IMG/VR virus record: IMGVR_UViG_648276653_000011
Coordinates: 1 to 23,506 of that record
DNA from: a virus
Taxonomy: Duplodnaviria; Heunggongvirae; Uroviricota; Caudoviricetes
Direction: 5' to 3' (one strand)
DNA: 23,506 nucleotides
Part shown: positions 1 through 23,506 of the stretch, in pieces
Layout of the letters: each line of letters begins with the position of its first letter
Numbering within the stretch: position 1 is the first letter of the stretch
The notes under the pieces: model-generated
The model's input: the letters and a program-made list of their open reading frames with translations, nothing else
Told to the model about the DNA's origin: nothing
The model's database searches: none
Made by a program: the position numbers and the translations under genes

Positions 1-1966
1 GACGGAGCAGGAAGCTCACGCCCTTCACCACCTTCGGTGTGTCCCATCGCGCCAGCACCTGATATTCCCCGCTGTCTGCGGTGACTTCGGCGGTCAGATG
101 CTGCACTGCTGGCGGCGTGACACCATTCACCGTGCCGCTCTGGTCGCCGTCAAAGTGCGCCCCGTTATCCACGATGGCCTCTTTTTCCGGCACATGCTGC
201 ACGGCAGTGATGGCATACGTGCCGTCGTCGTTCTCACGGATACTCACGCAGCGGAACAGGCGCTGGCGCAGCGTCGGCAGCTTCAGCCCCCACACGCTGT
301 ATCCGGCAACGCCGTCAGGAACACGGCTCACTTTCACCTTCACGCCGTCGGTGACGGACTGAACCTCCACGCTGACCGGATTGCCACTTCCGTCAACCAG
401 GCTTATCAGCGTGGTACCGGAGGATGGCAGCGTGATTTCACGGTCGAGCGTCAGCGTCCGGGTCTGGCTGTTCACCGCCAGCACACGCCCGCCGGTGCTG
501 ATCCCCGCATAGTCATCATCACAGATTTCAATGACATCGCCCGGTACATGGCGAAGCCCTTCTGCGCCCACGCTGAAGTCCACGGTCTGCGTCTCCAGCA
601 GCTCCGTTTTAATCAGCCACAGCCCGGCGCGGTGTGCCTGCCCCCGGCTGGTACAGCCAAAGGCATCCATCTTCGTGACGTTACGACCGTAACGGACAAT
701 GGCCTGCGTATCCTCCACAAGCTCTGTCGCCGTCTCCCAGCCGTTATTCGGGTCAATCCAGTTCACCTCAACGGCATTATGACGGTCCTTCAGGGCGCTG
801 AAGCTGTAGCGGAACGGCGCGCCATCATCCGGCATCACCACATTACTGCGGTTATAGGTCCACACCTTATCCGATGGCCGGTCCTGCACGAACGTCAGCG
901 TCTGCCCGTTCCATACCGGCATACAGCGCATCGCCGAGCAGAAATCACTGAGCACATCCCACGCCTTGCGCTGCGTGGTCAGCCAGGCATTACAGGTGAT
1001 ACGCGGTTCCGTGCCACCAAAGCCATCCGGCACCGACTGGTCGCAATTCTGGCCGATGACATACAGCGCCCATTTATCCACATCCGCCGCACCAAGACGT
1101 TTCCCCATGCCGTAGCGCGGATGGGTCAGCATATCCCACAGACACCAGGCCATGTTATTGCTGTATGCCGGTTTTAACGTTCCGTCCCAGATACCGCTGT
1201 ATTGCCGCGTCTGCGGGTTATAGTTCGACGGCACCTGCAGAATGCGCCCGCGAAGATGATAATTACGGCTCACCTGCTGGCTGCCGAACTGCTCCGAGTC
1301 CACCTGCACGCCGACCAGTGCCGTGTTCGGGTAGCACTGTTTCACATCGATGATTTCGGTGTATGACGACCAGAGCGTTTTGTTCTGCAGCTGGTCTGTG
1401 GTGCTGTCCGGCGTCATCCTGCGCATCCGTATATTGAACGGGCGCGGCGGCAGGTTACCCACCACCACCGAGGCCAGATACTGCGAGGTGGTTTTGCCCT
1501 TAATGGTGATGTCTTTTTCCGTCACCCAGCCACCATTACGCTGTATCTGAACCAGCAGACGGACTTCCGACGGATTCCTGTCACCCTTTGAGGTGGTTTC
1601 CACCAGTGCCTGTACACCGAAGGTAAAGCGCAGACGGTCGATGTTTGCCGACGTAATGGTGCGGGTGATCGGCGTGTCATATTTCACTTCCGTACCCAGC
1701 ACCGTCTCGGAGCCGGAGGATTCAAATCCCTCCGGCGGTGACTGCTCCTGCTCACCTGCCCGGAACACCACCGTGACGCCGGATATATTGGTATTCCCCT
1801 CACTGTCCAGCACCGGCGTACTGTTCAGCAGCACGCTTTTTAATCCATCCACCGGACCTTCAACCGGCCCTTCGCTGATGGCATCAATCACACTCAGCAG
1901 CTGCGTGGATTTCAGGTTGTCCTTCGCTTCGCGCGGGGTATGCCCCTTACTGCTGCCTTTACCCAT
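1..1966 (-). CDS. J: Host specificity / central tail fibre protein J, N-terminal ~655 codons; 3' end lies outside the window
   Basis: Minus-strand frame from the ATG at 1966 translates as MGKGSSKGHTPREAKDNLKSTQLLSVIDAISEGP..., matching my recollection of the lambda J N-terminus; frame appeared open to the window edge on manual translation; GGAGC Shine-Dalgarno just upstream; follows I as in lambda. Not in the ORF track because no stop falls inside the window. Confidence 0.85.
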   Translation of the reverse strand, partial: MGKGSSKGHTPREAKDNLKSTQLLSVIDAISEGPVEGPVDGLKSVLLNSTPVLDSEGNTNISGVTVVFRAGEQEQSPPEGFESSGSETVLGTEVKYDTPITRTITSANIDRLRFTFGVQALVETTSKGDRNPSEVRLLVQIQRNGGWVTEKDITIKGKTTSQYLASVVVGNLPPRPFNIRMRRMTPDSTTDQLQNKTLWSSYTEIIDVKQCYPNTALVGVQVDSEQFGSQQVSRNYHLRGRILQVPSNYNPQTRQYSGIWDGTLKPAYSNNMAWCLWDMLTHPRYGMGKRLGAADVDKWALYVIGQNCDQSVPDGFGGTEPRITCNAWLTTQRKAWDVLSDFCSAMRCMPVWNGQTLTFVQDRPSDKVWTYNRSNVVMPDDGAPFRYSFSALKDRHNAVEVNWIDPNNGWETATELVEDTQAIVRYGRNVTKMDAFGCTSRGQAHRAGLWLIKTELLETQTVDFSVGAEGLRHVPGDVIEICDDDYAGISTGGRVLAVNSQTRTLTLDREITLPSSGTTLISLVDGSGNPVSVEVQSVTDGVKVKVSRVPDGVAGYSVWGLKLPTLRQRLFRCVSIRENDDGTYAITAVQHVPEKEAIVDNGAHFDGDQSGTVNGVTPPAVQHLTAEVTADSGEYQVLARWDTPKVVKGVSFLLR

Positions 1967-1988
1967 TCGTCATGCTCCATAAACGATA

Positions 1989-2008
1989 AAACCGCCCGGA
2001 GGCGGTTT
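1989..2008 (-). promoter_or_regulatory. GC-rich hairpin (8-bp stem AAACCGCC/GGCGGTTT, 4-nt loop) in the I-J intergenic spacer
   Basis: Perfect inverted repeat read directly from the sequence between the I stop (2027) and J start (1966); followed on the minus strand by TATCGTTT, a weak U-tract. Confidence 0.3.
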
Positions 2009-2026
2009 CACATAAAACGTTTTTCA

Positions 2027-2674
2027 TCAGCGACCAATCACCACAACCTGACCACCATCACCTTCATCTGCTGTGCTGATCTCCTGAGATACCACACGTG
2101 ATCCCACGCGCATTTCACCGTACAGAACGGGCAGAACATTGCCCTGGGCAACCATATTATCCAGTGAAGAAAAATAGGTGTTCTGTTTGCCGTTATCTGT
2201 ACTGGCTGCCGTGGGCGTCCTGGCTTTCGGTGCCAGCATCTGCGCCACACCACCCAGGATCATACTGGCCCCTGCTGCATACAGACCCGATACAGCCGCG
2301 GCCCCCAGCCAGCCAACAGGGTTCCACCATGCCACCGCAATCAGCGCCGCACCCAGCACCGCCTGAAACACACCGCCACTTTTGGCACCCGCCAGACGCG
2401 GAACGACGTGGATCACGGCACCATTTGCCAGCGGTTCATTAAGACGGGCAGATAATTCATTTTCGCCTGCATCACGCCCGGAAATGCGCACCTGATACCA
2501 GCCCTCATTCAGTTTCTGGCGAAACGACGGAAGCTGTGTGGCCAGCGCCCGGATGGCTTCAGCCCCCGTTTTCACACGAAGGTCGATGCGGCGACCAAAT
2601 CGTTGTAAATCCCCGTAAAGGCAGATGCGTGCCATGCCCGGTGACGCCAGAGGGAGTGTGTGCGTCGCTGCCAT
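2027..2674 (-). CDS. I: Tail tip assembly protein I
   Basis: 215-aa ORF; MAATHTLPLASPGMARICLYGDLQRFGRRIDL... and C-terminal ...NGKQNTYFSSLDNMVAQGNVLPVLYGEMRVGSRVVSQEISTADEGDGGQVVVIGR match recalled lambda gpI; ATG at 2674; overlaps K 3' end as in lambda. Confidence 0.9.
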   Translation of the reverse strand: MAATHTLPLASPGMARICLYGDLQRFGRRIDLRVKTGAEAIRALATQLPSFRQKLNEGWYQVRISGRDAGENELSARLNEPLANGAVIHVVPRLAGAKSGGVFQAVLGAALIAVAWWNPVGWLGAAAVSGLYAAGASMILGGVAQMLAPKARTPTAASTDNGKQNTYFSSLDNMVAQGNVLPVLYGEMRVGSRVVSQEISTADEGDGGQVVVIGR

Positions 2675-3315
2675 TTGTCGGTATACCTCTCTCGTTTGCT
2701 CAGTTGTTCAGGAATATGGTGCAGCAGCTCGCCGTCACCACAGTAAATGGCGGCATGATTCGTCACCGATGAACCAAAACAGCACAGCAGCACATCGCCC
2801 GGCTGCGCCGCTGACAACGGCACCTGATACAGCCCTGTGGCCTCCAGATTATCCAGATAGAGATTCTGACCGTGACGCCACCAGTCATCCTCGCGATGAA
2901 AATCCGGCATCTCAATCCCCGCCAGATGGTAAGCATCCCGGAACAGCGTGTAACAGTCCGTCACCCCGTGCTCAAAGCGCCGCCCGGTAAGATGTGGCAC
3001 ACAGCGGAACTTGTGAATCGCCCCCCGGCAGACCAGCCACCACGGCAAATCACTCTGCACCTGCAGCCGCCTGTCGGCCTCACTCAGCCAGGGCAGACCA
3101 CCGGGGTGGCTGTGGACCAGCGCCACAATCTCACCCTGCATTTCTGCCTGCAGCCAGTCTTCCGGCGACATACGGAAATACGCCTCCGGCTCACCGGAAA
3201 TATTCACGCAGGGAAAATATCTTTCCCCCTCCGGCGCTCTCACCACGAAGCCGCACGACTCCGCTGGCGCACATCGCCGGGCGTGCGCCAGAATCGCTGA
3301 TTCTGTCTCTGTCAT
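2572..3315 (-). CDS. K: Tail tip assembly protein K (JAB/MPN metalloprotease-like plus NlpC/P60-like domains)
   Basis: Internal ATG at 3315 gives MTETESAILAHARRCAPAESCGF...; JAMM-like motif HSHPGGLPWLSEAD and NlpC/P60-like Cys context GVTDCYTLF visible; the track ORF 2572..3390 is an upstream in-frame extension that would overlap L. Confidence 0.85.
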   Translation of the reverse strand: MTETESAILAHARRCAPAESCGFVVRAPEGERYFPCVNISGEPEAYFRMSPEDWLQAEMQGEIVALVHSHPGGLPWLSEADRRLQVQSDLPWWLVCRGAIHKFRCVPHLTGRRFEHGVTDCYTLFRDAYHLAGIEMPDFHREDDWWRHGQNLYLDNLEATGLYQVPLSAAQPGDVLLCCFGSSVTNHAAIYCGDGELLHHIPEQLSKRERYTDKWQRRTHSLWRHRAWHASAFTGIYNDLVAASTFV

Positions 3316-3319
3316 GGGA

Positions 3320-4018
3320 TTACTGCGAAAGTTTGTTAATGGAAAGGAAGCCGCCAAAGTTGCCGACGTTATTGCGAAACTTACAGCCACTCAGGCATTT
3401 GCTGCATTTATCCTTCGTGATATCGGACGTCGGCTGGTCATATTCATCCGCGACAGCCGGACCGTGATAACCGCACTCATCACCGCGATAGGTCCAGGTG
3501 CAGGTATTAGCCAGCATGATACGTCCCGGAAAAACGGCACCATCCGTTTCCGTCGGTGTGGAGAGCACAAAGGAGGCACTGACCGCGCTCAGTTCGCTGC
3601 ACTGCTCGATGCGCCAGCGGCTGATCACCTCCTGCTCCGGATCGGCTTCACTGTTTCCGTTGACGAAGTTCACCGCATCCAGAAAACGGGCGTAAACCTT
3701 ACGCCTGACCACCGTTCCGCCGACCAGACTCTGCAGGTCTTCCGCCATACCGGTGACCATGCCGTGCAGGTTAGATACCTTAAGTGTGGGACGTGCGCTG
3801 CTGCCCTTACCGTTCATCTCAAAGCCGCTCCCCTGAATGGGATACTCCTGATACTGCCTCCCCTGCCAGGTAACCGGCTCACCTTTTTCGTTCTGCTCAT
3901 TACAGAAAAAATAACGTTCACCACCGACCTCTGTCAGATCGATTTCCCAGAGCACGACCAGCGCGGATTGCTCCGATTTAGTGCACTCATTGAGTGTTTC
4001 CTGCTGTATATCCTGCAT
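3320..4018 (-). CDS. L: Minor tail protein L
   Basis: 232-aa ORF MQDIQQETLNECTKSEQSALVVLWEIDLTEVGGERYFFCNEQNEKGEPVTWQGRQYQ... lambda gpL-like; ATG at 4018 overlaps the M stop (TGATG). Confidence 0.9.
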   Translation of the reverse strand: MQDIQQETLNECTKSEQSALVVLWEIDLTEVGGERYFFCNEQNEKGEPVTWQGRQYQEYPIQGSGFEMNGKGSSARPTLKVSNLHGMVTGMAEDLQSLVGGTVVRRKVYARFLDAVNFVNGNSEADPEQEVISRWRIEQCSELSAVSASFVLSTPTETDGAVFPGRIMLANTCTWTYRGDECGYHGPAVADEYDQPTSDITKDKCSKCLSGCKFRNNVGNFGGFLSINKLSQ

Positions 4019-4359
4019 CAGTGAGTGACCTCTTCAAAGGTACAGTTAAAATCGGTATACATGGCATTATCCGAAATACTCCACTCCCTGCAGACAACCC
4101 GGACGGTCCTGTTATATTTTGGCGGACGCCACAAAAAAGCACGCATCCCGGCATGACGGGATAAAAAACTGTCCAGCGCGGCACGGGAATATTCATCCGT
4201 GACACGAAATACCGGTTTAAACGTTTTCAGATCTGCATTCAGACCACCAGCCCGTCGCTGTTCATATCCGTCACCAAACTTTACCGTAATAACTGATGGC
4301 TTTCGTGTCGTCTCCATCCCCTCACGGGGGATCCAGTTAAAAACTTCAGGCTCAGGCAC
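4018..4359 (-). CDS. M: Minor tail protein M
   Basis: ...VITVKFGDGYEQRRAGGLNADLKTF... parallels recalled lambda gpM ...VRKVRFGDGYSQRAPAGLNANLKTY...; preferred start is GTG at 4359 with GGAGGA 7 nt upstream; alternative starts ATG 4374 or TTG 4404. Confidence 0.8.
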   Translation of the reverse strand: MPEPEVFNWIPREGMETTRKPSVITVKFGDGYEQRRAGGLNADLKTFKPVFRVTDEYSRAALDSFLSRHAGMRAFLWRPPKYNRTVRVVCREWSISDNAMYTDFNCTFEEVTH

Positions 4360-7300
4360 TGTACAATCCTCCATCCCGACGCGATGACTGCATAATTGAC
4401 ACAACCCTGCTGTCGATCAGATCCACCAGTCCCCTGGCTGAGCGCGCATCTATCTCGCCATTGCTCCCTTGATTCTGAATGCTGATGTGATACACGGGAG
4501 AATAAACCAACCCCCCCGCCACTATTCACATTGCCAATGGCTCTGACCCCAAGAGAGCCGTCCGCTGCCCGTGTCAGTGGCATGATAGCTTCAGGCCCGG
4601 CCTCGCCCATCAGCCCGGCGCCTTTCGCAAAAGCAAAATACGTCGGTGTATCCACAATAGTGTTACTGTAAGCACTCAGATTTGCCGATGTGTAAACACC
4701 ACCTTTTGCGTTTGCCACCGCCCCCGAAATCCATCCGCCGACCGTACCAAGCCACCATCCGGCACCGGAGAGTGACTTCAGTCCGTTAACAATGGCCGCA
4801 TTCATCAGAATTTTTGAAACTTCCTGGAGAATTGAACTCCCCCAGTTTCTCCAGTCCACAACATTTCCGGCCAGTGCATCGGAAATATTTGATACCAGCC
4901 CGTCCATAGTGGAAACGACAGCATCTGCCGCCTGCGAAGCATAATCGGTGGCACTGTCTGCCCAGTTGGTCAGCCCCTCCTGGAGTCCTGCATTCCAGTT
5001 ATTACGTAAAGCATCGGCCTTTGCATAATAATCCTGCTGATCGCTGAGACGCTCTTCCAGATATTTTTTATTCAGTTCTTTCTCCTGTTTCCACAGGGCT
5101 TCTTCAATTTCTCCGGCCTGATACTGTCTCAGCAGCTCGTTATTTTTCTGCTCAAACTCATGCCGGATACTCCACATTTCCTGGAGTCGTTCGCGCATCC
5201 GTGAGCCTTCACCATATCCCAGTAACTGCGCGTCGTTAGACGCCCGGGTACTGGCATTACTGTCCGCCAGGCTGCTTTCATACGCAGCAAGCTGCTCACG
5301 AATCTTTTTCTGGTCGATGAGTGCTGCATTCTGCAAAAGCGTTTTTTTCTGCGCTTCTGACAGGGTTGATAATTCGCCCTGACTGACCTGATATTTCATC
5401 TTAGCCAGTTCAGTATTCTGCCCTGCCAGTGCTATCTGTTCTTTTTGCTGTTTAATCAGCCGTTTATAAATATCTTCTGTTTTTTCCGCTTCGGTCTTTT
5501 TATGCGCTTTGGGTTTATTTGCCTGGTTATTTCGCCAGGCATCCAGTGAGTTATTGATATAATTCTGTCTGGCTGTCTGATACGCCTCTCCCACAAAGCC
5601 AAGATCATCCGCAGCATAGCCCAGTCGAGCACGCTCACGCGCTTCCCCCTTAAGGCGGGACAGAGCCAGTTCGCGCTTGCTGTTATTCAGTGCGGTCTGC
5701 TGTTTATCATCCAGGGTTGTCTGTGGTAGCCGTAACGGTACATTCACCAGCCCCTGTCGCTGCTGAAGTAATTCATTACCAAGCCCAAGAAGGCGATTAA
5801 ACTCGGTATGCTGCCCATTCATGATCAACAGGGACTGATACGCTTTGTTTTGTTCCGCCGCCTGTTGACGGATCAACGCAACCCGCCGCTCCTCCAGCCC
5901 GGCAAGCACATCCTGAATGGATTGCGCTTTGCCCTGCATTTGTGTGAGACGGGACTGTTCAACTGCCAGTTGATTTGTTGCTTCTGCAAGCCCTTCTGTG
6001 ACTGTTTTTACCGACGTCATGTGGTTAATCATAAAACCGTTATCGGTTGTCCAGCCCGGGTTTGCCAGCACATACTGATAGCCAGCAATTTTTTCCTGTA
6101 AGGATTTAATCTTACTTTTCTGCTCGTCAATTAACCTGTTTTGCTCATCAAGTGCCTGCCGCGTCTTTTCCTCATTATCTGACGCTTCAGGAAGCGACAT
6201 TGCCGACGTTTTCTGGCGAATTTCGTCGATTGTTGCGGCATACTGGCGTGCAGATTCTCTGGCCTGCTCCTGATTCTGATACATCGTGTACCAGGCCGTC
6301 GCCCCCAGCATGACGAGTCCCGGCACACCACCAACCAGCCCTAGCGCACCACTTAACAGACGACTCCCCACTGACGTGACAGTATTCAGCGTTGTCTGCG
6401 CCGCTGTTCTGGCCGCAATATTACGGGTAAGTGACGCCTGAGCAGCTGTCAGCTTCGCTTCTGCTGCGGCCTGCCTTTCGGTACCGCGAGCAGCAACAAC
6501 CGCCTGTTGCGCACGATAAACCGCCGCACGCGCCCTGGCGGTTGCTATCTGTGTCCCCCGAAGTTGCGCTTCAGCAAGAGCCACTTCGTTTCTGGCTGCA
6601 GTAATTAATCCGGCAGTTGCAGATCCAGCAGACGACGCCATATTGCCAAAATATCGGGCTACCCCGACGGCAACCAGTGCGCCAGCTGCAGCAGCCACGG
6701 TATCAATATTGTCTGCAACACCATTCAGCACACCGGAGAGTGTCTTTGTCACTCCGCTTGCCTCGTTCGCACCACCAACCCAGGCCATAAAGGCGTTTTC
6801 AACTTTGGTTGCAGAGGATGAAACAGTATCAGGCATTGCTGCATATTCATCACGCAACGCCCCAAGCTGACTAATCAGTGCAGGAACAACCTTATCGGCG
6901 GTCAGTTTTCCGTTATCCGCCATGGCCTTCAGATCCTTACGGGCAACCCCCATTCCCGCAGCCAGCGCACGAATAACACGATCGCCGTTCTCATTCACCG
7001 AGTTAAACTCTTCACCGCGCAGCACTCCCTGCGCCAGTGCCTGACTGAACTGCATGATCACCGAACTGGCTTCTGCTGTACTGGCACCGGATAATTTCAG
7101 GCCCGTGGAGATCGCCTCGGTGACTTTCAGTACCTCCTCAGAACTGTAACCATACTCCCGCATGGAAGCTGCAGAACGGGCAAAAAGGCTGGCGTTATCA
7201 GAAAACGCCGTCCCCGTTCTCTGGCTGATCGCCATTAATTCACGCTGTGATGCCTGAAAATCATCACTGGACTGTGAGGCCTGCTTCAGACGGGCATTTA

Positions 7301-7586
7301 CTGAATTCCACTCATCGGCGAGAGAAATAAGATGACCGGTAGCAAAAGCCCCGGCAAATGCCCCCGCCATATTCAGTGCCGAAGATTTAGCTGTATTTAT
7401 CTGATCCGTCACTTCTGCCAGTGCACGCCGCATTTCACGGGAGGCAGCAGCAGACTGTTGGCCTCCGTTCTGCATGGTGCGGTAGTAATCCTGCCCCATA
7501 CGCGAAGCCCGGGAGATCTCTGACTGGAATGACCGGGAGTTTGCCGAGATTTTAATAATCAGTTCACGTAATGTCGCCACACTCAT
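4281..7586 (-). CDS. H: Tail tape measure protein H; C-terminal ~70 codons as read are probably out of the authentic frame (see findings)
   Basis: 1101-aa ORF MSVATLRELIIKISANSRSFQSEI...; long Ala/Gln-rich coiled-coil-like body; position between G-T and M. After the G7 tract (plus-strand C7 at 4511..4517) the translation becomes Arg/Trp/Cys-rich and overlaps M by ~78 nt. Confidence 0.8.
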   Translation of the reverse strand: MSVATLRELIIKISANSRSFQSEISRASRMGQDYYRTMQNGGQQSAAASREMRRALAEVTDQINTAKSSALNMAGAFAGAFATGHLISLADEWNSVNARLKQASQSSDDFQASQRELMAISQRTGTAFSDNASLFARSAASMREYGYSSEEVLKVTEAISTGLKLSGASTAEASSVIMQFSQALAQGVLRGEEFNSVNENGDRVIRALAAGMGVARKDLKAMADNGKLTADKVVPALISQLGALRDEYAAMPDTVSSSATKVENAFMAWVGGANEASGVTKTLSGVLNGVADNIDTVAAAAGALVAVGVARYFGNMASSAGSATAGLITAARNEVALAEAQLRGTQIATARARAAVYRAQQAVVAARGTERQAAAEAKLTAAQASLTRNIAARTAAQTTLNTVTSVGSRLLSGALGLVGGVPGLVMLGATAWYTMYQNQEQARESARQYAATIDEIRQKTSAMSLPEASDNEEKTRQALDEQNRLIDEQKSKIKSLQEKIAGYQYVLANPGWTTDNGFMINHMTSVKTVTEGLAEATNQLAVEQSRLTQMQGKAQSIQDVLAGLEERRVALIRQQAAEQNKAYQSLLIMNGQHTEFNRLLGLGNELLQQRQGLVNVPLRLPQTTLDDKQQTALNNSKRELALSRLKGEARERARLGYAADDLGFVGEAYQTARQNYINNSLDAWRNNQANKPKAHKKTEAEKTEDIYKRLIKQQKEQIALAGQNTELAKMKYQVSQGELSTLSEAQKKTLLQNAALIDQKKIREQLAAYESSLADSNASTRASNDAQLLGYGEGSRMRERLQEMWSIRHEFEQKNNELLRQYQAGEIEEALWKQEKELNKKYLEERLSDQQDYYAKADALRNNWNAGLQEGLTNWADSATDYASQAADAVVSTMDGLVSNISDALAGNVVDWRNWGSSILQEVSKILMNAAIVNGLKSLSGAGWWLGTVGGWISGAVANAKGGVYTSANLSAYSNTIVDTPTYFAFAKGAGLMGEAGPEAIMPLTRAADGSLGVRAIGNVNSGGGVGLFSRVSHQHSESREQWRDRCALSQGTGGSDRQQGCVNYAVIASGWRIVQCLSLKFLTGSPVRGWRRHESHQLLR

Positions 7587-7596
7587 TCTCCGGACG

Positions 7597-7617
7597 AAAA
7601 AAACCGCCGAAGCGGTT
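7597..7617 (-). terminator. Terminator-like hairpin (AACCGC-TTCG-GCGGTT) plus T-run between the G-T stop and H start
   Basis: Plus strand shows A7 followed by CCGCCGAAGCGG; on the minus strand this is a stem-loop followed by a T-tract ~10 nt upstream of the H start codon. Confidence 0.35.
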
Positions 7618-7625
7618 ATGTTGAC

Positions 7626-7955
7626 TCACTGAGACACTATTAAAAGCGCGTTTTCCAGTCCGGCAAATGGATCTGAAGCGCCTTCTGTCTGCTCCTTCTC
7701 CCACTGAAGAAGCGCATCATTCAGTGACACTTTGACCCCCTGCGCACCGTAAACAGCTGAAACAATCTGGGCAGCCCGGAAATCAGCCCGTTCGTCCCCC
7801 AGCGGGCTGAACCTGTCAAATTCTGCCCACATCATGATTTCTGATGCGGACATTTCCCGGCGTAACTCTGACAATGTGCGCCCCATCCTGAGCGCCAGCA
7901 TCATCAGAAAACGCATCCCCGGAAGCGCTACTTTTTTTAACCTCGCCGGCATCAC
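7626..7955 (-). CDS. T: T-frame extension of the tail assembly chaperone (G-T fusion product)
   Basis: 109-codon open frame overlapping the 3' end of G in the +1 frame, ending 40 nt before H; T frame opens just upstream of the A7 tract; arrangement matches the conserved G/GT chaperone pair upstream of tape-measure genes. Confidence 0.65.
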   Translation of the reverse strand: MMPARLKKVALPGMRFLMMLALRMGRTLSELRREMSASEIMMWAEFDRFSPLGDERADFRAAQIVSAVYGAQGVKVSLNDALLQWEKEQTEGASDPFAGLENALLIVSQ

Positions 7956-8298
7956 TGATCAGTTCCAGAGACTGCCGAAGAAGCCGCGCATGCACCGGGC
8001 CATACACGGCAATCACCTGTTCACGATCATCCTCTGAAAATACGGGTTGCAGTCCGGTATCACACAGAACATCAATGAACAGTTCAACATCTGCCTCCAG
8101 ATTTCGGCGGGCGCGCTCCGCAACGGATAACGGTGTCTCATCATCTTTTGCTTTAACGATCTCCTGCCAGCGCAACCAGGCTTCTGCAGAAGGTTCCCGT
8201 AACACAACCGTTGCTCCCTCCCATTCAGGCACATCAACGGTTTTATGGCGAAACCCCGACATCGTTGCCAGTGCCAGATTACGGATATTTTTAGTCAT
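7816..8298 (-). CDS. G: Tail assembly chaperone G
   Basis: ORF between the major tail gene and the tape measure; ATG at 8298 has GAGGA 8 nt upstream (alternative coupled ATG at 8313 overlapping the V stop as TAATG); acidic C-terminus. Confidence 0.7.
   Translation of the reverse strand: MTKNIRNLALATMSGFRHKTVDVPEWEGATVVLREPSAEAWLRWQEIVKAKDDETPLSVAERARRNLEADVELFIDVLCDTGLQPVFSEDDREQVIAVYGPVHARLLRQSLELISDAGEVKKSSASGDAFSDDAGAQDGAHIVRVTPGNVRIRNHDVGRI
7932..7938 (-). other. Putative programmed frameshift slippery tract (A7 on the coding strand) linking G to the T frame
   Basis: G frame reads GAG GTT AAA AAA AGT AGC; T frame reads AGG TTA AAA AAA GTA GCG; the -1 frame hits TAG immediately, so only a +1 (or -2) shift joins G to T. 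Confidence 0.5.
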
Positions 8299-8312
8299 CA
8301 CATCCATCCTCA

Positions 8313-9017
8313 TTAACTGACGGTTACAGTGCAGGAAGTGGAGGTCACTTTGTTAACCGGGCTCGCTGAATCAGAAATCTCGCAGGTATACGCACCGGCA
8401 TCACCGGATGCTGCTGATGCCTTACTGAACGTTGCCGCCGTCTGTCCGGAAACAGGAGAACCACCTTTTTTCCAGGCATAAGAATAAGGCGGCACACCAC
8501 CCACAGCCTCAACCGCCATTTCAAGTTTCGCTCTGGAAGCAACCCGCAGCGTGCTTTTTAAATCGACCTTCACTTTCAGCGGCTCTGTCGTCAGCACAGG
8601 CTTACCTTTCAGGCGCAGAGAAAACGTTGCAGCCACAACACCATTGGTTCCTGCAGACCAGGTATGCTGACGCACCTCTGCCATAAAGGTAAATCCGTTG
8701 CCTGACGGAAAAATAACTTTAAAGCCATACGTGGTGTCATTGTCATAGGCACTGCGCAACGCGTTCTGGGCAGCATTCAGATAAAAGTTGCCTGACATGG
8801 AAATCTCTGAAGCAGCCCCAAGACCGTTAATATTTTCCTGCTCAACAGAACACAGCGTGGTGACATCAATATCCTGCTTTTGTCCTGCGGTAAACTGCAC
8901 CTCTTTGATTGTACAGCTCAGGCCAAGATAGCTGGCAGAATCCAGGGTTTCTGCTGTTACCGGTGCAGACGAAATCATAATTTTCGTCAGTTGCGAACGC
9001 TCAAAATTAGAGGACAT
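8313..9017 (-). CDS. V: Major tail protein with C-terminal Ig-like domain
   Basis: 234-aa ORF MSSNFERSQLTKIMISSAPVTAETLDSASYLGLSCTIKEVQF...; C-terminal ...PPYSYAWKKGGSPVSGQTAATFSKASAASGDAGAYTCEISDSAS... resembles a Big_2-type domain as on lambda gpV; AGGAGA Shine-Dalgarno upstream. Confidence 0.85.
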   Translation of the reverse strand: MSSNFERSQLTKIMISSAPVTAETLDSASYLGLSCTIKEVQFTAGQKQDIDVTTLCSVEQENINGLGAASEISMSGNFYLNAAQNALRSAYDNDTTYGFKVIFPSGNGFTFMAEVRQHTWSAGTNGVVAATFSLRLKGKPVLTTEPLKVKVDLKSTLRVASRAKLEMAVEAVGGVPPYSYAWKKGGSPVSGQTAATFSKASAASGDAGAYTCEISDSASPVNKVTSTSCTVTVS

Positions 9018-9034
9018 ACTCGTCTCCTGAAAAT

Positions 9035-9058
9035 AAAAAAAACCCGCCAGCGGCGGGT
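9035..9058 (-). terminator. Strong intrinsic-terminator-like hairpin (ACCCGCC-GCT-GGCGGGT plus T8) immediately upstream of the major tail gene
   Basis: Plus strand reads aaaaaaaa-cccgccagcggcgggt; on the minus strand a 7-bp GC stem, 3-nt loop, then an 8-T run, followed by the AGGAGA RBS and V start. Confidence 0.55.
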
Positions 9059-9078
9059 GGGTAAAATCATTAATGGCC

Positions 9079-9423
9079 TCAGGCTATTACCTGGAATTCA
9101 AGCGTGGCTCTGCTCAGACGGGAGTCAGGATCATAACCCTGCGTTTTAGAAATAACGGAGGGTGCCAGTTTTCTTACCGCATCAAGCGCCTGCTCACGAA
9201 TATTATCTGCGTCATCAGGTACTGTCGCCCAGACATCGATCTGCACGGTAATTCTGGATTCAGCCTGCCCATCAAGCACATCAGATACCGTGTCAGACAC
9301 CACAGAAAACACCAGCCACGGCGGAGATACCGCAGGCTTTCCCTCCGTCAGCGGGACCACATAAGGATAAACCTGTCCTCCGGCCAGCTGAGACAACAGG
9401 GAATACAGTGTGGCCTCCCTCAT
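9079..9423 (-). CDS. Tail completion / tail terminator-like protein (DUF3168-like, tentative)
   Basis: 114-aa ORF MREATLYSLLSQLAGGQVYPYVVPLTEGK...VQIDVWATVPD...; position directly upstream of the major tail gene; start overlaps the stop of the upstream gene. Confidence 0.55.
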   Translation of the reverse strand: MREATLYSLLSQLAGGQVYPYVVPLTEGKPAVSPPWLVFSVVSDTVSDVLDGQAESRITVQIDVWATVPDDADNIREQALDAVRKLAPSVISKTQGYDPDSRLSRATLEFQVIA

Positions 9424-9869
9424 TTACTTAAGACCTCATCAATAGCCTGATTCATTCGCTGTATGGCAACCTGCGCCGCCAGCTCCTCTGTCGTATCGAA
9501 AGCCGGGCGAATGAATGGATGCGCGGGCATGTTTATCGTTCCCAGCTCCACAAAGCGCCAGTAAAATGCATTTCGGGGATCGCTGGCTTTCATGCTGTTA
9601 TCACTGTTTCCGGTTCGCAGGTTCCGTCCGCGAATGTGGACACCCGAGATAATTTCCCCCCGACGCTTTGAACGCTGAGTGAGAACAACCACATTTTTCT
9701 TCAGTTTCCCGGTTCGCTCCGGCGCACGTTCAACAACTGCATCCCGCATAACTTCAGCACCGGCACGGGTGGCATCGCGCAGAACCTTATTGTTTTCTGC
9801 CCTGCTGAGCGTCTCCAAATCCCGTGCAATATCCGCCAGGCCGGAAAAATCAAGACTGAAATCCATCAC
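9420..9869 (-). CDS. HK97 gp10-family head-tail joining (neck) protein, tentative
   Basis: 149-aa ORF MMDFSLDFSGLADIARDLETLSRAENNKVLRD...YWRFVELGT...PFIRPAF...; position in the head-tail joining block. Confidence 0.55.
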   Translation of the reverse strand: MMDFSLDFSGLADIARDLETLSRAENNKVLRDATRAGAEVMRDAVVERAPERTGKLKKNVVVLTQRSKRRGEIISGVHIRGRNLRTGNSDNSMKASDPRNAFYWRFVELGTINMPAHPFIRPAFDTTEELAAQVAIQRMNQAIDEVLSK

Positions 9870-10204
9870 ACATTCCCCTTCAGGCTGCAGAGTATTTCAA
9901 GCCGGGTAGCGCGTGCATCCGGTATTGGTGGACCTTCTATACCCAGAATGGCCCCTTTAAATGCACCGGTCAGCACTTTCAGACGTGAAGTCGCTGTCAC
10001 ATCGCGCCGGAATCTCATCCAGACTCTGACCGTAGCCTGAGCGGTTTCTGCTCCGCCTGAGATTATCTCCCTCCCGCTGATACCCTTAACTTCTGCCCAT
10101 ACGGTAGCTCCCTCCGTCACCGTCTCCACCGGATGCCCTGACGGAGAGCGGGCGGTGGTGACATTCAGAATAATTACGCGATCACGTAATCTGCCCGCCT
10201 GCAT
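9866..10204 (-). CDS. Head closure / head-tail adaptor protein
   Basis: 112-aa ORF MQAGRLRDRVIILNVTTARSPSGHPVETVTEGATVWAEVKGISGREIISGGAETAQATVRVWMRFRRDV...; pattern typical of the phage head-tail joining family. Confidence 0.6.
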   Translation of the reverse strand: MQAGRLRDRVIILNVTTARSPSGHPVETVTEGATVWAEVKGISGREIISGGAETAQATVRVWMRFRRDVTATSRLKVLTGAFKGAILGIEGPPIPDARATRLEILCSLKGNV

Positions 10205-10212
10205 GTCTCCTC

Positions 10213-10527
10213 CTACAAAGGAATAAAACGATAAGGCTCCAGCAGAGAAGAAAAACCAAACGGGACTGGTGCCTTGCTGACATCTGAGGAATTTTCCCGG
10301 TTTTCGTACCAGTGCCCGACCAGCAACATGAGCGCCAGCAAAACATCATCAGCTATAAGCACCCCTTCAGGATCACCTTCCGGCACCGTCTCCTCATAAA
10401 GCTTACGGTTGATAAAATTTTCTGCCTTGCGGCAGGCAGCCCGGAAATACAGCATCAGTAACTCATCATCAGTTGCATCATCTGTATCAATACGGCACTG
10501 CGCCCTGAGTTTTTCCACTATTGCTGC
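10213..10527 (-). CDS. Head-tail connector (gp6-like) protein
   Basis: ATG at 10527 preceded by AGGAG (6-nt spacer) gives MAAIVEKLRAQCRIDTDDATDDELLMLYFRAACRKAENFINRKLYEE...; the track ORF 10213..10710 is an upstream extension running into the capsid gene. Confidence 0.6.
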   Translation of the reverse strand, partial: AAIVEKLRAQCRIDTDDATDDELLMLYFRAACRKAENFINRKLYEETVPEGDPEGVLIADDVLLALMLLVGHWYENRENSSDVSKAPVPFGFSSLLEPYRFIPL

Positions 10528-10562
10528 CATCAGAAACTCCTGCCCGCAACACTGTGCGGGCA

Positions 10563-10585
10563 TAAAAAAACCGCGTCGGCGCGGT
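10563..10585 (-). terminator. Terminator-like hairpin (ACCGCG-CCGA-CGCGGT plus T7) 22 nt downstream of the major capsid gene, with a second hairpin (10542..10561) before the connector RBS
   Basis: Plus strand reads aaaaaaa-ccgcgtcggcgcgg; minus-strand stem-loop plus T7; adjacent inverted repeat GCCCGCA-CAGTGT-TGCGGGC read directly. Confidence 0.55.
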
Positions 10586-10606
10586 CTGTAACTGAACAAC
10601 GAGTGG

Positions 10607-11824
10607 TTATTTGCCAGTGAGCGCCTTGATGGCTGCCACATCTTCCAGCACACAGTCAAAACGATGGAAAGCCAGAAATGCCACCTGATCAAACTCAGCA
10701 TAACGCTCAACCAGACGTTTCAGTTCCATATAAGTAACGCGGCGAATGATAAAGCGGTTGAAATCCCCCAGGAAAATGAATTTTTTTCCAGTACCAATCC
10801 CGTCAATAGCCTGATCAATAACATAAGGGATCCCCAGCACAGTAGCCGGCGTACCGCCTGCAATATCCGGCAGCCATAACGGGCGTTTCTGTCCATCCTC
10901 CATCTCTTCAATAGTCTGCAATGTGGCATCATTGAATACCCAGCGGTATTTCGGCCCACCACGATATGCCGGATCAATGGCATGTTTCAGGGCATTCATT
11001 TCTTTCCAGGTGAAAGCGGCAGAGGCTGCAGTCTGGATGGTTCCCGTCACCGACGCTGCCAGCCCTTTTGGCTGTAACGGTGATCCCGTTCCGGTCCCCT
11101 GAACCAGATATTTTGCCTCTCCACGACCAATACGCTGGGCAATACGGTTTGCCAGATAAGATTCAATATCCACCCCACTGTCCTGGAGCAGCTCATTGGA
11201 CACACGAATTATTTTTGATGACAGCTTTTTAGCCCCCAGAATAGCGGTCCCGAACGTCACATCCTGTTCCGTTGCGGCTGTATTTTCCGCCAGCAGTTCG
11301 CCCTCTTCAGTCGTGCCATCAGACGTTGACCAGGTGATATCCTGCCCGGTTGATGTGGTCAGAAGTTGCGCCACACTGGCAATCCCGCCATAAGCCTTCA
11401 TGGTGTCAATGATTTTGTTACGCATCTGCGTGGGCACCGTATATCCGCCCTGAGAATCCGTTGTTACACTCTGAGCCCGCAGTTCACGCATCAGATTACG
11501 CTCTTCAGCATTCAGTTCTGCAAATCCGGCACGCAGAAAACGGTTAAATGCCGCAGCACGCTTCTCTTCCACCGCCTTTTTCCCGTTCTCCGCCTCATTA
11601 TTCTGGCGCTCTTCCGGCCCGGACTCATCCACATATGCCTGATCCTGACGGCGCAACTCTTCTTCACGGGCGATTTGCTCATCCAGCGCATCCAGCTCAG
11701 CTTTCGCCCTGTTCCACTCTGCCCGTTGCTCATCAGTCCATGCGTTATCACCAATTTTTTCATGCAGTGCACGCATATCCTTTGCAATGGTGTTTCGTTT
11801 TTGCTTCATCTCATGAAGTTTCAT
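10607..11824 (-). CDS. Major capsid protein, HK97 family, with N-terminal delta (scaffold-like) domain
   Basis: 405-aa ORF; N-terminal ~100 aa Glu/Arg/Ala-rich coiled-coil-like (MKLHEMKQKRNTIAKDMRALHEKIGDN...ELDALDEQIAREEELRRQD...) followed by a capsid-like body; sits between the prohead protease and head-tail genes. Confidence 0.85.
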   Translation of the reverse strand: MKLHEMKQKRNTIAKDMRALHEKIGDNAWTDEQRAEWNRAKAELDALDEQIAREEELRRQDQAYVDESGPEERQNNEAENGKKAVEEKRAAAFNRFLRAGFAELNAEERNLMRELRAQSVTTDSQGGYTVPTQMRNKIIDTMKAYGGIASVAQLLTTSTGQDITWSTSDGTTEEGELLAENTAATEQDVTFGTAILGAKKLSSKIIRVSNELLQDSGVDIESYLANRIAQRIGRGEAKYLVQGTGTGSPLQPKGLAASVTGTIQTAASAAFTWKEMNALKHAIDPAYRGGPKYRWVFNDATLQTIEEMEDGQKRPLWLPDIAGGTPATVLGIPYVIDQAIDGIGTGKKFIFLGDFNRFIIRRVTYMELKRLVERYAEFDQVAFLAFHRFDCVLEDVAAIKALTGK

Positions 11825-11838
11825 CGTCAGTAGTATCC

Positions 11839-12438
11839 TTATGCATTAAGAAGGGTCAAAAGGCGCTCACGCGCCATTCGTTCATTAACAGCTTTCTTCA
11901 GCGCACCACTCGCCCGCGCTTCCTGCCAGGCTTTCATTGAGCGGACACCGGAGTCTGCGTCCTGATAGGCCGGATATGTCACCGGGCTGACGTCATACAG
12001 ACGAGAAATGCGCGTGATTTCCCGGATAACAATCCCCTCGTCGTCTTCATACCAGCTCTCTCCGTCACGGGCGACACGAAACGCGAACGAGGACTGGTTA
12101 ATGTCACCACGCAACATTGGAGACAGCACCAGGTCACAAATAGTCGGAGTACCCGGTGCAACAATGTCATAACGTAAACCGCGTTCATCCACCGACAATG
12201 ACAATGTGCCGGCAGAACTTCGTCCGAGAATGAAATTAGGATCATGATTAAACAAGCCACGTACATCATCATTCAGTACATCATCAAAAGCCCCCGGCTT
12301 GATGATTTCACGAAATCCCCACAGAGGTTCTGAACGACTGTTAAATACCGAGCCATACCCCAGAATGTGGGTCGGGGCATTATCATATTGTTCCGCCCGC
12401 ACCTCCCCGCTGTAACAGCGCGTTTCACGGTCATTCAT
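11839..12438 (-). CDS. Prohead protease (HK97 gp4 family)
   Basis: 199-aa ORF MNDRETRCYSGEVRAEQYDNAPTHILGYGSVFNSRSEPLWGFREIIKPGAFDDVL...; between portal and capsid; 8-nt overlap with the portal gene. Confidence 0.8.
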   Translation of the reverse strand: MNDRETRCYSGEVRAEQYDNAPTHILGYGSVFNSRSEPLWGFREIIKPGAFDDVLNDDVRGLFNHDPNFILGRSSAGTLSLSVDERGLRYDIVAPGTPTICDLVLSPMLRGDINQSSFAFRVARDGESWYEDDEGIVIREITRISRLYDVSPVTYPAYQDADSGVRSMKAWQEARASGALKKAVNERMARERLLTLLNA

Positions 12439-13657
12439 CGTTCTTTTCCTCTTTGCCTTTCGTATCTTTAAAGTTATTCAACGGATTTGCTGCATTTACG
12501 CTGACCAGCATTTCATCCAGACCGTCAACCGGGTTCATATCCTCAAATGCCCTGGCTTCATTCCGACTCATCCAGCCATCTGTAATGGCAAAGTGATAGA
12601 ACTGCGCACGCTCCTGTGGGGTCCCACGGAGCAACCCCGTGAGGTTGAAACGAACGTAATACCCGGCAGCCCGTTCTGTACGGGTAAACAGGCGACGGTT
12701 AAGCTCCTGCTCCCAGTTCGCAACCCAGGGCATCATCGTGTAGCGAACAAACTGAATCGCCTGCTGCGTAATATTCGAAAATGTGGCTTTTTCCAGGTCA
12801 TTAATCATGTGCGCCGGGACATTAAAAATCCCTGCAATCATCGACCTGTTCAGCTTGGTCATATCAATGATCTGAGCATCCACCGGAGAAACTGTCAGAG
12901 CGCGGTAATCCAGTTGCGCAGGCAACAGCATGGTTTTATTTTCCTGGCTGCGAAGCGCTGTCACCGCCCGCTGCCACATATTTTTAAGCCTGCCCCAGCT
13001 CTGTTCGTTCAGTTCATTTTTCACAGAAATAATACCGGCAGGACGGGCATTACCGTTAAAAAAGGCGCTGGTATACTGCTGGCCACTCATTCCCATACCA
13101 ATGGTTTCAGCATGCTGCATGATCGGGCTCAGTCCCATTTTCTGATTGTTTCCCAGCGCCCTGATATGGATCATGTCGTCCGGACTTACCGCAAATGCAC
13201 CCTCTTCGTTATACACCCCGTAAGTATGACGCCCACCGGTGTTAAGTAACGTGGTTTCCCATGGCATACAGCATTCAAGGCTGGTAACCTCGCCACGACG
13301 ATTACGTTTTACCCACGTATAACCATTGCCCCACCCCAGCACATGACGCTGCTTCAGTTCCCGCCACTTATAGCTGGTCTGCCAGGCATTAGGTTCATCA
13401 TGAACGAGCCAGAACAACGGATGATCGCGTGCCGGCTGAACATGCTCATTCGTTTTTCGCATCACATGCAGGGGCATCTGAGCCACACTGGATGAAATAA
13501 CATAAATACAGGCATAGACAGCAGCCAGCTTCATGGATGTTTCCGGACTGACATACACATCCCGGGCAAAAATATTATCCGTCTCAGCGGCCTCTCCGGT
13601 TACCGGAACCGAGGGATTTTCCAGAGGCTCACTGCGAAACAGAGCATCAAGAAGCAT
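12431..13657 (-). CDS. Portal protein (HK97 family)
   Basis: 408-aa ORF MLLDALFRSEPLENPSVPVTGEA...; size and position downstream of the large terminase; GAGGAGA RBS upstream. Confidence 0.85.
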   Translation of the reverse strand: MLLDALFRSEPLENPSVPVTGEAAETDNIFARDVYVSPETSMKLAAVYACIYVISSSVAQMPLHVMRKTNEHVQPARDHPLFWLVHDEPNAWQTSYKWRELKQRHVLGWGNGYTWVKRNRRGEVTSLECCMPWETTLLNTGGRHTYGVYNEEGAFAVSPDDMIHIRALGNNQKMGLSPIMQHAETIGMGMSGQQYTSAFFNGNARPAGIISVKNELNEQSWGRLKNMWQRAVTALRSQENKTMLLPAQLDYRALTVSPVDAQIIDMTKLNRSMIAGIFNVPAHMINDLEKATFSNITQQAIQFVRYTMMPWVANWEQELNRRLFTRTERAAGYYVRFNLTGLLRGTPQERAQFYHFAITDGWMSRNEARAFEDMNPVDGLDEMLVSVNAANPLNNFKDTKGKEEKNDE

Positions 13658-13787
13658 GTTTTCTCCTCATGGACACCACCAGTGCATAAAGCAGCAACAA
13701 ACAGCCAGACAGCATCAGAGACGCTGGCAGACCTGCATACAGATAAACGCCAGCAGTGAGCAGACCGAAACCGATCAGCCCAGTCAT
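13647..13787 (-). CDS. Small hydrophobic ORF (46 aa, predicted two transmembrane segments) between terminase and portal; hypothetical
   Basis: Manual minus-strand translation gives MTGLIGFGLLTAGVYLYAGLPASLMLSGCLLLLYALVVSMRRKHAS; its 3' end contains the portal RBS and its TGA lies 8 nt past the portal ATG; below the track's size cut-off. Confidence 0.3.
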   Translation of the reverse strand: MTGLIGFGLLTAGVYLYAGLPASLMLSGCLLLLYALVVSMRRKHAS

Positions 13788-13804
13788 ATCAGTAATAAGC
13801 TGTT

Positions 13805-15562
13805 TCACAGAATTAACAGGTCCTCATCAGGATCAAGCGTGGACAGAAAGTCATTCACGCCCCCGCCATTTACCAGAAAGCGGCTCATGGCTGTAAAAAG
13901 CGCAACAGGGCCGTCGATTTTTGCTTCCGGCGTGGATTTATTCGGGAAGATGTTGTCGTTTTTGTCCGGTTTTACAGTAACGTTAGACATCATCCAGTTC
14001 ATGACCGGATGATTGCTGTGATGGAAACGCCCGGCATAAACCAGTGATTCCGTTTCCTTCATGGCCTCTGACAGATTGCGGACCGTCTGCGGAACCTCCA
14101 CCAGCGGTATCCCTTCTTCAGCCAGTGCCAGGCTGAACTGCATTGCGCTCCACGGGTCAAATCCCAGTTCCCTGAGGTTTTCACCGCCAATCCATTCCAG
14201 TAAGTCACTTTTTATCTGAGCATGATCGATAACATCACCATCCGTCAGGATGAGCTTATCCATCTCCGCCCACTTCCGGTAAAGTTCTGCCTGCTGCCGC
14301 GAGCATCGTTCCAGCCGTCCTTCCGGAAGCCAGAATTTAAAATCAGCATGAACATGTCCGTTATCGGTTCGCCAGAGTTTTGCCGCCGCACAGATATCAA
14401 TCTTATGAGCAAGGTCGACGCCGACCCACATGGGATATGTTTTTAGCTCATGTTGTGGAGCAATGTATTCGCACTTCTCCCACTTAATCATATCCATCCA
14501 GGCAGATTCGGCAGTGACCCACACATTCATGTGTTTGGTAAAAAAATTCACCCGCGCAGAGACCTGCTCCTTCGCTTTTTTCGCCAGACGACGCAGATCA
14601 TCCCAGCGTTTACAGATGCCCAGGCCAGGATTCGCTTTCTGCCAGACCGTTTCATCAAACGGATCATCTCCCTCATCGAGCGTGTAAATGATCGCAAAGT
14701 AAGAGTCGTCTTTTACAGCGCCCTCCACGTCGCTGTTATAGCCTCGCAATACCTTGATGGCGTAATCACGCTGCTCGTAACAAATCCCTTCCTTGTTAAA
14801 GCCAGCCGTGGTGATACCAAATAACAGGGACTGCAGACGGGCACCGGTTGCTGTTTCCAGAACGTCCCACACGTCGCGGGTTTTATGTGCATGCAGCTCA
14901 TCAATAATGGCACAGTGGATGTTCAGACCGTCCAGATTGTTTGCATCCGAGGAAAGCGGTTCAAATTTTGATGCGCTCTGCTCCTGGTAAATCGCCAGCT
15001 TGTTGAAGTCAAACAACCGCCCGAGTGTCGACCGGGCTTTTCTGACCATATTTTTGGCGTCTTCAAACACGATTCTGGCCTGATCACGCGTGGTTGCGGC
15101 TGAATACACCTCAGCACCACCTTCACCATCTGCCCCCGTCATATACAGACCGATACCCGATGACAGGGTTGATTTTGCGTTTTTACGGGCGACTTCGTTG
15201 TACGCCGTCCGGAACCGGCGCACCATCACCGGGCGTCCACTGCCATCGCTGCGCATGACAATTTCCCCGGTCTCTTCATTCACCAGCGGAATGACAAAAC
15301 CAAAAATATTAATGAGGATAAATACATGCCAGTCCATCAGTTCAATGGGCTGGCCTGCCAGCGCCCCTTTCACATGAGGCACAAATTTGTAGAAATTCAG
15401 GATGTGCTGCGCACGGGGTTCACTGAAATAAATCCCCCGCTCTTCGCCGTACTTCAGATCATCAAGAAAACGCTGGCAGGCTAGGCGGACAAATTCGCCA
15501 GCAACAATTTCTCCTGCAACAACACGTTCGGCGTAGCGGATCCCGTCAGCCACTTTTGCCAT
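13805..15562 (-). CDS. Terminase large subunit
   Basis: 585-aa ORF MAKVADGIRYAERVVAGEIVAGEFVRLACQRFLDDLKYGEERGIYF...; size and position between TerS and portal; start overlaps the TerS stop. Confidence 0.85.
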   Translation of the reverse strand: MAKVADGIRYAERVVAGEIVAGEFVRLACQRFLDDLKYGEERGIYFSEPRAQHILNFYKFVPHVKGALAGQPIELMDWHVFILINIFGFVIPLVNEETGEIVMRSDGSGRPVMVRRFRTAYNEVARKNAKSTLSSGIGLYMTGADGEGGAEVYSAATTRDQARIVFEDAKNMVRKARSTLGRLFDFNKLAIYQEQSASKFEPLSSDANNLDGLNIHCAIIDELHAHKTRDVWDVLETATGARLQSLLFGITTAGFNKEGICYEQRDYAIKVLRGYNSDVEGAVKDDSYFAIIYTLDEGDDPFDETVWQKANPGLGICKRWDDLRRLAKKAKEQVSARVNFFTKHMNVWVTAESAWMDMIKWEKCEYIAPQHELKTYPMWVGVDLAHKIDICAAAKLWRTDNGHVHADFKFWLPEGRLERCSRQQAELYRKWAEMDKLILTDGDVIDHAQIKSDLLEWIGGENLRELGFDPWSAMQFSLALAEEGIPLVEVPQTVRNLSEAMKETESLVYAGRFHHSNHPVMNWMMSNVTVKPDKNDNIFPNKSTPEAKIDGPVALFTAMSRFLVNGGGVNDFLSTLDPDEDLLIL

Positions 15563-16044
15563 CAGTCTCTCGCTTTTAAAAGCTCCGCCAGCGGATCAAC
15601 ATCATCCGGTCCGGCGGTATTTACTTTCGCCCGGCTTGCCGGTGACATACCAAATTCTGCAAGCATCGCCCGGATCCGCTTCCAGGCATCCGCTTTCATC
15701 GCAGCAGCCGGGTGTGCCTTAATCAGCACATCACCGTTCTGCGTTTCCGTGCGGTAGGTATACCCCTCAACATCGAGTGTTTCGCAGTGATGCCGGTATT
15801 CGGTGTAGGCTTCCACCAGTAACTCGAGTGCACGCGCATCAAGCTGAGAAATGATCCCTTCCGCATTCAGTTCTTCCGCCATTCGCCTGAACCAGTACTT
15901 CCCCTGCGACCCTAAATGTTGCGGAATTTTAGGGAGACATTTTTCATCCTTTTTAGCGGTTTTTTTGGAGTCTTTAACTGGCCGCTTTGAGGGGTTACCT
16001 CGTATCAAATGCAGGCGTGGCGGGGTTTTCGGGGGTCCAGACAT
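15562..16044 (-). CDS. Terminase small subunit, P27 family
   Basis: 160-aa ORF MSGPPKTPPRLHLIRGNPSKRPVKDS... resembles the conserved P27-family N-terminus (..PKP..L...GNPGKRP..); immediately upstream of TerL. Confidence 0.75.
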   Translation of the reverse strand: MSGPPKTPPRLHLIRGNPSKRPVKDSKKTAKKDEKCLPKIPQHLGSQGKYWFRRMAEELNAEGIISQLDARALELLVEAYTEYRHHCETLDVEGYTYRTETQNGDVLIKAHPAAAMKADAWKRIRAMLAEFGMSPASRAKVNTAGPDDVDPLAELLKARD

Positions 16045-16191
16045 AATCGGTTTTACCTATCAATCATTTAATCACATTCCAAAAAAAAGTTTTCGAACCT
16101 GCGGCGATGCGAGGAAAGGTCAGGCGGCGGTACTGAACAGCCAGGGTTGCAGAGATTTGACCCGCCCCTCCCCTGCAGATGGGAGCTGTTA
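16045..16191. other. Candidate cos / packaging-initiation region in the HNH-TerS intergenic spacer
   Basis: 147-bp non-coding spacer between HNH and TerS with GC-rich inverted-repeat-like elements (gacccgcccctcccctgcag, aggtcaggcggcgg) and an A8 tract; HK97-type phages place cos between the HNH gene and TerS. Confidence 0.3.
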
Positions 16192-16542
16192 TCAATTGAT
16201 GCGTTCGCGCGCTGTTTTTGCTTTATGACAGGGCCAGCACAGACTCTGCAGGTTACTGTCTGCATCCGTGCCACCATGAGCTTTCGGAATGATGTGGTCC
16301 ACAGTTCTGGCTTCAACGGCTCTCCCATTGCGCAGGCAGTTCTGACACAGATGATTATCACGCTTCAGTATGCGCGCACGTATGGCATCCCATTTCGAGC
16401 CATAGCCACGCTGGTGGCGGCTCAGTCCGCGTTGATGCTGTACCCATCCTTCGCCACGATGTTTATCGCAGTAACCAGAACTGTCTGTGGTTGTACCTGC
16501 ACATCCACGCTTACGGCAGGCGCGTGGGATTAGTGCTGGCAT
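16192..16542 (-). CDS. HNH endonuclease (terminase-associated)
   Basis: 116-aa ORF with HNH motif ...DHIIPKAHGGTDADSNLQSLCWPCH... and upstream Cys pair CQNC; AAGGG RBS; adjacent to TerS. Confidence 0.85.
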   Translation of the reverse strand: MPALIPRACRKRGCAGTTTDSSGYCDKHRGEGWVQHQRGLSRHQRGYGSKWDAIRARILKRDNHLCQNCLRNGRAVEARTVDHIIPKAHGGTDADSNLQSLCWPCHKAKTARERIN

Positions 16543-16680
16543 GTTTCGCCCTTATATAAATCAAAGGTGACCTGCATTGAGTATCTCCATGGAATAGATT
16601 TGCTGCTGATATGAGACAGATCAATAGACTTCATGAGCCAACGGGTGTAGATATTACTTTTTACTTCAGAGGGTTAACTC

Positions 16681-17220
16681 ATGGATATTAAAGATAAAAT
16701 CAATACCATTTTGTTATGTGACATTGCCATCCACCTAGGTATCGAAACTGATATTGATCCACAGCTTGTTAAATATGCTGTGTCATCTGGTAATGATTGG
16801 GTTATCAAGGCCGAATATTCACATTTGGATGTTGACGAACCAAGTAAAGAAGATCGTGATTTTGTTACTGCTGTCTTGAATATGTATCGCGGACTTTCCA
16901 ATGCTTTCAGGAAACTTAGTGATGACGAGCAAAAAGAATTAGTCCGTGACCATCATCTAAAAATACATGATGGGGCAATTCAGCTCCCAGGTTTCGACGG
17001 TAATAATGAATGCGATTACTTCAGTATCATTGAGGCATATCAGAAAATTGATCGCTTCCCCGAACAGAAACAGCCCATTGCCAATACTCATTCACGTACA
17101 GAACATCTCTATAACGCAATGCTTGATGAGTTTAAGAAAATTGACGCTGTAAATCGAAGCTGGGATTTATCGAAGGAAGAACTGGCATCCATTCTTTCCA
17201 CAGCTCCACGCAGTTTCTAA
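16681..17220 (+). CDS. Plus-strand moron gene, 179 aa; tentatively YfbU/UPF0304-like; function unknown
   Basis: ORF MDIKDKINTILLCDIAIHLGIETDIDPQLVKYAVSSGNDWVIKAEYSHLDVDEPSKEDRDF...; visibly AT-rich versus flanking late genes; AGAGGG RBS 8 nt upstream; strand opposite to the late operon; hairpin immediately downstream. Family call is from memory only. Confidence 0.6.
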   Translation: MDIKDKINTILLCDIAIHLGIETDIDPQLVKYAVSSGNDWVIKAEYSHLDVDEPSKEDRDFVTAVLNMYRGLSNAFRKLSDDEQKELVRDHHLKIHDGAIQLPGFDGNNECDYFSIIEAYQKIDRFPEQKQPIANTHSRTEHLYNAMLDEFKKIDAVNRSWDLSKEELASILSTAPRSF

Positions 17221-17225
17221 GTGCT

Positions 17226-17492
17226 TTAGGCGGGTTTCCAACCCGCCTTATTATGCTCGTATATAGAGAAGGAAGCACCCAAATTAACCAGCGCGGATTT
17301 CTTTTCTTCAATACGGCTGTTAAGTTCAGCAACTGCATGCGGGCGTATGGCCTCAAGAAAAGCACTATATTGATAGGCAGACTGGATTGTCACACCAAGC
17401 CCTGCACCACTTTCCAGTATACCTTTCTGTCGCTGTAGCTCTTTCATCTCGTTATAGATGTAATGTGCGTTACTTAGGTTTTCTACGTTCAC
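17226..17492 (-). CDS. Hypothetical protein, 88 aa (73 aa from the internal ATG), in the AT-rich island between Rz and HNH
   Basis: ORF MNVENLSNAHYIYNEMKELQRQKGILESGAGLGVTIQSAYQYSAFLEAIRPHAVAELNSRIEEKKSALVNLGASFSIYEHNKAGWKPA; GTG start with AGGAAG ~10 nt upstream; no family recognised. Confidence 0.45.
   Translation of the reverse strand: MNVENLSNAHYIYNEMKELQRQKGILESGAGLGVTIQSAYQYSAFLEAIRPHAVAELNSRIEEKKSALVNLGASFSIYEHNKAGWKPA
17228..17248 (+). terminator. Hairpin (AGGCGGGTT-TCC-AACCCGCCT) 8 nt after the 179-aa gene stop; probable terminator
   Basis: Perfect 9-bp inverted repeat read directly, followed by TATTATG on the plus strand; overlaps the last codons of the convergent 88-aa ORF. Confidence 0.4.
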
Positions 17493-17647
17493 GCCCTAAG
17501 TTCTTCCTGCAGTTAGCCTGCACTGATTTGTTATGCGCCAATATGTCCCGCTTCGTCTGTTGCATTATCATAAGTAATAGCGTAGGTTGACACCTTGGCT
17601 CTCTTTCGCCACCGGCGAATCTTTAGCGGATTATCCTTGGCCGGTTT

Positions 17648-18130
17648 TTATCTGAGACATTGCTCACGAATGTATAGCTGTGCCCCTTCCAGTTGCTTCT
17701 GCATCGTCATCAACCGTTCTCTGAGGGTGAAATAATCCCGTTCAGCGGTGTCTGCCAGTCTGGGGCTGGTTGCATTATCCACGCTGGTGGGTCCGGTGGC
17801 TTCACGCACGGCTGCGGAGCAACTGGCATTGACCCGCAGGCGCTTACGACCAGCGGCAACATCAGCGCGCAGAGTTTCATTTTCAGCTTTCGCATTGGCT
17901 AATTCTCTCGAGTACTTTGCATCGAGCGCAGCAACATCACGCTGACGCTGCTGCATGTCAGCGATGGTGGCGGTCAGCTGCTTCAGCTCACTGACTTTTT
18001 TATCACGCTGTTCTTTGTAGGTGATGGCGTTATCACGGTAATGATTGACCGCCCACGACAGGCAGACGATGATGCAGATAACCAGAGCATAAATAATCGC
18101 GGCGACTCTGCTCACTGATCTATTCCCCAA
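17648..18130 (-). CDS. Rz: Rz i-spanin
   Basis: 160-aa ORF with N-terminal TM segment and ...[23 protein letters not shown]...[10 protein letters not shown]...[15 protein letters not shown]...TMQKQLEG... matching recalled lambda Rz. Confidence 0.9.
17710..17895 (-). CDS. Rz1: Rz1 o-spanin lipoprotein, embedded in the +1 frame of Rz
   Basis: 61-aa [25 protein letters not shown]...[32 protein letters not shown]; lipobox LVVSAC and Pro-rich body, matching recalled lambda Rz1; wholly within Rz. Confidence 0.85.
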
Positions 18131-18645
18131 CAGGCTAATGCGCTTTCTTGGTCACGACGAATAACCTGTCCATAGCAGTTATTTGAACGTATGCGGCAAT
18201 CGCGCCCACCATCTTTTATCCACCAGCGAATCGCCTCGCATGCGCCCTTACGATCACCAGCATTCAGCCGCTTATAAAACGTCGATGGAAAACACTTACC
18301 GGGGCCAATGTTATAGGGACAAAATGACGCGATACCCGCTTTTTGTGGTTCGGTCAGTGGTACTTTAATATTGCGCTCCACCCATGCCAGCGCCTTATCA
18401 CGCTCAATGGCGTTGACCTGGTCGCATTTTTCCTTCGACAGTTTCATATTGGGAAAAACGGTTTTTCCATCCACCACTGTGGCACCCCGACAGATGGTCC
18501 ATATGCCAGAACCATCGCGGTATGCCATTGTGTGGTTACCTTCTTTTTCGTCCAGAAACTGGTCAAGTATCTGAGGAGCAGATGCGCCAGCACCAATCAG
18601 CGCCAGAACGGCAGCCGACAGGCCGTATCTGATTTTTGTGTTCAT
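18112..18645 (-). CDS. SAR endolysin (phage lysozyme with N-terminal signal-anchor-release domain)
   Basis: 177-aa ORF; N-terminal Gly/Ala-rich weakly hydrophobic [23 protein letters not shown]; catalytic E-x8-D-x5-T pattern ([16 protein letters not shown]) as in phage 21 R; upstream of Rz. Confidence 0.85.
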
Positions 18646-18953
18646 ATATATTTATGATGAGGACGCTCGTGCTTATTGGCAGGATTTTCAATCTTAAAGG
18701 AGTACTGATGCTGCAGATAAGACTCAACTTTTTCTGACAATTTTTCTGCTACTTCCAGGAAGACTTGCCGGACGCTCCTTCTGGCTGCTGCCTCATAAAA
18801 CTCCAGCGCAGCTCCTTCAACACGGTCCATGGCGACATCCAGGTCAAAAATTTCACCGTCAAAGCGTTCTTTGTCCTGTAATGCTAAAGTTACCGTAACT
18901 TTATTCTCAAAATTGCGGATCCCTTTCACAATCAGTTCATAGTTTTGAGTCAT
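18642..18953 (-). CDS. DUF1327-like protein between holin and endolysin (YdfR-like, tentative)
   Basis: 103-aa ORF MTQNYELIVKGIRNFENKVTVTLALQDKERFDGEIFDLDVAMDRVEGAALEFYEAAARR...; same size and position as the gene between the holin and lysozyme in Qin-type prophages (recalled). Confidence 0.6.
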   Translation of the reverse strand: MTQNYELIVKGIRNFENKVTVTLALQDKERFDGEIFDLDVAMDRVEGAALEFYEAAARRSVRQVFLEVAEKLSEKVESYLQHQYSFKIENPANKHERPHHKYI

Positions 18954-18957
18954 TGAA

Positions 18958-19173
18958 TTACTCTCCTCTCGCAGCCTTACGCCTGTCTTCTTTAATCTTG
19001 AAATAAAGATTTGTCAGATACGTCAGCAGGCCAAAAACCAGGCTACCCAGCACACCGATTGCAGCCCACTGTGACGGAGTTACTTTATCGAGTAACTGCA
19101 ATGCCCAGAAACCAGCATTACCCGCCGATGTGCCATAGGCAACACCTGTTGTTAACTTATCCATTGATTTCAT
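18958..19173 (-). CDS. Class II (S21-type) pinholin with dual-start motif
   Basis: From the internal ATG: [71 protein letters not shown] (71 aa), very similar to recalled phage 21 S; Met1/Met4 dual start; the track ORF 18958..19248 is an upstream extension. Confidence 0.8.
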
Positions 19174-19392
19174 ATCCTCACCCCGATGTACACGGATGGT
19201 GCAATATGTTTGAAAAGATCGGAGTCTACGGGGTAGTTTTGACAGCACACGTTGTTCTCAACGGCGCTAAAAAAACATACACATTAAAAATGTGGGTAAT
19301 TATTTTGAAAGAAAATCATATATAAAATAATAATACGAGAAATGTTTTCATATTTAGTGTACTGTATACGGCCATTTATACAGGAAAAGCCT

Positions 19393-19563
19393 ATGTCAGA
19401 ACGTAAAGACTCAAAATCACGCCGTAATTATCTCGTTAAATGCTCCTGCCCAAACTGCACCCAAGAGTCAGAACACAGTTTTTCAAGAGTACAAAAAGGT
19501 GCCCTTTTGATCTGCCCTCATTGCAACAAAATATTCCAGACAAATCTTAAAGCTGTAGCCTGA
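19393..19563 (+). CDS. Small zinc-ribbon protein (56 aa from ATG; hypothetical)
   Basis: MSERKDSKSRRNYLVKCSCPNCTQESEHSFSRVQKGALLICPHCNKIFQTNLKAVA with CxxC...CxxC pairs; AGGAAAAG RBS; AT-rich; the track ORF starts further upstream at 19342. Confidence 0.4.
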   Translation: MSERKDSKSRRNYLVKCSCPNCTQESEHSFSRVQKGALLICPHCNKIFQTNLKAVA

Positions 19564-19622
19564 TTGATTTTATTAGTAACAAGTATTTTTTATATTTTAA
19601 TAATATATTTAAAGCAGATAAT

Positions 19623-19650
19623 AAAAAACCCGCCTGAGCGGGTTTGAGAT
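19623..19650 (-). terminator. Intrinsic terminator (AAACCCGC-TCAG-GCGGGTTT plus T-run), possibly bidirectional
   Basis: Perfect 8-bp GC-rich inverted repeat; on the minus strand followed by TTTTTTATTAT; ~280 nt downstream of cspB and ~60 nt downstream of the plus-strand zinc-ribbon ORF. Confidence 0.5.
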
Positions 19651-19925
19651 TGTGGTGCTTTTTGTGGGAGTCATCCACTTACGCACTTTGTTTTGCCATG
19701 CCAGCAGTTAGCTTCTGCTGTAAAACTATTCATGCAGCAAACCTGCACTTCACCACAATGGTTAGCATACTTTTCCTGATTAAGGTTTTGCCAAATATGC
19801 TGGCCATTGTTTCATGTATTGGACCTCCTTATTTTTATTAAAGAGATCCAATATTCACTACTCTGTCCGTATCTCTACTCAGGCATCAGCCTTCTTCGTT
19901 ATCGTATACAGACGAGCGATGAATT

Positions 19926-20141
19926 TTAATCAGTAATGATGACATTTGCTGCTGCAGGACCTTTAGCACCACTCTCTATAGAGAAGGTAACCTTTTGACC
20001 TTCAAATAAGGTTCGATAATTATCATTCTGAATCGCAGAAAAATGCACAAACACATCTTTACTACCATCAACAGGAGAAATAAAGCCGAAACCTTTATCA
20101 GCGTTAAACCATTTTACTAAACCAGTCATTTTATTTGACAT
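19926..20141 (-). CDS. cspB: Cold shock protein CspB-like (CspA family)
   Basis: 71-aa [74 protein letters not shown]; canonical RNP motifs KGFGFI and VFVHF; TAAGGAAT RBS. Confidence 0.9.
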
Positions 20142-20441
20142 TCTACATTCCTTAACTTGAGCCTTTCGGCATAAATGGTTTGCATAACAGAAACGACTTC
20201 GTACTTAATTGGAGAGACTCAAAGAAGGAATAAGTGAATAACACCTGAAATGAGAACTGCTTTAGTAAACTACTTCGTATATCGTCTGTTCTTCAAACCG
20301 ACGCAATCATTAACGCATAGTTGAACATATGAAGCAATGTTTATTTTAGACATCCAGCCATCTTCAACCCCATCAAAAAACTATAGCTTTCTTCAGGAAC
20401 GTGTGTATAGTGCGCCAAGTTATCAGTATTAAGGAATTTTT

Positions 20442-20654
20442 TTGTCCCGTAAAATGACAGGAATTGTCAAAACCTTTGACGGCAAAAGCGGCAAGGGTCT
20501 TATCACCCCATCCGATGGTCGTATCGATGTCCAGCTTCATGTTTCAGCGCTCAATCTCCGCGATGCAGAAGAAATTACCACCGGATTACGCGTGGAATTT
20601 TGCCGGATAAATGGTCTGCGTGGCCCTTCAGCTGCCAATGTTTACCTTTCATGA
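20442..20654 (+). CDS. cspF: Cold shock-like protein CspF/CspH family
   Basis: 70-aa [73 protein letters not shown]; apparent TTG start with AAGGAA 5 nt upstream; divergent from cspB. Confidence 0.85.
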
Positions 20655-20708
20655 GCTATATTAAAGCTTTAATTTCAGGCCCCATCGGATCACACATGGA
20701 GAGTTTTT

Positions 20709-20798
20709 ATGAATAACCCCGTCTGTCTTGATGACTGGATGATTGGCTTTAAAAGCTTATGCTGTACTTTGGCCGTAATAGCTCTGCTAATAATATAA
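20709..20798 (+). CDS. Candidate 29-aa hydrophobic peptide ORF downstream of cspF (speculative)
   Basis: GGAGAG-TTTTT-ATG context; manual translation [29 protein letters not shown] with hydrophobic C-terminal half; below the track's size cut-off. Confidence 0.2.
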
Positions 20799-20946
20799 TA
20801 AGCAGACTCATTGTGTTTAGGGACATTGTACTGGAAGAAAACATTTTAAACATCAGGCAAATAACCAAGTCACCAGCTAAATAATAAGTTAACAGACATG
20901 AGTCCCGGGATGAGATTCAACATTACCATTGCCCCATTTAAAGCAC

Positions 20947-20980
20947 AAAACCCGCTCATCAGCGGGTTTTCTACTTTTTC
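20947..20980 (-). terminator. Candidate tR' late terminator (10-bp stem AAAACCCGCT/AGCGGGTTTT), potentially bidirectional
   Basis: Inverted repeat read directly, followed by TTTTGTGCTTT on the minus strand and CTACTTTTTC on the plus strand; ~60 nt downstream of the putative pR' start. Confidence 0.5.
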
Positions 20981-21009
20981 TTAACGTCGGGTATACAAAG
21001 CCCATCGTT

Positions 21010-21050
21010 GAAAAAATTTTATCCATATTTTTTGAAAAATGCAAACATCA
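21010..21050 (-). promoter_or_regulatory. Candidate late promoter pR' (-35 TTGCAT, 17-bp spacer, -10 TAAAAT) just downstream of Q; expected Q-utilisation region
   Basis: Minus strand reads TTGCAT-ttttcaaaaaatatgga-TAAAAT (plus coordinates 21039..21044 and 21016..21021); position after Q matches the lambdoid pR'/qut arrangement. Confidence 0.45.
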
Positions 21051-21075
21051 TGTCGCCATCTTCAGCAAAAATCAT

Positions 21076-21828
21076 TTATCTCGTCACCTTCCTCAATTGC
21101 GCTTCCGCGTATGCTTCTTCCTGCCAGCACTTTGTTACCAGTTTACCAATGACGTCCGCATACCCCTTATACCACTGATAATCGGTCAGGTCTGGTACCA
21201 GCTTCTGGACATGACGTCGTGCCAGCGTGGTCGGTAAACGACTAAACCGGTTTCCATTACAACGCCCACAAATCTTATATACCGGTACGCCATGAAACCG
21301 GGTTCTTTTTTCATCCAGAACAATCCCTTTACCCTTACACCCTCTGCACGCTGTGCTGACTTCGCCCTTACCATGGCAATGCTGACATAGTTCCTTCACC
21401 CATTCTTCCTTGATTACAGATTCCCCGCGTCTGTAGTGTTTCACCACTTCGCGCAATACATTATAAAATCCCGTACCTGAACAATGCTCACAGCGAGCCT
21501 TACTTGCCGCAGACCTGGAGTAATCAGCAAAGGCAAAACTCACGAGGTAAGGAATAATCTGTAACCGGATTTCTTCACTCAATTTGTTCAATGTCGGGTT
21601 ATCCAGTGCCATCGCGTAATTTAGCAGGCCTTCAATCGCAAACTGAGGGTCCTGAACACCAACTTTTGCCAGAAATAAGGCCAACCCAAGTGGTGCTTTC
21701 GACTGCACCATCCCCTGCGCTGCCATTACATCCGTAATTGTTAAACAACCGGTGCCTGTCGCTGGAGCGTCATCGCTCAATTTTGGAGATTTTGGGGAGT
21801 AATATTTTGGTAAGGCTTCAAGGTTCAT
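21076..21828 (-). CDS. Late-gene antitermination protein Q
   Basis: ATG at 21828 with GGAG 7 nt upstream gives MNLEALPKYYSPKSPKLSDDAPATGTGCLTITDVMAAQGMVQSKAPLG...; Cys-rich C-terminal cluster (CEHCSGTG...CQHCHGKG...CRGCKGKG...CGRCNG) suggesting Zn binding; position before the late promoter and lysis genes. Confidence 0.8.
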   Translation of the reverse strand: MNLEALPKYYSPKSPKLSDDAPATGTGCLTITDVMAAQGMVQSKAPLGLALFLAKVGVQDPQFAIEGLLNYAMALDNPTLNKLSEEIRLQIIPYLVSFAFADYSRSAASKARCEHCSGTGFYNVLREVVKHYRRGESVIKEEWVKELCQHCHGKGEVSTACRGCKGKGIVLDEKRTRFHGVPVYKICGRCNGNRFSRLPTTLARRHVQKLVPDLTDYQWYKGYADVIGKLVTKCWQEEAYAEAQLRKVTR

Positions 21829-21841
21829 GCTCGTTCTCCAC

Positions 21842-22930
21842 TTACGCCAGTACGCCAATTGCCAGCGCGCGATCGATAAAACGAAATATCAGCTCCAGTT
21901 GGGAGCCATACTTCTCTTCAAATGCCACTGTATCCGTATGCAGCTCGTTGTGATGCTTTCTGCACAAAGGCAACACAAAGAGATCATGTGCTTTTGTTCC
22001 CATTCCGCCCTGCCCGTGACCAATCAGATGATGCGGATCGTCGGCTGGCATACCGCAGCAAGCACACGGCTGTGTCTTAACCCAACGTGTGTATTTCTCC
22101 TTAACCCAGCGGCGACGTTTAGGCAGCTTCATGAAAGATTCCGGAGACTCTGGATCAACGGTGATGCTTACCACCGTCTTTTCCTGTGGTGGTTTTTGTT
22201 GCTGGTAGGCGTAAGGCAACGGTGCAAGATTTTTTGTGCGTTGTTTCAATATGCTGGTGGCGGTCTGCTCTCCCGGTACGATGTCGCTTTCGCGGTACAC
22301 CGAGCAGATTTTTTCCGCTGGTAATCCCAGCGAACGACGCGATACAGCCTCAGGTAGTGCATCCACCACCTGATTGCAGACCGCCCACCAGGATAATTCA
22401 GCCAAAGATAATTCCCGCTCCTGCGTACCGCTTATTGCGTGACGGATGACGTCAATCACCCATGCTGTCAGATTTTGTTGAGCAAGCAGATCCAGTGATT
22501 CCGATGTCTGGTCACGCAGTTGGTTGTCGCAGTGCCAACACAACACCATTGCGCCGGTACCATAACGGTGAATGACTGTTTCAGAGTGATGGTAATCGCC
22601 ATTAGGCCACTGGCAGGATGTAACATGACGTAATAGCCAGTCAGACAATGCGCCAACGCCGCCAGCAGCACGAATCACCCGTTCGTTACTAAAAAACGGC
22701 AGCAATGTTTTGTCTTCCACCAGCGGCTGGCGAACGGCAGGAACGACTCCGGATGGCAGATTACGCATGCTTTTTGGTTCCGGTTCCACCAGCACTCGAG
22801 GATTATGAAATATCTGTATGGATTCACGGCCCGGCTTAAGGACCACCAGCCCAAGCTCAGGCACCAGAACAGGTCTAAGTAATACCCGCACGTTACCTCC
22901 AGATCCGTTGCTGGAAAGTGCGGGACGCAC
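21842..22930 (-). CDS. DUF968-like protein (YdfU-like; start uncertain)
   Basis: C-terminal ...CACCGMPADDPHHLIGHGQGGMGTKAHDLFVLPLCRKHHNELH... recalled as the DUF968 signature; sits immediately upstream of Q as in Qin-type prophages; annotated start is GTG at 22930, overlapping the upstream 92-aa ORF; internal ATG at ~22768 is an alternative. Confidence 0.6.
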   Translation of the reverse strand: MRPALSSNGSGGNVRVLLRPVLVPELGLVVLKPGRESIQIFHNPRVLVEPEPKSMRNLPSGVVPAVRQPLVEDKTLLPFFSNERVIRAAGGVGALSDWLLRHVTSCQWPNGDYHHSETVIHRYGTGAMVLCWHCDNQLRDQTSESLDLLAQQNLTAWVIDVIRHAISGTQERELSLAELSWWAVCNQVVDALPEAVSRRSLGLPAEKICSVYRESDIVPGEQTATSILKQRTKNLAPLPYAYQQQKPPQEKTVVSITVDPESPESFMKLPKRRRWVKEKYTRWVKTQPCACCGMPADDPHHLIGHGQGGMGTKAHDLFVLPLCRKHHNELHTDTVAFEEKYGSQLELIFRFIDRALAIGVLA

Positions 22931-23171
22931 GTGGTGGGCGTTCGGAGTAAGGCAATCTGACTGAGATTATCCAGTGACGGTAGTCGAGGCTAAGGGCTTT
23001 CTTAACCTCGTATCCGCGCCTGCGGTAACACTGAATTATCCATTCAGCCTGCTCTTCAGTGCATGGAGGGTGTTGGAACCATTCAGACTTGAATGCGTGA
23101 GAATACCGCTCGTGCGTGCAGACAAGAACGGGCGAATTATCAGAATTGTAATATTTTACGTTGCGTGCCAT
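22893..23171 (-). CDS. Hypothetical protein, 92 aa
   Basis: ORF MARNVKYYNSDNSPVLVCTHERYSHAFKSEWFQHPPCTEEQAEWIIQCYRRRGYEVKKALSLDY...; GGAGAAAA RBS upstream of the ATG; no family recognised. Confidence 0.45.
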   Translation of the reverse strand: MARNVKYYNSDNSPVLVCTHERYSHAFKSEWFQHPPCTEEQAEWIIQCYRRRGYEVKKALSLDYRHWIISVRLPYSERPPRASRTFQQRIWR

Positions 23172-23237
23172 CGGTTTTCTCCGGTGGCACGGTGTTACTC
23201 AGCGGGAGTTCAGCCCCGCGCAAGATTGTAGATGAGT

Positions 23238-23489
23238 TTATTCTTCTGCAAAAGCTGAAAAGCCTGCTTTTATTCCGATCTCTTTCAGTGCCTGTAATGA
23301 AGTGACAAACTCACCTTCGCGCAAGATAAATCCGTCCGTGACTCGAGCATCCACAAAATTAATTAACGCAGCCCCATTCTTTCGCAAACACAGAATGCGG
23401 TAATGACTAACAATGTTTCCATTTTCAACGCACACAGCATAGAGGCCATCTTCACAAAAAATTTTACGCAGTTCTTCGATGTTCATCAT
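23238..23489 (-). CDS. Hypothetical protein, 83 aa
   Basis: ORF MMNIEELRKIFCEDGLYAVCVENGNIVSHYRILCLRKNGAALINFVDARVTDGFILREGEFVTSLQALKEIGIKAGFSAFAEE; GGAAGGA RBS 7 nt upstream of ATGATG; same size as Rem of Qin but identity not verified. Confidence 0.5.
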   Translation of the reverse strand: MMNIEELRKIFCEDGLYAVCVENGNIVSHYRILCLRKNGAALINFVDARVTDGFILREGEFVTSLQALKEIGIKAGFSAFAEE

Positions 23490-23506
23490 CAGAATCCTTC
23501 CGGATA

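Follow-up and report, generated by a model that had tools for sequence, protein, structure and literature searches.

A one-base frameshift in the tape-measure gene of an Escherichia coli MS 124-1 prophage contig is most likely an artefact of the deposited draft

Does the tape-measure gene of this prophage really leave its frame shortly before its expected end, or does the shift exist only in the deposited sequence? The window analysed here, a stretch of 23,506 nucleotides, is the whole of contig ADWT01000070.1 from the draft assembly GCA_000179135.1 of E. coli MS 124-1, which carries HMPREF locus tags. The initial annotation offered three explanations for the change of frame in its tape-measure gene, H: a homopolymer sequencing error, a genuine frameshift mutation in the prophage, or slippage-dependent expression. 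We find that the deposited sequence does contain the H frameshift, which is in itself most likely artefactual. Among the three explanations, sequencing error is favoured, a genuine frameshift is rated low, and slippage-dependent expression is unsupported.

As read, H sits between the chaperone genes G and T and the distal tail gene M, and two features describe it:

4281..7586, minus strand: tape-measure gene H as read, 1101 aa from the ATG at 7586, with PF20155, PF06120 and PF09718
4281..4508, minus strand: aberrant tail of H, 75 codons plus TAA, in the wrong frame

The protein scores above the curated cut-offs for PF06120 (310 bits), PF20155 (197 bits) and PF09718 (52 bits), and H is a tape measure of HK97 type whose C-terminal domain is lambda-type. 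Its first description as a lambda-H-like gene is apt for that C-terminal domain, but the rest is HK97-type and the gene is not simply lambda H. Residue 1026 is the last in the conserved frame; in translation it is followed by a 75-aa tail (GLFSRVSHQHSESREQWRDRCALSQ...HQLLR, with its TAA at 4283..4281) in which Arg, Ser and Gly are abundant and which has three Trp and three Cys. The minus strand at the junction reads ...AAT AGT GGC GGG GGG GTT GGT TTA TTC TCC CGT.... The sequence bears out both the reported G7 (coding strand, 4517..4511; C7 on the plus strand) and the as-read tail that stops at 4281 and overlaps M, the overlap amounting to 79 nt.

Under accession EFK66030.1 the H of E. coli MS 124-1 is deposited as 'phage tail tape measure protein, lambda family'; it agrees with the as-read H at 100% identity, has 1072 aa, begins at Met30 of the as-read H and includes the aberrant tail. 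Exact look-up of the 1101-aa as-read protein gave no match because gene callers chose other start codons, and a homology query with H residues 1-1026 returned P0013, which is EFK66030.1, at 100% identity; its contig, like the window, is 23,506 nt long. We also looked for an extension common to homologous tape-measure proteins, which would count against the initial annotation. Compared with 5.8 billion protein clusters, the 75-aa tail matched two fragment proteins only, one encoded on a metagenome contig in ENA and the other on a Logan contig (raw-read or metagenome assemblies), and no family was found. Both fragment proteins enter or leave the tail frame at positions other than those in the H of the window, and their matches to the tail are noise.

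The displaced frame gives a different end to H, at the start of the next gene:

4352..4507, minus strand: true C-terminus of H by homology to lambda gpH, 51 codons plus TGA, in the displaced frame
4018..4359, minus strand: gene M, distal tail protein, PF05939, with its GTG start at 4359..4357

This frame reads ...VYSPVYHISIQNQGSNGEIDARSARGLVDLIDSRVVSIMQSSRRDGGLYSA and stops at the TGA at 4354..4352, inside GTG-CCT-GA, which produces an 8-nt H/M overlap, GTGCCTGA; the Shine-Dalgarno sequence of M, GGAGGA, lies at 4372..4367, and the GTG begins seven bases later. The same 8-nt overlap is the arrangement annotated in relatives, which bears out the canonical H/M junction that had been proposed for the other frame. 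Only in the restored frame does the H stop overlap the M start; the as-read stop lies 79 nt inside M. Deleting any one base at the junction puts H back in frame, and the restored translation first proposed is correct overall, apart from its first residue, given as L where relatives have V. The H of the real prophage would most likely read ...NSGGGVVYSPVYHISIQ...DGGLYSA, with 1075-1077 aa according to the start chosen and with its TGA at the M start.

Alignment of the C-terminus to lambda gpH, a comparison already suggested by the initial annotation, identifies the restored end as the true homologue. The restored C-terminal region matches residues 510-849 of the 853 residues of gpH (8iyk_H) with E = 4e-19, and the last 37 residues of the restored H correspond to gpH 813-849 in a high-confidence alignment. 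In lambda, a three-helix coiled coil of gpH residues 818-842/849 rests on the gpI tripod inside the lumen of the tail tip (PMC10721106); of the C-terminal fragment gpHC, it is these residues that are resolved (PMC12617516). The restored H covers the gpH 818-849 segment, to which the as-read tail shows no homology, and the as-read H is without the whole gpI-docking segment.

Two further features define the site at which the frames part:

4511..4517, minus strand: G7 run (C7 on the plus strand), of normal length in in-frame relatives
4507..4508, minus strand: GG in the window versus a single G in all relatives (TTGG versus TTG), from alignments and the survey of loci

A 551-nt query region found matches in 891 complete genomes of E. 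coli and in 10 records of phages, with a best span of 550 bases. When aligned, E. coli 4/4 and phage vB_EcoS-689R5 have G7 too; the sole gap is TTG-TTT versus TTGGTTT in the window, and in both relatives H stops at the M start. Our survey of 38 loci, comprising 24 viral and 12 metagenome loci from a variable-gap pattern scan and the 2 relatives, gave 27 cases of GGC-G7-TTG-TTTAT and 11 of the equal-length G6-TTTG-TTTAT, with all 38 in frame; GGC-G7-TTGG-TTTAT is found in the window alone. The cause first proposed, a homopolymer one base too long, does not hold, as in-frame relatives with identical flanks also have G7. Since G7 occurs in in-frame relatives and TTGG only in the window, the extra base is the G at 4508/4507, and the lesion is a single extra G two bases past a G7 run that is itself normal. 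An 81-mer of the window had no match at 99% identity or more in the 765 E. coli complete genomes carrying the region, and the window allele had no exact match in scans of viral or metagenome contigs; pattern scans of genome_contigs, exact and with variable gaps, returned neither the window allele nor the wild-type allele. In none of the data sets searched did G7-TTGG occur outside the window.

These surveys bear directly on the suggestion that H is slippage-dependent or phase-variable, with the G tract serving as a +1 slip site for ribosomes, as a transcriptional slip site or as a reversible ON/OFF switch in the DNA. Judged from the codons G GGG GGG, +1 re-pairing of tRNA-Gly might in principle be possible and would lead to an LVYSPVY... 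product, and G-tract length variants do recur in databases. Yet the in-frame arrangement is near-universal (38/38 loci; no G8 in 806 of 808 complete genomes), and the two-frame arrangement is not conserved, the window allele occurring in 0 of 765 genomes and four identical prophages, described below, being in frame. Moreover, the out-of-frame product has no homologues beyond the two fragment proteins, shifted H alleles are annotated as pseudogenes, and the extra base of the window lies off the slippery tract, at TTG-G-TTT. We consider this explanation extremely improbable. A related proposal also strikes us as very improbable: that the G7 tract near the 3' end of this widespread gene is a recurrent indel hot spot, perhaps a contingency locus at which G8 turns tails off and G7 turns them on, that leaky +1 slippage may rescue some full-length H, and that MS 124-1 is truly OFF.

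The closest E. coli complete genomes are 96-98% identical to the window and are therefore unable to separate error from mutation. Near-identical assemblies were retrieved by exact look-up of the rare sequence of the major tail protein V, and four more assemblies of the same prophage carry exactly this protein:

E. coli MS 85-1, ADWQ01000054.1: 14,786 columns, 0 mismatches to the window
Logan SRR9067256: 13,824 columns, 0 mismatches to the window
GCA_025052295.1: 8,003 columns, 0 mismatches to the window
Logan ERR8651325: 5,615 columns, 0 mismatches to the window

All four differ from the window by the same four one-base gaps only:

4508: extra C on the plus strand of the window (G on the coding strand), absent in the four assemblies; H coding sequence
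7603 (run 7597..7603): A7 in the window, A8 in the four assemblies; T-H intergenic
7938 (run 7932..7938, minus strand): T7 on the plus strand of the window (coding A7), T8/A8 in the four assemblies; end of G, at the slip site
9042 (run 9035..9042): A8 in the window, A7 in the four assemblies; intergenic, upstream of the major tail gene V

In each of the four assemblies H is intact, with 1075 aa, identical to the H of the window minus one G and with the junction G7-TTG-TTT; this comparison with close relatives of the prophage, which had been recommended from the outset, favours sequencing error. The compared region has 10 runs of at least seven identical bases, and four of these hold or adjoin (within 3 nt) all four discrepancies. 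About 0.9% of positions qualify as lying near such runs, and the probability of four random hits there is about 6e-9. Because two of the four discrepancies are in intergenic DNA, the pattern tracks sequence context and not selection.

From this pattern we infer, with a probability of roughly 0.86, that the H frameshift came into the deposited draft through an error of sequencing or assembly associated with homopolymers. One spurious G would have been called two bases from the G7 run in the H of ADWT01000070.1, and three A/T runs of 7-8 bases would likewise have been miscalled in length. Four homopolymer indels, two of them non-coding, with 0 substitutions in 14.8 kb amount to a run-length miscalling signature and not to one of divergence. 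Human-microbiome reference drafts of 2010 were largely 454-sequenced. On the plus strand the lesion reads C[C]AA-C7, an extra C ahead of C7 with two bases between them. In the carry-forward class of pyrosequencing error, the inserted base is the one repeated in a homopolymer at a distance of at most 2 bases (Huse et al. 2007, PMC2323236), and the H insertion fits this class.

Context alone has no discriminating power, since true slippage mutations likewise arise at homopolymers. A mismatch-repair-deficient mutator history was considered as the main explanation and rejected: no transition stands beside the four indels, and the H insertion is outside the run.

The remaining explanation is a genuine +1 frameshift in the MS 124-1 prophage, possibly a change from G7 to G8 whose extra G was misplaced by the assembler. 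The last 51 residues of H would then be lost, ribosomes would read 79 nt into M, and the prophage would be tail-defective; the segment lost is structurally important in lambda. Comparable indels are known from other strains. Two of the 808 complete genomes, those of E. coli E10 (NZ_CP104533.1) and MS20657 (NZ_CP082077.1), carry the G8 allele, which PGAP labels 'frameshifted' in both; the H of MS20657 contains a further indel. A deletion of one T beside the run (G7-T-G-TTT) is found in CP024257.1 and independently in ERR1937590. This allele yields the 1042-aa protein P0003, and the prophage that hosts it is visibly decayed: IS66 has inserted into it and its J gene is in fragments. An interpretation of the lesion in P0003 and P0009 as loss of the same G was rejected, the DNA showing a missing T instead. 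Real and apparent indels thus cluster at the G7 site of H.

The Logan protein P0128 is identical to the H of the window except that its extra G falls within the run and makes it G8, with a junction of GGGGC versus GGGVG (G8-TTG versus G7-TTGG). Three other Logan proteins, P0125-P0127, have G8 in a slightly different H. The P0128 contig (13,766 nt) is absent from the contigs that carry the exact V protein; this argues, without being proof, that P0128 is not from an MS 124-1 assembly confined to the contig of the window. Should the data behind P0128 come from MS 124-1 and from a different sequencing platform, they would speak for a real +1.

Several properties of the window weigh against a genuine mutation. 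Replication slippage would lengthen the run, and the extra base is outside it. The window is also without other decay, having no IS element and no truncated genes. There are 0 substitutions relative to the four assemblies, yet three more homopolymer-length differences in the contig, two of them non-coding. Substitutions normally exceed indels several-fold. Two independent lethal hits, in the slip site of G and in H, together with two neutral changes, all at homopolymers and with 0 substitutions, are not typical of mutation accumulation. We therefore regard a genuine frameshift as unlikely.

Run-length miscalling, the reading that we prefer, extends to the chaperone genes, where the indel at 7938 produces another apparent frameshift of this sort. 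At the end of G the four assemblies read GTT AAA AAA AAG TAG, with A_AAA_AAG as a -1 slip site into T. The G of the window, with A7, runs on to 7816 and leaves T out of register; from the same start, that of the gene caller, G has 165 aa in the window versus 128 aa in MS 85-1. The G/G-T slip site is broken as read.

Taken as a whole, the prophage appears to have a complete, ordinary HK97-like head and lambda-like tail module. Open reading frames on the plus strand at 81..1982 were rejected as genes, being shadow ORFs on the strand opposite J, a gene that continues past the end of the window. The presumed error in H has entered the protein databases, where EFK66030.1, with its spurious tail, represents a 90%-identity cluster, that of P0013, which includes Logan proteins with the same wrong-frame tail. 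Intactness scoring of this contig, or mining it for frameshift signals, would be misled twice, by H and by the G/G-T site. Were the H frameshift real, the part of H that docks at the tail tip would be gone and tail assembly probably abolished, and H would still be an ordinary prophage pseudogene.

Compared with known systems, the closest parallels are the tape measures of lambda (gpH, PDB 8IYK chain H) and of HK97 type, which share their domain content and the gene order G-T-H-M-L-K-I-J with the window. The H of the window resembles lambda gpH in its restored C-terminus, including the terminal helix that sits on the gpI tripod, and in the overlap of its stop with the M start; it differs in being about 220 aa longer, with a middle part of HK97 type, and, as deposited, in having its last 51 residues swapped for 75 unrelated ones. 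The neighbouring genes G and T have in all relatives the classic A_AAA_AAG of the programmed -1 frameshift of the G/G-T chaperone; this site lies 3.4 kb upstream of the H lesion and is unrelated to it, and in the window it would be miscalled as A7 for A8.

The pseudogenes of E10, MS20657 and CP024257.1 belong to the same family and, like the window, have an indel of a single base that lies no more than a few bases from this G7; E10 and MS20657, the +1 cases, also share its out-of-frame tail. They differ from the window in having G8 or a T deletion and not G7-TTGG, and in CP024257.1 the lesion, which a second read set confirms, is accompanied by the IS66 insertion and a split J, signs of decay that are absent from the window. 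As in pyrosequencing errors (PMC2323236), the window combines an insertion near a homopolymer with +/-1 miscalls of A/T runs of 7-8 bases and has no substitutions. Unlike in a clear carry-forward, the inserted base lengthens a single C to CC on the plus strand, and a simple over-call is equally possible.

The tape-measure gene, H, is not the only gene in this contig with an apparent frameshift; there is a second in the neighboring tail assembly chaperone gene:

7816..8313, minus strand: tail assembly chaperone gene G, with an A run at 7932..7938

In all near-identical relatives the 3' end of G reads GTT AAA AAA AAG TAG, within which A_AAA_AAG forms the -1 slip site into the second chaperone gene, T. 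In the window the run at 7932..7938 is A7, so that G stays open to 7816 and T lies in the +1/-2 frame relative to G. Counted from the gene-caller start in both cases, the G product is 165 aa in the window versus 128 aa in MS 85-1. Among 873 complete E. coli genomes, 13 likewise have A7 at this run, and two further NCBI assemblies encode an exact match to the 165-aa product. In strain KE51, G is called an incomplete pseudogene by PGAP.

Length differences also separate the window from all four of the otherwise identical assemblies at two intergenic runs:

7597..7603: intergenic A run, A7 in the window versus A8 in 4/4 otherwise identical assemblies
9035..9042: intergenic A run, A8 in the window versus A7 in 4/4 otherwise identical assemblies

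The second of these runs is also naturally variable, because looser relatives carry either A7 or A6.

At the G run of H, G8 is found in two complete genomes, E. coli E10 (L045 4525..4560) and E. coli MS20657 (L044). Both copies of H are annotated as "frameshifted", and that of MS20657 has an additional one-base deletion 1.7 kb upstream of its G8 run. Several raw-read assemblies from Logan (proteins P0125-P0128, P0124 and P0002) show differing indels at the same run, either G8 or GGGC junctions, and one Logan variant of H returns to frame 25 codons downstream. In CP024257.1 (L052 9055..9095), a single T is lost immediately 3' of the G7 run, giving a 1042-aa H; this one-T deletion is confirmed by two data sets, the other being ERR1937590 (L053). 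The prophage shared by CP024257.1 and ERR1937590 has an IS66-family insertion in its capsid/connector gene interval and a tail-tip gene, J, broken up into three ORFs, and is therefore truly a decaying copy.

In the window itself J extends past the left contig end, which explains its absence from the ORF listing. Long plus-strand ORFs cover this region and were rejected as genes, being antisense shadows of J:

81..1982, plus strand: long ORFs antisense to J, e.g. 98..1177 (359 aa)

Elsewhere, positions 19250..21900 (antiterminator-side genes to holin) do not align with the relative L039, where the corresponding stretch holds four tRNA genes; no tRNA genes occur in the entire window. One further gene sits on the opposite strand, with the lysis genes on one side of it and the HNH/terminase genes on the other:

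16681..17220, plus strand: YfbU-family gene

This gene is found in relatives too, and is moron-like.

Follow-up and report, generated by a model that had tools for sequence, protein, structure and literature searches.

HK97-type siphophages have long carried annotated terminators inside their late operons. The HK97 record (AF069529) places a 'putative terminator' at 6692–6719, between genes 11 and 12, and the HK542 record (JQ086373) a 'rho-independent terminator' at 6642–6664, at the same junction. In both phages a second hairpin lies right after the tail-tube gene, i.e. the gene is bracketed on both sides. HK97 lists seven sense-strand putative terminators within the late operon, some of which belong to morons (for example, one after gp15). 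In lambda, by contrast, the equivalent U–V junction is a gap of 7 nt with no hairpin, so late expression in lambdoid phages does not in general depend on the element. The major capsid gene E of lambda is itself bracketed by terminator-like hairpins (6099–6116 and 7163–7180), one of which lies directly upstream of E and has a T5 run.

In lambda, 82 and 21, polymerase loaded with Q passes intrinsic terminators for tens of kilobases. Intercistronic hairpins in E. coli act as barriers to exonucleases, and RNA structures obstruct scanning by RNase E; stabilizing hairpins between cistrons and U-rich leaders of E. coli operons include the malE–malF REP hairpin and the leader of rnd, a stem-loop followed by U8 that is needed for translation. 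Intrinsic terminators between the structural genes of a long late unit are also found in T7 (T-phi, after the capsid gene) and in LUZ7, where they were mapped by ONT-cappable-seq (PMC9163698). A full-text literature search, with the HK97/HK022 genome paper (PubMed 10860721) outside its scope, returned no functional study of HK97-type internal terminators, nor was published RNA end-mapping for the gene 11–12 type of junction found in the literature search; an EHEC Hfq-crosslinking paper reports prophage sRNAs near the late promoter, not at the tail-completion/tail-tube junction. Here we consider what such long-annotated internal terminators may be selected for, in a 23.5-kb virus record (the window, i.e. 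the whole stretch of 23,506 nt that was analysed), which carries the right half of a lambdoid, HK97-like E. coli prophage.

Methods

A sample of 247 related loci was drawn from species-representative genomes (Phytobacter, Symbiopectobacterium, Leclercia and Superficieibacter), from IMG/VR contigs and from named phages (HK97, HK542, ENT39118, AsXd-1, Morganella IME1369_02, Klebsiella ST13-OXA48phi12.2, and Burkholderia phi1026b, KS9 and Bcep176), and gave 110 distinct upstream sequences. Differences in loop length threw the MAFFT alignments of the junction out of register with the pairing, and stems were therefore anchored by pattern in Python, with an anchoring of our own. A covariance model built from 15 relatives also matched unrelated terminators, and for this reason it was used to scan the window only and not as an alignment of homologues. 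To gauge chance, criteria matched to the junction element asked for at least 7 pairs, at least 6 of them G–C, and at least 7 T in 8, and the expected number of matches was estimated from sixty dinucleotide-preserving shuffles of the window.

Results and Discussion

The late operon lies entirely on the minus strand, as do nearly all genes of the window, and the minus strand is its coding strand. The Q antiterminator gene (21076–21858, minus; PF03589, E 3.5e-54) is followed, in order, by a cold-shock-protein gene, which is a moron insert with a cspA-type leader, by holin, lysozyme and Rz genes, by an HNH endonuclease gene and those for the small and large terminase subunits, by the genes for portal, protease and major capsid protein, and by four neck genes; then come the major tail (tube) gene, the G and T chaperone genes, the tape-measure gene and the tail-tip genes, all of them minus. 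The last neck gene is the tail-completion or tail-terminator gene (9079–9423, minus), a homologue of HK97 gp11 that matches Pfam Tail_completion_gp17 (PF11367, E 4.8e-11). The V-like major tail gene (8313–9017, minus) encodes a protein with a C-terminal Ig-like domain. The four neck genes overlap or are at most 8 nt apart and form a translationally coupled block; the tail-tube gene is then the first to have an initiation region of its own.

Anatomy of the junction hairpin

The gap between the tail-completion and major tail genes is 61 nt long and reads, on the minus strand, as the TGA stop codon (9081–9079), a 20-nt spacer (9059–9078), the hairpin, a T run, ATTTTC, AGGAG, ACGAGT and the ATG at 9017. 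An earlier note had placed a terminator-shaped hairpin, a 7-bp GC stem plus T8, at 9035..9058, after the tail-completion gene and ahead of the V start. Such an element is indeed present on the minus strand (9058–9042, then the T run), and those coordinates are correct. The GC-rich hairpin (9042–9058, minus) consists of ACCCGCC (9058–9052), the loop GCU (9051–9049) and GGCGGGU (9048–9042), giving 7 pairs, 6 of them G–C, around a 3-nt loop. Folded alone it has a free energy of −12.0 kcal/mol, close to that of the terminator after the cold-shock moron (−12.2 kcal/mol). Directly after the stem comes a U-rich leader (9030–9041, minus) of T7, or T8 if the stem-closing T is counted (9042–9035), then A and TTTT; it ends 1 nt before the ribosome-binding site of the tail gene. 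The same note had put the element 18 nt before this ribosome-binding site, a distance that needs correction, as the T8 ends 6 nt before the Shine–Dalgarno sequence AGGAG (9028–9024, minus, 6 nt before the ATG) and it is the ATG that lies 17–18 nt away.

The sequence thus has the features of an intrinsic terminator, for which one expects a GC-rich stem of some 5–12 bp, a short loop and, in the transcript, a run of some 6–8 U immediately past the stem; on the plus strand no T-tract follows the stem at this junction. The hairpin was the top match of the terminator scan of the window, and the covariance-model match here spans 9064–9032. Under the matched criteria there was 1 match on the sense strand and 0 on the other strand, against a mean of 0.02 per window in the shuffles; looser criteria gave 9 sense and 2 antisense matches, against 1.5 ± 1.2. 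Near-identical relatives (tail protein 97–100% identical) have a T-run of T6, T7 or T8, and the exact T8 of the window may be a real homopolymer polymorphism or a sequencing error (a homopolymer miscall) in the contig. No Rfam family reached its gathering threshold at the hairpin, the best being isrK, an Hfq-binding RNA family, with 19.8 bits against a threshold of 50 (9037–9099, minus, E 0.019). The weak Rfam matches that overlap the hairpin are to sRNA and leader families, and the isrK match most likely reflects merely the common terminator shape.

Counterpart in HK97 and HK542

The proteins encoded on either side of the hairpin are related to those of HK97, with 52% identity to gp11 for the tail-completion protein and 71% to gp12 for the major tail protein. 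HK97, HK542 and the window have a common layout at this junction, in which the stop codon is followed by about 20 nt, a GC hairpin, a T-tract and the ribosome-binding site, and each of the three has a Q gene. The stem core is common to HK97 (AACCCGCC/GGCGGGTT) and the window (ACCCGCC/GGCGGGT); the complete HK97 hairpin is AACCCGCC agat GGCGGGTT, with a loop of 4 nt compared with 3 nt in the window. On this sequence comparison, the hairpin of the window is the counterpart of the putative terminator between HK97 genes 11 and 12. It is genuine and already known in kind and position, and it does not represent a new kind of element. The two arrangements differ on the far side of the tail-tube gene, since the hairpin found there in HK97 and HK542 has no equivalent in the window, where the tail-tube gene overlaps the next gene and no hairpin follows until the G/T chaperone genes have ended.

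Conservation of the hairpin among relatives

In 108 of the 110 distinct sequences the GC hairpin is perfect and runs straight into a T-tract, whose end lies 15–26 nt before the ATG of the tail gene; the remaining two each have a single stem mismatch. The junction hairpin ranges over phages of E. coli, Klebsiella, Morganella and Burkholderia, and three phages outside the 110, Proteus Pm34, Enterobacter LAU1 and Salmonella SW-37, have one at the same junction, which in SW-37 contains an internal mismatch. At least eight different stem sequences occur, which differ between clades and are each self-complementary; they include CCCGCC/GGCGGG, CCCGGC/GCCGGG, GCCGCC/GGCGGC, GACCGCC/GGCGGTT, AGACCGC/GCGGTCT, AAGCTGC/GCAGCTT (which contains GCTGC/GCAGC) and GGCCCGC/GCGGGCC. 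Tail proteins across the hairpin-bearing clades are only 35–40% identical.

These data bear first on whether the hairpin might have arisen by chance or persist as a functionless relic, for example as the leftover terminator of a lost moron. That some late-operon terminators of HK97 do belong to morons (e.g. after gp15) fits a relic. The chance expectation of 0.02 per window, however, and retention in 108 of 110 distinct sequences despite such divergence of the tail proteins, with no inserted gene at the junction in any relative examined, make this reading highly improbable, and the conservation data effectively refute it. A tblastn with the tail-completion protein, meant to assign the hairpin to one of its two flanking genes, showed that the tail-completion and major tail genes always co-occur in the phage collection. 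A mosaic boundary was also considered; the level of identity to relatives changes from one gene to the next, and no sharp break coincides with the hairpin.

Within clades, variation is concentrated outside the stem. Among 39 distinct haplotypes of the Burkholderia clade there were 0.64 variant haplotypes per column in the stem and 14.9 in the 5′ flank, with 11 loop variants; the corresponding figures for 32 distinct haplotypes of the HK542 clade were 0.64 and 3.3, with 8 loop variants, and here the first five Ts of the tract are invariant. All eight variant-stem haplotypes of the Burkholderia clade keep pairing as G·U in the sense RNA and would form A·C mismatches on the opposite strand. As these changes pair only in the sense RNA, selection acts on the coding-strand RNA. 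Rare haplotypes with one broken stem pair weigh against the explanation preferred below; the HK542 clade has 7 of them, and the window's clade has 6, in which the break is always at the two outermost pairs.

The sequence of the spacer between stop codon and hairpin is not conserved among the relatives. By eye, the spacer of enterobacterial relatives (17–35 nt) looks C/A-rich and nearly free of G, e.g. CACCCAACG, CCCACCATAAC and CCCCACACCAACCC, and the window's own spacer looks less G-poor than theirs. A C/A-rich spacer may prevent other sequence from pairing with the C-rich 5′ arm.

Selection on the sense RNA would also be expected if the hairpin served as a barrier to RNA decay. The stabilizing 5′ stem proposed in the earlier note corresponds to this reading, and the note named RNase processing as a candidate as well. 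In a message that has been read through, it would block 3′-to-5′ exonucleases that degrade the neck segment after a downstream cut; it might in addition stop RNase E from scanning in from cuts within the poorly translated neck genes, and so shield the tail cistron. Besides the G·U-only substitutions, the positions of such hairpins at borders between weak and strong expression (behind the capsid gene and ahead of the tail-tube and tape-measure genes) accord with this explanation, as does the bracketing of the tail-tube gene by hairpins in HK97 and HK542 and, likewise, of capsid gene E in lambda. A decay barrier, however, needs no U-tract, yet the T-tract stands directly after the stem in every clade, the GC-rich Burkholderia phages included. 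Because this is always so, selection would be for termination competence or a U-rich leader rather than for a bare exonuclease barrier. A 5′ hairpin, moreover, is protective only where a processed RNA begins with it, and there is no known processing site at the junction. We therefore regard a decay barrier as possible, if unlikely. A promoter-proximal 5′ stem was a separate candidate and was rejected, there being no promoter-like site on the sense strand in 9100–10600 and no conservation of the spacer sequence.

The U-tract lies 0–10 nt from a strong ribosome-binding site (GGAG or GAGGGG) in all clades. It could be argued from this constant proximity that the cassette is a translation-initiation module, in which the U-rich single strand before the ribosome-binding site would serve as an S1-binding or standby enhancer for the tail-tube gene, and the hairpin would keep upstream sequence off the ribosome-binding site and uncouple the tail-tube gene from the weakly translated neck genes. 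It would suit such a role that the neck genes overlap or lie within 8 nt of one another and that the free-standing initiation region begins with the tail-tube gene. A/U-rich enhancers upstream of the ribosome-binding site are described as a class in E. coli (PMC2176067). An enhancer, however, would not call for a GC hairpin, which is the best-conserved part of the cassette. The same cassette also stands before low-copy genes (tape-measure and J-like), which means that it is not specific to abundant proteins, and lambda V is highly expressed without one. A translation-initiation module is in our view improbable. Pairing of the U-tract with the ribosome-binding site was considered as a general feature and rejected; it is weakly predicted in HK97, AsXd-1 and LAU1 and absent in the window.

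Sister hairpins in the late operon

The junction hairpin is one of a set. With the covariance model and the strict pattern scan, three sister hairpins with T-tracts were located on the minus strand, one after the major capsid gene (10568–10587), one between the T stop codon and the tape-measure start (7602–7617) and one between the I-like and J-like tail-tip genes (1990–2007). Every late-operon gap of at least 39 nt (4/4, including the junction element) thus has a sense-strand hairpin with a T-tract, and the remaining late-operon junctions overlap or are no longer than 14 nt. The layout is common to the four sites: a stop codon, 8–20 nt, the hairpin, the T-tract, at most 10 nt and a ribosome-binding site. 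There are two further sense-strand elements, one behind the cold-shock moron and the other within the late-promoter leader. Burkholderia phage phi1026b repeats the design on the far side of its capsid gene and ahead of its tail-tube gene. Viewed as a member of this set, the junction hairpin belongs to the end of the neck genes no less than to the start of the tail gene.

Q antitermination and the proposed mechanism

Just downstream of Q, on the minus strand, are a late promoter-like site (−35 at 21045, −10 ending at 21016) and a leader terminator hairpin (20968–20949), and downstream of these the late operon extends over more than 20 kb on the same strand. The arrangement is that of lambda-type Q antitermination, with a Q gene, a promoter-like site, a terminator in a short leader and the late operon beyond; it differs in that the Q protein of the window belongs to PF03589, which is not lambda's own Q family. 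A Q protein is encoded by all six hairpin-bearing phages tested outside the Burkholderia group, counting the window, and these proteins come from three families unrelated to one another: PF03589 (in the window and in HK97, HK542 and AsXd-1), PF06530 (Pm34) and PF06323 (Morganella IME1369_02). The use of three unrelated families would fit a generic terminator, open to override by any antiterminator.

Our preferred explanation, to which we assign a probability of roughly 0.6, is that the junction hairpin acts as a genuine intrinsic (Rho-independent) terminator within the late operon that is read through by Q-modified polymerase. It draws on what was observed here: the anatomy and strand of the element, its conservation with a constrained structure, the Q gene of the window and the precedent of HK97. 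In lytic growth, transcription of the late operon would start at the promoter just after the Q gene, and polymerase loaded with Q would become resistant to terminators and pass the junction hairpin and its three sisters. The major tail gene would then be fully transcribed, and the hairpin would not limit the synthesis of tail protein. Polymerase without Q, such as might start from stray promoters of a lysogen, would be halted at the junction hairpin. In the read-through message the hairpin would form a structural punctuation that separates the neck genes, which are weakly expressed, from the tail-tube gene, which is heavily translated, and the U-tract would leave an unstructured, U-rich leader directly before a strong ribosome-binding site. 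From the sequence context we infer that both the read-through by Q-modified polymerase and the termination of unmodified polymerase probably occur.

The earlier note had offered a Q-bypassed terminator as one possibility, and the Q gene of family PF03589, the promoter-like site with its leader terminator and the presence of Q in all six phages tested outside the Burkholderia group fit that suggestion. It had also called a strong terminator before the most abundant tail protein counter-intuitive. That paradox disappears once Q is considered, as textbook Q-modified polymerase is resistant to terminators, and HK97 has the same element annotated; with read-through by Q-loaded polymerase there is no conflict with high expression of the tail gene.

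For the function under selection there are several candidates: a fail-safe terminator, a barrier to RNA decay, a U-rich leader for translation and an attenuator. The place of the hairpin where weak expression gives way to strong, and its closeness to a strong ribosome-binding site, suggest that the decay-barrier and leader roles may add to termination or stand in its place. Against a fail-safe role at this exact site, the terminator after the capsid gene already stands about 1.5 kb upstream, and a fail-safe role at the junction looks weakly selected.

The three Burkholderia phages phi1026b, KS9 and Bcep176 keep the hairpin and gave no match to PF03589, PF06530 or PF06323. Unless they encode an unrecognized antiterminator, bypass by Q is therefore not universal; either some other, unrecognized antiterminator operates in the Burkholderia phages or the hairpin attenuates transcription there. 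This raises the possibility of a programmed partial attenuator, at which a fixed fraction of polymerase would stop even during lytic growth and produce a gradient of transcripts from head to neck to tail. That Burkholderia phages without a recognizable Q retain the hairpin behind the capsid gene as well as ahead of the tail-tube gene would agree with such a gradient, and there are parallels elsewhere: more than 60% of the mapped termination sites of LUZ7 allow substantial read-through, and T7 is cited for the same gene-dosage strategy (PMC9163698). The terminators of T7 and LUZ7, however, are leaky without a Q-type factor, whereas the window encodes a dedicated antiterminator and full bypass is expected. 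An attenuator at the junction would also cut transcription for the most abundant tail protein below that for the low-copy neck proteins, and a 7-bp stem with 6 G–C pairs and U8 looks strong rather than leaky. Given also the Q system of the window, we find a programmed attenuator quite improbable.

It is possible to speculate further that the hairpin, U-tract and ribosome-binding site, together about 40 nt, form a punctuation unit with two purposes, which would stop unmodified polymerase and, once read through, would insulate the tail-tube cistron and load ribosomes. HK97-type siphophages would have kept this unit through more than 60% protein divergence, and the decay that it guards against would start in the weakly translated neck genes. 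We put this forward tentatively, as an unlikely elaboration of the terminator reading. The malE–malF REP and rnd elements resemble the element of the window in having a stable hairpin between unequally expressed cistrons and a U-run near the ribosome-binding site; unlike it, they are not full terminators, or do not lie in an antiterminated operon. Were a dual purpose to be true, the Burkholderia phages without a recognizable Q would imply an undescribed antitermination system or a programmed attenuator. The near-invariant stems, the free loops, the G·U changes confined to the sense strand and the retention of the hairpin in Burkholderia phages without a recognized Q provide a comparative basis for a bench test in HK97.

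Two minor observations were made in the course of this work. A 249-bp contig in a Pleomorphochaeta sp. assembly (coverage 0.86) encodes a fragment 98% identical to the tail protein of the prophage studied here, which is almost certainly contamination of the spirochaete assembly. In the window, the only strong terminator-like hairpin on the plus strand, besides the bidirectional one after Q, is at 17229–17247; it lies directly after a plus-strand moron gene with a YfbU domain (16681–17220), as expected for a self-contained moron.

Follow-up and report, generated by a model that had tools for sequence, protein, structure and literature searches.

A conserved two-hairpin element between the capsid and adaptor genes of an HK97-like Escherichia coli prophage: a probable leaky intrinsic terminator joined to a read-through hairpin

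A virion needs several hundred capsid subunits versus about 12 copies of the adaptor, and both are encoded on one long late transcript. Leaky terminators or stabilising stem-loops are known to set expression ratios within operons, as exemplified by T-phi after capsid gene 10 of phage T7 and by the REP stem-loops between malE and malF. In phages, T7 and LUZ7 among them, expression is known to be balanced by such leaky signals. The phage L genome paper describes a terminator that closes the procapsid module, within the late operon, and calls the roles of such elements unknown, proposing either partial termination or the stopping of spurious, non-antiterminated transcription. As to the signal itself, strong intrinsic terminators have been found to follow GC(U)7RU, with release at the final U, a sequence resembling the elemental pause consensus GS(N)7RY; mutating positions -11/-10 or -2/-1 abolished termination with the hairpin and the U-tract intact (Battaglia et al. 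2026, bioRxiv 10.64898/2026.05.29.728758).

The closest described junctions are those of HK97 and SfV. In HK97 (NC_002167, 5192-5213), a putative terminator is annotated after gp5, in the same position as the element studied here, between the gene of an HK97-fold capsid and that of a gp6-type Ad1 adaptor. Three further putative terminators are annotated in the HK97 late operon, one on either side of the major tail gene and one ahead of the tape measure gene. Both elements consist of a GC hairpin followed by Ts, and the HK97 loop is of the GNRA type. However, HK97 has a single 7-bp hairpin (GGGCGGG-GAAA-CCCGCCC) with four T only and without a second hairpin, and its sequence is not alignable with our module. 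The Shine-Dalgarno (SD)-like GGAGG of HK97 lies 5' of the hairpin, whereas the SD of our element is found 3' of its second hairpin. At the HK97 gp5-gp6 junction (locus L255, 683-725), this GGAGG is the sole SD-like sequence; it is placed immediately 5' of the hairpin and 28 nt before the ATG. It is possible that hairpin folding would bring this SD near the start codon, in the manner of a split ribosome-binding site.

SfV (NC_003444) carries between orf5 (capsid) and orf6 (adaptor) a homologous element, composed of the same CCGC/GCGG hairpin, a U7, a GUGCCCGC...GCGGGCAC hairpin and an SD. What the SfV record labels a "putative rho-independent terminator" (5547-5584; locus L005, 1855-1892) is the second of these hairpins plus AGGAGGTTTTATG, covering the adaptor SD and ATG and leaving the first hairpin and the U7 outside. 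The kind of element is therefore already known, being annotated as putative at the homologous (SfV) or analogous (HK97) position. What is new is modest and comes from sequence analysis: the arrangement in two parts and its occurrence in many genera, the fit of the first hairpin to the (U)7RU rule, covariation in the second hairpin, a likely mis-assignment in SfV and a mosaic joint. [quoted passage not shown]

The stretch of DNA analysed here (23,506 nt, hereafter the window) comes from a lambdoid, HK97-like E. coli prophage, of which it is the lysis and morphogenesis arm, and the genes discussed are all on the minus strand. Their order is Q antiterminator, cold-shock-protein (csp) moron, holin, lysozyme, Rz, HNH endonuclease, TerS, TerL, portal, S78 protease and capsid, followed by the gp6-like Ad1 adaptor, head closure, gp10-like, tail completion and major tail genes, the G/T chaperones and the tape measure. 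Escherichia phage Evi and several vB_EcoS prophage-derived phages match the region at 99.8% identity. The capsid-adaptor junction was found in 712 of 5426 complete E. coli genomes, 85 of which match it only in part. The genes to which we refer are the following:

21076-21858, minus strand: Q-type late antiterminator gene, upstream (PF03589 Antiterm, E = 3.5e-54)
13805-15562, minus strand: TerS and TerL
12431-13657, minus strand: portal
11839-12438, minus strand: S78 protease
10607-11824, minus strand: upstream cistron, coding for the major capsid protein of 405 aa with the HK97 fold (PF05065 Phage_capsid, E = 4.5e-71)
10213-10530, minus strand: head-tail adaptor gene (Ad1, gp6-like), 105 aa, the downstream cistron (PF05135, E = 5.7e-14; labelled "Ad1 adapter protein" in phage Evi)

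The phage Evi counterpart of the capsid gene is labelled major capsid protein and is 99.8% identical. Between the capsid stop codon (TAA, 10609-10607) and the adaptor gene there is a non-coding spacer of 76 nt, which contains, in the direction of transcription:

10588-10606, minus strand: variable spacer from the capsid stop to hairpin 1, differing in length and sequence among relatives
10568-10587, minus strand: hairpin 1, the predicted terminator stem-loop, matched by the terminator scan and present in the minimum free energy (MFE) fold (dG -9.1 kcal/mol)
10564-10570, minus strand: U7 tract as read from the sequence, its first U doubling as the last core-stem pair
10562-10563, minus strand: A-U "bubble-edge" dinucleotide (-2R/-1U), with the predicted RNA release site at U10562
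10541-10562, minus strand: hairpin 2, with arms UGCCCGCA (10562-10555) and UGCGGGCA (10548-10541) and loop CAGUGU (10554-10549), present in the MFE and centroid folds
10537-10540, minus strand: GGAG, the SD from which the adaptor would be translated, adjoining hairpin 2 on its 3' side

The core of hairpin 1 has 6 bp, formed by ACCGCG (10585-10580) and CGCGGT (10575-10570) around the loop CCGA (10579-10576). It can be extended through G·U and A-U pairs to eight pairs, AGACCGCG/CGCGGUUU (10587-10568), which is the form given by the terminator scan. The initial annotation had described this minus-strand hairpin correctly, but its T7 after the stem counted one T twice, CGCGGT being followed by 6 T. 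It had also put 22 nt between the capsid stop and the stem, where we have counted 21 nt. Hairpin 2 has 7 bp, GCCCGCA (10561-10555) with TGCGGGC (10548-10542), or 8 bp with the extra U-A pair 10562/10541. It was indeed found to abut the adaptor ribosome-binding site, as first described, ending at the GGAG. This SD is followed by a 6-nt spacer (UUUCUG) and by the ATG at 10530-10528.

Other readings of the spacer were also considered. An in-frame ATG at 10563-10561 was rejected as an alternative adaptor start: it has no SD before it, and the R-T-G at this place forms the base of hairpin 2, in covariation with C-A-Y. A terminator on the plus strand was likewise rejected, the complements being followed by A-runs or by no T-run. 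No internal promoter was predicted on the minus strand in the capsid-adaptor spacer.

The capsid-adaptor feature is real and non-random. Folding of a 96-nt region yields both hairpins, with an energy of -38.6 kcal/mol compared with -26.2 ± 3.4 kcal/mol for shuffled sequences (z = -3.7; 1 of 200 shuffles equal). GS-T7-RT occurs once in the 23.5-kb window (0.06 expected), and the 18-nt core GCGGTTTTTTTRTGCCYG also once (0.00 expected, with 2 mismatches allowed). A generic terminator scan showed no overall enrichment in the window, with 25 sites versus 19.2 ± 4.6 expected. Rfam searches gave no match at 10400-10750 when the whole window was run at gathering thresholds, and for the region itself at E <= 10 only chance-level matches of at most 18 bits were obtained, the thresholds being 37-60. 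The element resembles T-phi and the malE-malF REP in being a structured element directly 3' of the gene of the most abundant product, with less needed of what lies downstream. It differs from T-phi, which acts on T7 RNA polymerase, and from REP elements, which are dispersed repeats: a search for REP/BIME-like copies found the module only once in the window, 2 mismatches being allowed, and its copies in relatives are tied to the capsid-adaptor junction.

We have then compared the junction across relatives, using a capsid alignment with 48 loci from bacterial genomes, 80 from viral contigs and annotated phages. The module was present after the capsid stop in every Enterobacterales relative examined, with capsids 65-80% identical to that of the window, in Klebsiella, Citrobacter, Kluyvera, Edwardsiella, Serratia, Proteus, Providencia, Xenorhabdus, Mixta, Lonsdalea and other genera. 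Homologous modules were also found in Klebsiella phages, in SfV and in Edwardsiella phage EPP-1. The shared layout is a variable spacer, (R)CCGC-loop-GCGG, T7, R-T-G-C-C-Y-G... opening a second hairpin of 7-14 bp with a loop of 4-18 nt and a complementary arm; an SD of the GGAG type follows after 0-2 nt and precedes the adaptor start by 5-7 nt. The mean majority-base frequency was 0.87 in the module, compared with 0.42 in the preceding 12-nt spacer and 0.49 at third codon positions of the capsid 3' end; GCGG, T7 and TGCC were conserved at 0.98-1.00, as was R-T (0.98-1.00).

Based on its sequence, hairpin 1 is a predicted intrinsic terminator, with release expected at U10562. The GC-rich hairpin is located just before a U-tract, on the strand of all late genes, and in non-coding DNA past the capsid stop. 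The T7 at 10570-10564 corresponds to the U-tract of about 7 nt expected at -9 to -3 from the release site. Three of the four preferred bubble-edge bases are present (G-11, i.e. G10572, with A-2 and U-1), and the GG formed with G-10 (G10571) fits the pause form GS, not the optimal GC. The element shares with the terminators of Battaglia et al. (2026) a hairpin directly before a U7 at -9 to -3, G-11, R-2 and U-1, and departs from their optimum in having G instead of C at -10, a stem of only 5-6 bp and a stronger second hairpin directly after.

These features are shared by the relatives. The T7 is exact in 47 of the 49 folded relatives and replaced by T8 in the other two, and R-U always follows the T-run. 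Among 52 distinct homologues, CCGC/GCGG hardly varies, a single C-to-U wobble being seen, and all stem cells are paired (100%). As the core pairs essentially never vary, no covariation was found in hairpin 1 within this set, so that its structure is read only from the invariance, the type of loop and the motif match. The loops belong to the extra-stable GNRA or UUCG classes in 32/49 relatives, the stem has 5 bp in most of them, and dG is about -8 to -9 kcal/mol (median -8.0 in relatives, against the -9.1 of the window).

The sequence GCGGT7RTGCCYG is not specific to the junction: about three quarters of its 80 phage-contig matches lie in other contexts, and a general explanation was therefore sought in the (U)7RU rule. 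In an unbiased scan of phage contigs for ACCGC-N4-GCGG-T7, about 46 of 66 distinct sites, by our own count, had a Y nine positions past the stem (+9) and a G at +10. Many unrelated phage GCGG-T7 terminators are followed by RTGCC, often continuing as ATGCCTGGAG-N5-8-ATG, with the SD right after the terminator, or as a small GCCTG...CAGGC hairpin (viral contig loci L135-L324). Both the T7+A+TG and the T8+CG variants of one homologous terminator family retain the Y at +9 and the G at +10. Of RTGCC, the R-U part fits the (U)7RU rule, and the recurrent GCC goes beyond what the rule accounts for.

Hairpin 1 is probably leaky, partial termination being expected from its short, weak stem and from a -10 base other than C. 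The reading that we favour, with somewhat better than even confidence, is that of a leaky intrinsic terminator joined to a read-through hairpin, which would provide more capsid than neck and tail message, the read-through hairpin acting as a decay barrier and/or controlling the adaptor ribosome-binding site. The two-part RNA element would act on the late mRNA, transcribed from the minus strand. RNA polymerase would pause with the RNA 3' end at U10562 and part of the transcripts would be released, leaving the capsid message in excess over the neck and tail message. A polymerase not modified by Q would stop more often than a Q-modified one, and the element would also shut stray, non-antiterminated transcription off from the downstream genes.

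Q-modified polymerase generally reads through intrinsic terminators. Given the Q antiterminator gene upstream, the transcription drop at hairpin 1 during lytic growth may thus be small. For the partial terminator proposed after the capsid gene in the initial annotation, the sequence hallmarks (GC stem, U7, R-U), the conservation and the weak stem are favourable, whereas the Q gene argues against it, as a Q-modified polymerase would be expected to ignore the signal. The literature was searched for mapped transcripts of HK97- or SfV-like phages; it gave general statements only, and no 3'-end, coverage or reporter data were found.

If lytic transcription bypasses the terminator, the element could instead serve the lysogen, stopping polymerases that do not come from the Q-controlled late promoter (spurious or moron-derived) and keeping the neck and tail genes silent in the prophage. 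This would agree with the three terminator-like hairpins along the late operon (at 10587, 9058 and 7617), with the putative terminators annotated at the corresponding places of HK97 and with the csp moron, which lies upstream in the same orientation; the possibility has also been raised in the phage L paper. A short and weak stem would make a poor tight stop, however, and hairpin 2 would have no explanation. We regard such an insulating function as rather doubtful as the main role; it is compatible with a leaky terminator joined to a read-through hairpin, and does not exclude it.

Hairpin 2 starts at the predicted release site, so only read-through RNA would contain it. To align it, we have built a covariance model from 20 sequences and used it on 54 homologues, with the search repeated at E <= 1e-4; the first search with the model had also drawn unrelated terminators. 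Plain MAFFT misaligned the 3' arm of hairpin 2, whose loop lengths differ, and the covariance-model alignment was used instead. With this model, the SfV element scored 52.4 bits. In the alignment, which is fitted to the model structure, 94.7% of hairpin 2 cells were paired; in the comparison with slid controls, the observed pairing was 96.6% versus 34-61%. In the same model-fitted alignment, double-sided changes were seen in 4 of the 9 pairs (A-U/G-C/G.U; C-G/U-A; C-G/A-U/G-C), amounting to 32 double-change cells against 12.4 ± 2.4 after shuffling, with neither the count nor the covariation score reached in any of 500 shuffles; the homologues are phylogenetically related, and recombination may homogenise the module. 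Wobble cells were strongly one-sided, with 44 G.U/U.G against 4 A.C/C.A, and such an excess of G.U over A.C indicates a structure selected in the mRNA-sense RNA. Thus, the compensatory changes and the strand-specific wobble bias identify hairpin 2, at the level of sequence comparison, as a selected RNA structure.

The hairpin 2 region is also the more stable part of the element, with a dG of about -16 to -22 kcal/mol in relatives (median -19.2), stronger than hairpin 1. As a terminator, the function given to it in the SfV record, it was rejected: no U-tract follows the stem, and Us appear only 6-7 nt later, 3-5 in number. [quoted passage not shown]

Within the leaky terminator and read-through hairpin model, two roles are the most likely for hairpin 2. 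It could block 3' exonucleases, so that the capsid portion of a long transcript would persist once the RNA has been cleaved downstream. It could also hold down the adaptor ribosome-binding site, which has no single-stranded standby region and whose purine SD could be paired by the U-tract, as an extension of the stem, in most relatives. For the capsid segment of Q-antiterminated transcripts, the exonuclease barrier is equally plausible as SD occlusion, and it fits the single strong hairpin of non-enteric relatives: in Halomonas, Marinobacter and Aeromonas, with capsids 48-62% identical to that of the window, one strong GC hairpin without a T-run follows the capsid stop.

Protection from decay could even be the main function, with Q-modified polymerase ignoring hairpin 1 and the hairpins, above all hairpin 2, blocking 3' exonucleases and stabilising the capsid segment after endonucleolytic cleavage downstream of it, as the malE-malF REP does. 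The upstream Q gene, a strong hairpin 2 without a U-tract of its own and the T-less hairpin kept by Halomonas, Marinobacter and Aeromonas all point in this direction, and the AU-rich SD-to-AUG spacers downstream could offer RNase E sites. Such a barrier would leave unexplained the strict U7 plus R-U and the GG at -11/-10, which are determinants of termination and pausing, as well as the close apposition of hairpin 2 to both U-tract and SD (0-2 nt gaps). As the principal role, we consider it rather unlikely.

We have also examined the accessibility of the SD by equilibrium folding. The SD starts 0-2 nt after the hairpin 2 stem in 33 of 47 relatives. In equilibrium folds of the 47 relatives, its median P(unpaired) was 0.05, rising to 0.34 with the U-tract replaced and to 0.35 without the upstream RNA; the main SD partner in these folds was the U-tract, which extended hairpin 2. 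The window behaved differently: P(unpaired) for G-G-A-G was 0.89/0.58/0.52/0.03, the U-tract added at most 0.3 pairing, and replacing the U-tract did not open the SD further (again in the equilibrium fold). The SD is predicted to be mostly open in the window, where an A.G mismatch (A10563/G10540) breaks the extension between U-tract and SD. An SD-sequestering operator is thus predicted in the relatives and not in the window, by equilibrium folding only. The initial proposal that the second hairpin may modulate adaptor translation finds indirect support in the predicted SD pairing of relatives, and does not find it in the window, whose SD is predicted to be largely accessible.

These folds raise the alternative that the element is chiefly a translational attenuator, in which the U-tract of the read-through RNA would extend hairpin 2 coaxially by pairing with the purine-rich SD and keep adaptor translation low, as befits the about 12 copies needed per virion. 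The predicted release of the SD in relatives on U-tract replacement or removal of the upstream RNA is in line with this, and so is the fact that both flanks abut the stem at any loop length (4-18 nt). On the other hand, the mismatch breaks the extension in the window, where the prediction is of a mostly unpaired SD on which the U-tract has no influence; a U pairs with any purine, so that covariation cannot test the pairing; and the prediction is one of equilibrium folding only. We hold attenuation as the chief role to be unlikely.

The recombination history of the junction was also informative. In four viral contigs (L099, L100, L102 and L183), identity to the window is at least 98% through both hairpins up to the 3' arm of hairpin 2, and from there on identity to SfV is 92-100%. 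They are natural recombinants, by sequence comparison, between a window-type capsid and an SfV-type adaptor, with the crossover inside the shared GCGGGCA. Several adaptor types (39-65% identical to that of the window) follow the same module, which is therefore also a crossover point between the head and the neck/tail modules. The element pinpoints where head and neck modules have been joined by recombination.

The module might then have been conserved purely as a DNA homology patch for the exchange of head versus neck/tail modules, having no function as RNA. The switch of the four contigs to SfV identity at the hairpin 2 3' arm, the varied adaptors behind the same module and the 85 of 712 E. 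coli genomes with partial matches to the junction would be accounted for in this way. Nevertheless, the compensatory changes and the bias of G.U over A.C indicate selection on pairing in the sense-strand RNA, the conserved bases are the determinants of termination, and the crossover is better read as a consequence of the conservation than as its cause. Hence, we find a linker of this sort very improbable.

A more speculative proposal, which we put forward as an idea with only a slim chance of being correct, combines these properties in a dedicated head/neck "junction cassette" of HK97-like phages of enterobacteria. One and the same U-tract would be the release signal of the leaky terminator and, in read-through RNA, an anti-Shine-Dalgarno strand clamped by hairpin 2, and the module would also be the preferred crossover point between head and neck/tail genes. 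If so, transcriptional read-through and translational repression of the adaptor would be wired into a single 50-nt element.

The MFE fold of the read-through RNA contains in addition a long-range helix on the minus strand between 10523-10533 and 10592-10600 (GUUGUUCAG with CUGA..GCAGC), enclosing both hairpins and pairing the A of the adaptor AUG. This helix is probably incidental, since the spacer that forms one of its sides varies among relatives.

Two other hairpins of the window, both on the minus strand, sit where HK97 has annotated putative terminators. The first, at 9058-9042, reads ACCCGCC-GCT-GGCGGGT with a T8 and is closely followed by the SD and the ATG (9017) of the major tail gene. 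The second, at 7617-7602, reads AACCGC-UUCG-GCGGUU with a T7 and is closely followed by the SD and the GTG of the tape measure gene. The 9058-9042 hairpin precedes a high-copy product, the major tail protein, and is a poor fit to a simple stoichiometry rationale. In the phage Evi record (L001, 10831), the major tail CDS starts 53 nt upstream of ATG 9017 (at about 9070 of the window), which places this hairpin and its T8 inside the CDS. An HK97-style start of the major tail gene, after the hairpin and the SD, seems more likely than the start in the phage Evi record.

Finally, a full-length cspA-type thermoregulator 5' UTR (RF01766, 158.8 bits) was detected at 19910-20302 on the minus strand, preceding a 71-aa cold-shock-domain gene (19926-20141, minus strand). 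The UTR and the gene are inserted between the Q antiterminator and holin genes, and a terminator-like hairpin (19645-19626, minus strand) follows the pair, which resembles a cold-shock moron placed in the region of the late leader.

Follow-up and report, generated by a model that had tools for sequence, protein, structure and literature searches.

A predicted membrane micro-protein of PHROG 7105 encoded between the large terminase and portal genes of an HK97-type phage module

The small gene at the TerL-portal junction

The stretch of DNA analysed here, referred to as the window, is 23,506 nucleotides long, and its minus strand carries an HK97-type packaging and head module (Table 1). RefSeq annotates a 99.9%-identical prophage with adaptor and head-closure genes on the downstream side of the capsid gene, and with a complete lysis cassette (class II holin, lysozyme and Rz-like protein) several kb upstream, beyond the HNH and TerS genes.

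The spacer between the TerL and portal genes is 147 nt long (13658..13804) and, as an earlier note on this DNA had reported, is occupied by a single minus-strand ORF. The peptide sequence quoted in that note matches exactly, and two further observations made there hold: the stop codon of the ORF (TGA, 13649-13647) lies 8 nt downstream of the A of the portal ATG (13657), and the portal Shine-Dalgarno sequence (AGGAG, 13667-13663) is embedded in the last codons of the ORF, codons 47-49. The length given for the ORF, 46 codons, is incorrect. The Met then taken as the start is codon 8 (13787), a position at which relatives carry V, A, L or I, while the overlapping ATGA/GTGA start is conserved. Therefore, we assign the gene 53 codons, beginning with GTG at 13808-13806, which is also the start used by RefSeq. 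This GTG has two bases in common with the TerL stop codon (TGA, 13807-13805). A plus-strand ORF of 159 aa (13533..14012) runs antisense to the small gene; it was set aside, as the substitution pattern fits the minus-strand frame.

Table 1. Genes and features of the packaging and head module, in window positions.
Feature	Position	Strand	Remarks
HNH endonuclease gene	16192..16542	-	
P27-family small terminase gene (TerS)	15562..16044	-	
Large terminase subunit gene (TerL)	13805..15562	-	Pfam TerL_ATPase and TerL_nuclease domains
Last 15 TerL codons, DFLSTLDPDEDLLIL	13808..13852	-	Tail conserved in both TerL lineages; upstream edge of the apparent co-inherited block
GTGA overlap of small-gene start and TerL stop	13805..13808	-	ATGA or GTGA in relatives
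53-codon small gene, GTG start, TGA stop, product MKQLITDMTGLIGFGLLTAGVYLYAGLPASLMLSGCLLLLYALVVSMRRKHAS	13647..13808	-	ORF calling, selection analysis, family searches
Predicted helix 1, residues 8-25	13734..13787	-	Gly/Ala/Thr-rich, marginally hydrophobic; conserved G13, G20, Y22-L23
Predicted helix 2, residues 29-47	13668..13724	-	Strongly hydrophobic; invariant G35
Basic C-terminal tail RRKHAS	13650..13667	-	Codons include the portal AGGAG and run 8 nt into the portal gene
HK97-type portal gene, ATG 13657-13655	12431..13657	-	Pfam Phage_portal, PF04860
Prohead protease gene	11839..12438	-	
Major capsid gene	10607..11824	-	

While the ORF had been described as unannotated, RefSeq (PGAP) has a CDS at the exact equivalent of 13647..13808, WP_000811487.1, named 'hypothetical protein', with a translation identical to that of the window. 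The gene is also annotated in many GenBank phage records, for example those of the induced E. coli phages vB_EcoS-689R5, Evi and PhiR49_2. Other records leave it out: SfV has an intact 53-codon homologue at 2289..2450 that is not annotated in its record, and the record of Klebsiella phage 1 LV-2017 likewise lacks an annotation of the small gene. The 701-nt junction region is matched in 928 of 5426 complete E. coli genomes (17%).

The way in which the small gene overlaps its neighbours recurs in its relatives. Among the 27 distinct loci with a callable TerL end, 26 have a gap of -4 from TerL to the small gene, and the small-gene stop is reached 1-17 nt into the portal gene in every relative examined. 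No conserved Shine-Dalgarno sequence was found upstream of the small gene. Because of this, the gene is most likely translated by ribosomes reinitiating after TerL, and the GTGA overlap would be the site of termination-reinitiation coupling. At the downstream end, the earlier note had suggested translational coupling into the portal gene. The geometry is indeed what coupling to both neighbours predicts, but the coupling need not be obligatory: the portal gene has a strong Shine-Dalgarno sequence of its own, and we found no conserved RNA hairpin that masks the portal ribosome binding site (folding z-score +0.88, consensus energy -4.5 kcal/mol). For these reasons, coupling of the small gene into the portal gene is plausible rather than required.

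No promoter-like or terminator-like sites were found on the minus strand around the ORF, and the GC content of the small gene (0.49-0.50) equals that of its flanks. The small gene is therefore not a classical moron but belongs to the late packaging and head operon as one of its integral cistrons.

Family, gene order and conservation

The product of the small gene matches PHROG 7105, a family of unknown function, with an E-value of 9.4e-20 (residues 1-52 against profile positions 1-52 of 52), and all 52 diverse relatives that were compared match the same family. By these profile matches it is a member of PHROG 7105, a catalogued and uncharacterised phage family. Matches of the window protein to PHROG 502 ('membrane protein'; E = 1.3e-6) and to PHROG 4810 were also obtained, the former far weaker and the latter weaker than that to PHROG 7105. 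No family was found for the window protein in Pfam, NCBIfam or PADLOC (for PADLOC, none at E <= 1), and a Pfam run on the 52 relatives returned only scattered sub-threshold matches to unrelated membrane families. Searching PDB sequences with the family profile found no related chain. A Foldseek search of the PDB with the AlphaFold2 model returned no meaningful match (all E > 6), a helical hairpin being too generic as a query. Across these searches (Pfam, NCBIfam, PADLOC, PDB profile search and Foldseek), no sequence or fold similarity to a characterised protein was found. In the literature on WP_000811487.1, PHROG 7105, YmfR and Sb3 we found gene lists and no functional study.

The sequence itself is thus not new, since the gene was already annotated and its family already catalogued. 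What this analysis adds is the fixed position between TerL and portal in phages and prophages of Gamma- and Betaproteobacteria, the signature of purifying selection, and a link to ymfR of the e14 prophage.

To place the family, we used a profile search over 1.84 billion representative proteins. The search yielded 212 clusters at 50% identity (E <= 1e-3), nearly all of them 45-60 aa long and matched over their full length. Wherever a cluster has a named source, that source belongs to the Gamma- or Betaproteobacteria; the named members are from Klebsiella, Pragia, Aliidiomarina and Alcaligenes, and one is also found in a Ralstonia phage. The member in Pseudomonas phage PARCL1pr has an N-terminal extension of 30 residues. 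Homologues of 52-53 aa with the same geometry and 46-62% amino-acid identity are present in Morganella, Shigella, Edwardsiella, Salmonella and Klebsiella phages. Two glycines, G20 and G35, do not vary among 52 diverse members (down to 17-30% identity), in which conservation of D7, G13 and G26 is 90% or more.

Conservation of the reading frame across related prophages had been proposed as a check on the ORF, and the gene passes it. Of 87 sequences (the window plus related loci), 86 have an uninterrupted frame and the remaining one is cut by a contig end; the frame stays open in relatives down to about 30% amino-acid identity. In the ORF frame, pN/pS is 0.45, compared with 0.93 and 1.66 in the other two frames; these values were calculated from 29 distinct 162-nt alleles, using interior codons 3-45 so that the overlaps with the neighbouring genes were avoided. 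The E. coli clade has 13 variable nucleotide positions, 11 of which are synonymous, and dN/dS against divergent relatives is 0.2-0.6. This pattern of substitutions fits purifying selection on the small gene. Constraint is looser than on the portal gene (against divergent relatives, the small gene has a pN of 0.23-0.34 and the portal one of 0.08-0.18); membrane mini-proteins commonly show this, their hydrophobic residues being freely interchangeable. Taken together, these results make us confident that the ORF is genuine and translated, and that it encodes a membrane micro-protein of PHROG 7105.

In every relative examined, the small gene lies between TerL and an HK97-type portal gene. Gene order was read in distant members of the family (about 30-45% identity; six look-ups, nine places). 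The order is identical in all nine places: TerS (Terminase_4), TerL, small gene, portal (PF04860), S78 protease and HK97 capsid. In eight of the nine the start of the small gene overlaps the upstream gene by 4 nt, and in the ninth (L090) it lies 3 nt after the TerL stop. The same small gene, together with the same portal (at least 75% identical), is paired with either of two TerL lineages, between which identity is only about 36%. Where two loci carry different TerL types, their sequences become 93-100% identical from about 45 nt before the start of the small gene. Judged from where this identity begins, the inherited block spans the final 15 codons of TerL (DFLSxLDPDEDLLIL), followed by the small gene and the portal gene. 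The small gene is thus in genetic linkage with the portal, a linkage that may be hitch-hiking. The recombination junction lies 45 nt inside TerL, which weakens the link to the portal, since the small gene is simply contained in a block that runs from the TerL tail to the portal; if a TerL tail must match its portal, then anything between the two would be carried passively.

The earlier note had called a membrane peptide in the packaging module unexpected. This view does not stand, as PHROG 7105 is a catalogued and widespread family, PHROG 502 relatives occupy the same position in other phages, and predicted membrane hairpins of this sort are common at the junction. Sb3 of Salmonella phage ST64B, a 60-aa protein annotated as 'membrane protein' and assigned to PHROG 502 at E = 2e-28, is encoded between TerL and portal, and the ST64B portal is only 29% identical to that of the window. 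The counterpart of Sb3 in E. coli K-12 is ymfR, which lies between the terminase and portal remnants of the e14 prophage; the ymfR-type junction is matched in 1610 of 5426 complete E. coli genomes (30%). Comparing the PHROG 7105-type family with Sb3 by hhalign gave a probability of 87% at 22% identity, and a profile comparison with a 67-aa protein in the same position of Vibrio phage K266 gave a probability of 96%. On these profile alignments, the PHROG 7105 protein appears to be a remote relative of PHROG 502 and not a member of it. Under SOS conditions, ymfR mRNA increases about 23-fold together with other e14 genes (PMC10012262). This induction fits expression in the lytic cycle and is inconsistent with lysogenic expression.

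The gene is patchily distributed among phages with this type of head. As the earlier note had stated, HK97 has no gene at this junction, where its TerL and portal genes abut at 2056. We likewise found no such gene at the TerL-portal junction of Aeromonas AsXd-1, Pseudomonas BR52a, Rhodobacter RcapNL, Caulobacter TMCBR4, Moraxella Mcat30, Bradyrhizobium ppBeUSDA76-1 or Streptococcus Javan630. Xanthomonas MK21 and Lactococcus sk1 have an endonuclease gene there instead (HNH in sk1). As HK97 and other related phages lack the gene at the junction, it is accessory and lies outside the universal HK97-type assembly machinery. A supposed small DUF1056 membrane ORF between TerL and portal in lactococcal 936-type phages was considered as a parallel; this was dropped, as sk1 has the HNH endonuclease in that place and no family member matches DUF1056. 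The nearest parallels found in the literature are ORFs 3-5 of SPP1, which lie between TerL and portal, are dispensable and are regarded as morons (PMC6316719), and the gene insertions that actinophages have at the TerL-portal junction (PMC7302621).

Predicted architecture and possible roles

The earlier note had seen two hydrophobic stretches and a basic tail in the peptide, and hydropathy analysis agrees. The best 17-residue Kyte-Doolittle mean is 2.34, and the GRAVY of the whole protein is +0.99. For helix 2, the summed free energy on the Hessa scale is -0.6 to -2.3 kcal/mol. AlphaFold2, given the family alignment, models a two-helix hairpin with helices at residues 2-25 and 27-52 (mean pLDDT 84). 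The conserved D7 lies just upstream of helix 1, and G26 is located at the turn between the two helices. Together these features point to an inner-membrane hairpin with a periplasmic turn of 3-4 residues around G26; both termini are predicted to be cytoplasmic, because of the positive-inside rule and a C-terminal tail of +3 to +4. Within helix 1, G13 and G20 are seven residues apart (heptad spacing) and share one face. This glycine pattern, along with G35 on helix 2, suggests tight helix packing or oligomerisation.

Our preferred reading, a tentative one that falls well short of even likelihood, is that the protein is an accessory inner-membrane partner of the portal and of the prohead-initiation step, by analogy with T4 gp40. 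The small protein would be made late, by ribosomes reinitiating after TerL, and would insert into the inner membrane as a hairpin. There it would tether or nucleate portal assembly, as gp40 does for gp20 in T4. Its role would be in neither lysis nor lysogenic conversion. Support for such a portal partner comes from the evidence for a real gene, from the predicted membrane hairpin, from the place of the gene in the late operon (with the SOS induction of ymfR), from the pairing of the same gene and portal with two TerL lineages and from the gp40 precedent. What counts against it is that the portal linkage may be hitch-hiking, that the searches found no likeness to a characterised protein, and that AsXd-1, BR52a, RcapNL, TMCBR4, Mcat30, HK97 and others build the same type of head without the gene. 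Since HK97 and many relatives lack it, the hairpin would have to be dispensable for HK97-fold assembly in general. We also know of no membrane step in HK97-type assembly.

Other functions would suit a small membrane hairpin. The protein could be a late-expressed membrane effector of lysis, with its hairpin acting like a holin or antiholin to adjust membrane potential or the timing of lysis. Its architecture resembles that of class II holins and pinholins (two predicted TM helices, a weak Gly/Ala/Thr first helix and a basic tail), and 2 of the 52 family members have sub-threshold matches to Phage_holin_3_6 (E = 0.003). However, no holin family is matched at threshold, the adjoining genes are TerL and portal rather than an endolysin, and the 99.9%-identical prophage already has a complete lysis cassette, with a class II holin, upstream. 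A role in lysis would also leave the strict portal-adjacent position unexplained, and we consider it unlikely. Small membrane exclusion genes do occur inside phage structural modules, as with HK97 gp15, T5 Llp and Cor. These precedents, the patchy, accessory distribution of the gene among related phages, and the filing of PHROG 502 under 'moron, auxiliary metabolic gene and host takeover' would all be in keeping with a protein for superinfection exclusion, or for countering a membrane-bound host defence, that is carried in the structural operon. However, a gene with no promoter, terminator or GC shift of its own is unlikely to be expressed from a repressed prophage, and ymfR acts as an induced gene. 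Furthermore, PADLOC gave no match, and the portal has no known role in DNA entry that such a protein could block. An exclusion function therefore also seems improbable.

It is very unlikely that the ORF is only a translated spacer, relaying ribosomes from TerL to portal and encoding a functionless peptide. The ORF does overlap both of its neighbours and holds the portal Shine-Dalgarno sequence in its last codons, the lambda A-W-B genes show the same geometry with 4-nt overlaps, and synonymous divergence is somewhat below that of the flanking genes. Even so, relatives at about 30% identity retain D7, G13, G20, G26 and G35 as well as the length and the two-helix pattern, and this conservation of residues holds across different overlap geometries. 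A functionless peptide would also not account for the frame-specific excess of synonymous change. Moreover, HK97 couples TerL directly to portal without a spacer, and the portal ribosome binding site is not masked by structure. A role as a minor component of the virion or as an ejection protein, in which the peptide is packaged close to the portal and inserts into the recipient membrane at DNA entry, would agree with the location in the head module adjoining the portal and with a predicted hydrophobic hairpin that is able to enter a membrane. With 53 residues that are almost wholly hydrophobic, however, the protein has no soluble domain for capsid binding; no related chain was found among solved structures, and we found no proteomic report of it. 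We regard packaging in the virion as extremely unlikely.

A bolder version of the portal-partner reading, which we hold to be doubtful, is that PHROG 7105, PHROG 502 and their relatives form an ancient superfamily whose members assemble a glycine-zipper ring in the inner membrane, and that this ring nucleates or tethers the portal dodecamer or the packaging motor. If this were true, capsid initiation would be membrane-associated, as in T4, in many HK97-type temperate phages of Proteobacteria, and the tiny size of the component and its annotation as hypothetical would explain why it has been overlooked.

The point of interest is what has preserved a membrane hairpin so faithfully between the genes for the packaging enzyme and the portal. 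If the hairpin ties the portal or motor to the membrane, the textbook picture of purely cytoplasmic HK97-type head assembly would need to be revised; if it is an accessory of lysis or exclusion, the finding would be an ordinary one. The gene is a conserved piece of one of the best-studied virus assembly modules and is tractable by standard phage genetics.

Comparison with known systems

YmfR/Sb3 is like the window protein in being a two-helix hydrophobic protein (60 residues) encoded between TerL and portal with the same glycine spacing. It differs in belonging to another PHROG, in having only about 22% identity, and in lacking the conserved N-terminal MK..D motif.

The earlier note had pointed to lambda W as a non-membrane gene in this position, and gpW is indeed hydrophilic. 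Like the small gene, the gene for gpW (68 aa, a head-tail adaptor) lies between A (TerL) and B (portal) with 4-nt ATGA overlaps. Unlike the window protein, gpW is soluble (GRAVY -0.49 compared with +0.99), and the two have no sequence similarity; neither a gpW-like nor any other Pfam family matches the window protein.

Class II holins and pinholins, such as S21, share with the window protein a small size, two TM helices (predicted here), a basic C-terminus and a first helix that is weakly hydrophobic and Gly/Ala-rich. In contrast to them, the window protein has about 15 fewer residues, its gene lies outside any lysis cassette, and no holin family matches it.

The functional model that we favour is T4 gp40. 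The likeness is hypothetical, and no homology is claimed: gp40 is larger than the window protein, and gene 40 is presumably not adjacent to gene 20. The precedent is that T4 needs the phage membrane chaperone gp40 to assemble the gp20 portal on the inner membrane (PMC9958956).

The TerL tail and the recombination junction

The last 15 residues of TerL are common to two TerL lineages that are elsewhere only ~36% identical (related loci L080-L083, L002 and L076; positions -45..0 counted from the start of the small gene). The tail is a marker of the mosaic's recombination junction. It is co-inherited with the portal, as would be expected if it serves as TerL's portal-docking peptide.

TerL tail and opposite-strand ORFs of the window
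Feature	Window position	Strand	Description
TerL last 15 residues	13808..13852	-	DFLSxLDPDEDLLIL; conserved in two TerL lineages
159-codon ORF	13533..14012	+	antisense to TerL end, small gene and portal start
179-codon ORF	16681..17220	+	between lysis region and HNH + terminase genes

Synonymous divergence (pS) is 0.42-0.68 in the small gene (13647..13808), lower than the 0.67-0.83 found for TerL and the portal gene in the same loci, but this is a weak signal, since the small-gene value rests on only ~37 synonymous sites. Overlapping signals, codon bias in a sequence rich in Leu and Gly, or more recent exchange could be the cause.

Opposite-strand ORFs and a defective prophage copy

We also considered the two plus-strand ORFs. 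The 159-codon antisense ORF is very likely spurious as a gene because the pattern of substitutions fits the minus-strand frame. The 179-codon ORF is a moron-like insertion within the late region. Its position and length match those of the 'YfbU family protein' gene (12881..13420) annotated in L005, a near-identical RefSeq prophage of E. coli NS-NP030. In that prophage (20232..22478), the HK97-gp10-like gene is interrupted by an IS3 element that is followed by unrelated DNA, and this copy is therefore defective. L005 is otherwise 99.9% identical to the window prophage, and the small gene is still intact there.

Homologues and the TerL-portal junction in other phages

An intact, unannotated 53-codon homologue is present in SfV (NC_003444) at 2289..2450. 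The SfV portal CDS is annotated at 2392..3666, from a GTG at 2392. This annotated start is probably wrong, because the start conserved among relatives is the GTG at 2440 (VLLDALFRS...), 48 nt downstream. Klebsiella phage 1 LV-2017 likewise carries the small gene without annotation (2501..2662). In Pseudomonas phage PARCL1pr (863..1099), the annotated family member is 78 aa long: 30 additional N-terminal residues, basic and helical in appearance, precede the hairpin. Either this variant is real and has a cytoplasmic domain, or its start codon was called too early.

In two other HK97-type phages, Xanthomonas phage MK21 (366..1040) and Lactococcus phage sk1 (2400..2684), a homing or HNH endonuclease gene replaces the hairpin gene between TerL and portal. 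Small accessory genes evidently insert at this junction repeatedly.

Follow-up and report, generated by a model that had tools for sequence, protein, structure and literature searches.

In phage HK97, the genome ends are 10-nt 3' overhangs (PMC11331095, PMC9410871), and cos cleavage depends on the large terminase subunit (TerL) and is stimulated by an HNH protein, a role that is known only for HK97 gp74 (PMC9410871, PMC11331095). The minimal site for the small terminase subunit (TerS) of HK97 extends from +15 to +29, in which a G:C pair at position 21 is read by Arg128 and an A-tract is essential (PMC11331095). An HK97-like TerL adjacent to an HNH gene has been described as the signature of the HNH-assisted class of cos phages (PMC3592412, PMC9410871). 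A related group, comprising phiP27, SfV, SfI, SfII, and ST64B, has cos sites with 10-nt ends of the form N-GCCCGCCCC. The cos of lambda (cosQ–cosN–cosB) is cut to give 12-nt 5' extensions (PMC4669245), in contrast to the 10-nt 3' extensions of the HK97 type, and its cosQ, a highly conserved element of 7 bp, is needed for termination (PMC4669245).

The DNA analysed here (hereafter the window, 23,506 bp in full length) is the IMG/VR record IMGVR_UViG_648276653_000011 itself, and its own ends are therefore uninformative on cos. Based on the base-for-base colinearity with the cos sites of HK97, SfI/SfII, phiP27, and Proteus phage vB_PvuS_Pm34 (Pm34; KY420199) (PMC11331095, PMC9410871, PMC3636060), we read the spacer between the HNH and TerS genes of the window, with high confidence for an assignment made from sequence, as the cos site of this E. 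coli phage, of the HK97 type with HNH-assisted packaging and cohesive ends.

Gene context of the spacer

The genes on the minus strand are arranged in the order of HNH, spacer, TerS, TerL, portal, S78 prohead protease, and HK97-fold capsid (Table 1), and the spacer is thus located upstream of TerS in an HK97-like TerL–portal–protease–capsid module with the HNH gene on its other side, the context of an HK97-type cos. The cos of HK97 likewise follows the HNH gene and precedes the TerS gene, whereas the distances differ: the HNH gene ends ~320 nt upstream of cos in HK97 and abuts it in the window, and the TerS ATG is 49 nt from the cut in HK97 and 76 nt from it in the window. The TerL of the window belongs to the same Pfam families as HK97 gp2 (PF03354 and PF20441; identity, 28%; E, 8e-41), and is 82% identical to the TerL of Pm34. 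In contrast to HK97 gp1, which is without a Pfam match, the TerS of the window is a member of the P27 family (TIGR01558; 106.7 bits against a cut-off of 45.6), with identities of 73% to that of mEp235, 62% to that of Pm34, and 19% to phiP27 L35, and with no BLAST match to HK97 gp1. The HNH protein shows identities of 90% to phiP27 L34 and 37% to HK97 gp74. Its N-terminus is rich in Cys (C9-x4-C14 ... C25-x2-H28), a feature that HK97 gp74 does not have and that resembles the additional zinc ribbon found in phage HNH nickases with sequence specificity (PMC3592412). A gene for a YfbU-domain protein (PF03887; E, 6.5e-12) is placed on the plus strand at 16681–17220, with the lysis genes on one side and the HNH gene on the other.

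Table 1. Positions in the window of the spacer, its sequence elements, and the flanking genes
Feature	Position	Strand	Remarks
Large terminase (TerL) gene, 585 aa	13805–15562	minus	TerL_ATPase and TerL_nuclease domains
Small terminase (TerS) gene, P27 family, 160 aa	15562–16044	minus	PF05119 (Terminase_4), E 1.6e-25
Spacer, 147 bp	16045–16191		Between the HNH stop and the TerS ATG
IHF consensus match TATCAATCATTTA	16058–16070	plus	Overlaps the TerS translation-initiation region
T8 (minus), equal to A8 (plus)	16081–16088		+32 to +39 from the predicted cut
TerS-specific block CCTTTCCTCGCATCGCCGCAGGTTCGAAAAC followed by T8	16080–16119	minus	+1 to +40 from the predicted cut; candidate cosB-like TerS site
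Predicted cohesive end (cosN core) CGCCGCCTGA, 10-nt 3' overhang	16129–16120	minus	In register with HK97, phiP27, SfI/SfII, and Pm34
Stretch of 22 nt from heptamer to predicted cut site	16132–16153	minus	Variable in sequence, fixed in length
Heptamer TCAAATC	16154–16160	minus	Exactly 22 nt before ACCGCC; cosQ-like in position
G-rich box GGGGAGGGGCGGG	16161–16173	minus	Conserved cos element on the HNH side
HNH endonuclease gene, 116 aa	16192–16542	minus	PF01844, E 1.9e-16

The first-pass annotation had proposed that the spacer is a probable cos or terminase recognition region of the HK97 type, and its colinearity with the four cos sites named above bears this out. The length of 147 bp and the coordinates given there are exact, and the description of the spacer as non-coding is reasonable, as the ORFs that run across it are all mechanical ones overlapping the flanking genes. 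The A-tract that had been noticed corresponds to A8 on the plus strand, and the 14-mer that had been quoted, aggtcaggcggcgg, is located at 16117–16130 on the plus strand and holds the whole of the predicted 10-nt end. The phrase 'GC-rich repeat-like elements' is right only in part: GC-rich elements are present, namely GGGGAGGGGCGGG, CCGCCGCC at the cut site, and CGCCGC that recurs 23 nt after the cut site, but a repeat search gave only weak chance pairs and no real repeat inside the spacer core, and the repeats were dropped as a feature.

The window is only 23.5 kb in length and several related GenBank records are also short (11 to 21 kb), as might be the case if the spacer were a cos by descent that has fallen out of use in a defective or partial prophage, a reading that is compatible with the site being an HK97-type cos. 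We consider such disuse unlikely, because every packaging, head, and lysis gene of the window is an intact ORF with a family match over its full length, the core of cos is constrained among relatives, and the spacer, which is found in 850 of the 5426 complete E. coli genomes, has an identity of 95% or more in 672 of these records.

Register of the predicted cohesive ends

For the HK97-type cos, the register of the cut was set by four anchors, i.e., the record termini of HK97, the sequenced virion ends of SfI, the annotated cos-site of phiP27 (found by BLAST of the spacer against phage records), and the record termini of Pm34, in an alignment anchored on the AC that precedes the cut (indicated by ↓). 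The minus strand of the window reads GGGGAGGGGCGGG, TCAAATC, 22 nt, AC, and the 10-mer CGCCGCCTGA, and continues with CCTTTCCTCGCATCGCCGCAGGTTCGAAAACTTTTTTTT. Both ends of the HK97 record are at cos; the right end reads ...GGGGGGGGATCAAATC, 22 nt, GAC, and CGCCGCCAAA, and the left end reads GTTTGAATTTAACGCTAACCCGATTTTTTTAG (GTTTG). In the GenBank record of phiP27, the misc_feature 'cos-site' is the 10-nt CGCCCGCCCC between the genes for HNH (L34) and TerS (L35). The SfII record reads GGGGAGGGGCGGGTCAAATC, 22 nt, AC, TGCCCGCCCC, and ATCG, and the 10-mer TGCCCGCCCC is the gap that was found on direct sequencing of the ends of SfI virion DNA (PMC3636060). The linear record of Pm34, which is the closest comparator with defined (record) ends as judged from its TerL and TerS identities, ends with ...GGGGAGGGGCGGGTCAAATC, 22 nt, and GGAC and starts with CGCCCCCTTACCTCTTTTCACATCACCGCAGGTTAGAAAACTTTTTTTGGGG, the boundary being placed exactly at GGAC↓CGCC. 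The Pm34 10-mer is CGCCCCCTTA in place of that of the window, and just upstream of the Pm34 cos, the place of HNH is taken by a small hypothetical gene and a holin.

All the anchors and the window have one register in common, consisting of the G-rich box, TCAAATC, 22 nt, and AC↓10 nt↓, with AC↓CGCC(G/C)CCNNN↓ at the cut site. They are aligned without a gap from the G-rich box to the cut, and Pm34 is gap-free on to the T tract. The 22-nt spacing between the heptamer and the cut is kept in eight enterobacterial comparators (HK97, phiP27, SfII, Pm34, mEp235, the Klebsiella and Morganella phages, and Fraca), and the G-rich box is present in nine of the nine comparator phages that could be anchored. 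Bases 1 to 7 of the 10-mer are conserved, and bases 8 to 10 are variable (TGA, TAA, TAG, TTA, AAA, or TCA), an asymmetry similar to that described for lambda cosN, in which the TerS-distal half of the cut site is conserved and the other half is variable (PMC4669245). The first seven of the ten overhang bases (AC↓CGCCGCC...) are identical in HK97 and the window, whereas the last three are AAA in the former and TGA in the latter; the phiP27 group, whose 10-mer is in the register of the window, has CGCCCGCC as the core, in contrast to CGCCGCC in the window. The HK97 10-mer at the right end of its record and the Pm34 10-mer on the TerS side are each at the 3' end of the deposited strand, as would be given by a 3' single-stranded extension. 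From this comparison, it is likely that the cohesive end is exactly CGCCGCCTGA, the plus strand being predicted to be nicked at 16130/16129 and the minus strand at 16120/16119.

The records of mEp235, Fraca, ST64B, and SfII could not serve as end anchors, as they were opened at the start of TerS or at some other arbitrary position, and none of the near-identical (95–100%) GenBank phage records is linearised at cos. A literature search for the 10-mer overhang sequences returned only unrelated papers. In Pantoea phage AH07, the ends, as determined with PAUSE/PhageTerm (PMC8567787), are located in the HNH–TerS spacer just before a CCTTTTT...CCGCGAAA...TTTTTTT block; this phage was rejected as a register anchor for being too divergent and for its different distance between the G-rich box and the cut. 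Burkholderia phage vB_SR1 shows the same architecture as the window, with GGGGAGGGGGGG TGAAAAA, 23 nt, and AC CGCCCGCTTC, an HNH gene before and a TerS gene after the site, and a right half of the phiP27 type.

The ends of AH07 are off the AC↓N10↓ register, the start of the vB_SR1 record precedes the 10-mer by 2 nt, and two alleles of different length, CCGCCGCCTGA and CCGCCCGCCAA, occur among the close relatives of the window. These observations would be accounted for if cos were in the spacer but its cuts were not exactly at the predicted positions, the overhang being different in length or shifted by a few bases; yet the register is common to all four anchors, and the closest anchor, Pm34, shows no insertion or deletion against the window between the G-rich box and the T tract, making a displaced cut quite improbable.

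The composite motif TCAAATC-N22-ACCGCCSSC has a single match in the window, which is in the spacer, with 0.07 expected by chance when up to two mismatches are allowed. Scanning IMG/VR with the same motif gave at least 120 loci, which together with the window made up the 121 matches analysed; by our own estimate, about 100 matches are expected by chance in a collection of this size. A G-rich box, defined as at least 9 G in the 16 nt immediately upstream and absent from the scan pattern, is found in 89 of the 121 matches listed, and the other 32, many in GC-rich repetitive sequence without a cos context, look like chance matches. The box and the heptamer are at the fixed distance upstream of the cut in the window, and we take this pair as a defining trait of the HK97-type cos, which is a criterion of our own and not an established one.

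It may also be asked whether the spacer serves solely for the expression or regulation of the terminase operon, in a phage that packages by the headful (pac) mechanism or is cut elsewhere. The last ~35 nt of the spacer indeed contain the TerS ribosome-binding region (...GATAGGTAAAACCGATTATG), and the motifs there are conserved. However, neither a promoter-like nor a terminator-like site was found on scanning 15900–16700, the conserved core is aligned to the mapped genome termini of four phages, and the HK97-like TerL beside an HNH gene is the hallmark of the cos class (PMC3592412, PMC9410871); a purely regulatory function is thus very improbable.

A lambda-type cos with a cosN giving 12-nt 5' overhangs is scarcely credible: a GC-rich run that leads into GACCT (minus strand) and an IHF consensus downstream, as in lambda cosB (PMC4669245), are reminiscent of it, but the spacer contains no match to the lambda 12-mer GGGCGGCGACCT within three mismatches (16 in the whole window against 18.4 expected, which is at the level of chance), the terminase is of the HK97/P27 type (TerS, PF05119/TIGR01558; TerL, similar to HK97 gp2) and not of the Nu1/gpA type of lambda, the HNH gene of the window has no counterpart in lambda (PMC9410871), and the spacer is aligned to HK97-type cos sites instead. 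The loose echo of lambda cosN heard in the first-pass annotation is accordingly not supported, and of the two alignments suggested there, that to HK97 is gap-free from the G-rich box to the cut, whereas the likeness to lambda is at chance.

Left and right halves of the probable cos region

In the HK97-type cos sites compared here, the left half (the G-rich box, the heptamer, 22 nt, and ACCGCC) is common to phages with unrelated TerS clusters, and the sequence to the right of the cut is sorted by the TerS cluster among the matches listed. The cluster of the window, with a P27-family TerS (at least 51 loci, of Escherichia, Klebsiella, Morganella, and Proteus types), has CCTYYYTCRCAYCGCCGCAGGTTMGAAAAC followed by T7–8, with the ATG 74–77 nt from the cut; the cluster of HK97 gp1 (at least 14 loci) has GTTTGATTTTAACGCTAACCCGATTTTTTT and an ATG 49 nt from the cut; and that of phiP27 L35 (at least six loci) has GTCRNTTTTTTATACCCGCGAAAAATGAAATTT. 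The observed sorting of the right half with the TerS type fits the position of the TerS site in HK97 and its essential A-tract (PMC11331095). A run of T is found downstream of the cut in both HK97 and the window, whereas it is placed at +24 to +30 in the former and at +32 to +39 in the latter, and the right halves are otherwise unrelated in sequence; the right half of the phiP27 group belongs to yet another class (GTC..TTTTTTATACCCGCGAAAAATGAAATTT). In the right halves of Klebsiella phage 1 LV-2017, mEp235, and Fraca, a palindrome-like GGGGTCCCCC directly follows the T tract, where the window type has GGAATGTGATT.

Sequence constraint was measured in 68 distinct relatives chosen solely for encoding a 97–99% identical TerS. 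The fraction of variable sites is 0.125 in the +1 to +40 block, 0.373 at the third codon positions of TerS, and 0.906 at those of HNH, and the CATCGCCGCAGGTTCGAAAAC and T tract are therefore more constrained than the adjacent third codon positions. The cut site itself is represented by two alleles, ACCGCCGCCTGA and ACCGCCCGCCAA, in relatives with a 97–99% identical TerS. The T8 tract of the window is part of this constrained block, which is sorted with the TerS cluster, and the TerS family differs from that of HK97 gp1. The region 16080–16119 is a candidate TerS-binding site; as TerS has no BLAST match to HK97 gp1 and the T tract is at +32 to +39 and not at +24 to +30, this assignment is made by analogy and conservation.

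The IHF consensus WATCAANNNNTTR is matched only once in the window, by TATCAATCATTTA, with 0.82 matches expected per 23.5 kb. This sequence, which follows the T tract and precedes the TerS start, is retained by the E. coli-type relatives and lost in mEp235 and the Klebsiella-type relatives. Because of this loss and the overlap with the start of TerS translation, we regard the IHF site only as a lead; it may be a further point of likeness to lambda cos (PMC4669245).

The window is a mosaic with respect to these two halves. Its HNH protein (90% identical in amino acids) and the left cos half (92% identical in nucleotides) are of the phiP27 type, and the right half and TerS are of the mEp235/Klebsiella type, with the joint at or near the cut site (16120–16191 against 16045–16119).

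Homology with HK97 suggests how the site may be cut in this phage, with what polarity and length of the overhangs, and which protein may read each element. On the minus strand, the site would consist of three parts: a shared upstream element, GGGGAGGGGCGGG and TCAAATC (16173–16154), followed by 22 nt that are free in sequence; the cut site, AC↓CGCCGCCTGA↓; and a terminase-specific part, CATCGCCGCAGGTTCGAAAAC and T8 (16109–16081), 11 to 39 nt past the cut. The P27-family TerS would bind to the right-hand block (+11 to +39), and TerL, helped by the HNH protein, would nick the two strands 10 nt apart (PMC9410871, PMC11331095), leaving 10-nt 3' overhangs (CGCCGCCTGA, minus strand; TCAGGCGGCG, plus strand). 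Packaging would then proceed from 16119 toward the lower coordinates, through TerS, TerL, and the head genes, and the next cos would be cut when its G-box/heptamer side arrives last.

Such a three-part logic, with a conserved upstream element of 7 bp and a TerS-specific site on the right-hand side, is shared with lambda cos (PMC4669245). By position and conservation, and by analogy only, the G-rich box and heptamer are a candidate counterpart of lambda cosQ. The box and TCAAATC precede the cut by 22 nt in phages that represent at least three unrelated TerS types, and occur in a similar form in the Burkholderia phage; no description of the pair as a cos sub-site was found in the literature searched, in which the original HK97 cos papers were left out. 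We tentatively propose, while leaning slightly to the side of doubt, that the G-rich box and TCAAATC make up a cos sub-site of their own, which is recognised by the conserved pair of TerL and HNH and not by TerS and may act as the counterpart of lambda cosQ in terminating packaging or placing the second nick, and that the cut site is a preferred point of exchange between phages for a left half linked to HNH and a right half linked to TerS.

Annotation and use of the site

No feature is annotated under the spacer match in the eight E. coli (RefSeq) records listed, nor is a cos feature annotated at the spacer in the closest phage records. The GenBank relative ON470586.1 carries a 'hypothetical protein' across the cos spacer (12039–12185), which is probably a spurious call. 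An HK97-type cos is a well-known kind of site, and the novelty here is the unannotated site of this lineage, with no new biological principle. The anchored comparison provides a simple rule for HK97-type cos sites, i.e., the G-rich box, the heptamer, 22 nt, AC↓N10↓, and a TerS-specific block. With the end predicted at 16129–16120, the prophage genomes of this group could be linearised and compared correctly, and cos-plasmid or transduction tools would become possible for these phages.

Follow-up and report, generated by a model that had tools for sequence, protein, structure and literature searches.

A stand-alone YfbU-fold moron gene at the Rz-HNH junction of an Escherichia coli lambdoid prophage as a candidate Kamadhenu-like anti-phage gene

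Kamadhenu, a 180-aa YfbU-domain protein encoded on lactococcal plasmids, constitutes a single-gene, abortive-infection-like antiphage system (Grafakou et al. 2024, PMC11381338). It blocks phages, leaving phage DNA replication, transcription and translation unaffected (PMC13064643), and phages escape from it by a G22 point mutation in a Sak-like single-strand annealing protein (PMC12184496). Kamadhenu is the only mobile member of the YfbU family that has been tested, and the literature on this family is thin.

In E. coli, yfbU has been a structural-genomics orphan for 20 years. Its product (UPF0304; PDB 1WPB, with 16 chains in the crystal, and 4LR3) has a two-domain helical fold and an invariant GFD..E..N(S/T/A)(H/Q) signature, and both are likewise present in the protein described here, termed ORF-A. 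However, E. coli yfbU forms part of the chromosomal core genome; ORF-A, in contrast, is AT-rich cargo of a prophage and belongs to a clade characterised by the motif GFDGNNE. With regard to position, the closest counterparts are lambda bor and iss, which occupy the same slot in the same orientation against late transcription, iss being located at the Rz|HNH junction in sister prophages. Bor and Iss are outer-membrane lipoproteins of ~97 aa that confer serum resistance, and lambda bor is a conversion gene expressed in the lysogen; their folds are unrelated to that of ORF-A, a soluble cytoplasmic helical protein. Finally, ORF-A resembles the single-protein abortive-infection defences of prophages, e.g. 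BstA, in that one prophage gene is presumed to be expressed in the lysogen and to act on heterologous phages, although BstA is unrelated to ORF-A in sequence and fold. For BstA a self-immunity element, aba, is reportedly known; no element of this kind was identified at the present locus.

The window analysed here, i.e. the whole stretch of DNA with a length of 23,506 nucleotides, stems from an E. coli lambdoid prophage. Its insert region matches NZ_AP022105.1 (E. coli WP5-S17-ESBL-10) at 100% identity and the record 'phage vB_EcoS-611R1' at 99.9% identity. Comparison with sister phages revealed that bases 16543-17647 are an insertion between the Rz and HNH genes (Table 1). In phi467, where Rz is followed by HNH with a gap of 42 bp and no insert, homology breaks exactly at 16542|16543 and picks up again at 17678; when compared to an iss-carrying relative, it picks up again at 17649. 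The GC content of the cargo (16543-17264) is 0.396 and that of the ORF-B core 0.447, as opposed to 0.544 for HNH and 0.530 for Rz. Moreover, only 5% of 722-bp windows are equally AT-rich, the remaining ones all being located in the interval between Q and the holin gene. Hence the AT-rich island that the initial annotation had delineated at 16543-17647 holds, with a GC content of 0.40 versus 0.53-0.54 in the flanks and an exact boundary at 16542|16543, and so do its two convergent ORFs, a plus-strand one of 179 aa and a minus-strand one of 88 aa. An extra gene between genes that are adjacent in related phages, with a composition distinct from its neighbours (0.396 versus 0.53-0.54), corresponds in these two respects to a moron in the sense of Hendrix and Juhala. 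The initial annotation had also suggested a survey of related prophages, which indeed yielded a junction that is empty or contains either iss, the bor homologue, or other small genes. An Rfam search of 16000-21500 returned nothing inside the insert, and the segment adjoining the Rz stop codon (17562-17647) contains neither an ORF nor an Rfam match.

Table 1. Positions of the features in and around the insert.
Feature	Position	Strand	Remarks
Large terminase	13805-15562	-	after small terminase
Small terminase, P27 family	15562-16044	-	after HNH in late operon
HNH endonuclease, HK97/phiP27-type packaging module	16192-16542	-	left flank; Pfam HNH, 60.4 bits
Upstream non-coding leader of ORF-A	16543-16680	+	conserved in all HNH-linked ORF-A loci
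Candidate weak promoter	TAGACT 16625-16630, 18-nt spacer ending TGt, AGATAT 16649-16654	+	8/12
Shine-Dalgarno GAGGG	16669-16673	+	7 nt upstream of ORF-A ATG
ORF-A, stand-alone YfbU-fold protein, moron cargo	16681-17220	+	179 aa; ATG start; Pfam PF03887
ORF-B	17226-17492	-	88 aa; GTG start; conserved 76-aa core at 17265-17492
GC-rich hairpin with 9-bp stem, AGGCGGGTT-tcc-AACCCGCCT	17228-17248	+	begins 8 nt past ORF-A stop
Fossil 3' end of Klebsiella/Enterobacter-type o-spanin gene	17493-17561	-	recombination scar; translates to QQTKRDILAHNKSVQANC
Junction segment, fossil spanin tail to resident Rz stop codon	17562-17647		no gene
Rz i-spanin	17648-18130	-	right flank; Pfam Phage_lysis, 167.8 bits
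Rz1	17710-17895	-	embedded in Rz; ORF with lipobox
Lysozyme	18112-18645	-	late operon
DUF1327/YdfR	18642-18953	-	late operon
P21-type holin	18958-19248	-	late operon
YnfU zinc-ribbon gene	19342-19563	+	second AT-rich zone
Rfam cspA thermoregulator, full length	19910-20302	-	158.8 bits; overlaps first cold-shock gene and reaches upstream of it
Cold-shock protein gene 1	19926-20141	-	second AT-rich zone
Cold-shock protein gene 2	20442-20654	+	second AT-rich zone

In the prophage of NZ_AP022105.1, which carries the identical insert, the major capsid gene is annotated as frameshifted (locus 6209-7425); in the window the capsid ORF is open (10607-11824, 405 aa). The insert is retained in a prophage that is possibly defective. 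The 'phage' records ON470586 and ON470583 likewise carry the insert. We did not count them as evidence of inducibility, since another member of the ON4705xx series, a sister of these two records, appears by name in a study dealing with phages that reside in the genomes of clinical isolates.

To delimit the mobile part of the insert, the contents between ORF-B and HNH were mapped in 80 viral contigs encoding ORF-B. The interval measures 244 bp at the shortest and over 3 kb at the longest. ORF-A is present in 32 of these contigs, one copy being split by an IS element, and the 31 intact copies without exception run antisense to ORF-B; three contigs contain an unrelated 192-aa antisense gene instead, and the remaining 45 assorted other small genes. 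Homology between the window and the ORF-B contigs extends through ORF-B to ~17265 and restarts at ~16547. The exchangeable cargo therefore corresponds to 16543-17264, comprising the leader, ORF-A and the hairpin, which together are the sole mobile cargo in the block, and the slot between ORF-B and HNH is hypervariable and equivalent to the position of lambda bor and iss.

ORF-B, in turn, is not cargo but part of the backbone, being a gene of the late operon with which the lysis cassette ends. The 76-aa gene overlaps the spanin stop codon in Salmonella, Citrobacter and Klebsiella prophages and is found after three different lysis cassettes. Correspondingly, of the cargo that the initial annotation had assumed at the lysis/packaging junction, the moron-type insert is substantiated by the sister phages, but it comprises a single cargo gene.

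The 155-bp gap between ORF-B and the intact resident Rz/Rz1 genes contains, just upstream of ORF-B, the fossil end of a second spanin gene. Its translation, QQTKRDILAHNKSVQANC, matches the C-terminus of the o-spanin at loci L015 and L006, and DNA homology with Klebsiella and other loci extends to 17559-17561. The fossil marks the recombination joint of two lysis-module lineages. Because this o-spanin remnant lies between ORF-B and Rz, the block comprising the o-spanin tail, ORF-B, ORF-A, HNH and terminase was joined by recombination behind the resident E. coli Rz; its source lineage is also seen in Klebsiella and Salmonella.

The slot accommodates a variety of other genes (L110-L189, ~3230-5000, between ORF-B and HNH), among them a 188-aa sense gene in nine contigs, antisense genes of 157, 161, 131, 192 and 204 aa, a 113-aa lipoprotein, and 147- and 187-aa proteins headed by a transmembrane segment. 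Ten alternative cargo proteins of the slot gave no significant Pfam or PADLOC match. Since the other slot cargo is devoid of recognisable defence domains, the location is not a proven defence hotspot.

ORF-A matches Pfam YfbU (PF03887) with 46.3 bits (gathering threshold 25, E 6.5e-12, residues 46-172), and this is the only Pfam domain of the protein. The match supports the YfbU/UPF0304 likeness proposed in the initial annotation, which had nevertheless left the protein unassigned, whereas RefSeq already names it 'YfbU family protein' (WP_000351660.1). When tested against the NCBIfam YfbU equivalog NF003936, ORF-A scored 34.8 with a cut-off of 90 and thus fails the test for a chromosomal orthologue; likewise, it resides in a prophage at a GC content of 0.39 and not at a core-genome locus. 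As judged by this score and an identity of 15-23% to chromosomal YfbU, ORF-A is a diverged paralogue and not an orthologue of the latter. In line with this, the ORF-A family profile finds a plasmid-borne YfbU-domain protein of Enterococcus with E 5.7e-14 and chromosomal YfbU with E 1.7e-9. In a superfamily alignment of 17 sequences G104, F105, D106, E110 and N135 show no variation and H137 hardly any, and ORF-A retains the conserved GFD..E and N(S/T)H signature as well as the complete two-domain all-helical fold of 1WPB. The N-terminus, MDIKDKINTILL, forms part of a helix in the structure model, and the protein is soluble, cytoplasmic and helical, without a signal peptide. It gave no Bor/Iss Pfam match, and tblastn with Iss across the ORF-B loci found none either. 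The motif GFDGNNE is common to ORF-A and a broad clade in many phyla on mobile elements.

Considering its size, domain, fold, stand-alone architecture, carriage on mobile elements and lysogenic-conversion position together, we suggest that ORF-A is most likely a Kamadhenu-like anti-phage protein, a tentative reading to which we assign a probability of roughly 45%. Phage exclusion is the best-supported reading because a single-gene antiphage system with a YfbU domain has been described (PMC11381338). Like Kamadhenu, ORF-A is a single gene of ~180 codons with YfbU as the only domain and no obligatory partner, and it is carried by mobile elements, namely prophages of E. coli, Klebsiella, Salmonella, Enterobacter and Providencia and a conjugative plasmid of Kosakonia. 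In contrast, the Kamadhenu protein, designated pUCCL624_130 (BioProject PRJNA1086404), is encoded on a lactococcal plasmid in a Gram-positive host and ORF-A on an enterobacterial prophage, and their likeness is one of description, not of sequence alignment. In addition, tblastn of ORF-A and the Enterococcus YfbU protein against PLSDB, together with a protein search using the latter as query, retrieved no Lactococcus sequence. Further support comes from distant relatives, some of which adjoin an FRG-domain gene matching PADLOC PDC-S15, and from the slot, where iss/bor occurs in the same junction of relatives. Moreover, Table S10 of DefensePredictor, which covers 3000 E. coli strains, includes two other 'YfbU family protein' genes, coding for 173 and 183 aa, among its predictions of novel defence genes (log-odds 5.99 and 4.78, strict cut-off 4); the accession of ORF-A does not occur in the portion of the tables covered here.

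In terms of mechanism, ORF-A would protect the lysogen against other phages by single-gene abortive infection of the Kamadhenu type. It would sense the recombination protein of the incoming phage or its DNA intermediates, and would respond by stopping a late step or by killing the cell, with the conserved GFD-E-N-H patch as the candidate functional site. The YfbU family and the RefSeq name are known already, and the precedent for the role has been published in another phylum. If the reading is correct, a single-gene defence has gone unrecognised in ~4% of sequenced E. coli as well as in many prophages of Klebsiella, Salmonella, Enterobacter and Providencia, and PADLOC 2023 contains no matching model for it. 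The YfbU fold would then also be accessible in the phage-host system that is most tractable; since the lambdoid recombinases (Red-beta, RecT, Erf and Sak types) are well defined in E. coli, both its trigger and its effector step could be identified there. A more far-reaching version, in which the ORF-A clade acts as an immune sensor widespread among enterobacterial prophages, its YfbU fold detecting the recombinases of incoming phages (single-strand annealing proteins) or their DNA intermediates and triggering abortive infection, with core yfbU as a domesticated relative and the late gene ORF-B possibly shielding the prophage's own lytic cycle as well, appears distinctly unlikely to us.

ORF-A is found in 224 of 5426 complete E. 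coli genomes, always on the chromosome. It is intact in 223 of these carriers, and 223 also contain the whole 1.4-kb stretch with the insert. In the remaining genome, NZ_CP142949.1, ORF-A is matched in part only, in two places, and in one viral contig (L141 3271-4601) a 326-aa transposase gene of an IS element interrupts it. The split and the partial copy are occasional inactivations. Compared with the Klebsiella and Salmonella copies, ORF-A shows a dN/dS of ~0.12 at a dS of ~0.25, and ORF-B a dN/dS of 0.2-0.3 at a dS of 0.4-0.6, indicating that both are real genes under purifying selection. The synonymous sites of the adjacent HNH gene are saturated (dS >1.3). The low dS of ORF-A therefore shows that the cargo was passed between phages after their backbones had diverged.

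ORF-A occupies the same site, in antisense orientation, in three module contexts. In E. coli, Klebsiella and Salmonella it accompanies HNH and the P27 terminase; homologues in Enterobacter (58% identity) and Providencia (50%) lie antisense between the spanin genes and a lambda-like Nu1/gpA terminase. Among the homologues of 50-60% identity one is carried by the Kosakonia conjugative plasmid. No conserved partner gene of ORF-A was found across these contexts.

More remote members were observed elsewhere. The P2-like Yersinia phage vB_YenM_324 (Peduoviridae) encodes a YfbU-like protein with 32% identity to ORF-A (L190 4956-5534) near its right end, past the tail-fibre genes, which places the family on a non-lambdoid temperate phage as well. 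The Enterococcus faecium plasmid CP006623 (L028 5998-7035) carries a 172-aa YfbU-domain gene (Pfam, 119.5 bits), followed after 6 bp by an unannotated 170-aa gene, with resistance and IS genes nearby; by tblastn this YfbU-domain gene is present at an identity of at least 99% on ~148 plasmid records, mostly from Enterococcus. At 28 of ~76 distant YfbU-like loci (25-35% identity) a ~166-aa protein is encoded directly upstream on the same strand, which suggests a two-gene operon. This partner has an N-terminal transmembrane helix and is found in Pseudomonas, Psychrobacter, Arcobacter, Bacillota and other hosts; it matches nothing in Pfam or PADLOC, and the E. coli prophage lacks it. The FRG-domain gene adjoins six distant YfbU-like genes (L048, L065, L087, L096, L101, L105), and its product matches the PADLOC candidate defence family PDC-S15 with 273 bits.

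We then considered how ORF-A may be expressed. A consensus promoter scan detected no plus-strand site upstream of the gene. The candidate promoter in the leader, which features an extended -10-like TG and scores 8/12 at a threshold of 9/12, is conserved in the HNH-linked ORF-A loci. Downstream of the gene, the region of the GC-rich hairpin folds with -20.1 kcal/mol (z = -3.0), and its stem displays a compensatory change between lineages (GGCGGGTT/AACCCGCC versus GGCGGGG/CCCCGCC). The hairpin is found in loci with YfbU cargo and is missing where other cargo sits. Its U tract, UUAUUAUG, is poor, and a terminator scan passes over the hairpin because it has no T run. Based on these sequence features, it is the probable terminator of ORF-A. 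The initial annotation had correctly recognised the 9-bp stem but placed it between the two ORFs, whereas it falls within the final codons of ORF-B. The promoter and terminator consensus scans yielded counts no higher than in shuffled sequence. From the antisense orientation and the analogy with bor/iss at this junction in relatives, we infer that in the lysogen a weak promoter of its own would drive transcription of ORF-A in the direction opposite to that of the late operon, as far as its own hairpin.

The overlap of hairpin and ORF-B results from a stop-loss (TTAA to TATA) that adds 12 codons (17226-17264) read through the hairpin. The relatives encode 76 aa, the length of 88 aa is specific to this lineage, and the 12 added residues are modelled with low confidence. 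ORF-B itself is conserved and soluble, with a helix at 3-28, a loop ESGAGLGVTIQS and a helix at 39-70, and would be a small helical-hairpin protein in its own right, transcribed together with the lysis genes. Its family comprises ~95 clusters of roughly 75-aa proteins, none of which is annotated, and a structure search was uninformative; the position of the gene points to a late function linked with the end of the lysis cassette. In addition, we observed a sigma-70-like site on the minus strand (GTGTCA, 18-nt spacer, GATAAT; 17593-17564; 9/12), 72 nt upstream of the ORF-B start. Such a site is within chance expectation for the region, and it could drive ORF-B independently of the late promoter.

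Alternatively, ORF-A may be a lysogenic-conversion factor that tunes death or survival of the host cell not upon phage infection but after DNA damage, a condition that also induces the prophage; we consider this rather unlikely. Chromosomal YfbU, reportedly a MazF 'death protein', is reported to be required when cells die in a mazEF-linked manner upon DNA damage: an E. coli ΔyfbU strain survives DNA damage like a ΔmazEF strain, and YfbU is selectively made after induction of MazF (PMC2646832). The connection of the chromosomal protein to cell death after DNA damage, and not to phages, counts against the anti-phage reading; likewise, ORF-A has retained the fold and the invariant motif, and the slot also harbours non-defence conversion genes such as iss. 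However, the identity to YfbU is only 15-23%, the host already possesses yfbU, the YfbU-like family is borne by phages and plasmids across many phyla, and the sole member tested from a mobile element is antiphage. If ORF-A is not defensive, it would be an ordinary lysogenic-conversion moron.

A contribution of ORF-A to the phage's own lytic cycle, either in lysis timing or as a packaging accessory of cos or the HNH-terminase module, is suggested by its invariable location at the lysis/terminase junction. We regard it as very unlikely, since ORF-A invariably runs antisense to the late operon, close sister phages that share its HNH-terminase module lack the gene, the terminases found beside it belong to two unrelated types, it is also carried by a conjugative plasmid, and its composition is foreign.

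Prophage defences such as BstA require self-immunity. This general consideration, together with the adjacent and convergent arrangement in E. coli, Klebsiella and Salmonella, would be compatible with a functional pair of ORF-A and ORF-B, for instance a toxic effector made in the lysogen and a late immunity factor sparing the phage's own lytic growth. Such a pair, which the initial annotation had implied by treating the convergent genes as joint cargo, is highly improbable. The two genes co-occur in 32 of the 80 ORF-B loci, and the other 48 contigs carry other cargo or none beside ORF-B; ORF-A homologues of four genera lack it, as a search with the ORF-B profile found nothing within 4-6 kb of those in the Enterobacter, Providencia, Kosakonia and Yersinia elements. 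Moreover, the two genes differ in dS. We therefore rejected the pair, and in the absence of consistent co-occurrence the locus does not qualify as a two-gene toxin/immunity or TA-like system.

Finally, a decaying remnant without function, which the initial annotation had envisaged, is scarcely credible: the fossil spanin fragment, the stop-loss of ORF-B, the IS-split copy in one viral contig and the partial match in one of 224 E. coli genomes would fit it, but it is largely refuted by the dN/dS values of both genes (~0.12 and 0.2-0.3) and by the conservation of ORF-A, which is intact in 223 of the 224 genomes and conserved across genera.

Apart from the insert, the window contains a second AT-rich cargo zone between Q and the holin gene (19342-20654, GC 0.38), which harbours the YnfU gene and the two cold-shock protein genes (Table 1) and has a layout like that of the Qin prophage.

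Follow-up and report, generated by a model that had tools for sequence, protein, structure and literature searches.

The window, that is, the whole stretch of 23,506 nucleotides that we have analyzed, contains a small open reading frame between a holin gene and the cold-shock gene cspB. This frame is ynfU, a gene already annotated in Escherichia coli as coding for a small zinc-binding protein. The features of the locus are collected in Table 1. A preliminary description, made from the sequence alone, had noted a frame of 56 amino acids at this place, which has CPNC and CPHC motifs and a basic N-terminus and is preceded by a Shine-Dalgarno sequence of its own, and all of this is seen in the DNA. 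It had also placed the frame antisense to the late operon. This is correct: holin and cspB are both on the minus strand, and ynfU runs opposite to the late transcription, which depends on Q. The same arrangement is present in an annotated locus of identical sequence, with terminase genes followed, further along, by rzpQ, rrrQ, ydfR and essD, then ynfU, then cspB, cspF and ydfT(Q).

Table 1. Features found around ynfU in the window.
Feature	Position	Strand	Remarks
Holin gene (essD/essQ type)	18958-19173	-	Flanks ynfU
Distal sigma-70-like promoter (putative)	19305-19334	+	TTGAAA-18-AATAAT; alternative to the proximal one; E. coli-specific, 10/12 matches
Proximal promoter (predicted)	19337-19365	+	Phylogenetic footprint: -35-like GAGAAA 19337-19342, 17-nt spacer, -10-like TACTGT 19360-19365
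Inverted repeat	19362-19383	+	CTGTATA-N8-TATACAG; 7-bp stem, overlaps the -10 and the leader, ends at the Shine-Dalgarno; Escherichia type only
Shine-Dalgarno AGGA	19382-19385	+	7 nt 5' of the ATG; (T)CAGGA block kept in 78 distinct upstream sequences
ynfU coding region	19393-19563	+	ATG at 19393, TGA ending at 19563; 56 codons plus TGA
Terminator hairpin	19626-19645	both	8-bp stem, 5 GC; 62 nt 3' of the ynfU stop
cspB	19926-20141	-	Cold-inducible CspA-family gene, the usual ynfU neighbour
cspF	20442-20654	+	Divergent from cspB; third gene of the ynfU-cspB-cspF cassette

The window protein belongs to the YnfU family in two collections: PF23499 of Pfam (108.4 bits against a cut-off of 27, model positions 1-49 of 49) and NF038384 of NCBIfam (80.3 bits against a cut-off of 36, model positions 1-51 of 52). 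It is identical in 54 of 56 residues to YnfU of E. coli K-12 (b4776, YP_010051186.1), from which it differs by two conservative substitutions, D6N and I47V. In K-12 MG1655 (NC_000913.3) the gene lies at 1640805-1640975 in the cryptic prophage Qin, flanked by essQ and cspB, so both are the same gene in the same position, and 760 nt around it have 99% identity between window and K-12. The belief that Qin has no annotated gene here is thus out of date: b4776 is annotated in NC_000913.3. The elements themselves are different: Qin of K-12 is decayed, and the window belongs to a Qin-like phage record of greater completeness. A megablast search with a 451-bp region around ynfU finds it in 1650 of the 5426 complete E. 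coli genomes of RefSeq; among the matches listed, every E. coli record names the gene ynfU.

The frame itself is therefore nothing new, it has had a name, an annotation and demonstrated translation since 2019. It was discovered by Weaver et al. (bioRxiv 10.1101/511675, later published in mBio) by means of Ribo-RET, which profiles stalled initiation complexes. The same authors put an SPA tag on YnfU at its chromosomal locus and detected the protein in LB at 37 C, where it was more abundant than any other of their newly found small proteins. They also described its two zinc knuckles of the CPXC type, and homology modelling gave them a moderate match to PA0128. Of the K-12 small proteins found by Ribo-RET, YnfU is the most abundant, and no other among them has a motif that can be recognised. 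The gene was recovered independently by PIRT-seq (PMC12350097), and in the SProtFP paper YnfU serves to illustrate small proteins which may bind metals. In the literature which mentions ynfU beyond Weaver et al. and PIRT-seq, we have found no function added to these data.

Some database records of this family are defective. Five proteins (P0002, P0007, P0009, P0049 and P0056) are mis-started or fused forms of YnfU with 70-186 amino acids, and records of this kind are misnamed, for example as "permease" or "aspartate carbamoyltransferase regulatory subunit". In the phage records 2H10 and Tritos the gene is present but unannotated.

The 56 amino acid translation is MSERKDSKSRRNYLVKCSCPNCTQESEHSFSRVQKGALLICPHCNKIFQTNLKAVA. 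It has cysteines at positions 17, 19, 22, 41 and 44; the CPNC and CPHC knuckles are separated by 18 residues. Six of the 16 N-terminal residues are K or R and only two are D or E; the pI of the whole protein is 9.4. When the homologues in databases are aligned, P20, C22, P42 and C44 are invariant, while C19 and C41 are kept in at least 90% of the sequences, their replacements being rare and found in single database sequences. The window protein has all six of these residues (C19, P20, C22, C41, P42, C44) together with the loop that follows the first knuckle. This loop, S26-E-H-S-F-x-R-V-Q-K-G36 (SEHSFxRVQKG), is invariant or nearly so in YnfU homologues, and the basic N-terminal arm is also conserved (R4 and K5; R10, R11 and N12). 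Zinc binding is predicted from the motif, here as in the literature, and the ligands would be C19, C22, C41 and C44. The remaining cysteine, C17, is not a ligand, because two intact homologues (L078 and L081) have S or N in its place. A longer frame of 73 amino acids, starting from an ATG at 19342, was considered and rejected: the homologues, the conserved Shine-Dalgarno sequence and the annotation all start at 19393.

When each species was represented by a single genome, a scan for ynfU yielded 80 loci, which come from Enterobacteriaceae except for a few that are evidently mislabelled bins. The frame is intact in 80 of the 81 homologous coding regions found in species-representative genomes; they comprise 74 distinct coding sequences and 66 distinct proteins. 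Pairwise Nei-Gojobori comparisons of these 74 sequences give median dN/dS values between 0.05 and 0.12 in all divergence bands, and the other reading frames are open in almost no pair. The preliminary description admitted that the frame might turn out not to be conserved, or not to be translated. Neither is the case: the dN/dS values speak for conservation, and Ribo-RET, the SPA tag and PIRT-seq for translation. A chance frame, or a decaying relic with no function, might be proposed in view of the small size of ynfU and its location in AT-rich intergenic prophage DNA, nothing else favours it; the low dN/dS, the intact frames and the experimental detection of the protein refute the proposal, to which we give practically no credit. 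ynfU is a genuine, translated and strongly conserved gene, and its product is a basic protein of the C4 zinc-ribbon type.

The YnfU family has few members and does not extend beyond enterobacteria. An exhaustive profile search among 1.84 billion representative proteins found only 41 clusters at E<=0.001, a tiny number. When 301 Enterobacteriaceae genomes were drawn evenly, 88 of them had a PF23499 match that exceeded the cut-off.

About 75 nt upstream of the ynfU start codon are conserved in every genomic context. The invariant columns in all contexts are G19339, which would be the third position of the -35 element, and T19360, A19361, G19364 and T19365 (TAnnGT), so that the order is always a G, 20 nt, T-A-n-n-G-T, CC and the Shine-Dalgarno sequence. 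From this pattern, we infer that the conserved block is a sigma-70 promoter with a weak -35 element. The transcript would start near 19372 and have a leader of about 20 nt. The distal promoter in Table 1 is a possible alternative, but sites of this kind are no more numerous in the region than in shuffled sequences, and only its A-rich block is partly conserved at homologous loci. This block (19323-19334) could instead act as an UP-like element for the proximal promoter.

The inverted repeat which overlaps the leader is probably not a conserved regulatory structure. RNAalifold predicts no conserved pairs when 28 ynfU leaders from different genera are compared. We considered an RNA switch, a thermometer or an operator in the leader and discarded them: the fold of the whole leader has a z of -0.6 and the repeat is lineage-specific. 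Two binding sites were also rejected. A LexA box in the repeat (TACTGTATA) fails, since 14 nt, and not 8, separate CTGT from ACAG. In a candidate Zur box in the promoter spacer (GAAATGTT), one half-site matches the Zur consensus; the other half fails, and the matching half-site is not conserved in other genera.

A terminator had been described after the frame. The hairpin does exist, but the good T-run is on the minus strand (6 of 8 T, as opposed to 3 of 8 on the plus strand), it thus faces cspB more than ynfU. It is a shared, bidirectional terminator of the two convergent genes. The same hairpin is found 63-84 nt downstream of ynfU in Escherichia, Citrobacter, Superficieibacter and one further Enterobacteriaceae genome (L044); the Citrobacter hairpin is symmetric, with 5 of 8 T on one side and 5-6 of 8 A on the other.

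The 3' tail of cspB, about 280 nt long (19650-19925, minus strand), precedes this terminator and holds AAGGAGGT and an 11-codon frame. A search of the tail with Rfam gave only matches below threshold, Trp_leader (21.7 bits) and isrK (18.3 bits). In other genera, the spacer between ynfU and the csp gene has 96-410 nt. Several E. coli genomes carry an IS200C in the spacer between ynfU and cspB, just 3' of ynfU (for example L099, strain EH01-18-04-A), and IS1 insertions are found in the cspB-cspF region of other E. coli genomes.

In E. coli, Qin-like prophages carry the ynfU-csp cassette as cargo, in the slot which separates the late promoter from the holin gene. The orientation of ynfU, with its own predicted promoter antisense to the late operon, implies a cargo gene expressed in the lysogen, not a part of the lysis or late-regulation machinery. 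Other phages have a similar arrangement: in 2H10, Tritos, HannyBb and PhiR63_1, ynfU is found with cspB/cspF adjoining the holin gene, and in a Klebsiella phage ynfU alone adjoins it. Escherichia phage PHB10 (L004, 3501-3665) has a homologue with 61% identity beside a cspB/cspF-like pair, in this case outside the lysis region, near umuDC, an SOS-response-associated peptidase and an integrase.

Most loci are of a different kind. Lysis genes (holin, endolysin or a homologue of Rz) are found within 2.6 kb of ynfU in only 11 of the 80 species loci. The gene has a fixed chromosomal site in Enterobacter, with a tautomerase on one side and an ArsR-type regulator on the other; metabolic and PTS genes flank it in Klebsiella, and ten further loci have housekeeping or other ordinary chromosomal flanks, different in each case. 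ynfU is thus not specific to phages, it is a stand-alone chromosomal gene across Enterobacteriaceae. The PHROGs collection contains no family for YnfU; the best match (E 0.0055, 17 bits) and the others are to families of unknown function and other lengths. None of the PADLOC-DB models of anti-phage defence matches YnfU at E values up to 1. The preliminary description had guessed that the protein might be a phage regulator or an inhibitor of a host factor. This guess is somewhat weakened, because most family members occupy ordinary chromosomal sites outside prophages, and because YnfU has neither a PHROG family of its own nor a PADLOC match.

The feature which recurs in these different contexts is a cold-shock gene. 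A gene with a cold-shock domain starts within 1.3 kb of ynfU in 57 of the 80 loci, in at least nine arrangements. These genomes have 5-11 such genes in 4.6-5.8 Mb, for which the proximity expected by chance is about 0.5%. When the flanks are clustered, 38 distinct contexts result, and 30 of them include ynfU linked to a csp gene. In most genomes the neighbour is of the cspA/cspB type, at a distance of no more than about 1 kb, and a cspF-type gene often accompanies it. In the window, cspB coincides with a match to the cspA thermoregulator of Rfam (RF01766, 158.8 bits, 19910-20302), and a full-length match to this element is found at the csp neighbour in 13 of the 14 ynfU loci tested. Within E. 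coli, ynfU (1652 records) and cspB-cspF (about 1616 at >=90% identity) are equally frequent. The linkage has exceptions: 23 of the 80 loci have no csp neighbour, and the more distant family members, whose identity is about 40%, are solitary, with no csp gene beside them. A lipid A acyltransferase of the LpxP type was considered as another recurrent neighbour, as locus L086 and a preprint suggested, and was rejected, being found in only 2 of the 80 loci.

Two structured RNAs were detected not far from ynfU in individual genomes: a FourU RNA thermometer (66.9 bits; L072:3717-3781, minus strand) 1.2 kb away in one Enterobacter genome, and a C4 antisense RNA (65.6 bits; L083:3933-4020, minus strand) 1 kb away in Enterobacter mori.

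A comparable case is the YmcF/YnfQ family (PF23641). Its members are also small, have two cysteine pairs and are genomically attached to cold-inducible csp genes, being encoded directly 3' of cspG and cspI. YnfQ is unrelated to YnfU in sequence, as BLASTP gives no alignment. In K-12, ynfQ (L011:257-445, minus strand) has a CPCC...CIFC motif and an ATT start, and it is co-directional with cspI and lies 10 nt behind it. ynfU, on the other hand, appears to have its own promoter and has a variable orientation with respect to csp. The cspI-ynfQ cluster of K-12 also contains a small frame, ynfR. YnfR rises strongly upon cold shock (PMC6001520). Two unrelated mini-proteins with cysteine pairs, YnfU and YnfQ, thus accompany cold-shock genes in Qin.

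A model obtained with AlphaFold2 from 19 sequences predicts a zinc ribbon with four strands (residues 12-16, 25-29, 38-40 and 47-49) and one short helix (30-34), with a mean pLDDT of 72. Together with the Pfam and NCBIfam families, this agrees with the preliminary description of a small C4 zinc-ribbon gene with its own expression signals. No significant fold is found when the model is compared with Foldseek: the best E values are 0.42 (PDB) and 0.15 (BFVD), and none is below 0.1. The top PDB hits, which are not significant, are small zinc-ribbon proteins on archaeal ribosomes. In two profile searches of PDB sequences, the ribosomal protein eL42/L44e (E 0.005-0.02) and the DNL finger of Tim15 (E 0.0067) lead; bL33 is found only at E>=0.35, and the HVO_2753-like proteins and PA0128 are also far behind. 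In Pfam and NCBIfam, every match of the window protein to a family other than YnfU is below its cut-off. An assignment of function by fold or by sequence profile was therefore discarded, as Foldseek and the PDB profiles give only sub-threshold hits to zinc ribbons. Zinc ribbons with unrelated functions routinely match each other in such searches. The resemblances to eL42, to the DNL finger and to ribosomal zinc ribbons are weak and serve as leads only.

The similarities are nevertheless worth describing. YnfU, eL42/L44e, bL33 and the HVO_2753-like archaeal proteins bound to ribosomes are all basic C4 zinc ribbons with roughly 50-90 residues, and eL42 and YnfU share the local motif C-P-x-C-x-x-x-(S/T)-E-H-S. 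The eL42/L44e family does not include YnfU: NF004425 of NCBIfam gives 10.7 bits against a cut-off of 87, the region of the first knuckle is the only one which aligns, and eL42/L44e has about 92 amino acids instead of 56. The likeness to ribosomal zinc ribbons is only a lead, which would suggest a mode of binding to RNA or to the ribosome.

The DNL finger Tim15/Zim17/Hep1 (PDB 2e2z) aligns with YnfU over both knuckles and the strand-loop, with the pattern CxxC...S-H-(S/T)...K-G..L-I..CPHC. YnfU falls outside this family, with 13.6 bits for PF05180 against a cut-off of 27. The D-N-L motif is absent from its consensus, in which the second CPxC is followed by K(L/I/V)F and a variable tail. The N-terminal zinc ribbon of PhnA/YjdM (PA0128, PDB 2akl) is recovered weakly in the PDB profile searches (E 0.23-0.7), and here too YnfU is below the cut-off of the family (PF08274, 22.2 bits against 30.8). 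PhnA, unlike YnfU, is a two-domain protein. Finally, Com of phage Mu is a zinc ribbon of 62 amino acids, which binds the leader of the mom mRNA and activates mom translation. With YnfU, it offers an analogy of mechanism only, that of a small C4 zinc ribbon carried by a phage and acting through RNA: Zn_ribbon_Com has no match in the window protein, and one distant member of the YnfU family reaches 18.8 bits, against a cut-off of 22.9.

These data show that ynfU is an autonomous gene, constitutively expressed and strongly selected, whose location in the genome is coupled to that of cold-inducible csp genes. We are confident of the overall picture, a csp-linked cargo gene expressed in the lysogen, in which a role with RNA or the ribosome is included only as a minority possibility. 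As to this role, the zinc ribbon, the basic N-terminal arm and the SEHSFxRVQKG loop might together form a surface for nucleic acids, through which YnfU would bind RNA or the ribosome. It could then share a pathway with the RNA chaperones encoded by the neighbouring csp genes; when the temperature shifts, it might, for instance, modulate translation or the structure of mRNAs. The eL42 profile hits, the archaeal ribosome hits of the fold search and the pI are weakly in favour of such an RNA- or ribosome-binding factor, which we propose as a tentative model, more probably wrong than right. A more specific version, in which YnfU would be a dedicated accessory factor of CspA-type cold shock and not a phage protein, appears to us rather doubtful. 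Here YnfU would bind RNA or the ribosome, cooperate with the cold-inducible Csp chaperones or tune them, and travel with their genes in a mobile cassette, ynfU-cspB(-cspF), which would have reached no fewer than 30 different chromosomal and prophage sites of Enterobacteriaceae. The linkage with csp can also reflect the joint mobility of the cassette or a shared regulation, and not a shared pathway. The tie to cold shock consists of the genomic linkage to cold-inducible csp genes; the published blots were made at 37 C, and YnfU is not strictly cold-induced, because it is well expressed at this temperature without cold shock.

The same properties may be read in other ways. YnfU could be a modulator which binds a larger host or phage protein (RNA polymerase, DnaK or Csp, for instance) and inhibits or redirects it, which is close to the guess of the preliminary description. 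Such partners are what Weaver et al. (bioRxiv 10.1101/511675) expect for most small proteins. The weak profile match to Tim15/Zim17, which extends over both knuckles and the loop, leads to an Hsp70 escort protein, and the invariant loop could equally be a protein interface. Nevertheless, the zf-DNL score stays below its cut-off and the D-N-L motif is not conserved, no recurring neighbour besides the csp genes points to a partner, and there is no match to PADLOC or to an annotated PHROG family, so we consider this possibility somewhat improbable. A small DNA-binding transcription factor similar to Ogr/Delta, acting on the adjacent csp gene or on other targets, is unlikely. A basic zinc ribbon which is persistently linked to csp, with csp promoters within 1 kb, would suit this function. 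The position of ynfU with respect to csp is variable, however (upstream, downstream, convergent or co-directional), which would not be expected of a dedicated local regulator; moreover, the Pfam matches of the window protein include neither Ogr_Delta nor any other family of transcription factors, and the distant members of the family have no csp neighbour.

Much less likely is a role limited to metal handling, in which YnfU would buffer or store zinc, or be its chaperone, and would have no macromolecular target. It would agree with the four predicted cysteine ligands, with an annotation which mentions only zinc binding and with the example given in the SProtFP paper. But one structural zinc for 56 residues would make a poor store, and genes of metal homeostasis do not recur near ynfU. 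The strongest conservation, besides, is in the loop and the N-terminal arm and not in the ligands, which suggests a binding surface. Of all these observations, the linkage to csp genes, which recurs in many genera and at many insertion sites, provides a modest lead to the function of YnfU, and one that can be tested.

Some details of the element which carries the locus may be added. The 23.5-kb IMG/VR fragment is estimated to be 47% complete. Over the 451 bases around ynfU, the window has 100% identity with a prophage found in E. coli strain 20KM2222; this prophage carries terminase genes together with a KwaB-like (Kiwa) gene beyond hokD.

Follow-up and report, generated by a model that had tools for sequence, protein, structure and literature searches.

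A probable lambda-type late-gene control cassette beside the Q antiterminator gene of the Escherichia coli Qin prophage

The unannotated DNA that follows the antiterminator gene ydfT (quuQ) of the Qin prophage is, with a probability that we put at about 0.9, the late-gene control cassette of Qin, built like the pR'-qut-tR' region of phage lambda. We analysed IMG/VR virus record IMGVR_UViG_648276653_000011 from position 1 to 23,506 (the window, 23,506 nucleotides), in which the cassette lies on the minus strand. In the mechanism that we propose, a sigma-70 promoter, TTGCAT-17-TAAAAT, would initiate transcription at about A21009. Sigma-70, still retained by the polymerase, would then re-read the AACGAT of AACGATGGG as a -10 element and hold the complex at about +13 to +17. 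Without Q, the polymerase would escape from this pause, halt at an intrinsic terminator with its hairpin at +40 to +63, and release a 67-nt RNA ending at 20943. QuuQ, if present, is expected to bind the promoter spacer and load onto the paused polymerase, and the QuuQ-loaded polymerase may then transcribe past this terminator and those beyond it into essQ-ydfR-rrrQ-rzpQ. The features of the locus are as follows.

21076..21828, minus strand: Q antiterminator gene ydfT/quuQ, 250 aa; open reading frame from ATG, with the TAA stop at 21078-21076
21044-21039, minus strand: -35 hexamer TTGCAT, a weak match, at -35..-30 relative to A21009
21022..21038, minus strand: 17-nt spacer TTTTCAAAAAATATGGA, candidate Q-binding element placed by comparison with lambda
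21016..21021, minus strand: -10 hexamer TAAAAT, at -12..-7
21009, minus strand: predicted transcription start +1 (A), from the register with lambda pR' and the P22 late-RNA 5' end
21001..21009, minus strand: pause element AACGATGGG, comprising a -10-like AACGAT (+1..+6) and then GGG (+7..+9); identical to lambda
20992..21000, minus strand: T-rich segment CTTTGTATA, the expected pause site, at +10..+18
20983..21009, minus strand: possible 5'-terminal hairpin, +1..+9 paired with +19..+27; minimum-energy fold and RNAalifold consensus
20947..20970, minus strand: tR'-like intrinsic terminator, 10-bp stem AAAACCCGCU / GAUG loop / AGCGGGUUUU, at +40..+63
20943..21009, minus strand: predicted 67-nt terminated leader RNA; 3' end from Term-seq, 5' end predicted
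18112..19173, minus strand: late-operon lysis genes (holin gene essQ, ydfR and lysozyme gene rrrQ); open reading frames, Pfam and K-12 annotation

Results

Locus and gene order

Over 301 bases around the site, the sequence matches the Qin prophage of E. coli K-12 MG1655, a cryptic prophage in NC_000913.3, at 100% identity; in this part of the window, the window coordinate equals the record coordinate minus 1621413. Of the 5426 complete E. coli genomes searched, 1814 contain a matching stretch, and the sole annotation under it is ydfT, described in NC_000913.3 as a putative antitermination protein Q. Gene order in that record runs ydfU, ydfT, an unannotated gap, ynfS and cspF (on the opposite strand), cspB, ynfU and essQ-ydfR-rrrQ-rzpQ. 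The lysis genes lie on the same strand as the cassette, about 1.8 kb downstream of tR', and this interval is filled with accessory genes that include the oppositely oriented cspF. Pfam matches to Phage_holin_2_1 and Phage_lysozyme were obtained, and the cold-shock proteins were also confirmed. No prior description of a Qin late promoter was found in the literature on ydfT, quuQ, essQ or Qin. The cassette as read here is an unannotated instance of the known, textbook lambda-type late-control arrangement.

An earlier note, made from the sequence alone, had placed a Q stop codon, a TTGCAT-17-TAAAAT promoter and a 10-bp-stem terminator with flanking U-tracts in this region, and we recovered every one of these elements on the minus strand at the coordinates it gave. 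Its central proposal, that a pR'-like promoter and a tR'-like terminator bracket a short leader after Q in the lambdoid manner, is supported by the sequence, by comparison with relatives and by an in vivo 3' end.

Predicted promoter and start

Taken in isolation, the promoter hexamers are unremarkable. The -35 hexamer, which lies 32 nt beyond the Q stop, agrees with TTGACA at only 3 of 6 positions. A consensus scan of positions 19500-22500 returned 8 promoter-like sites against 5.5 +/- 2.1 expected, which is no enrichment; this promoter scored 9/12 in the scan, where it was parsed as TTTGCA-18-TAAAAT. The hexamer match by itself is not above chance. One might accordingly argue that the hexamers are a chance match and that the hairpin downstream serves some other purpose, since such matches are no commoner here than in shuffled sequence. 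Against a chance promoter stands the exact lambda pause element, located in exact register after the -10 hexamer. AACGATGGG begins six nucleotides past that hexamer, the same distance as in lambda (TAAATT-TGACTC-AACGATGGG in lambda, TAAAAT-TTTTTC-AACGATGGG in Qin, in which TTTTTC forms the separating segment). Across the window, there is a single match to the composite TANNNT-N6-AACGATGGG, with 0.08 expected.

Because the exact lambda pause element is found in lambda's register, we predict +1 at A21009, NC_000913.3 1642422(-), which places the hexamers at their canonical positions of -35..-30 and -12..-7. The start near 21008 suggested in the earlier note is within 1 nt of this homology-based position. 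A start site was sought in the supplements of Cappable-seq, SMRT-Cappable-seq, Conway 2014, Kim 2012 and the Nanopore paper, and none was found there. Activity of the predicted sigma-70 late promoter is supported indirectly by a dominant in vivo 3' end downstream of it, described below.

Pause element and expected pause site

In lambda, the sigma-dependent pause element combines a -10-like AACGAT at +1..+6 with GGG at +7..+9, and the polymerase pauses at +16/+17 (PMC5001585, PMC9191641). The identical element occupies +1..+9 in Qin and is nearly invariant among the relatives. The earlier note had overlooked it.

At pauses of this kind, a G/C-rich segment gives way to an A/T-rich one (PMC5001585). 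The GGGC block, together with T13, T15 and T17, which are invariant across relatives, agrees with such a pattern. The pause-site consensus is T-N-Y-G, about 14-17 nt from +1 (PMC9191641), which lambda carries at +14..+17 and to which the TATG found at +15..+18 in most relatives also conforms. The K-12 copy has an A at +18, and T-N-Y-G is found there only as TTTG at +11..+14. A phage-82-like extended -10 pause element in TTTGTATAC was considered and rejected, as the TG spacing is wrong and TANNNT is missing.

Two further departures from lambda are minor: a second zinc ribbon in Q, described below, and the lack of a -35-like site. Sigma region 4 moves, in lambda, to a -35-like TTGACT directly upstream of the pause element and there contacts the tip of the Q arm (PMC9388147). 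This site is absent next to the Qin pause element, where the corresponding hexamer is TTTTTT (2/6). At -7/-8, scores of 5-6/6 for a -35-like site were seen only in lambda, P22 and HK97 (TTGACT or TTGACA in the latter two), while every locus with a long-armed Q scored 2-4/6. Since lambda, P22 and HK97 are closely related here, their -35-like site counts as one evolutionary observation and not as three; the element was described for lambda itself, and we did not take it as defining the family.

Terminator and predicted leader RNA

The leader folds strongly. A 76-nt leader sequence has a folding energy of -30.5 kcal/mol (z = -6.5), and 0 of 200 shuffles were as stable. GUGCUUU lies directly 3' of the hairpin and provides a U-rich tail. 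Consistent with termination at this hairpin, the Term-seq study of Adams et al. 2021 lists a curated dominant 3' end at NC_000913.3 1642356(-) in wild-type, uninduced MG1655 (PMC7815308). It corresponds to the C of GGGUUUUGUGC at window 20943, 8 nt past the hairpin's GC core, as one would expect of an intrinsic terminator. The authors' table for LB OD 0.4, LB OD 2.0 and M63 holds three entries for it, two of them with scores of 103591 and 55368 (PMC7815308). The earlier note had put the leader at about 60 nt; the short length holds, and the figure becomes 67 nt when counted from the predicted +1 to the Term-seq 3' end.

The same 3' end bears on the simplest alternative, namely that the hairpin is merely the 3' terminator of ydfT, or a two-way terminator shared with cspF-ynfS, next to chance promoter hexamers. 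That the Term-seq authors classed the end as 'orphan' (PMC7815308) would suit a ydfT terminator, and the hairpin is likewise picked up as a terminator when the + strand is scored. However, the Term-seq listing has no + strand 3' end at the hairpin (PMC7815308), the equivalent elements of P22 are annotated PR' and tR', and Q genes are accompanied by the full promoter-to-terminator layout regardless of which genes follow downstream. Together with the register of the pause element, these points make this alternative very unlikely, and we retain the late-control cassette as our reading.

We also examined whether the transcript itself could have a function. The 5' end of the leader may form a hairpin. 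Across 25 distinct QuuQ-clade sequences, 98.5% of cells in the pairing are paired, compared with 27-52% in slid controls, and the changes, seen in 7 of the 8 pairs, affect a single side (G-C to G-U, U-G to U-A). Outside this group, +1..+5 can pair with YGUU near +20..+27 in lambda, P22, mEp237, YeP1 and others, and SE1 and Erw59 show AACA/UGUU at this hairpin. No double compensatory changes were found within the QuuQ clade, column-letter shuffles do equally well, and per-sequence tests are not significant. The 5' hairpin is therefore best called suggestive, and a conserved DNA motif (CGTT) is a possible explanation of the same columns.

Such a hairpin could protect the 5' end of an RNA that also acts in trans as a small RNA in the lysogen, an idea compatible with the late-control cassette. 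It gains from the presence of the 3' end among curated dominant ends in uninduced K-12 (PMC7815308), and from the precedents of StxS (PMC7547250) and IsrK (PMC4825925). Even so, we consider a trans-acting role unlikely. The 3' tail UUUUGUGC offers a short U run; relatives vary most in the segment +28..+39, which separates the 5' hairpin from the terminator; and the conserved segment +10..+18 is accounted for by the requirements of pausing. All Rfam families, moreover, stayed below threshold, with isrK at 16.6 bits against a gathering score of 50 through a terminator-derived match. Over the cassette region as a whole, nothing reached its gathering threshold, the best scores being 16-22 bits against thresholds of 37-124.4 (37-55 for isrK/isrJ and the leader families). 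We rejected the isrK, isrJ and amino-acid-leader matches, at 14-22 bits, as evidence of homology because they are driven by the terminator stem. Elsewhere in the window, the sole Rfam match is a cspA-type thermoregulator in the cspB leader.

A peptide-dependent attenuator, with a short reading frame starting at the AUG inside AACGAUGGG, is another conceivable use of such a leader. This AUG lies at +4, a 51-aa open reading frame is called at 20889-21044, the aligned region of one phage record carries a 'hypothetical protein' annotation, and there are weak Rfam matches to the Phe, Trp and Leu leaders. These matches are far below threshold and based on the terminator stem. The TTG start of the called frame is upstream of the predicted +1, and the AUG at +4 would have a 3-nt leader and no Shine-Dalgarno sequence. 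We reject a leader peptide because the reading frame is not conserved: lambda reads M-G-stop, and a relative (L013) has 7 codons. The probability of an attenuator is, in our estimate, negligible.

Conservation among relatives

Scans with the QuuQ protein yielded 80 viral contigs and 17 genome loci, the latter with Q identities of 40-100%. The genera represented among the genome loci are Escherichia, Shigella, Mangrovibacter, Kosakonia, Phytobacter, Atlantibacter, Scandinavium, Buttiauxella and Entomohabitans. About 40 distinct variants, with Q identities of 40-100% and from several genera, keep the layout, with the terminator ending at +50 to +68. From 31 distinct variants of the segment -45..+32 we derived the consensus TTGCA..TTCAAAAA..TGG.TAagaT-N6-AAcGATGGGCtTTgTaTg, or more fully cTTGCAtTtTTCAAAAAa.aTGG.TAagaT-N6-AAcGATGGGCtTTgTaTgtCt..CGTT. 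TTGCA of the -35 hexamer is kept in at least 90% of QuuQ-clade variants, and relatives have TAAGAT or TAGGAT in place of TAAAAT.

A scripted search found a GC-rich hairpin followed by a U tract ending at +50 to +68 in all variants but three. The exceptions were lambda, in which the terminator lies beyond the 100 nt scanned, and two loci (L083 and L094) in which a similar hairpin and T-run can be seen by eye, outside the perfect-stem criterion of the script. The stems themselves differ (ACCCGCU/AGCGGGU, ACCUCGC/GCGGGGU, CCCGCC/GGCGGG).

The direct relatives are SfV, Ayreon, mEp460, 2H10 and Stx2c-converting phages, whose Q proteins are 90-95% identical to QuuQ and whose DNA is 83-91% identical to Qin from the 3' end of Q to the terminator. 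They have TAAGAT as -10 and keep T-N-Y-G at +15..+18. Annotation in these phages covers the terminator, labelled putative rho-independent in SfV and Ayreon, and neither the promoter nor the pause element. Most matches in the phage collection break off at the foot of the terminator, at query position 204-211 (window 20947-20940). The downstream genes of the direct relatives differ from those of Qin, as expected from an end of similarity at this point, and the layout from promoter to terminator is kept beside the Q gene whatever follows. Q, promoter and terminator thus travel as one mosaic module. Given the composite motif, the fold of the leader, the conserved layout in about 40 variants and the Term-seq 3' end, we conclude that the site stands above chance.

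Q protein and leader length

QuuQ matches the Pfam family PF03589 'Antiterm' with E = 3.5e-54, and the same model is matched by lambda Q and P22 gp23. PF03589 corresponds to Q-lambda, PF06530 to Q21 and PF06323 to Q82 (PMC9388147). In the Pfam search QuuQ matched neither PF06323 nor PF06530, and in the PDB search it left the Q21 structures unmatched. It did match the Q-lambda structure 7UBM over the full length (phmmer, E = 4.7e-36), with the N-terminal region and the C-terminal body aligned; the N-terminal region of this match corresponds to the lambda Q nozzle. The alignment places an insertion of about 43 aa in QuuQ at the start of the lambda 'arm', and there are four CxxCxGxG motifs in QuuQ versus two in lambda Q. 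QuuQ also matches Pfam DnaJ_CXXCXGXG (E = 8.4e-9). From the PF03589 and 7UBM matches and the insertion, QuuQ is, as judged by sequence, a long-armed member of the Q-lambda family with a second zinc ribbon at about residues 121-159, and of neither the Q82 nor the Q21 type.

The earlier note had taken the short leader as a sign of a different Q specificity class. Under such a reading, Q would be of the Q82 or Q21 type, with its own pause position and binding-site layout. The predicted leader is shorter, 67 nt versus the 194 nt of the lambda leader (6S RNA), and the spacer is unlike that of lambda at 6 of 17 positions. Nevertheless, the family assignment of QuuQ contradicts it, as does the pause element: AACGAT and GGG lie at +1..+9 as in lambda, whereas the element of phage 82 is near +9..+17 with a pause at +25 (PMC5001585). 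Phages 82 and 21 follow the same logic as that proposed for Qin, in which a Q gene is combined with a late promoter, sigma-dependent pausing and a terminator; their Q proteins belong to the unrelated families PF06323 and PF06530 (PMC9388147).

Leader length itself offers no help to that reading. P22 (gene 23) and HK97 pair a lambda-like Q of 207 aa, with one zinc ribbon, with leaders of about 60 nt and a terminator at about +31..+59, and so leader length is uninformative on Q class. For a broader comparison of leader length we fetched twelve further phage loci of the Q-lambda family. Short leaders (50-70 nt) were present in 11 of the 13 phage loci, a small sample in which lambda and SF6 are the exceptions; Kp5LV, mEp237, SPN3UB and YeP1 have leaders of 50-75 nt, and QuuQ-clade variants have a short leader throughout. 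Judging from these sequences, it is the 194-nt leader of lambda that is unusual. We regard a different Q class as extremely unlikely, and the inference from leader length is not supported.

Candidate Q-binding spacer

A narrower difference in specificity is plausible. The Q-binding element of lambda, which lies in the promoter spacer, is a 13-bp site contacted by the Q body and arm (PMC9388147). The Qin spacer is identical to that of lambda at 11 of 17 positions. Within the QuuQ clade, TTCAAAAA..TGG is conserved; a clade comprising mEp237 and two of our loci (L019 and L021) has TTTCC(G/C)GAATCTGTG; and lambda, P22 and HK97 share TTGAATAAA.TTGGG, with the spacer TTTTGAATAAAGTTGGG of P22 and HK97 nearly that of lambda. 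The spacer is therefore constant inside a Q clade and changes between clades, a pattern that fits a Q-binding site. In this narrow sense, through divergence of the spacer, QuuQ may have a binding specificity different from that of lambda Q.

Discussion

The Qin cassette shares its organization with lambda: a PF03589-family Q gene lies immediately upstream, the promoter has the same geometry (-35, 17 nt, -10), and an intrinsic terminator stands ahead of the lysis genes. P22 provides an annotated counterpart, as its record marks PR', qut and tR' and puts the 'probable 5' terminus of late RNA' on the A that opens AACGAT, the position at which we predict the Qin start. Unlike Qin, P22 and HK97 have a lambda-type spacer. 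Several features count against our reading: the weak -35 hexamer amid unenriched promoter-like matches, the absent -35-like site, the K-12 departure from T-N-Y-G at +15..+18, and, in a cryptic prophage, the roughly 1.8 kb of accessory genes ahead of the lysis genes.

Short constitutive RNAs made from a promoter just 3' of a Q-like gene and ended by a terminator are also known from Stx1/Stx2a phages (StxS) and Salmonella Gifsy-1 (IsrK). StxS is processed from a 258-nt precursor (PMC7547250). These RNAs are without sequence or structure homology to the Qin RNA, and we regard them as functional analogues, not as homologues.

A bolder version of our reading holds that the Qin/SfV type is a mechanistically distinct sub-type of the Q-lambda system, and that the 67-nt leader with its 5' hairpin is an unannotated constitutive small RNA of K-12, possibly with a role of its own. 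The tandem, four-CxxC, DnaJ-like zinc-ribbon arm and the missing -35-like site suggest that Q may load with a different geometry. As one example of such a geometry, the second zinc ribbon could replace the contact between sigma region 4 and DNA. We hold this version only tentatively and think it rather doubtful as a whole. A double-zinc-ribbon Q at a promoter that has no -35-like site would nonetheless be a natural variant for testing the need for sigma-region-4 repositioning.

These results give a probable function to intergenic DNA that is unannotated in E. coli K-12, the best-studied bacterial genome. Under our reading, the 'orphan' Term-seq 3' end at NC_000913.3 1642356(-) would mark where transcripts from the Qin late promoter stop at tR'. 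They also correct a tempting rule of thumb, in that leader length is no guide to Q class. The cassette is present as well in Stx2c-converting phages, with a Q about 94% identical to QuuQ; toxin expression in those phages is expected to depend on late transcription.

Q protein and the region downstream of its gene

QuuQ carries four CxxCxGxG motifs, which together resemble the two-zinc module of DnaJ, against two in lambda Q. All relatives of 250-276 aa share an insertion, ~43-65 residues long, where the arm begins; lambda Q lacks it. The features of the Q gene, promoter and leader considered here are:

21076-21828, minus strand: Q gene, with the extra CxxCxGxG region at about residues 121-159 of its product
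21053-21068, minus strand: small inverted repeat downstream of the Q stop, ahead of the -35 hexamer
21031-21038, minus strand: TTTTTCAA in the promoter spacer
21008-21015, minus strand: second copy of TTTTTCAA, overlapping the predicted +1
20889-21044, minus strand: 51-aa ORF with a TTG start, overlapping promoter and leader

The inverted repeat after the Q stop is TCGCC-GAAGAT-GGCGA in SfV and TTGCCA-CGGA-TGGCAA in lambda, whereas the K-12 version is degenerate (TTGCT-GAAGAT-GGCGA). The repeat search (repeat I2) found TTTTTCAA twice; the second copy is only approximate in relatives (TTTTC.CAAC), and the duplication may be a chance occurrence in A/T-rich DNA. Among the loci compared, only lambda, P22 and HK97 (comparison loci L003, L111 and L112) have a -35-like site (TTGACT/TTGACA) immediately 5' of the pause element; it is absent from all compared loci with a long-armed Q, including Qin (21010-21015, minus strand).

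The phage record PhiR42_1 has a 'hypothetical protein' annotated beneath the region aligned to promoter and leader. In the window, the 51-aa ORF is probably a false gene call, because its start lies upstream of the predicted +1 and its frame is not conserved.

Sequence beyond the terminator

In one condition, Term-seq lists a further 3' end on the minus strand, NC_000913.3 1642188 (window 20775, near 20760-20800). This end lies 168 nt past tR', 3' of a CTGCT..AGCAG hairpin, and ynfS is antisense to the RNA ending there. It could reflect either tR' read-through or a separate RNA. Farther downstream, within the late transcription unit, an Rfam match to the cspA thermoregulator (19910-20302, minus strand; 158.8 bits) spans the long 5' UTR of cspB. 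The offset between window and NC_000913.3 shifts by 1, from 1621412 at ynfU to 1621413 at cspB, so the window carries a 1-bp indel relative to MG1655 somewhere in 19563-19926.

A mosaic joint at the terminator

At the nucleotide level, the match to SfV, mEp460, Ayreon, Stx2c phages and others breaks off where the terminator hairpin ends on its 3' side, a mosaic joint at window 20947, and the cargo 3' of the terminator is different in each phage compared. At the Mangrovibacter plantisponsor locus (L014, 1881-3700), a different terminator directly follows the Q gene, and the block of promoter, pause element and terminator lies ~1.8 kb farther downstream; this displacement may represent an insertion or a second prophage.

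The Stx2c-converting phage LC727877.1 (L114; region examined, 3001-6400) has the same Q (94% protein identity), promoter, pause element and terminator as Qin. After its terminator come a lipoprotein-like ORF, a 352-aa ORF that we judged by eye from its sequence to be methylase-like, tRNA-Met and tRNA-Arg. In Stx2c phages, therefore, it is a Q of this type that stands at the start of the late region.
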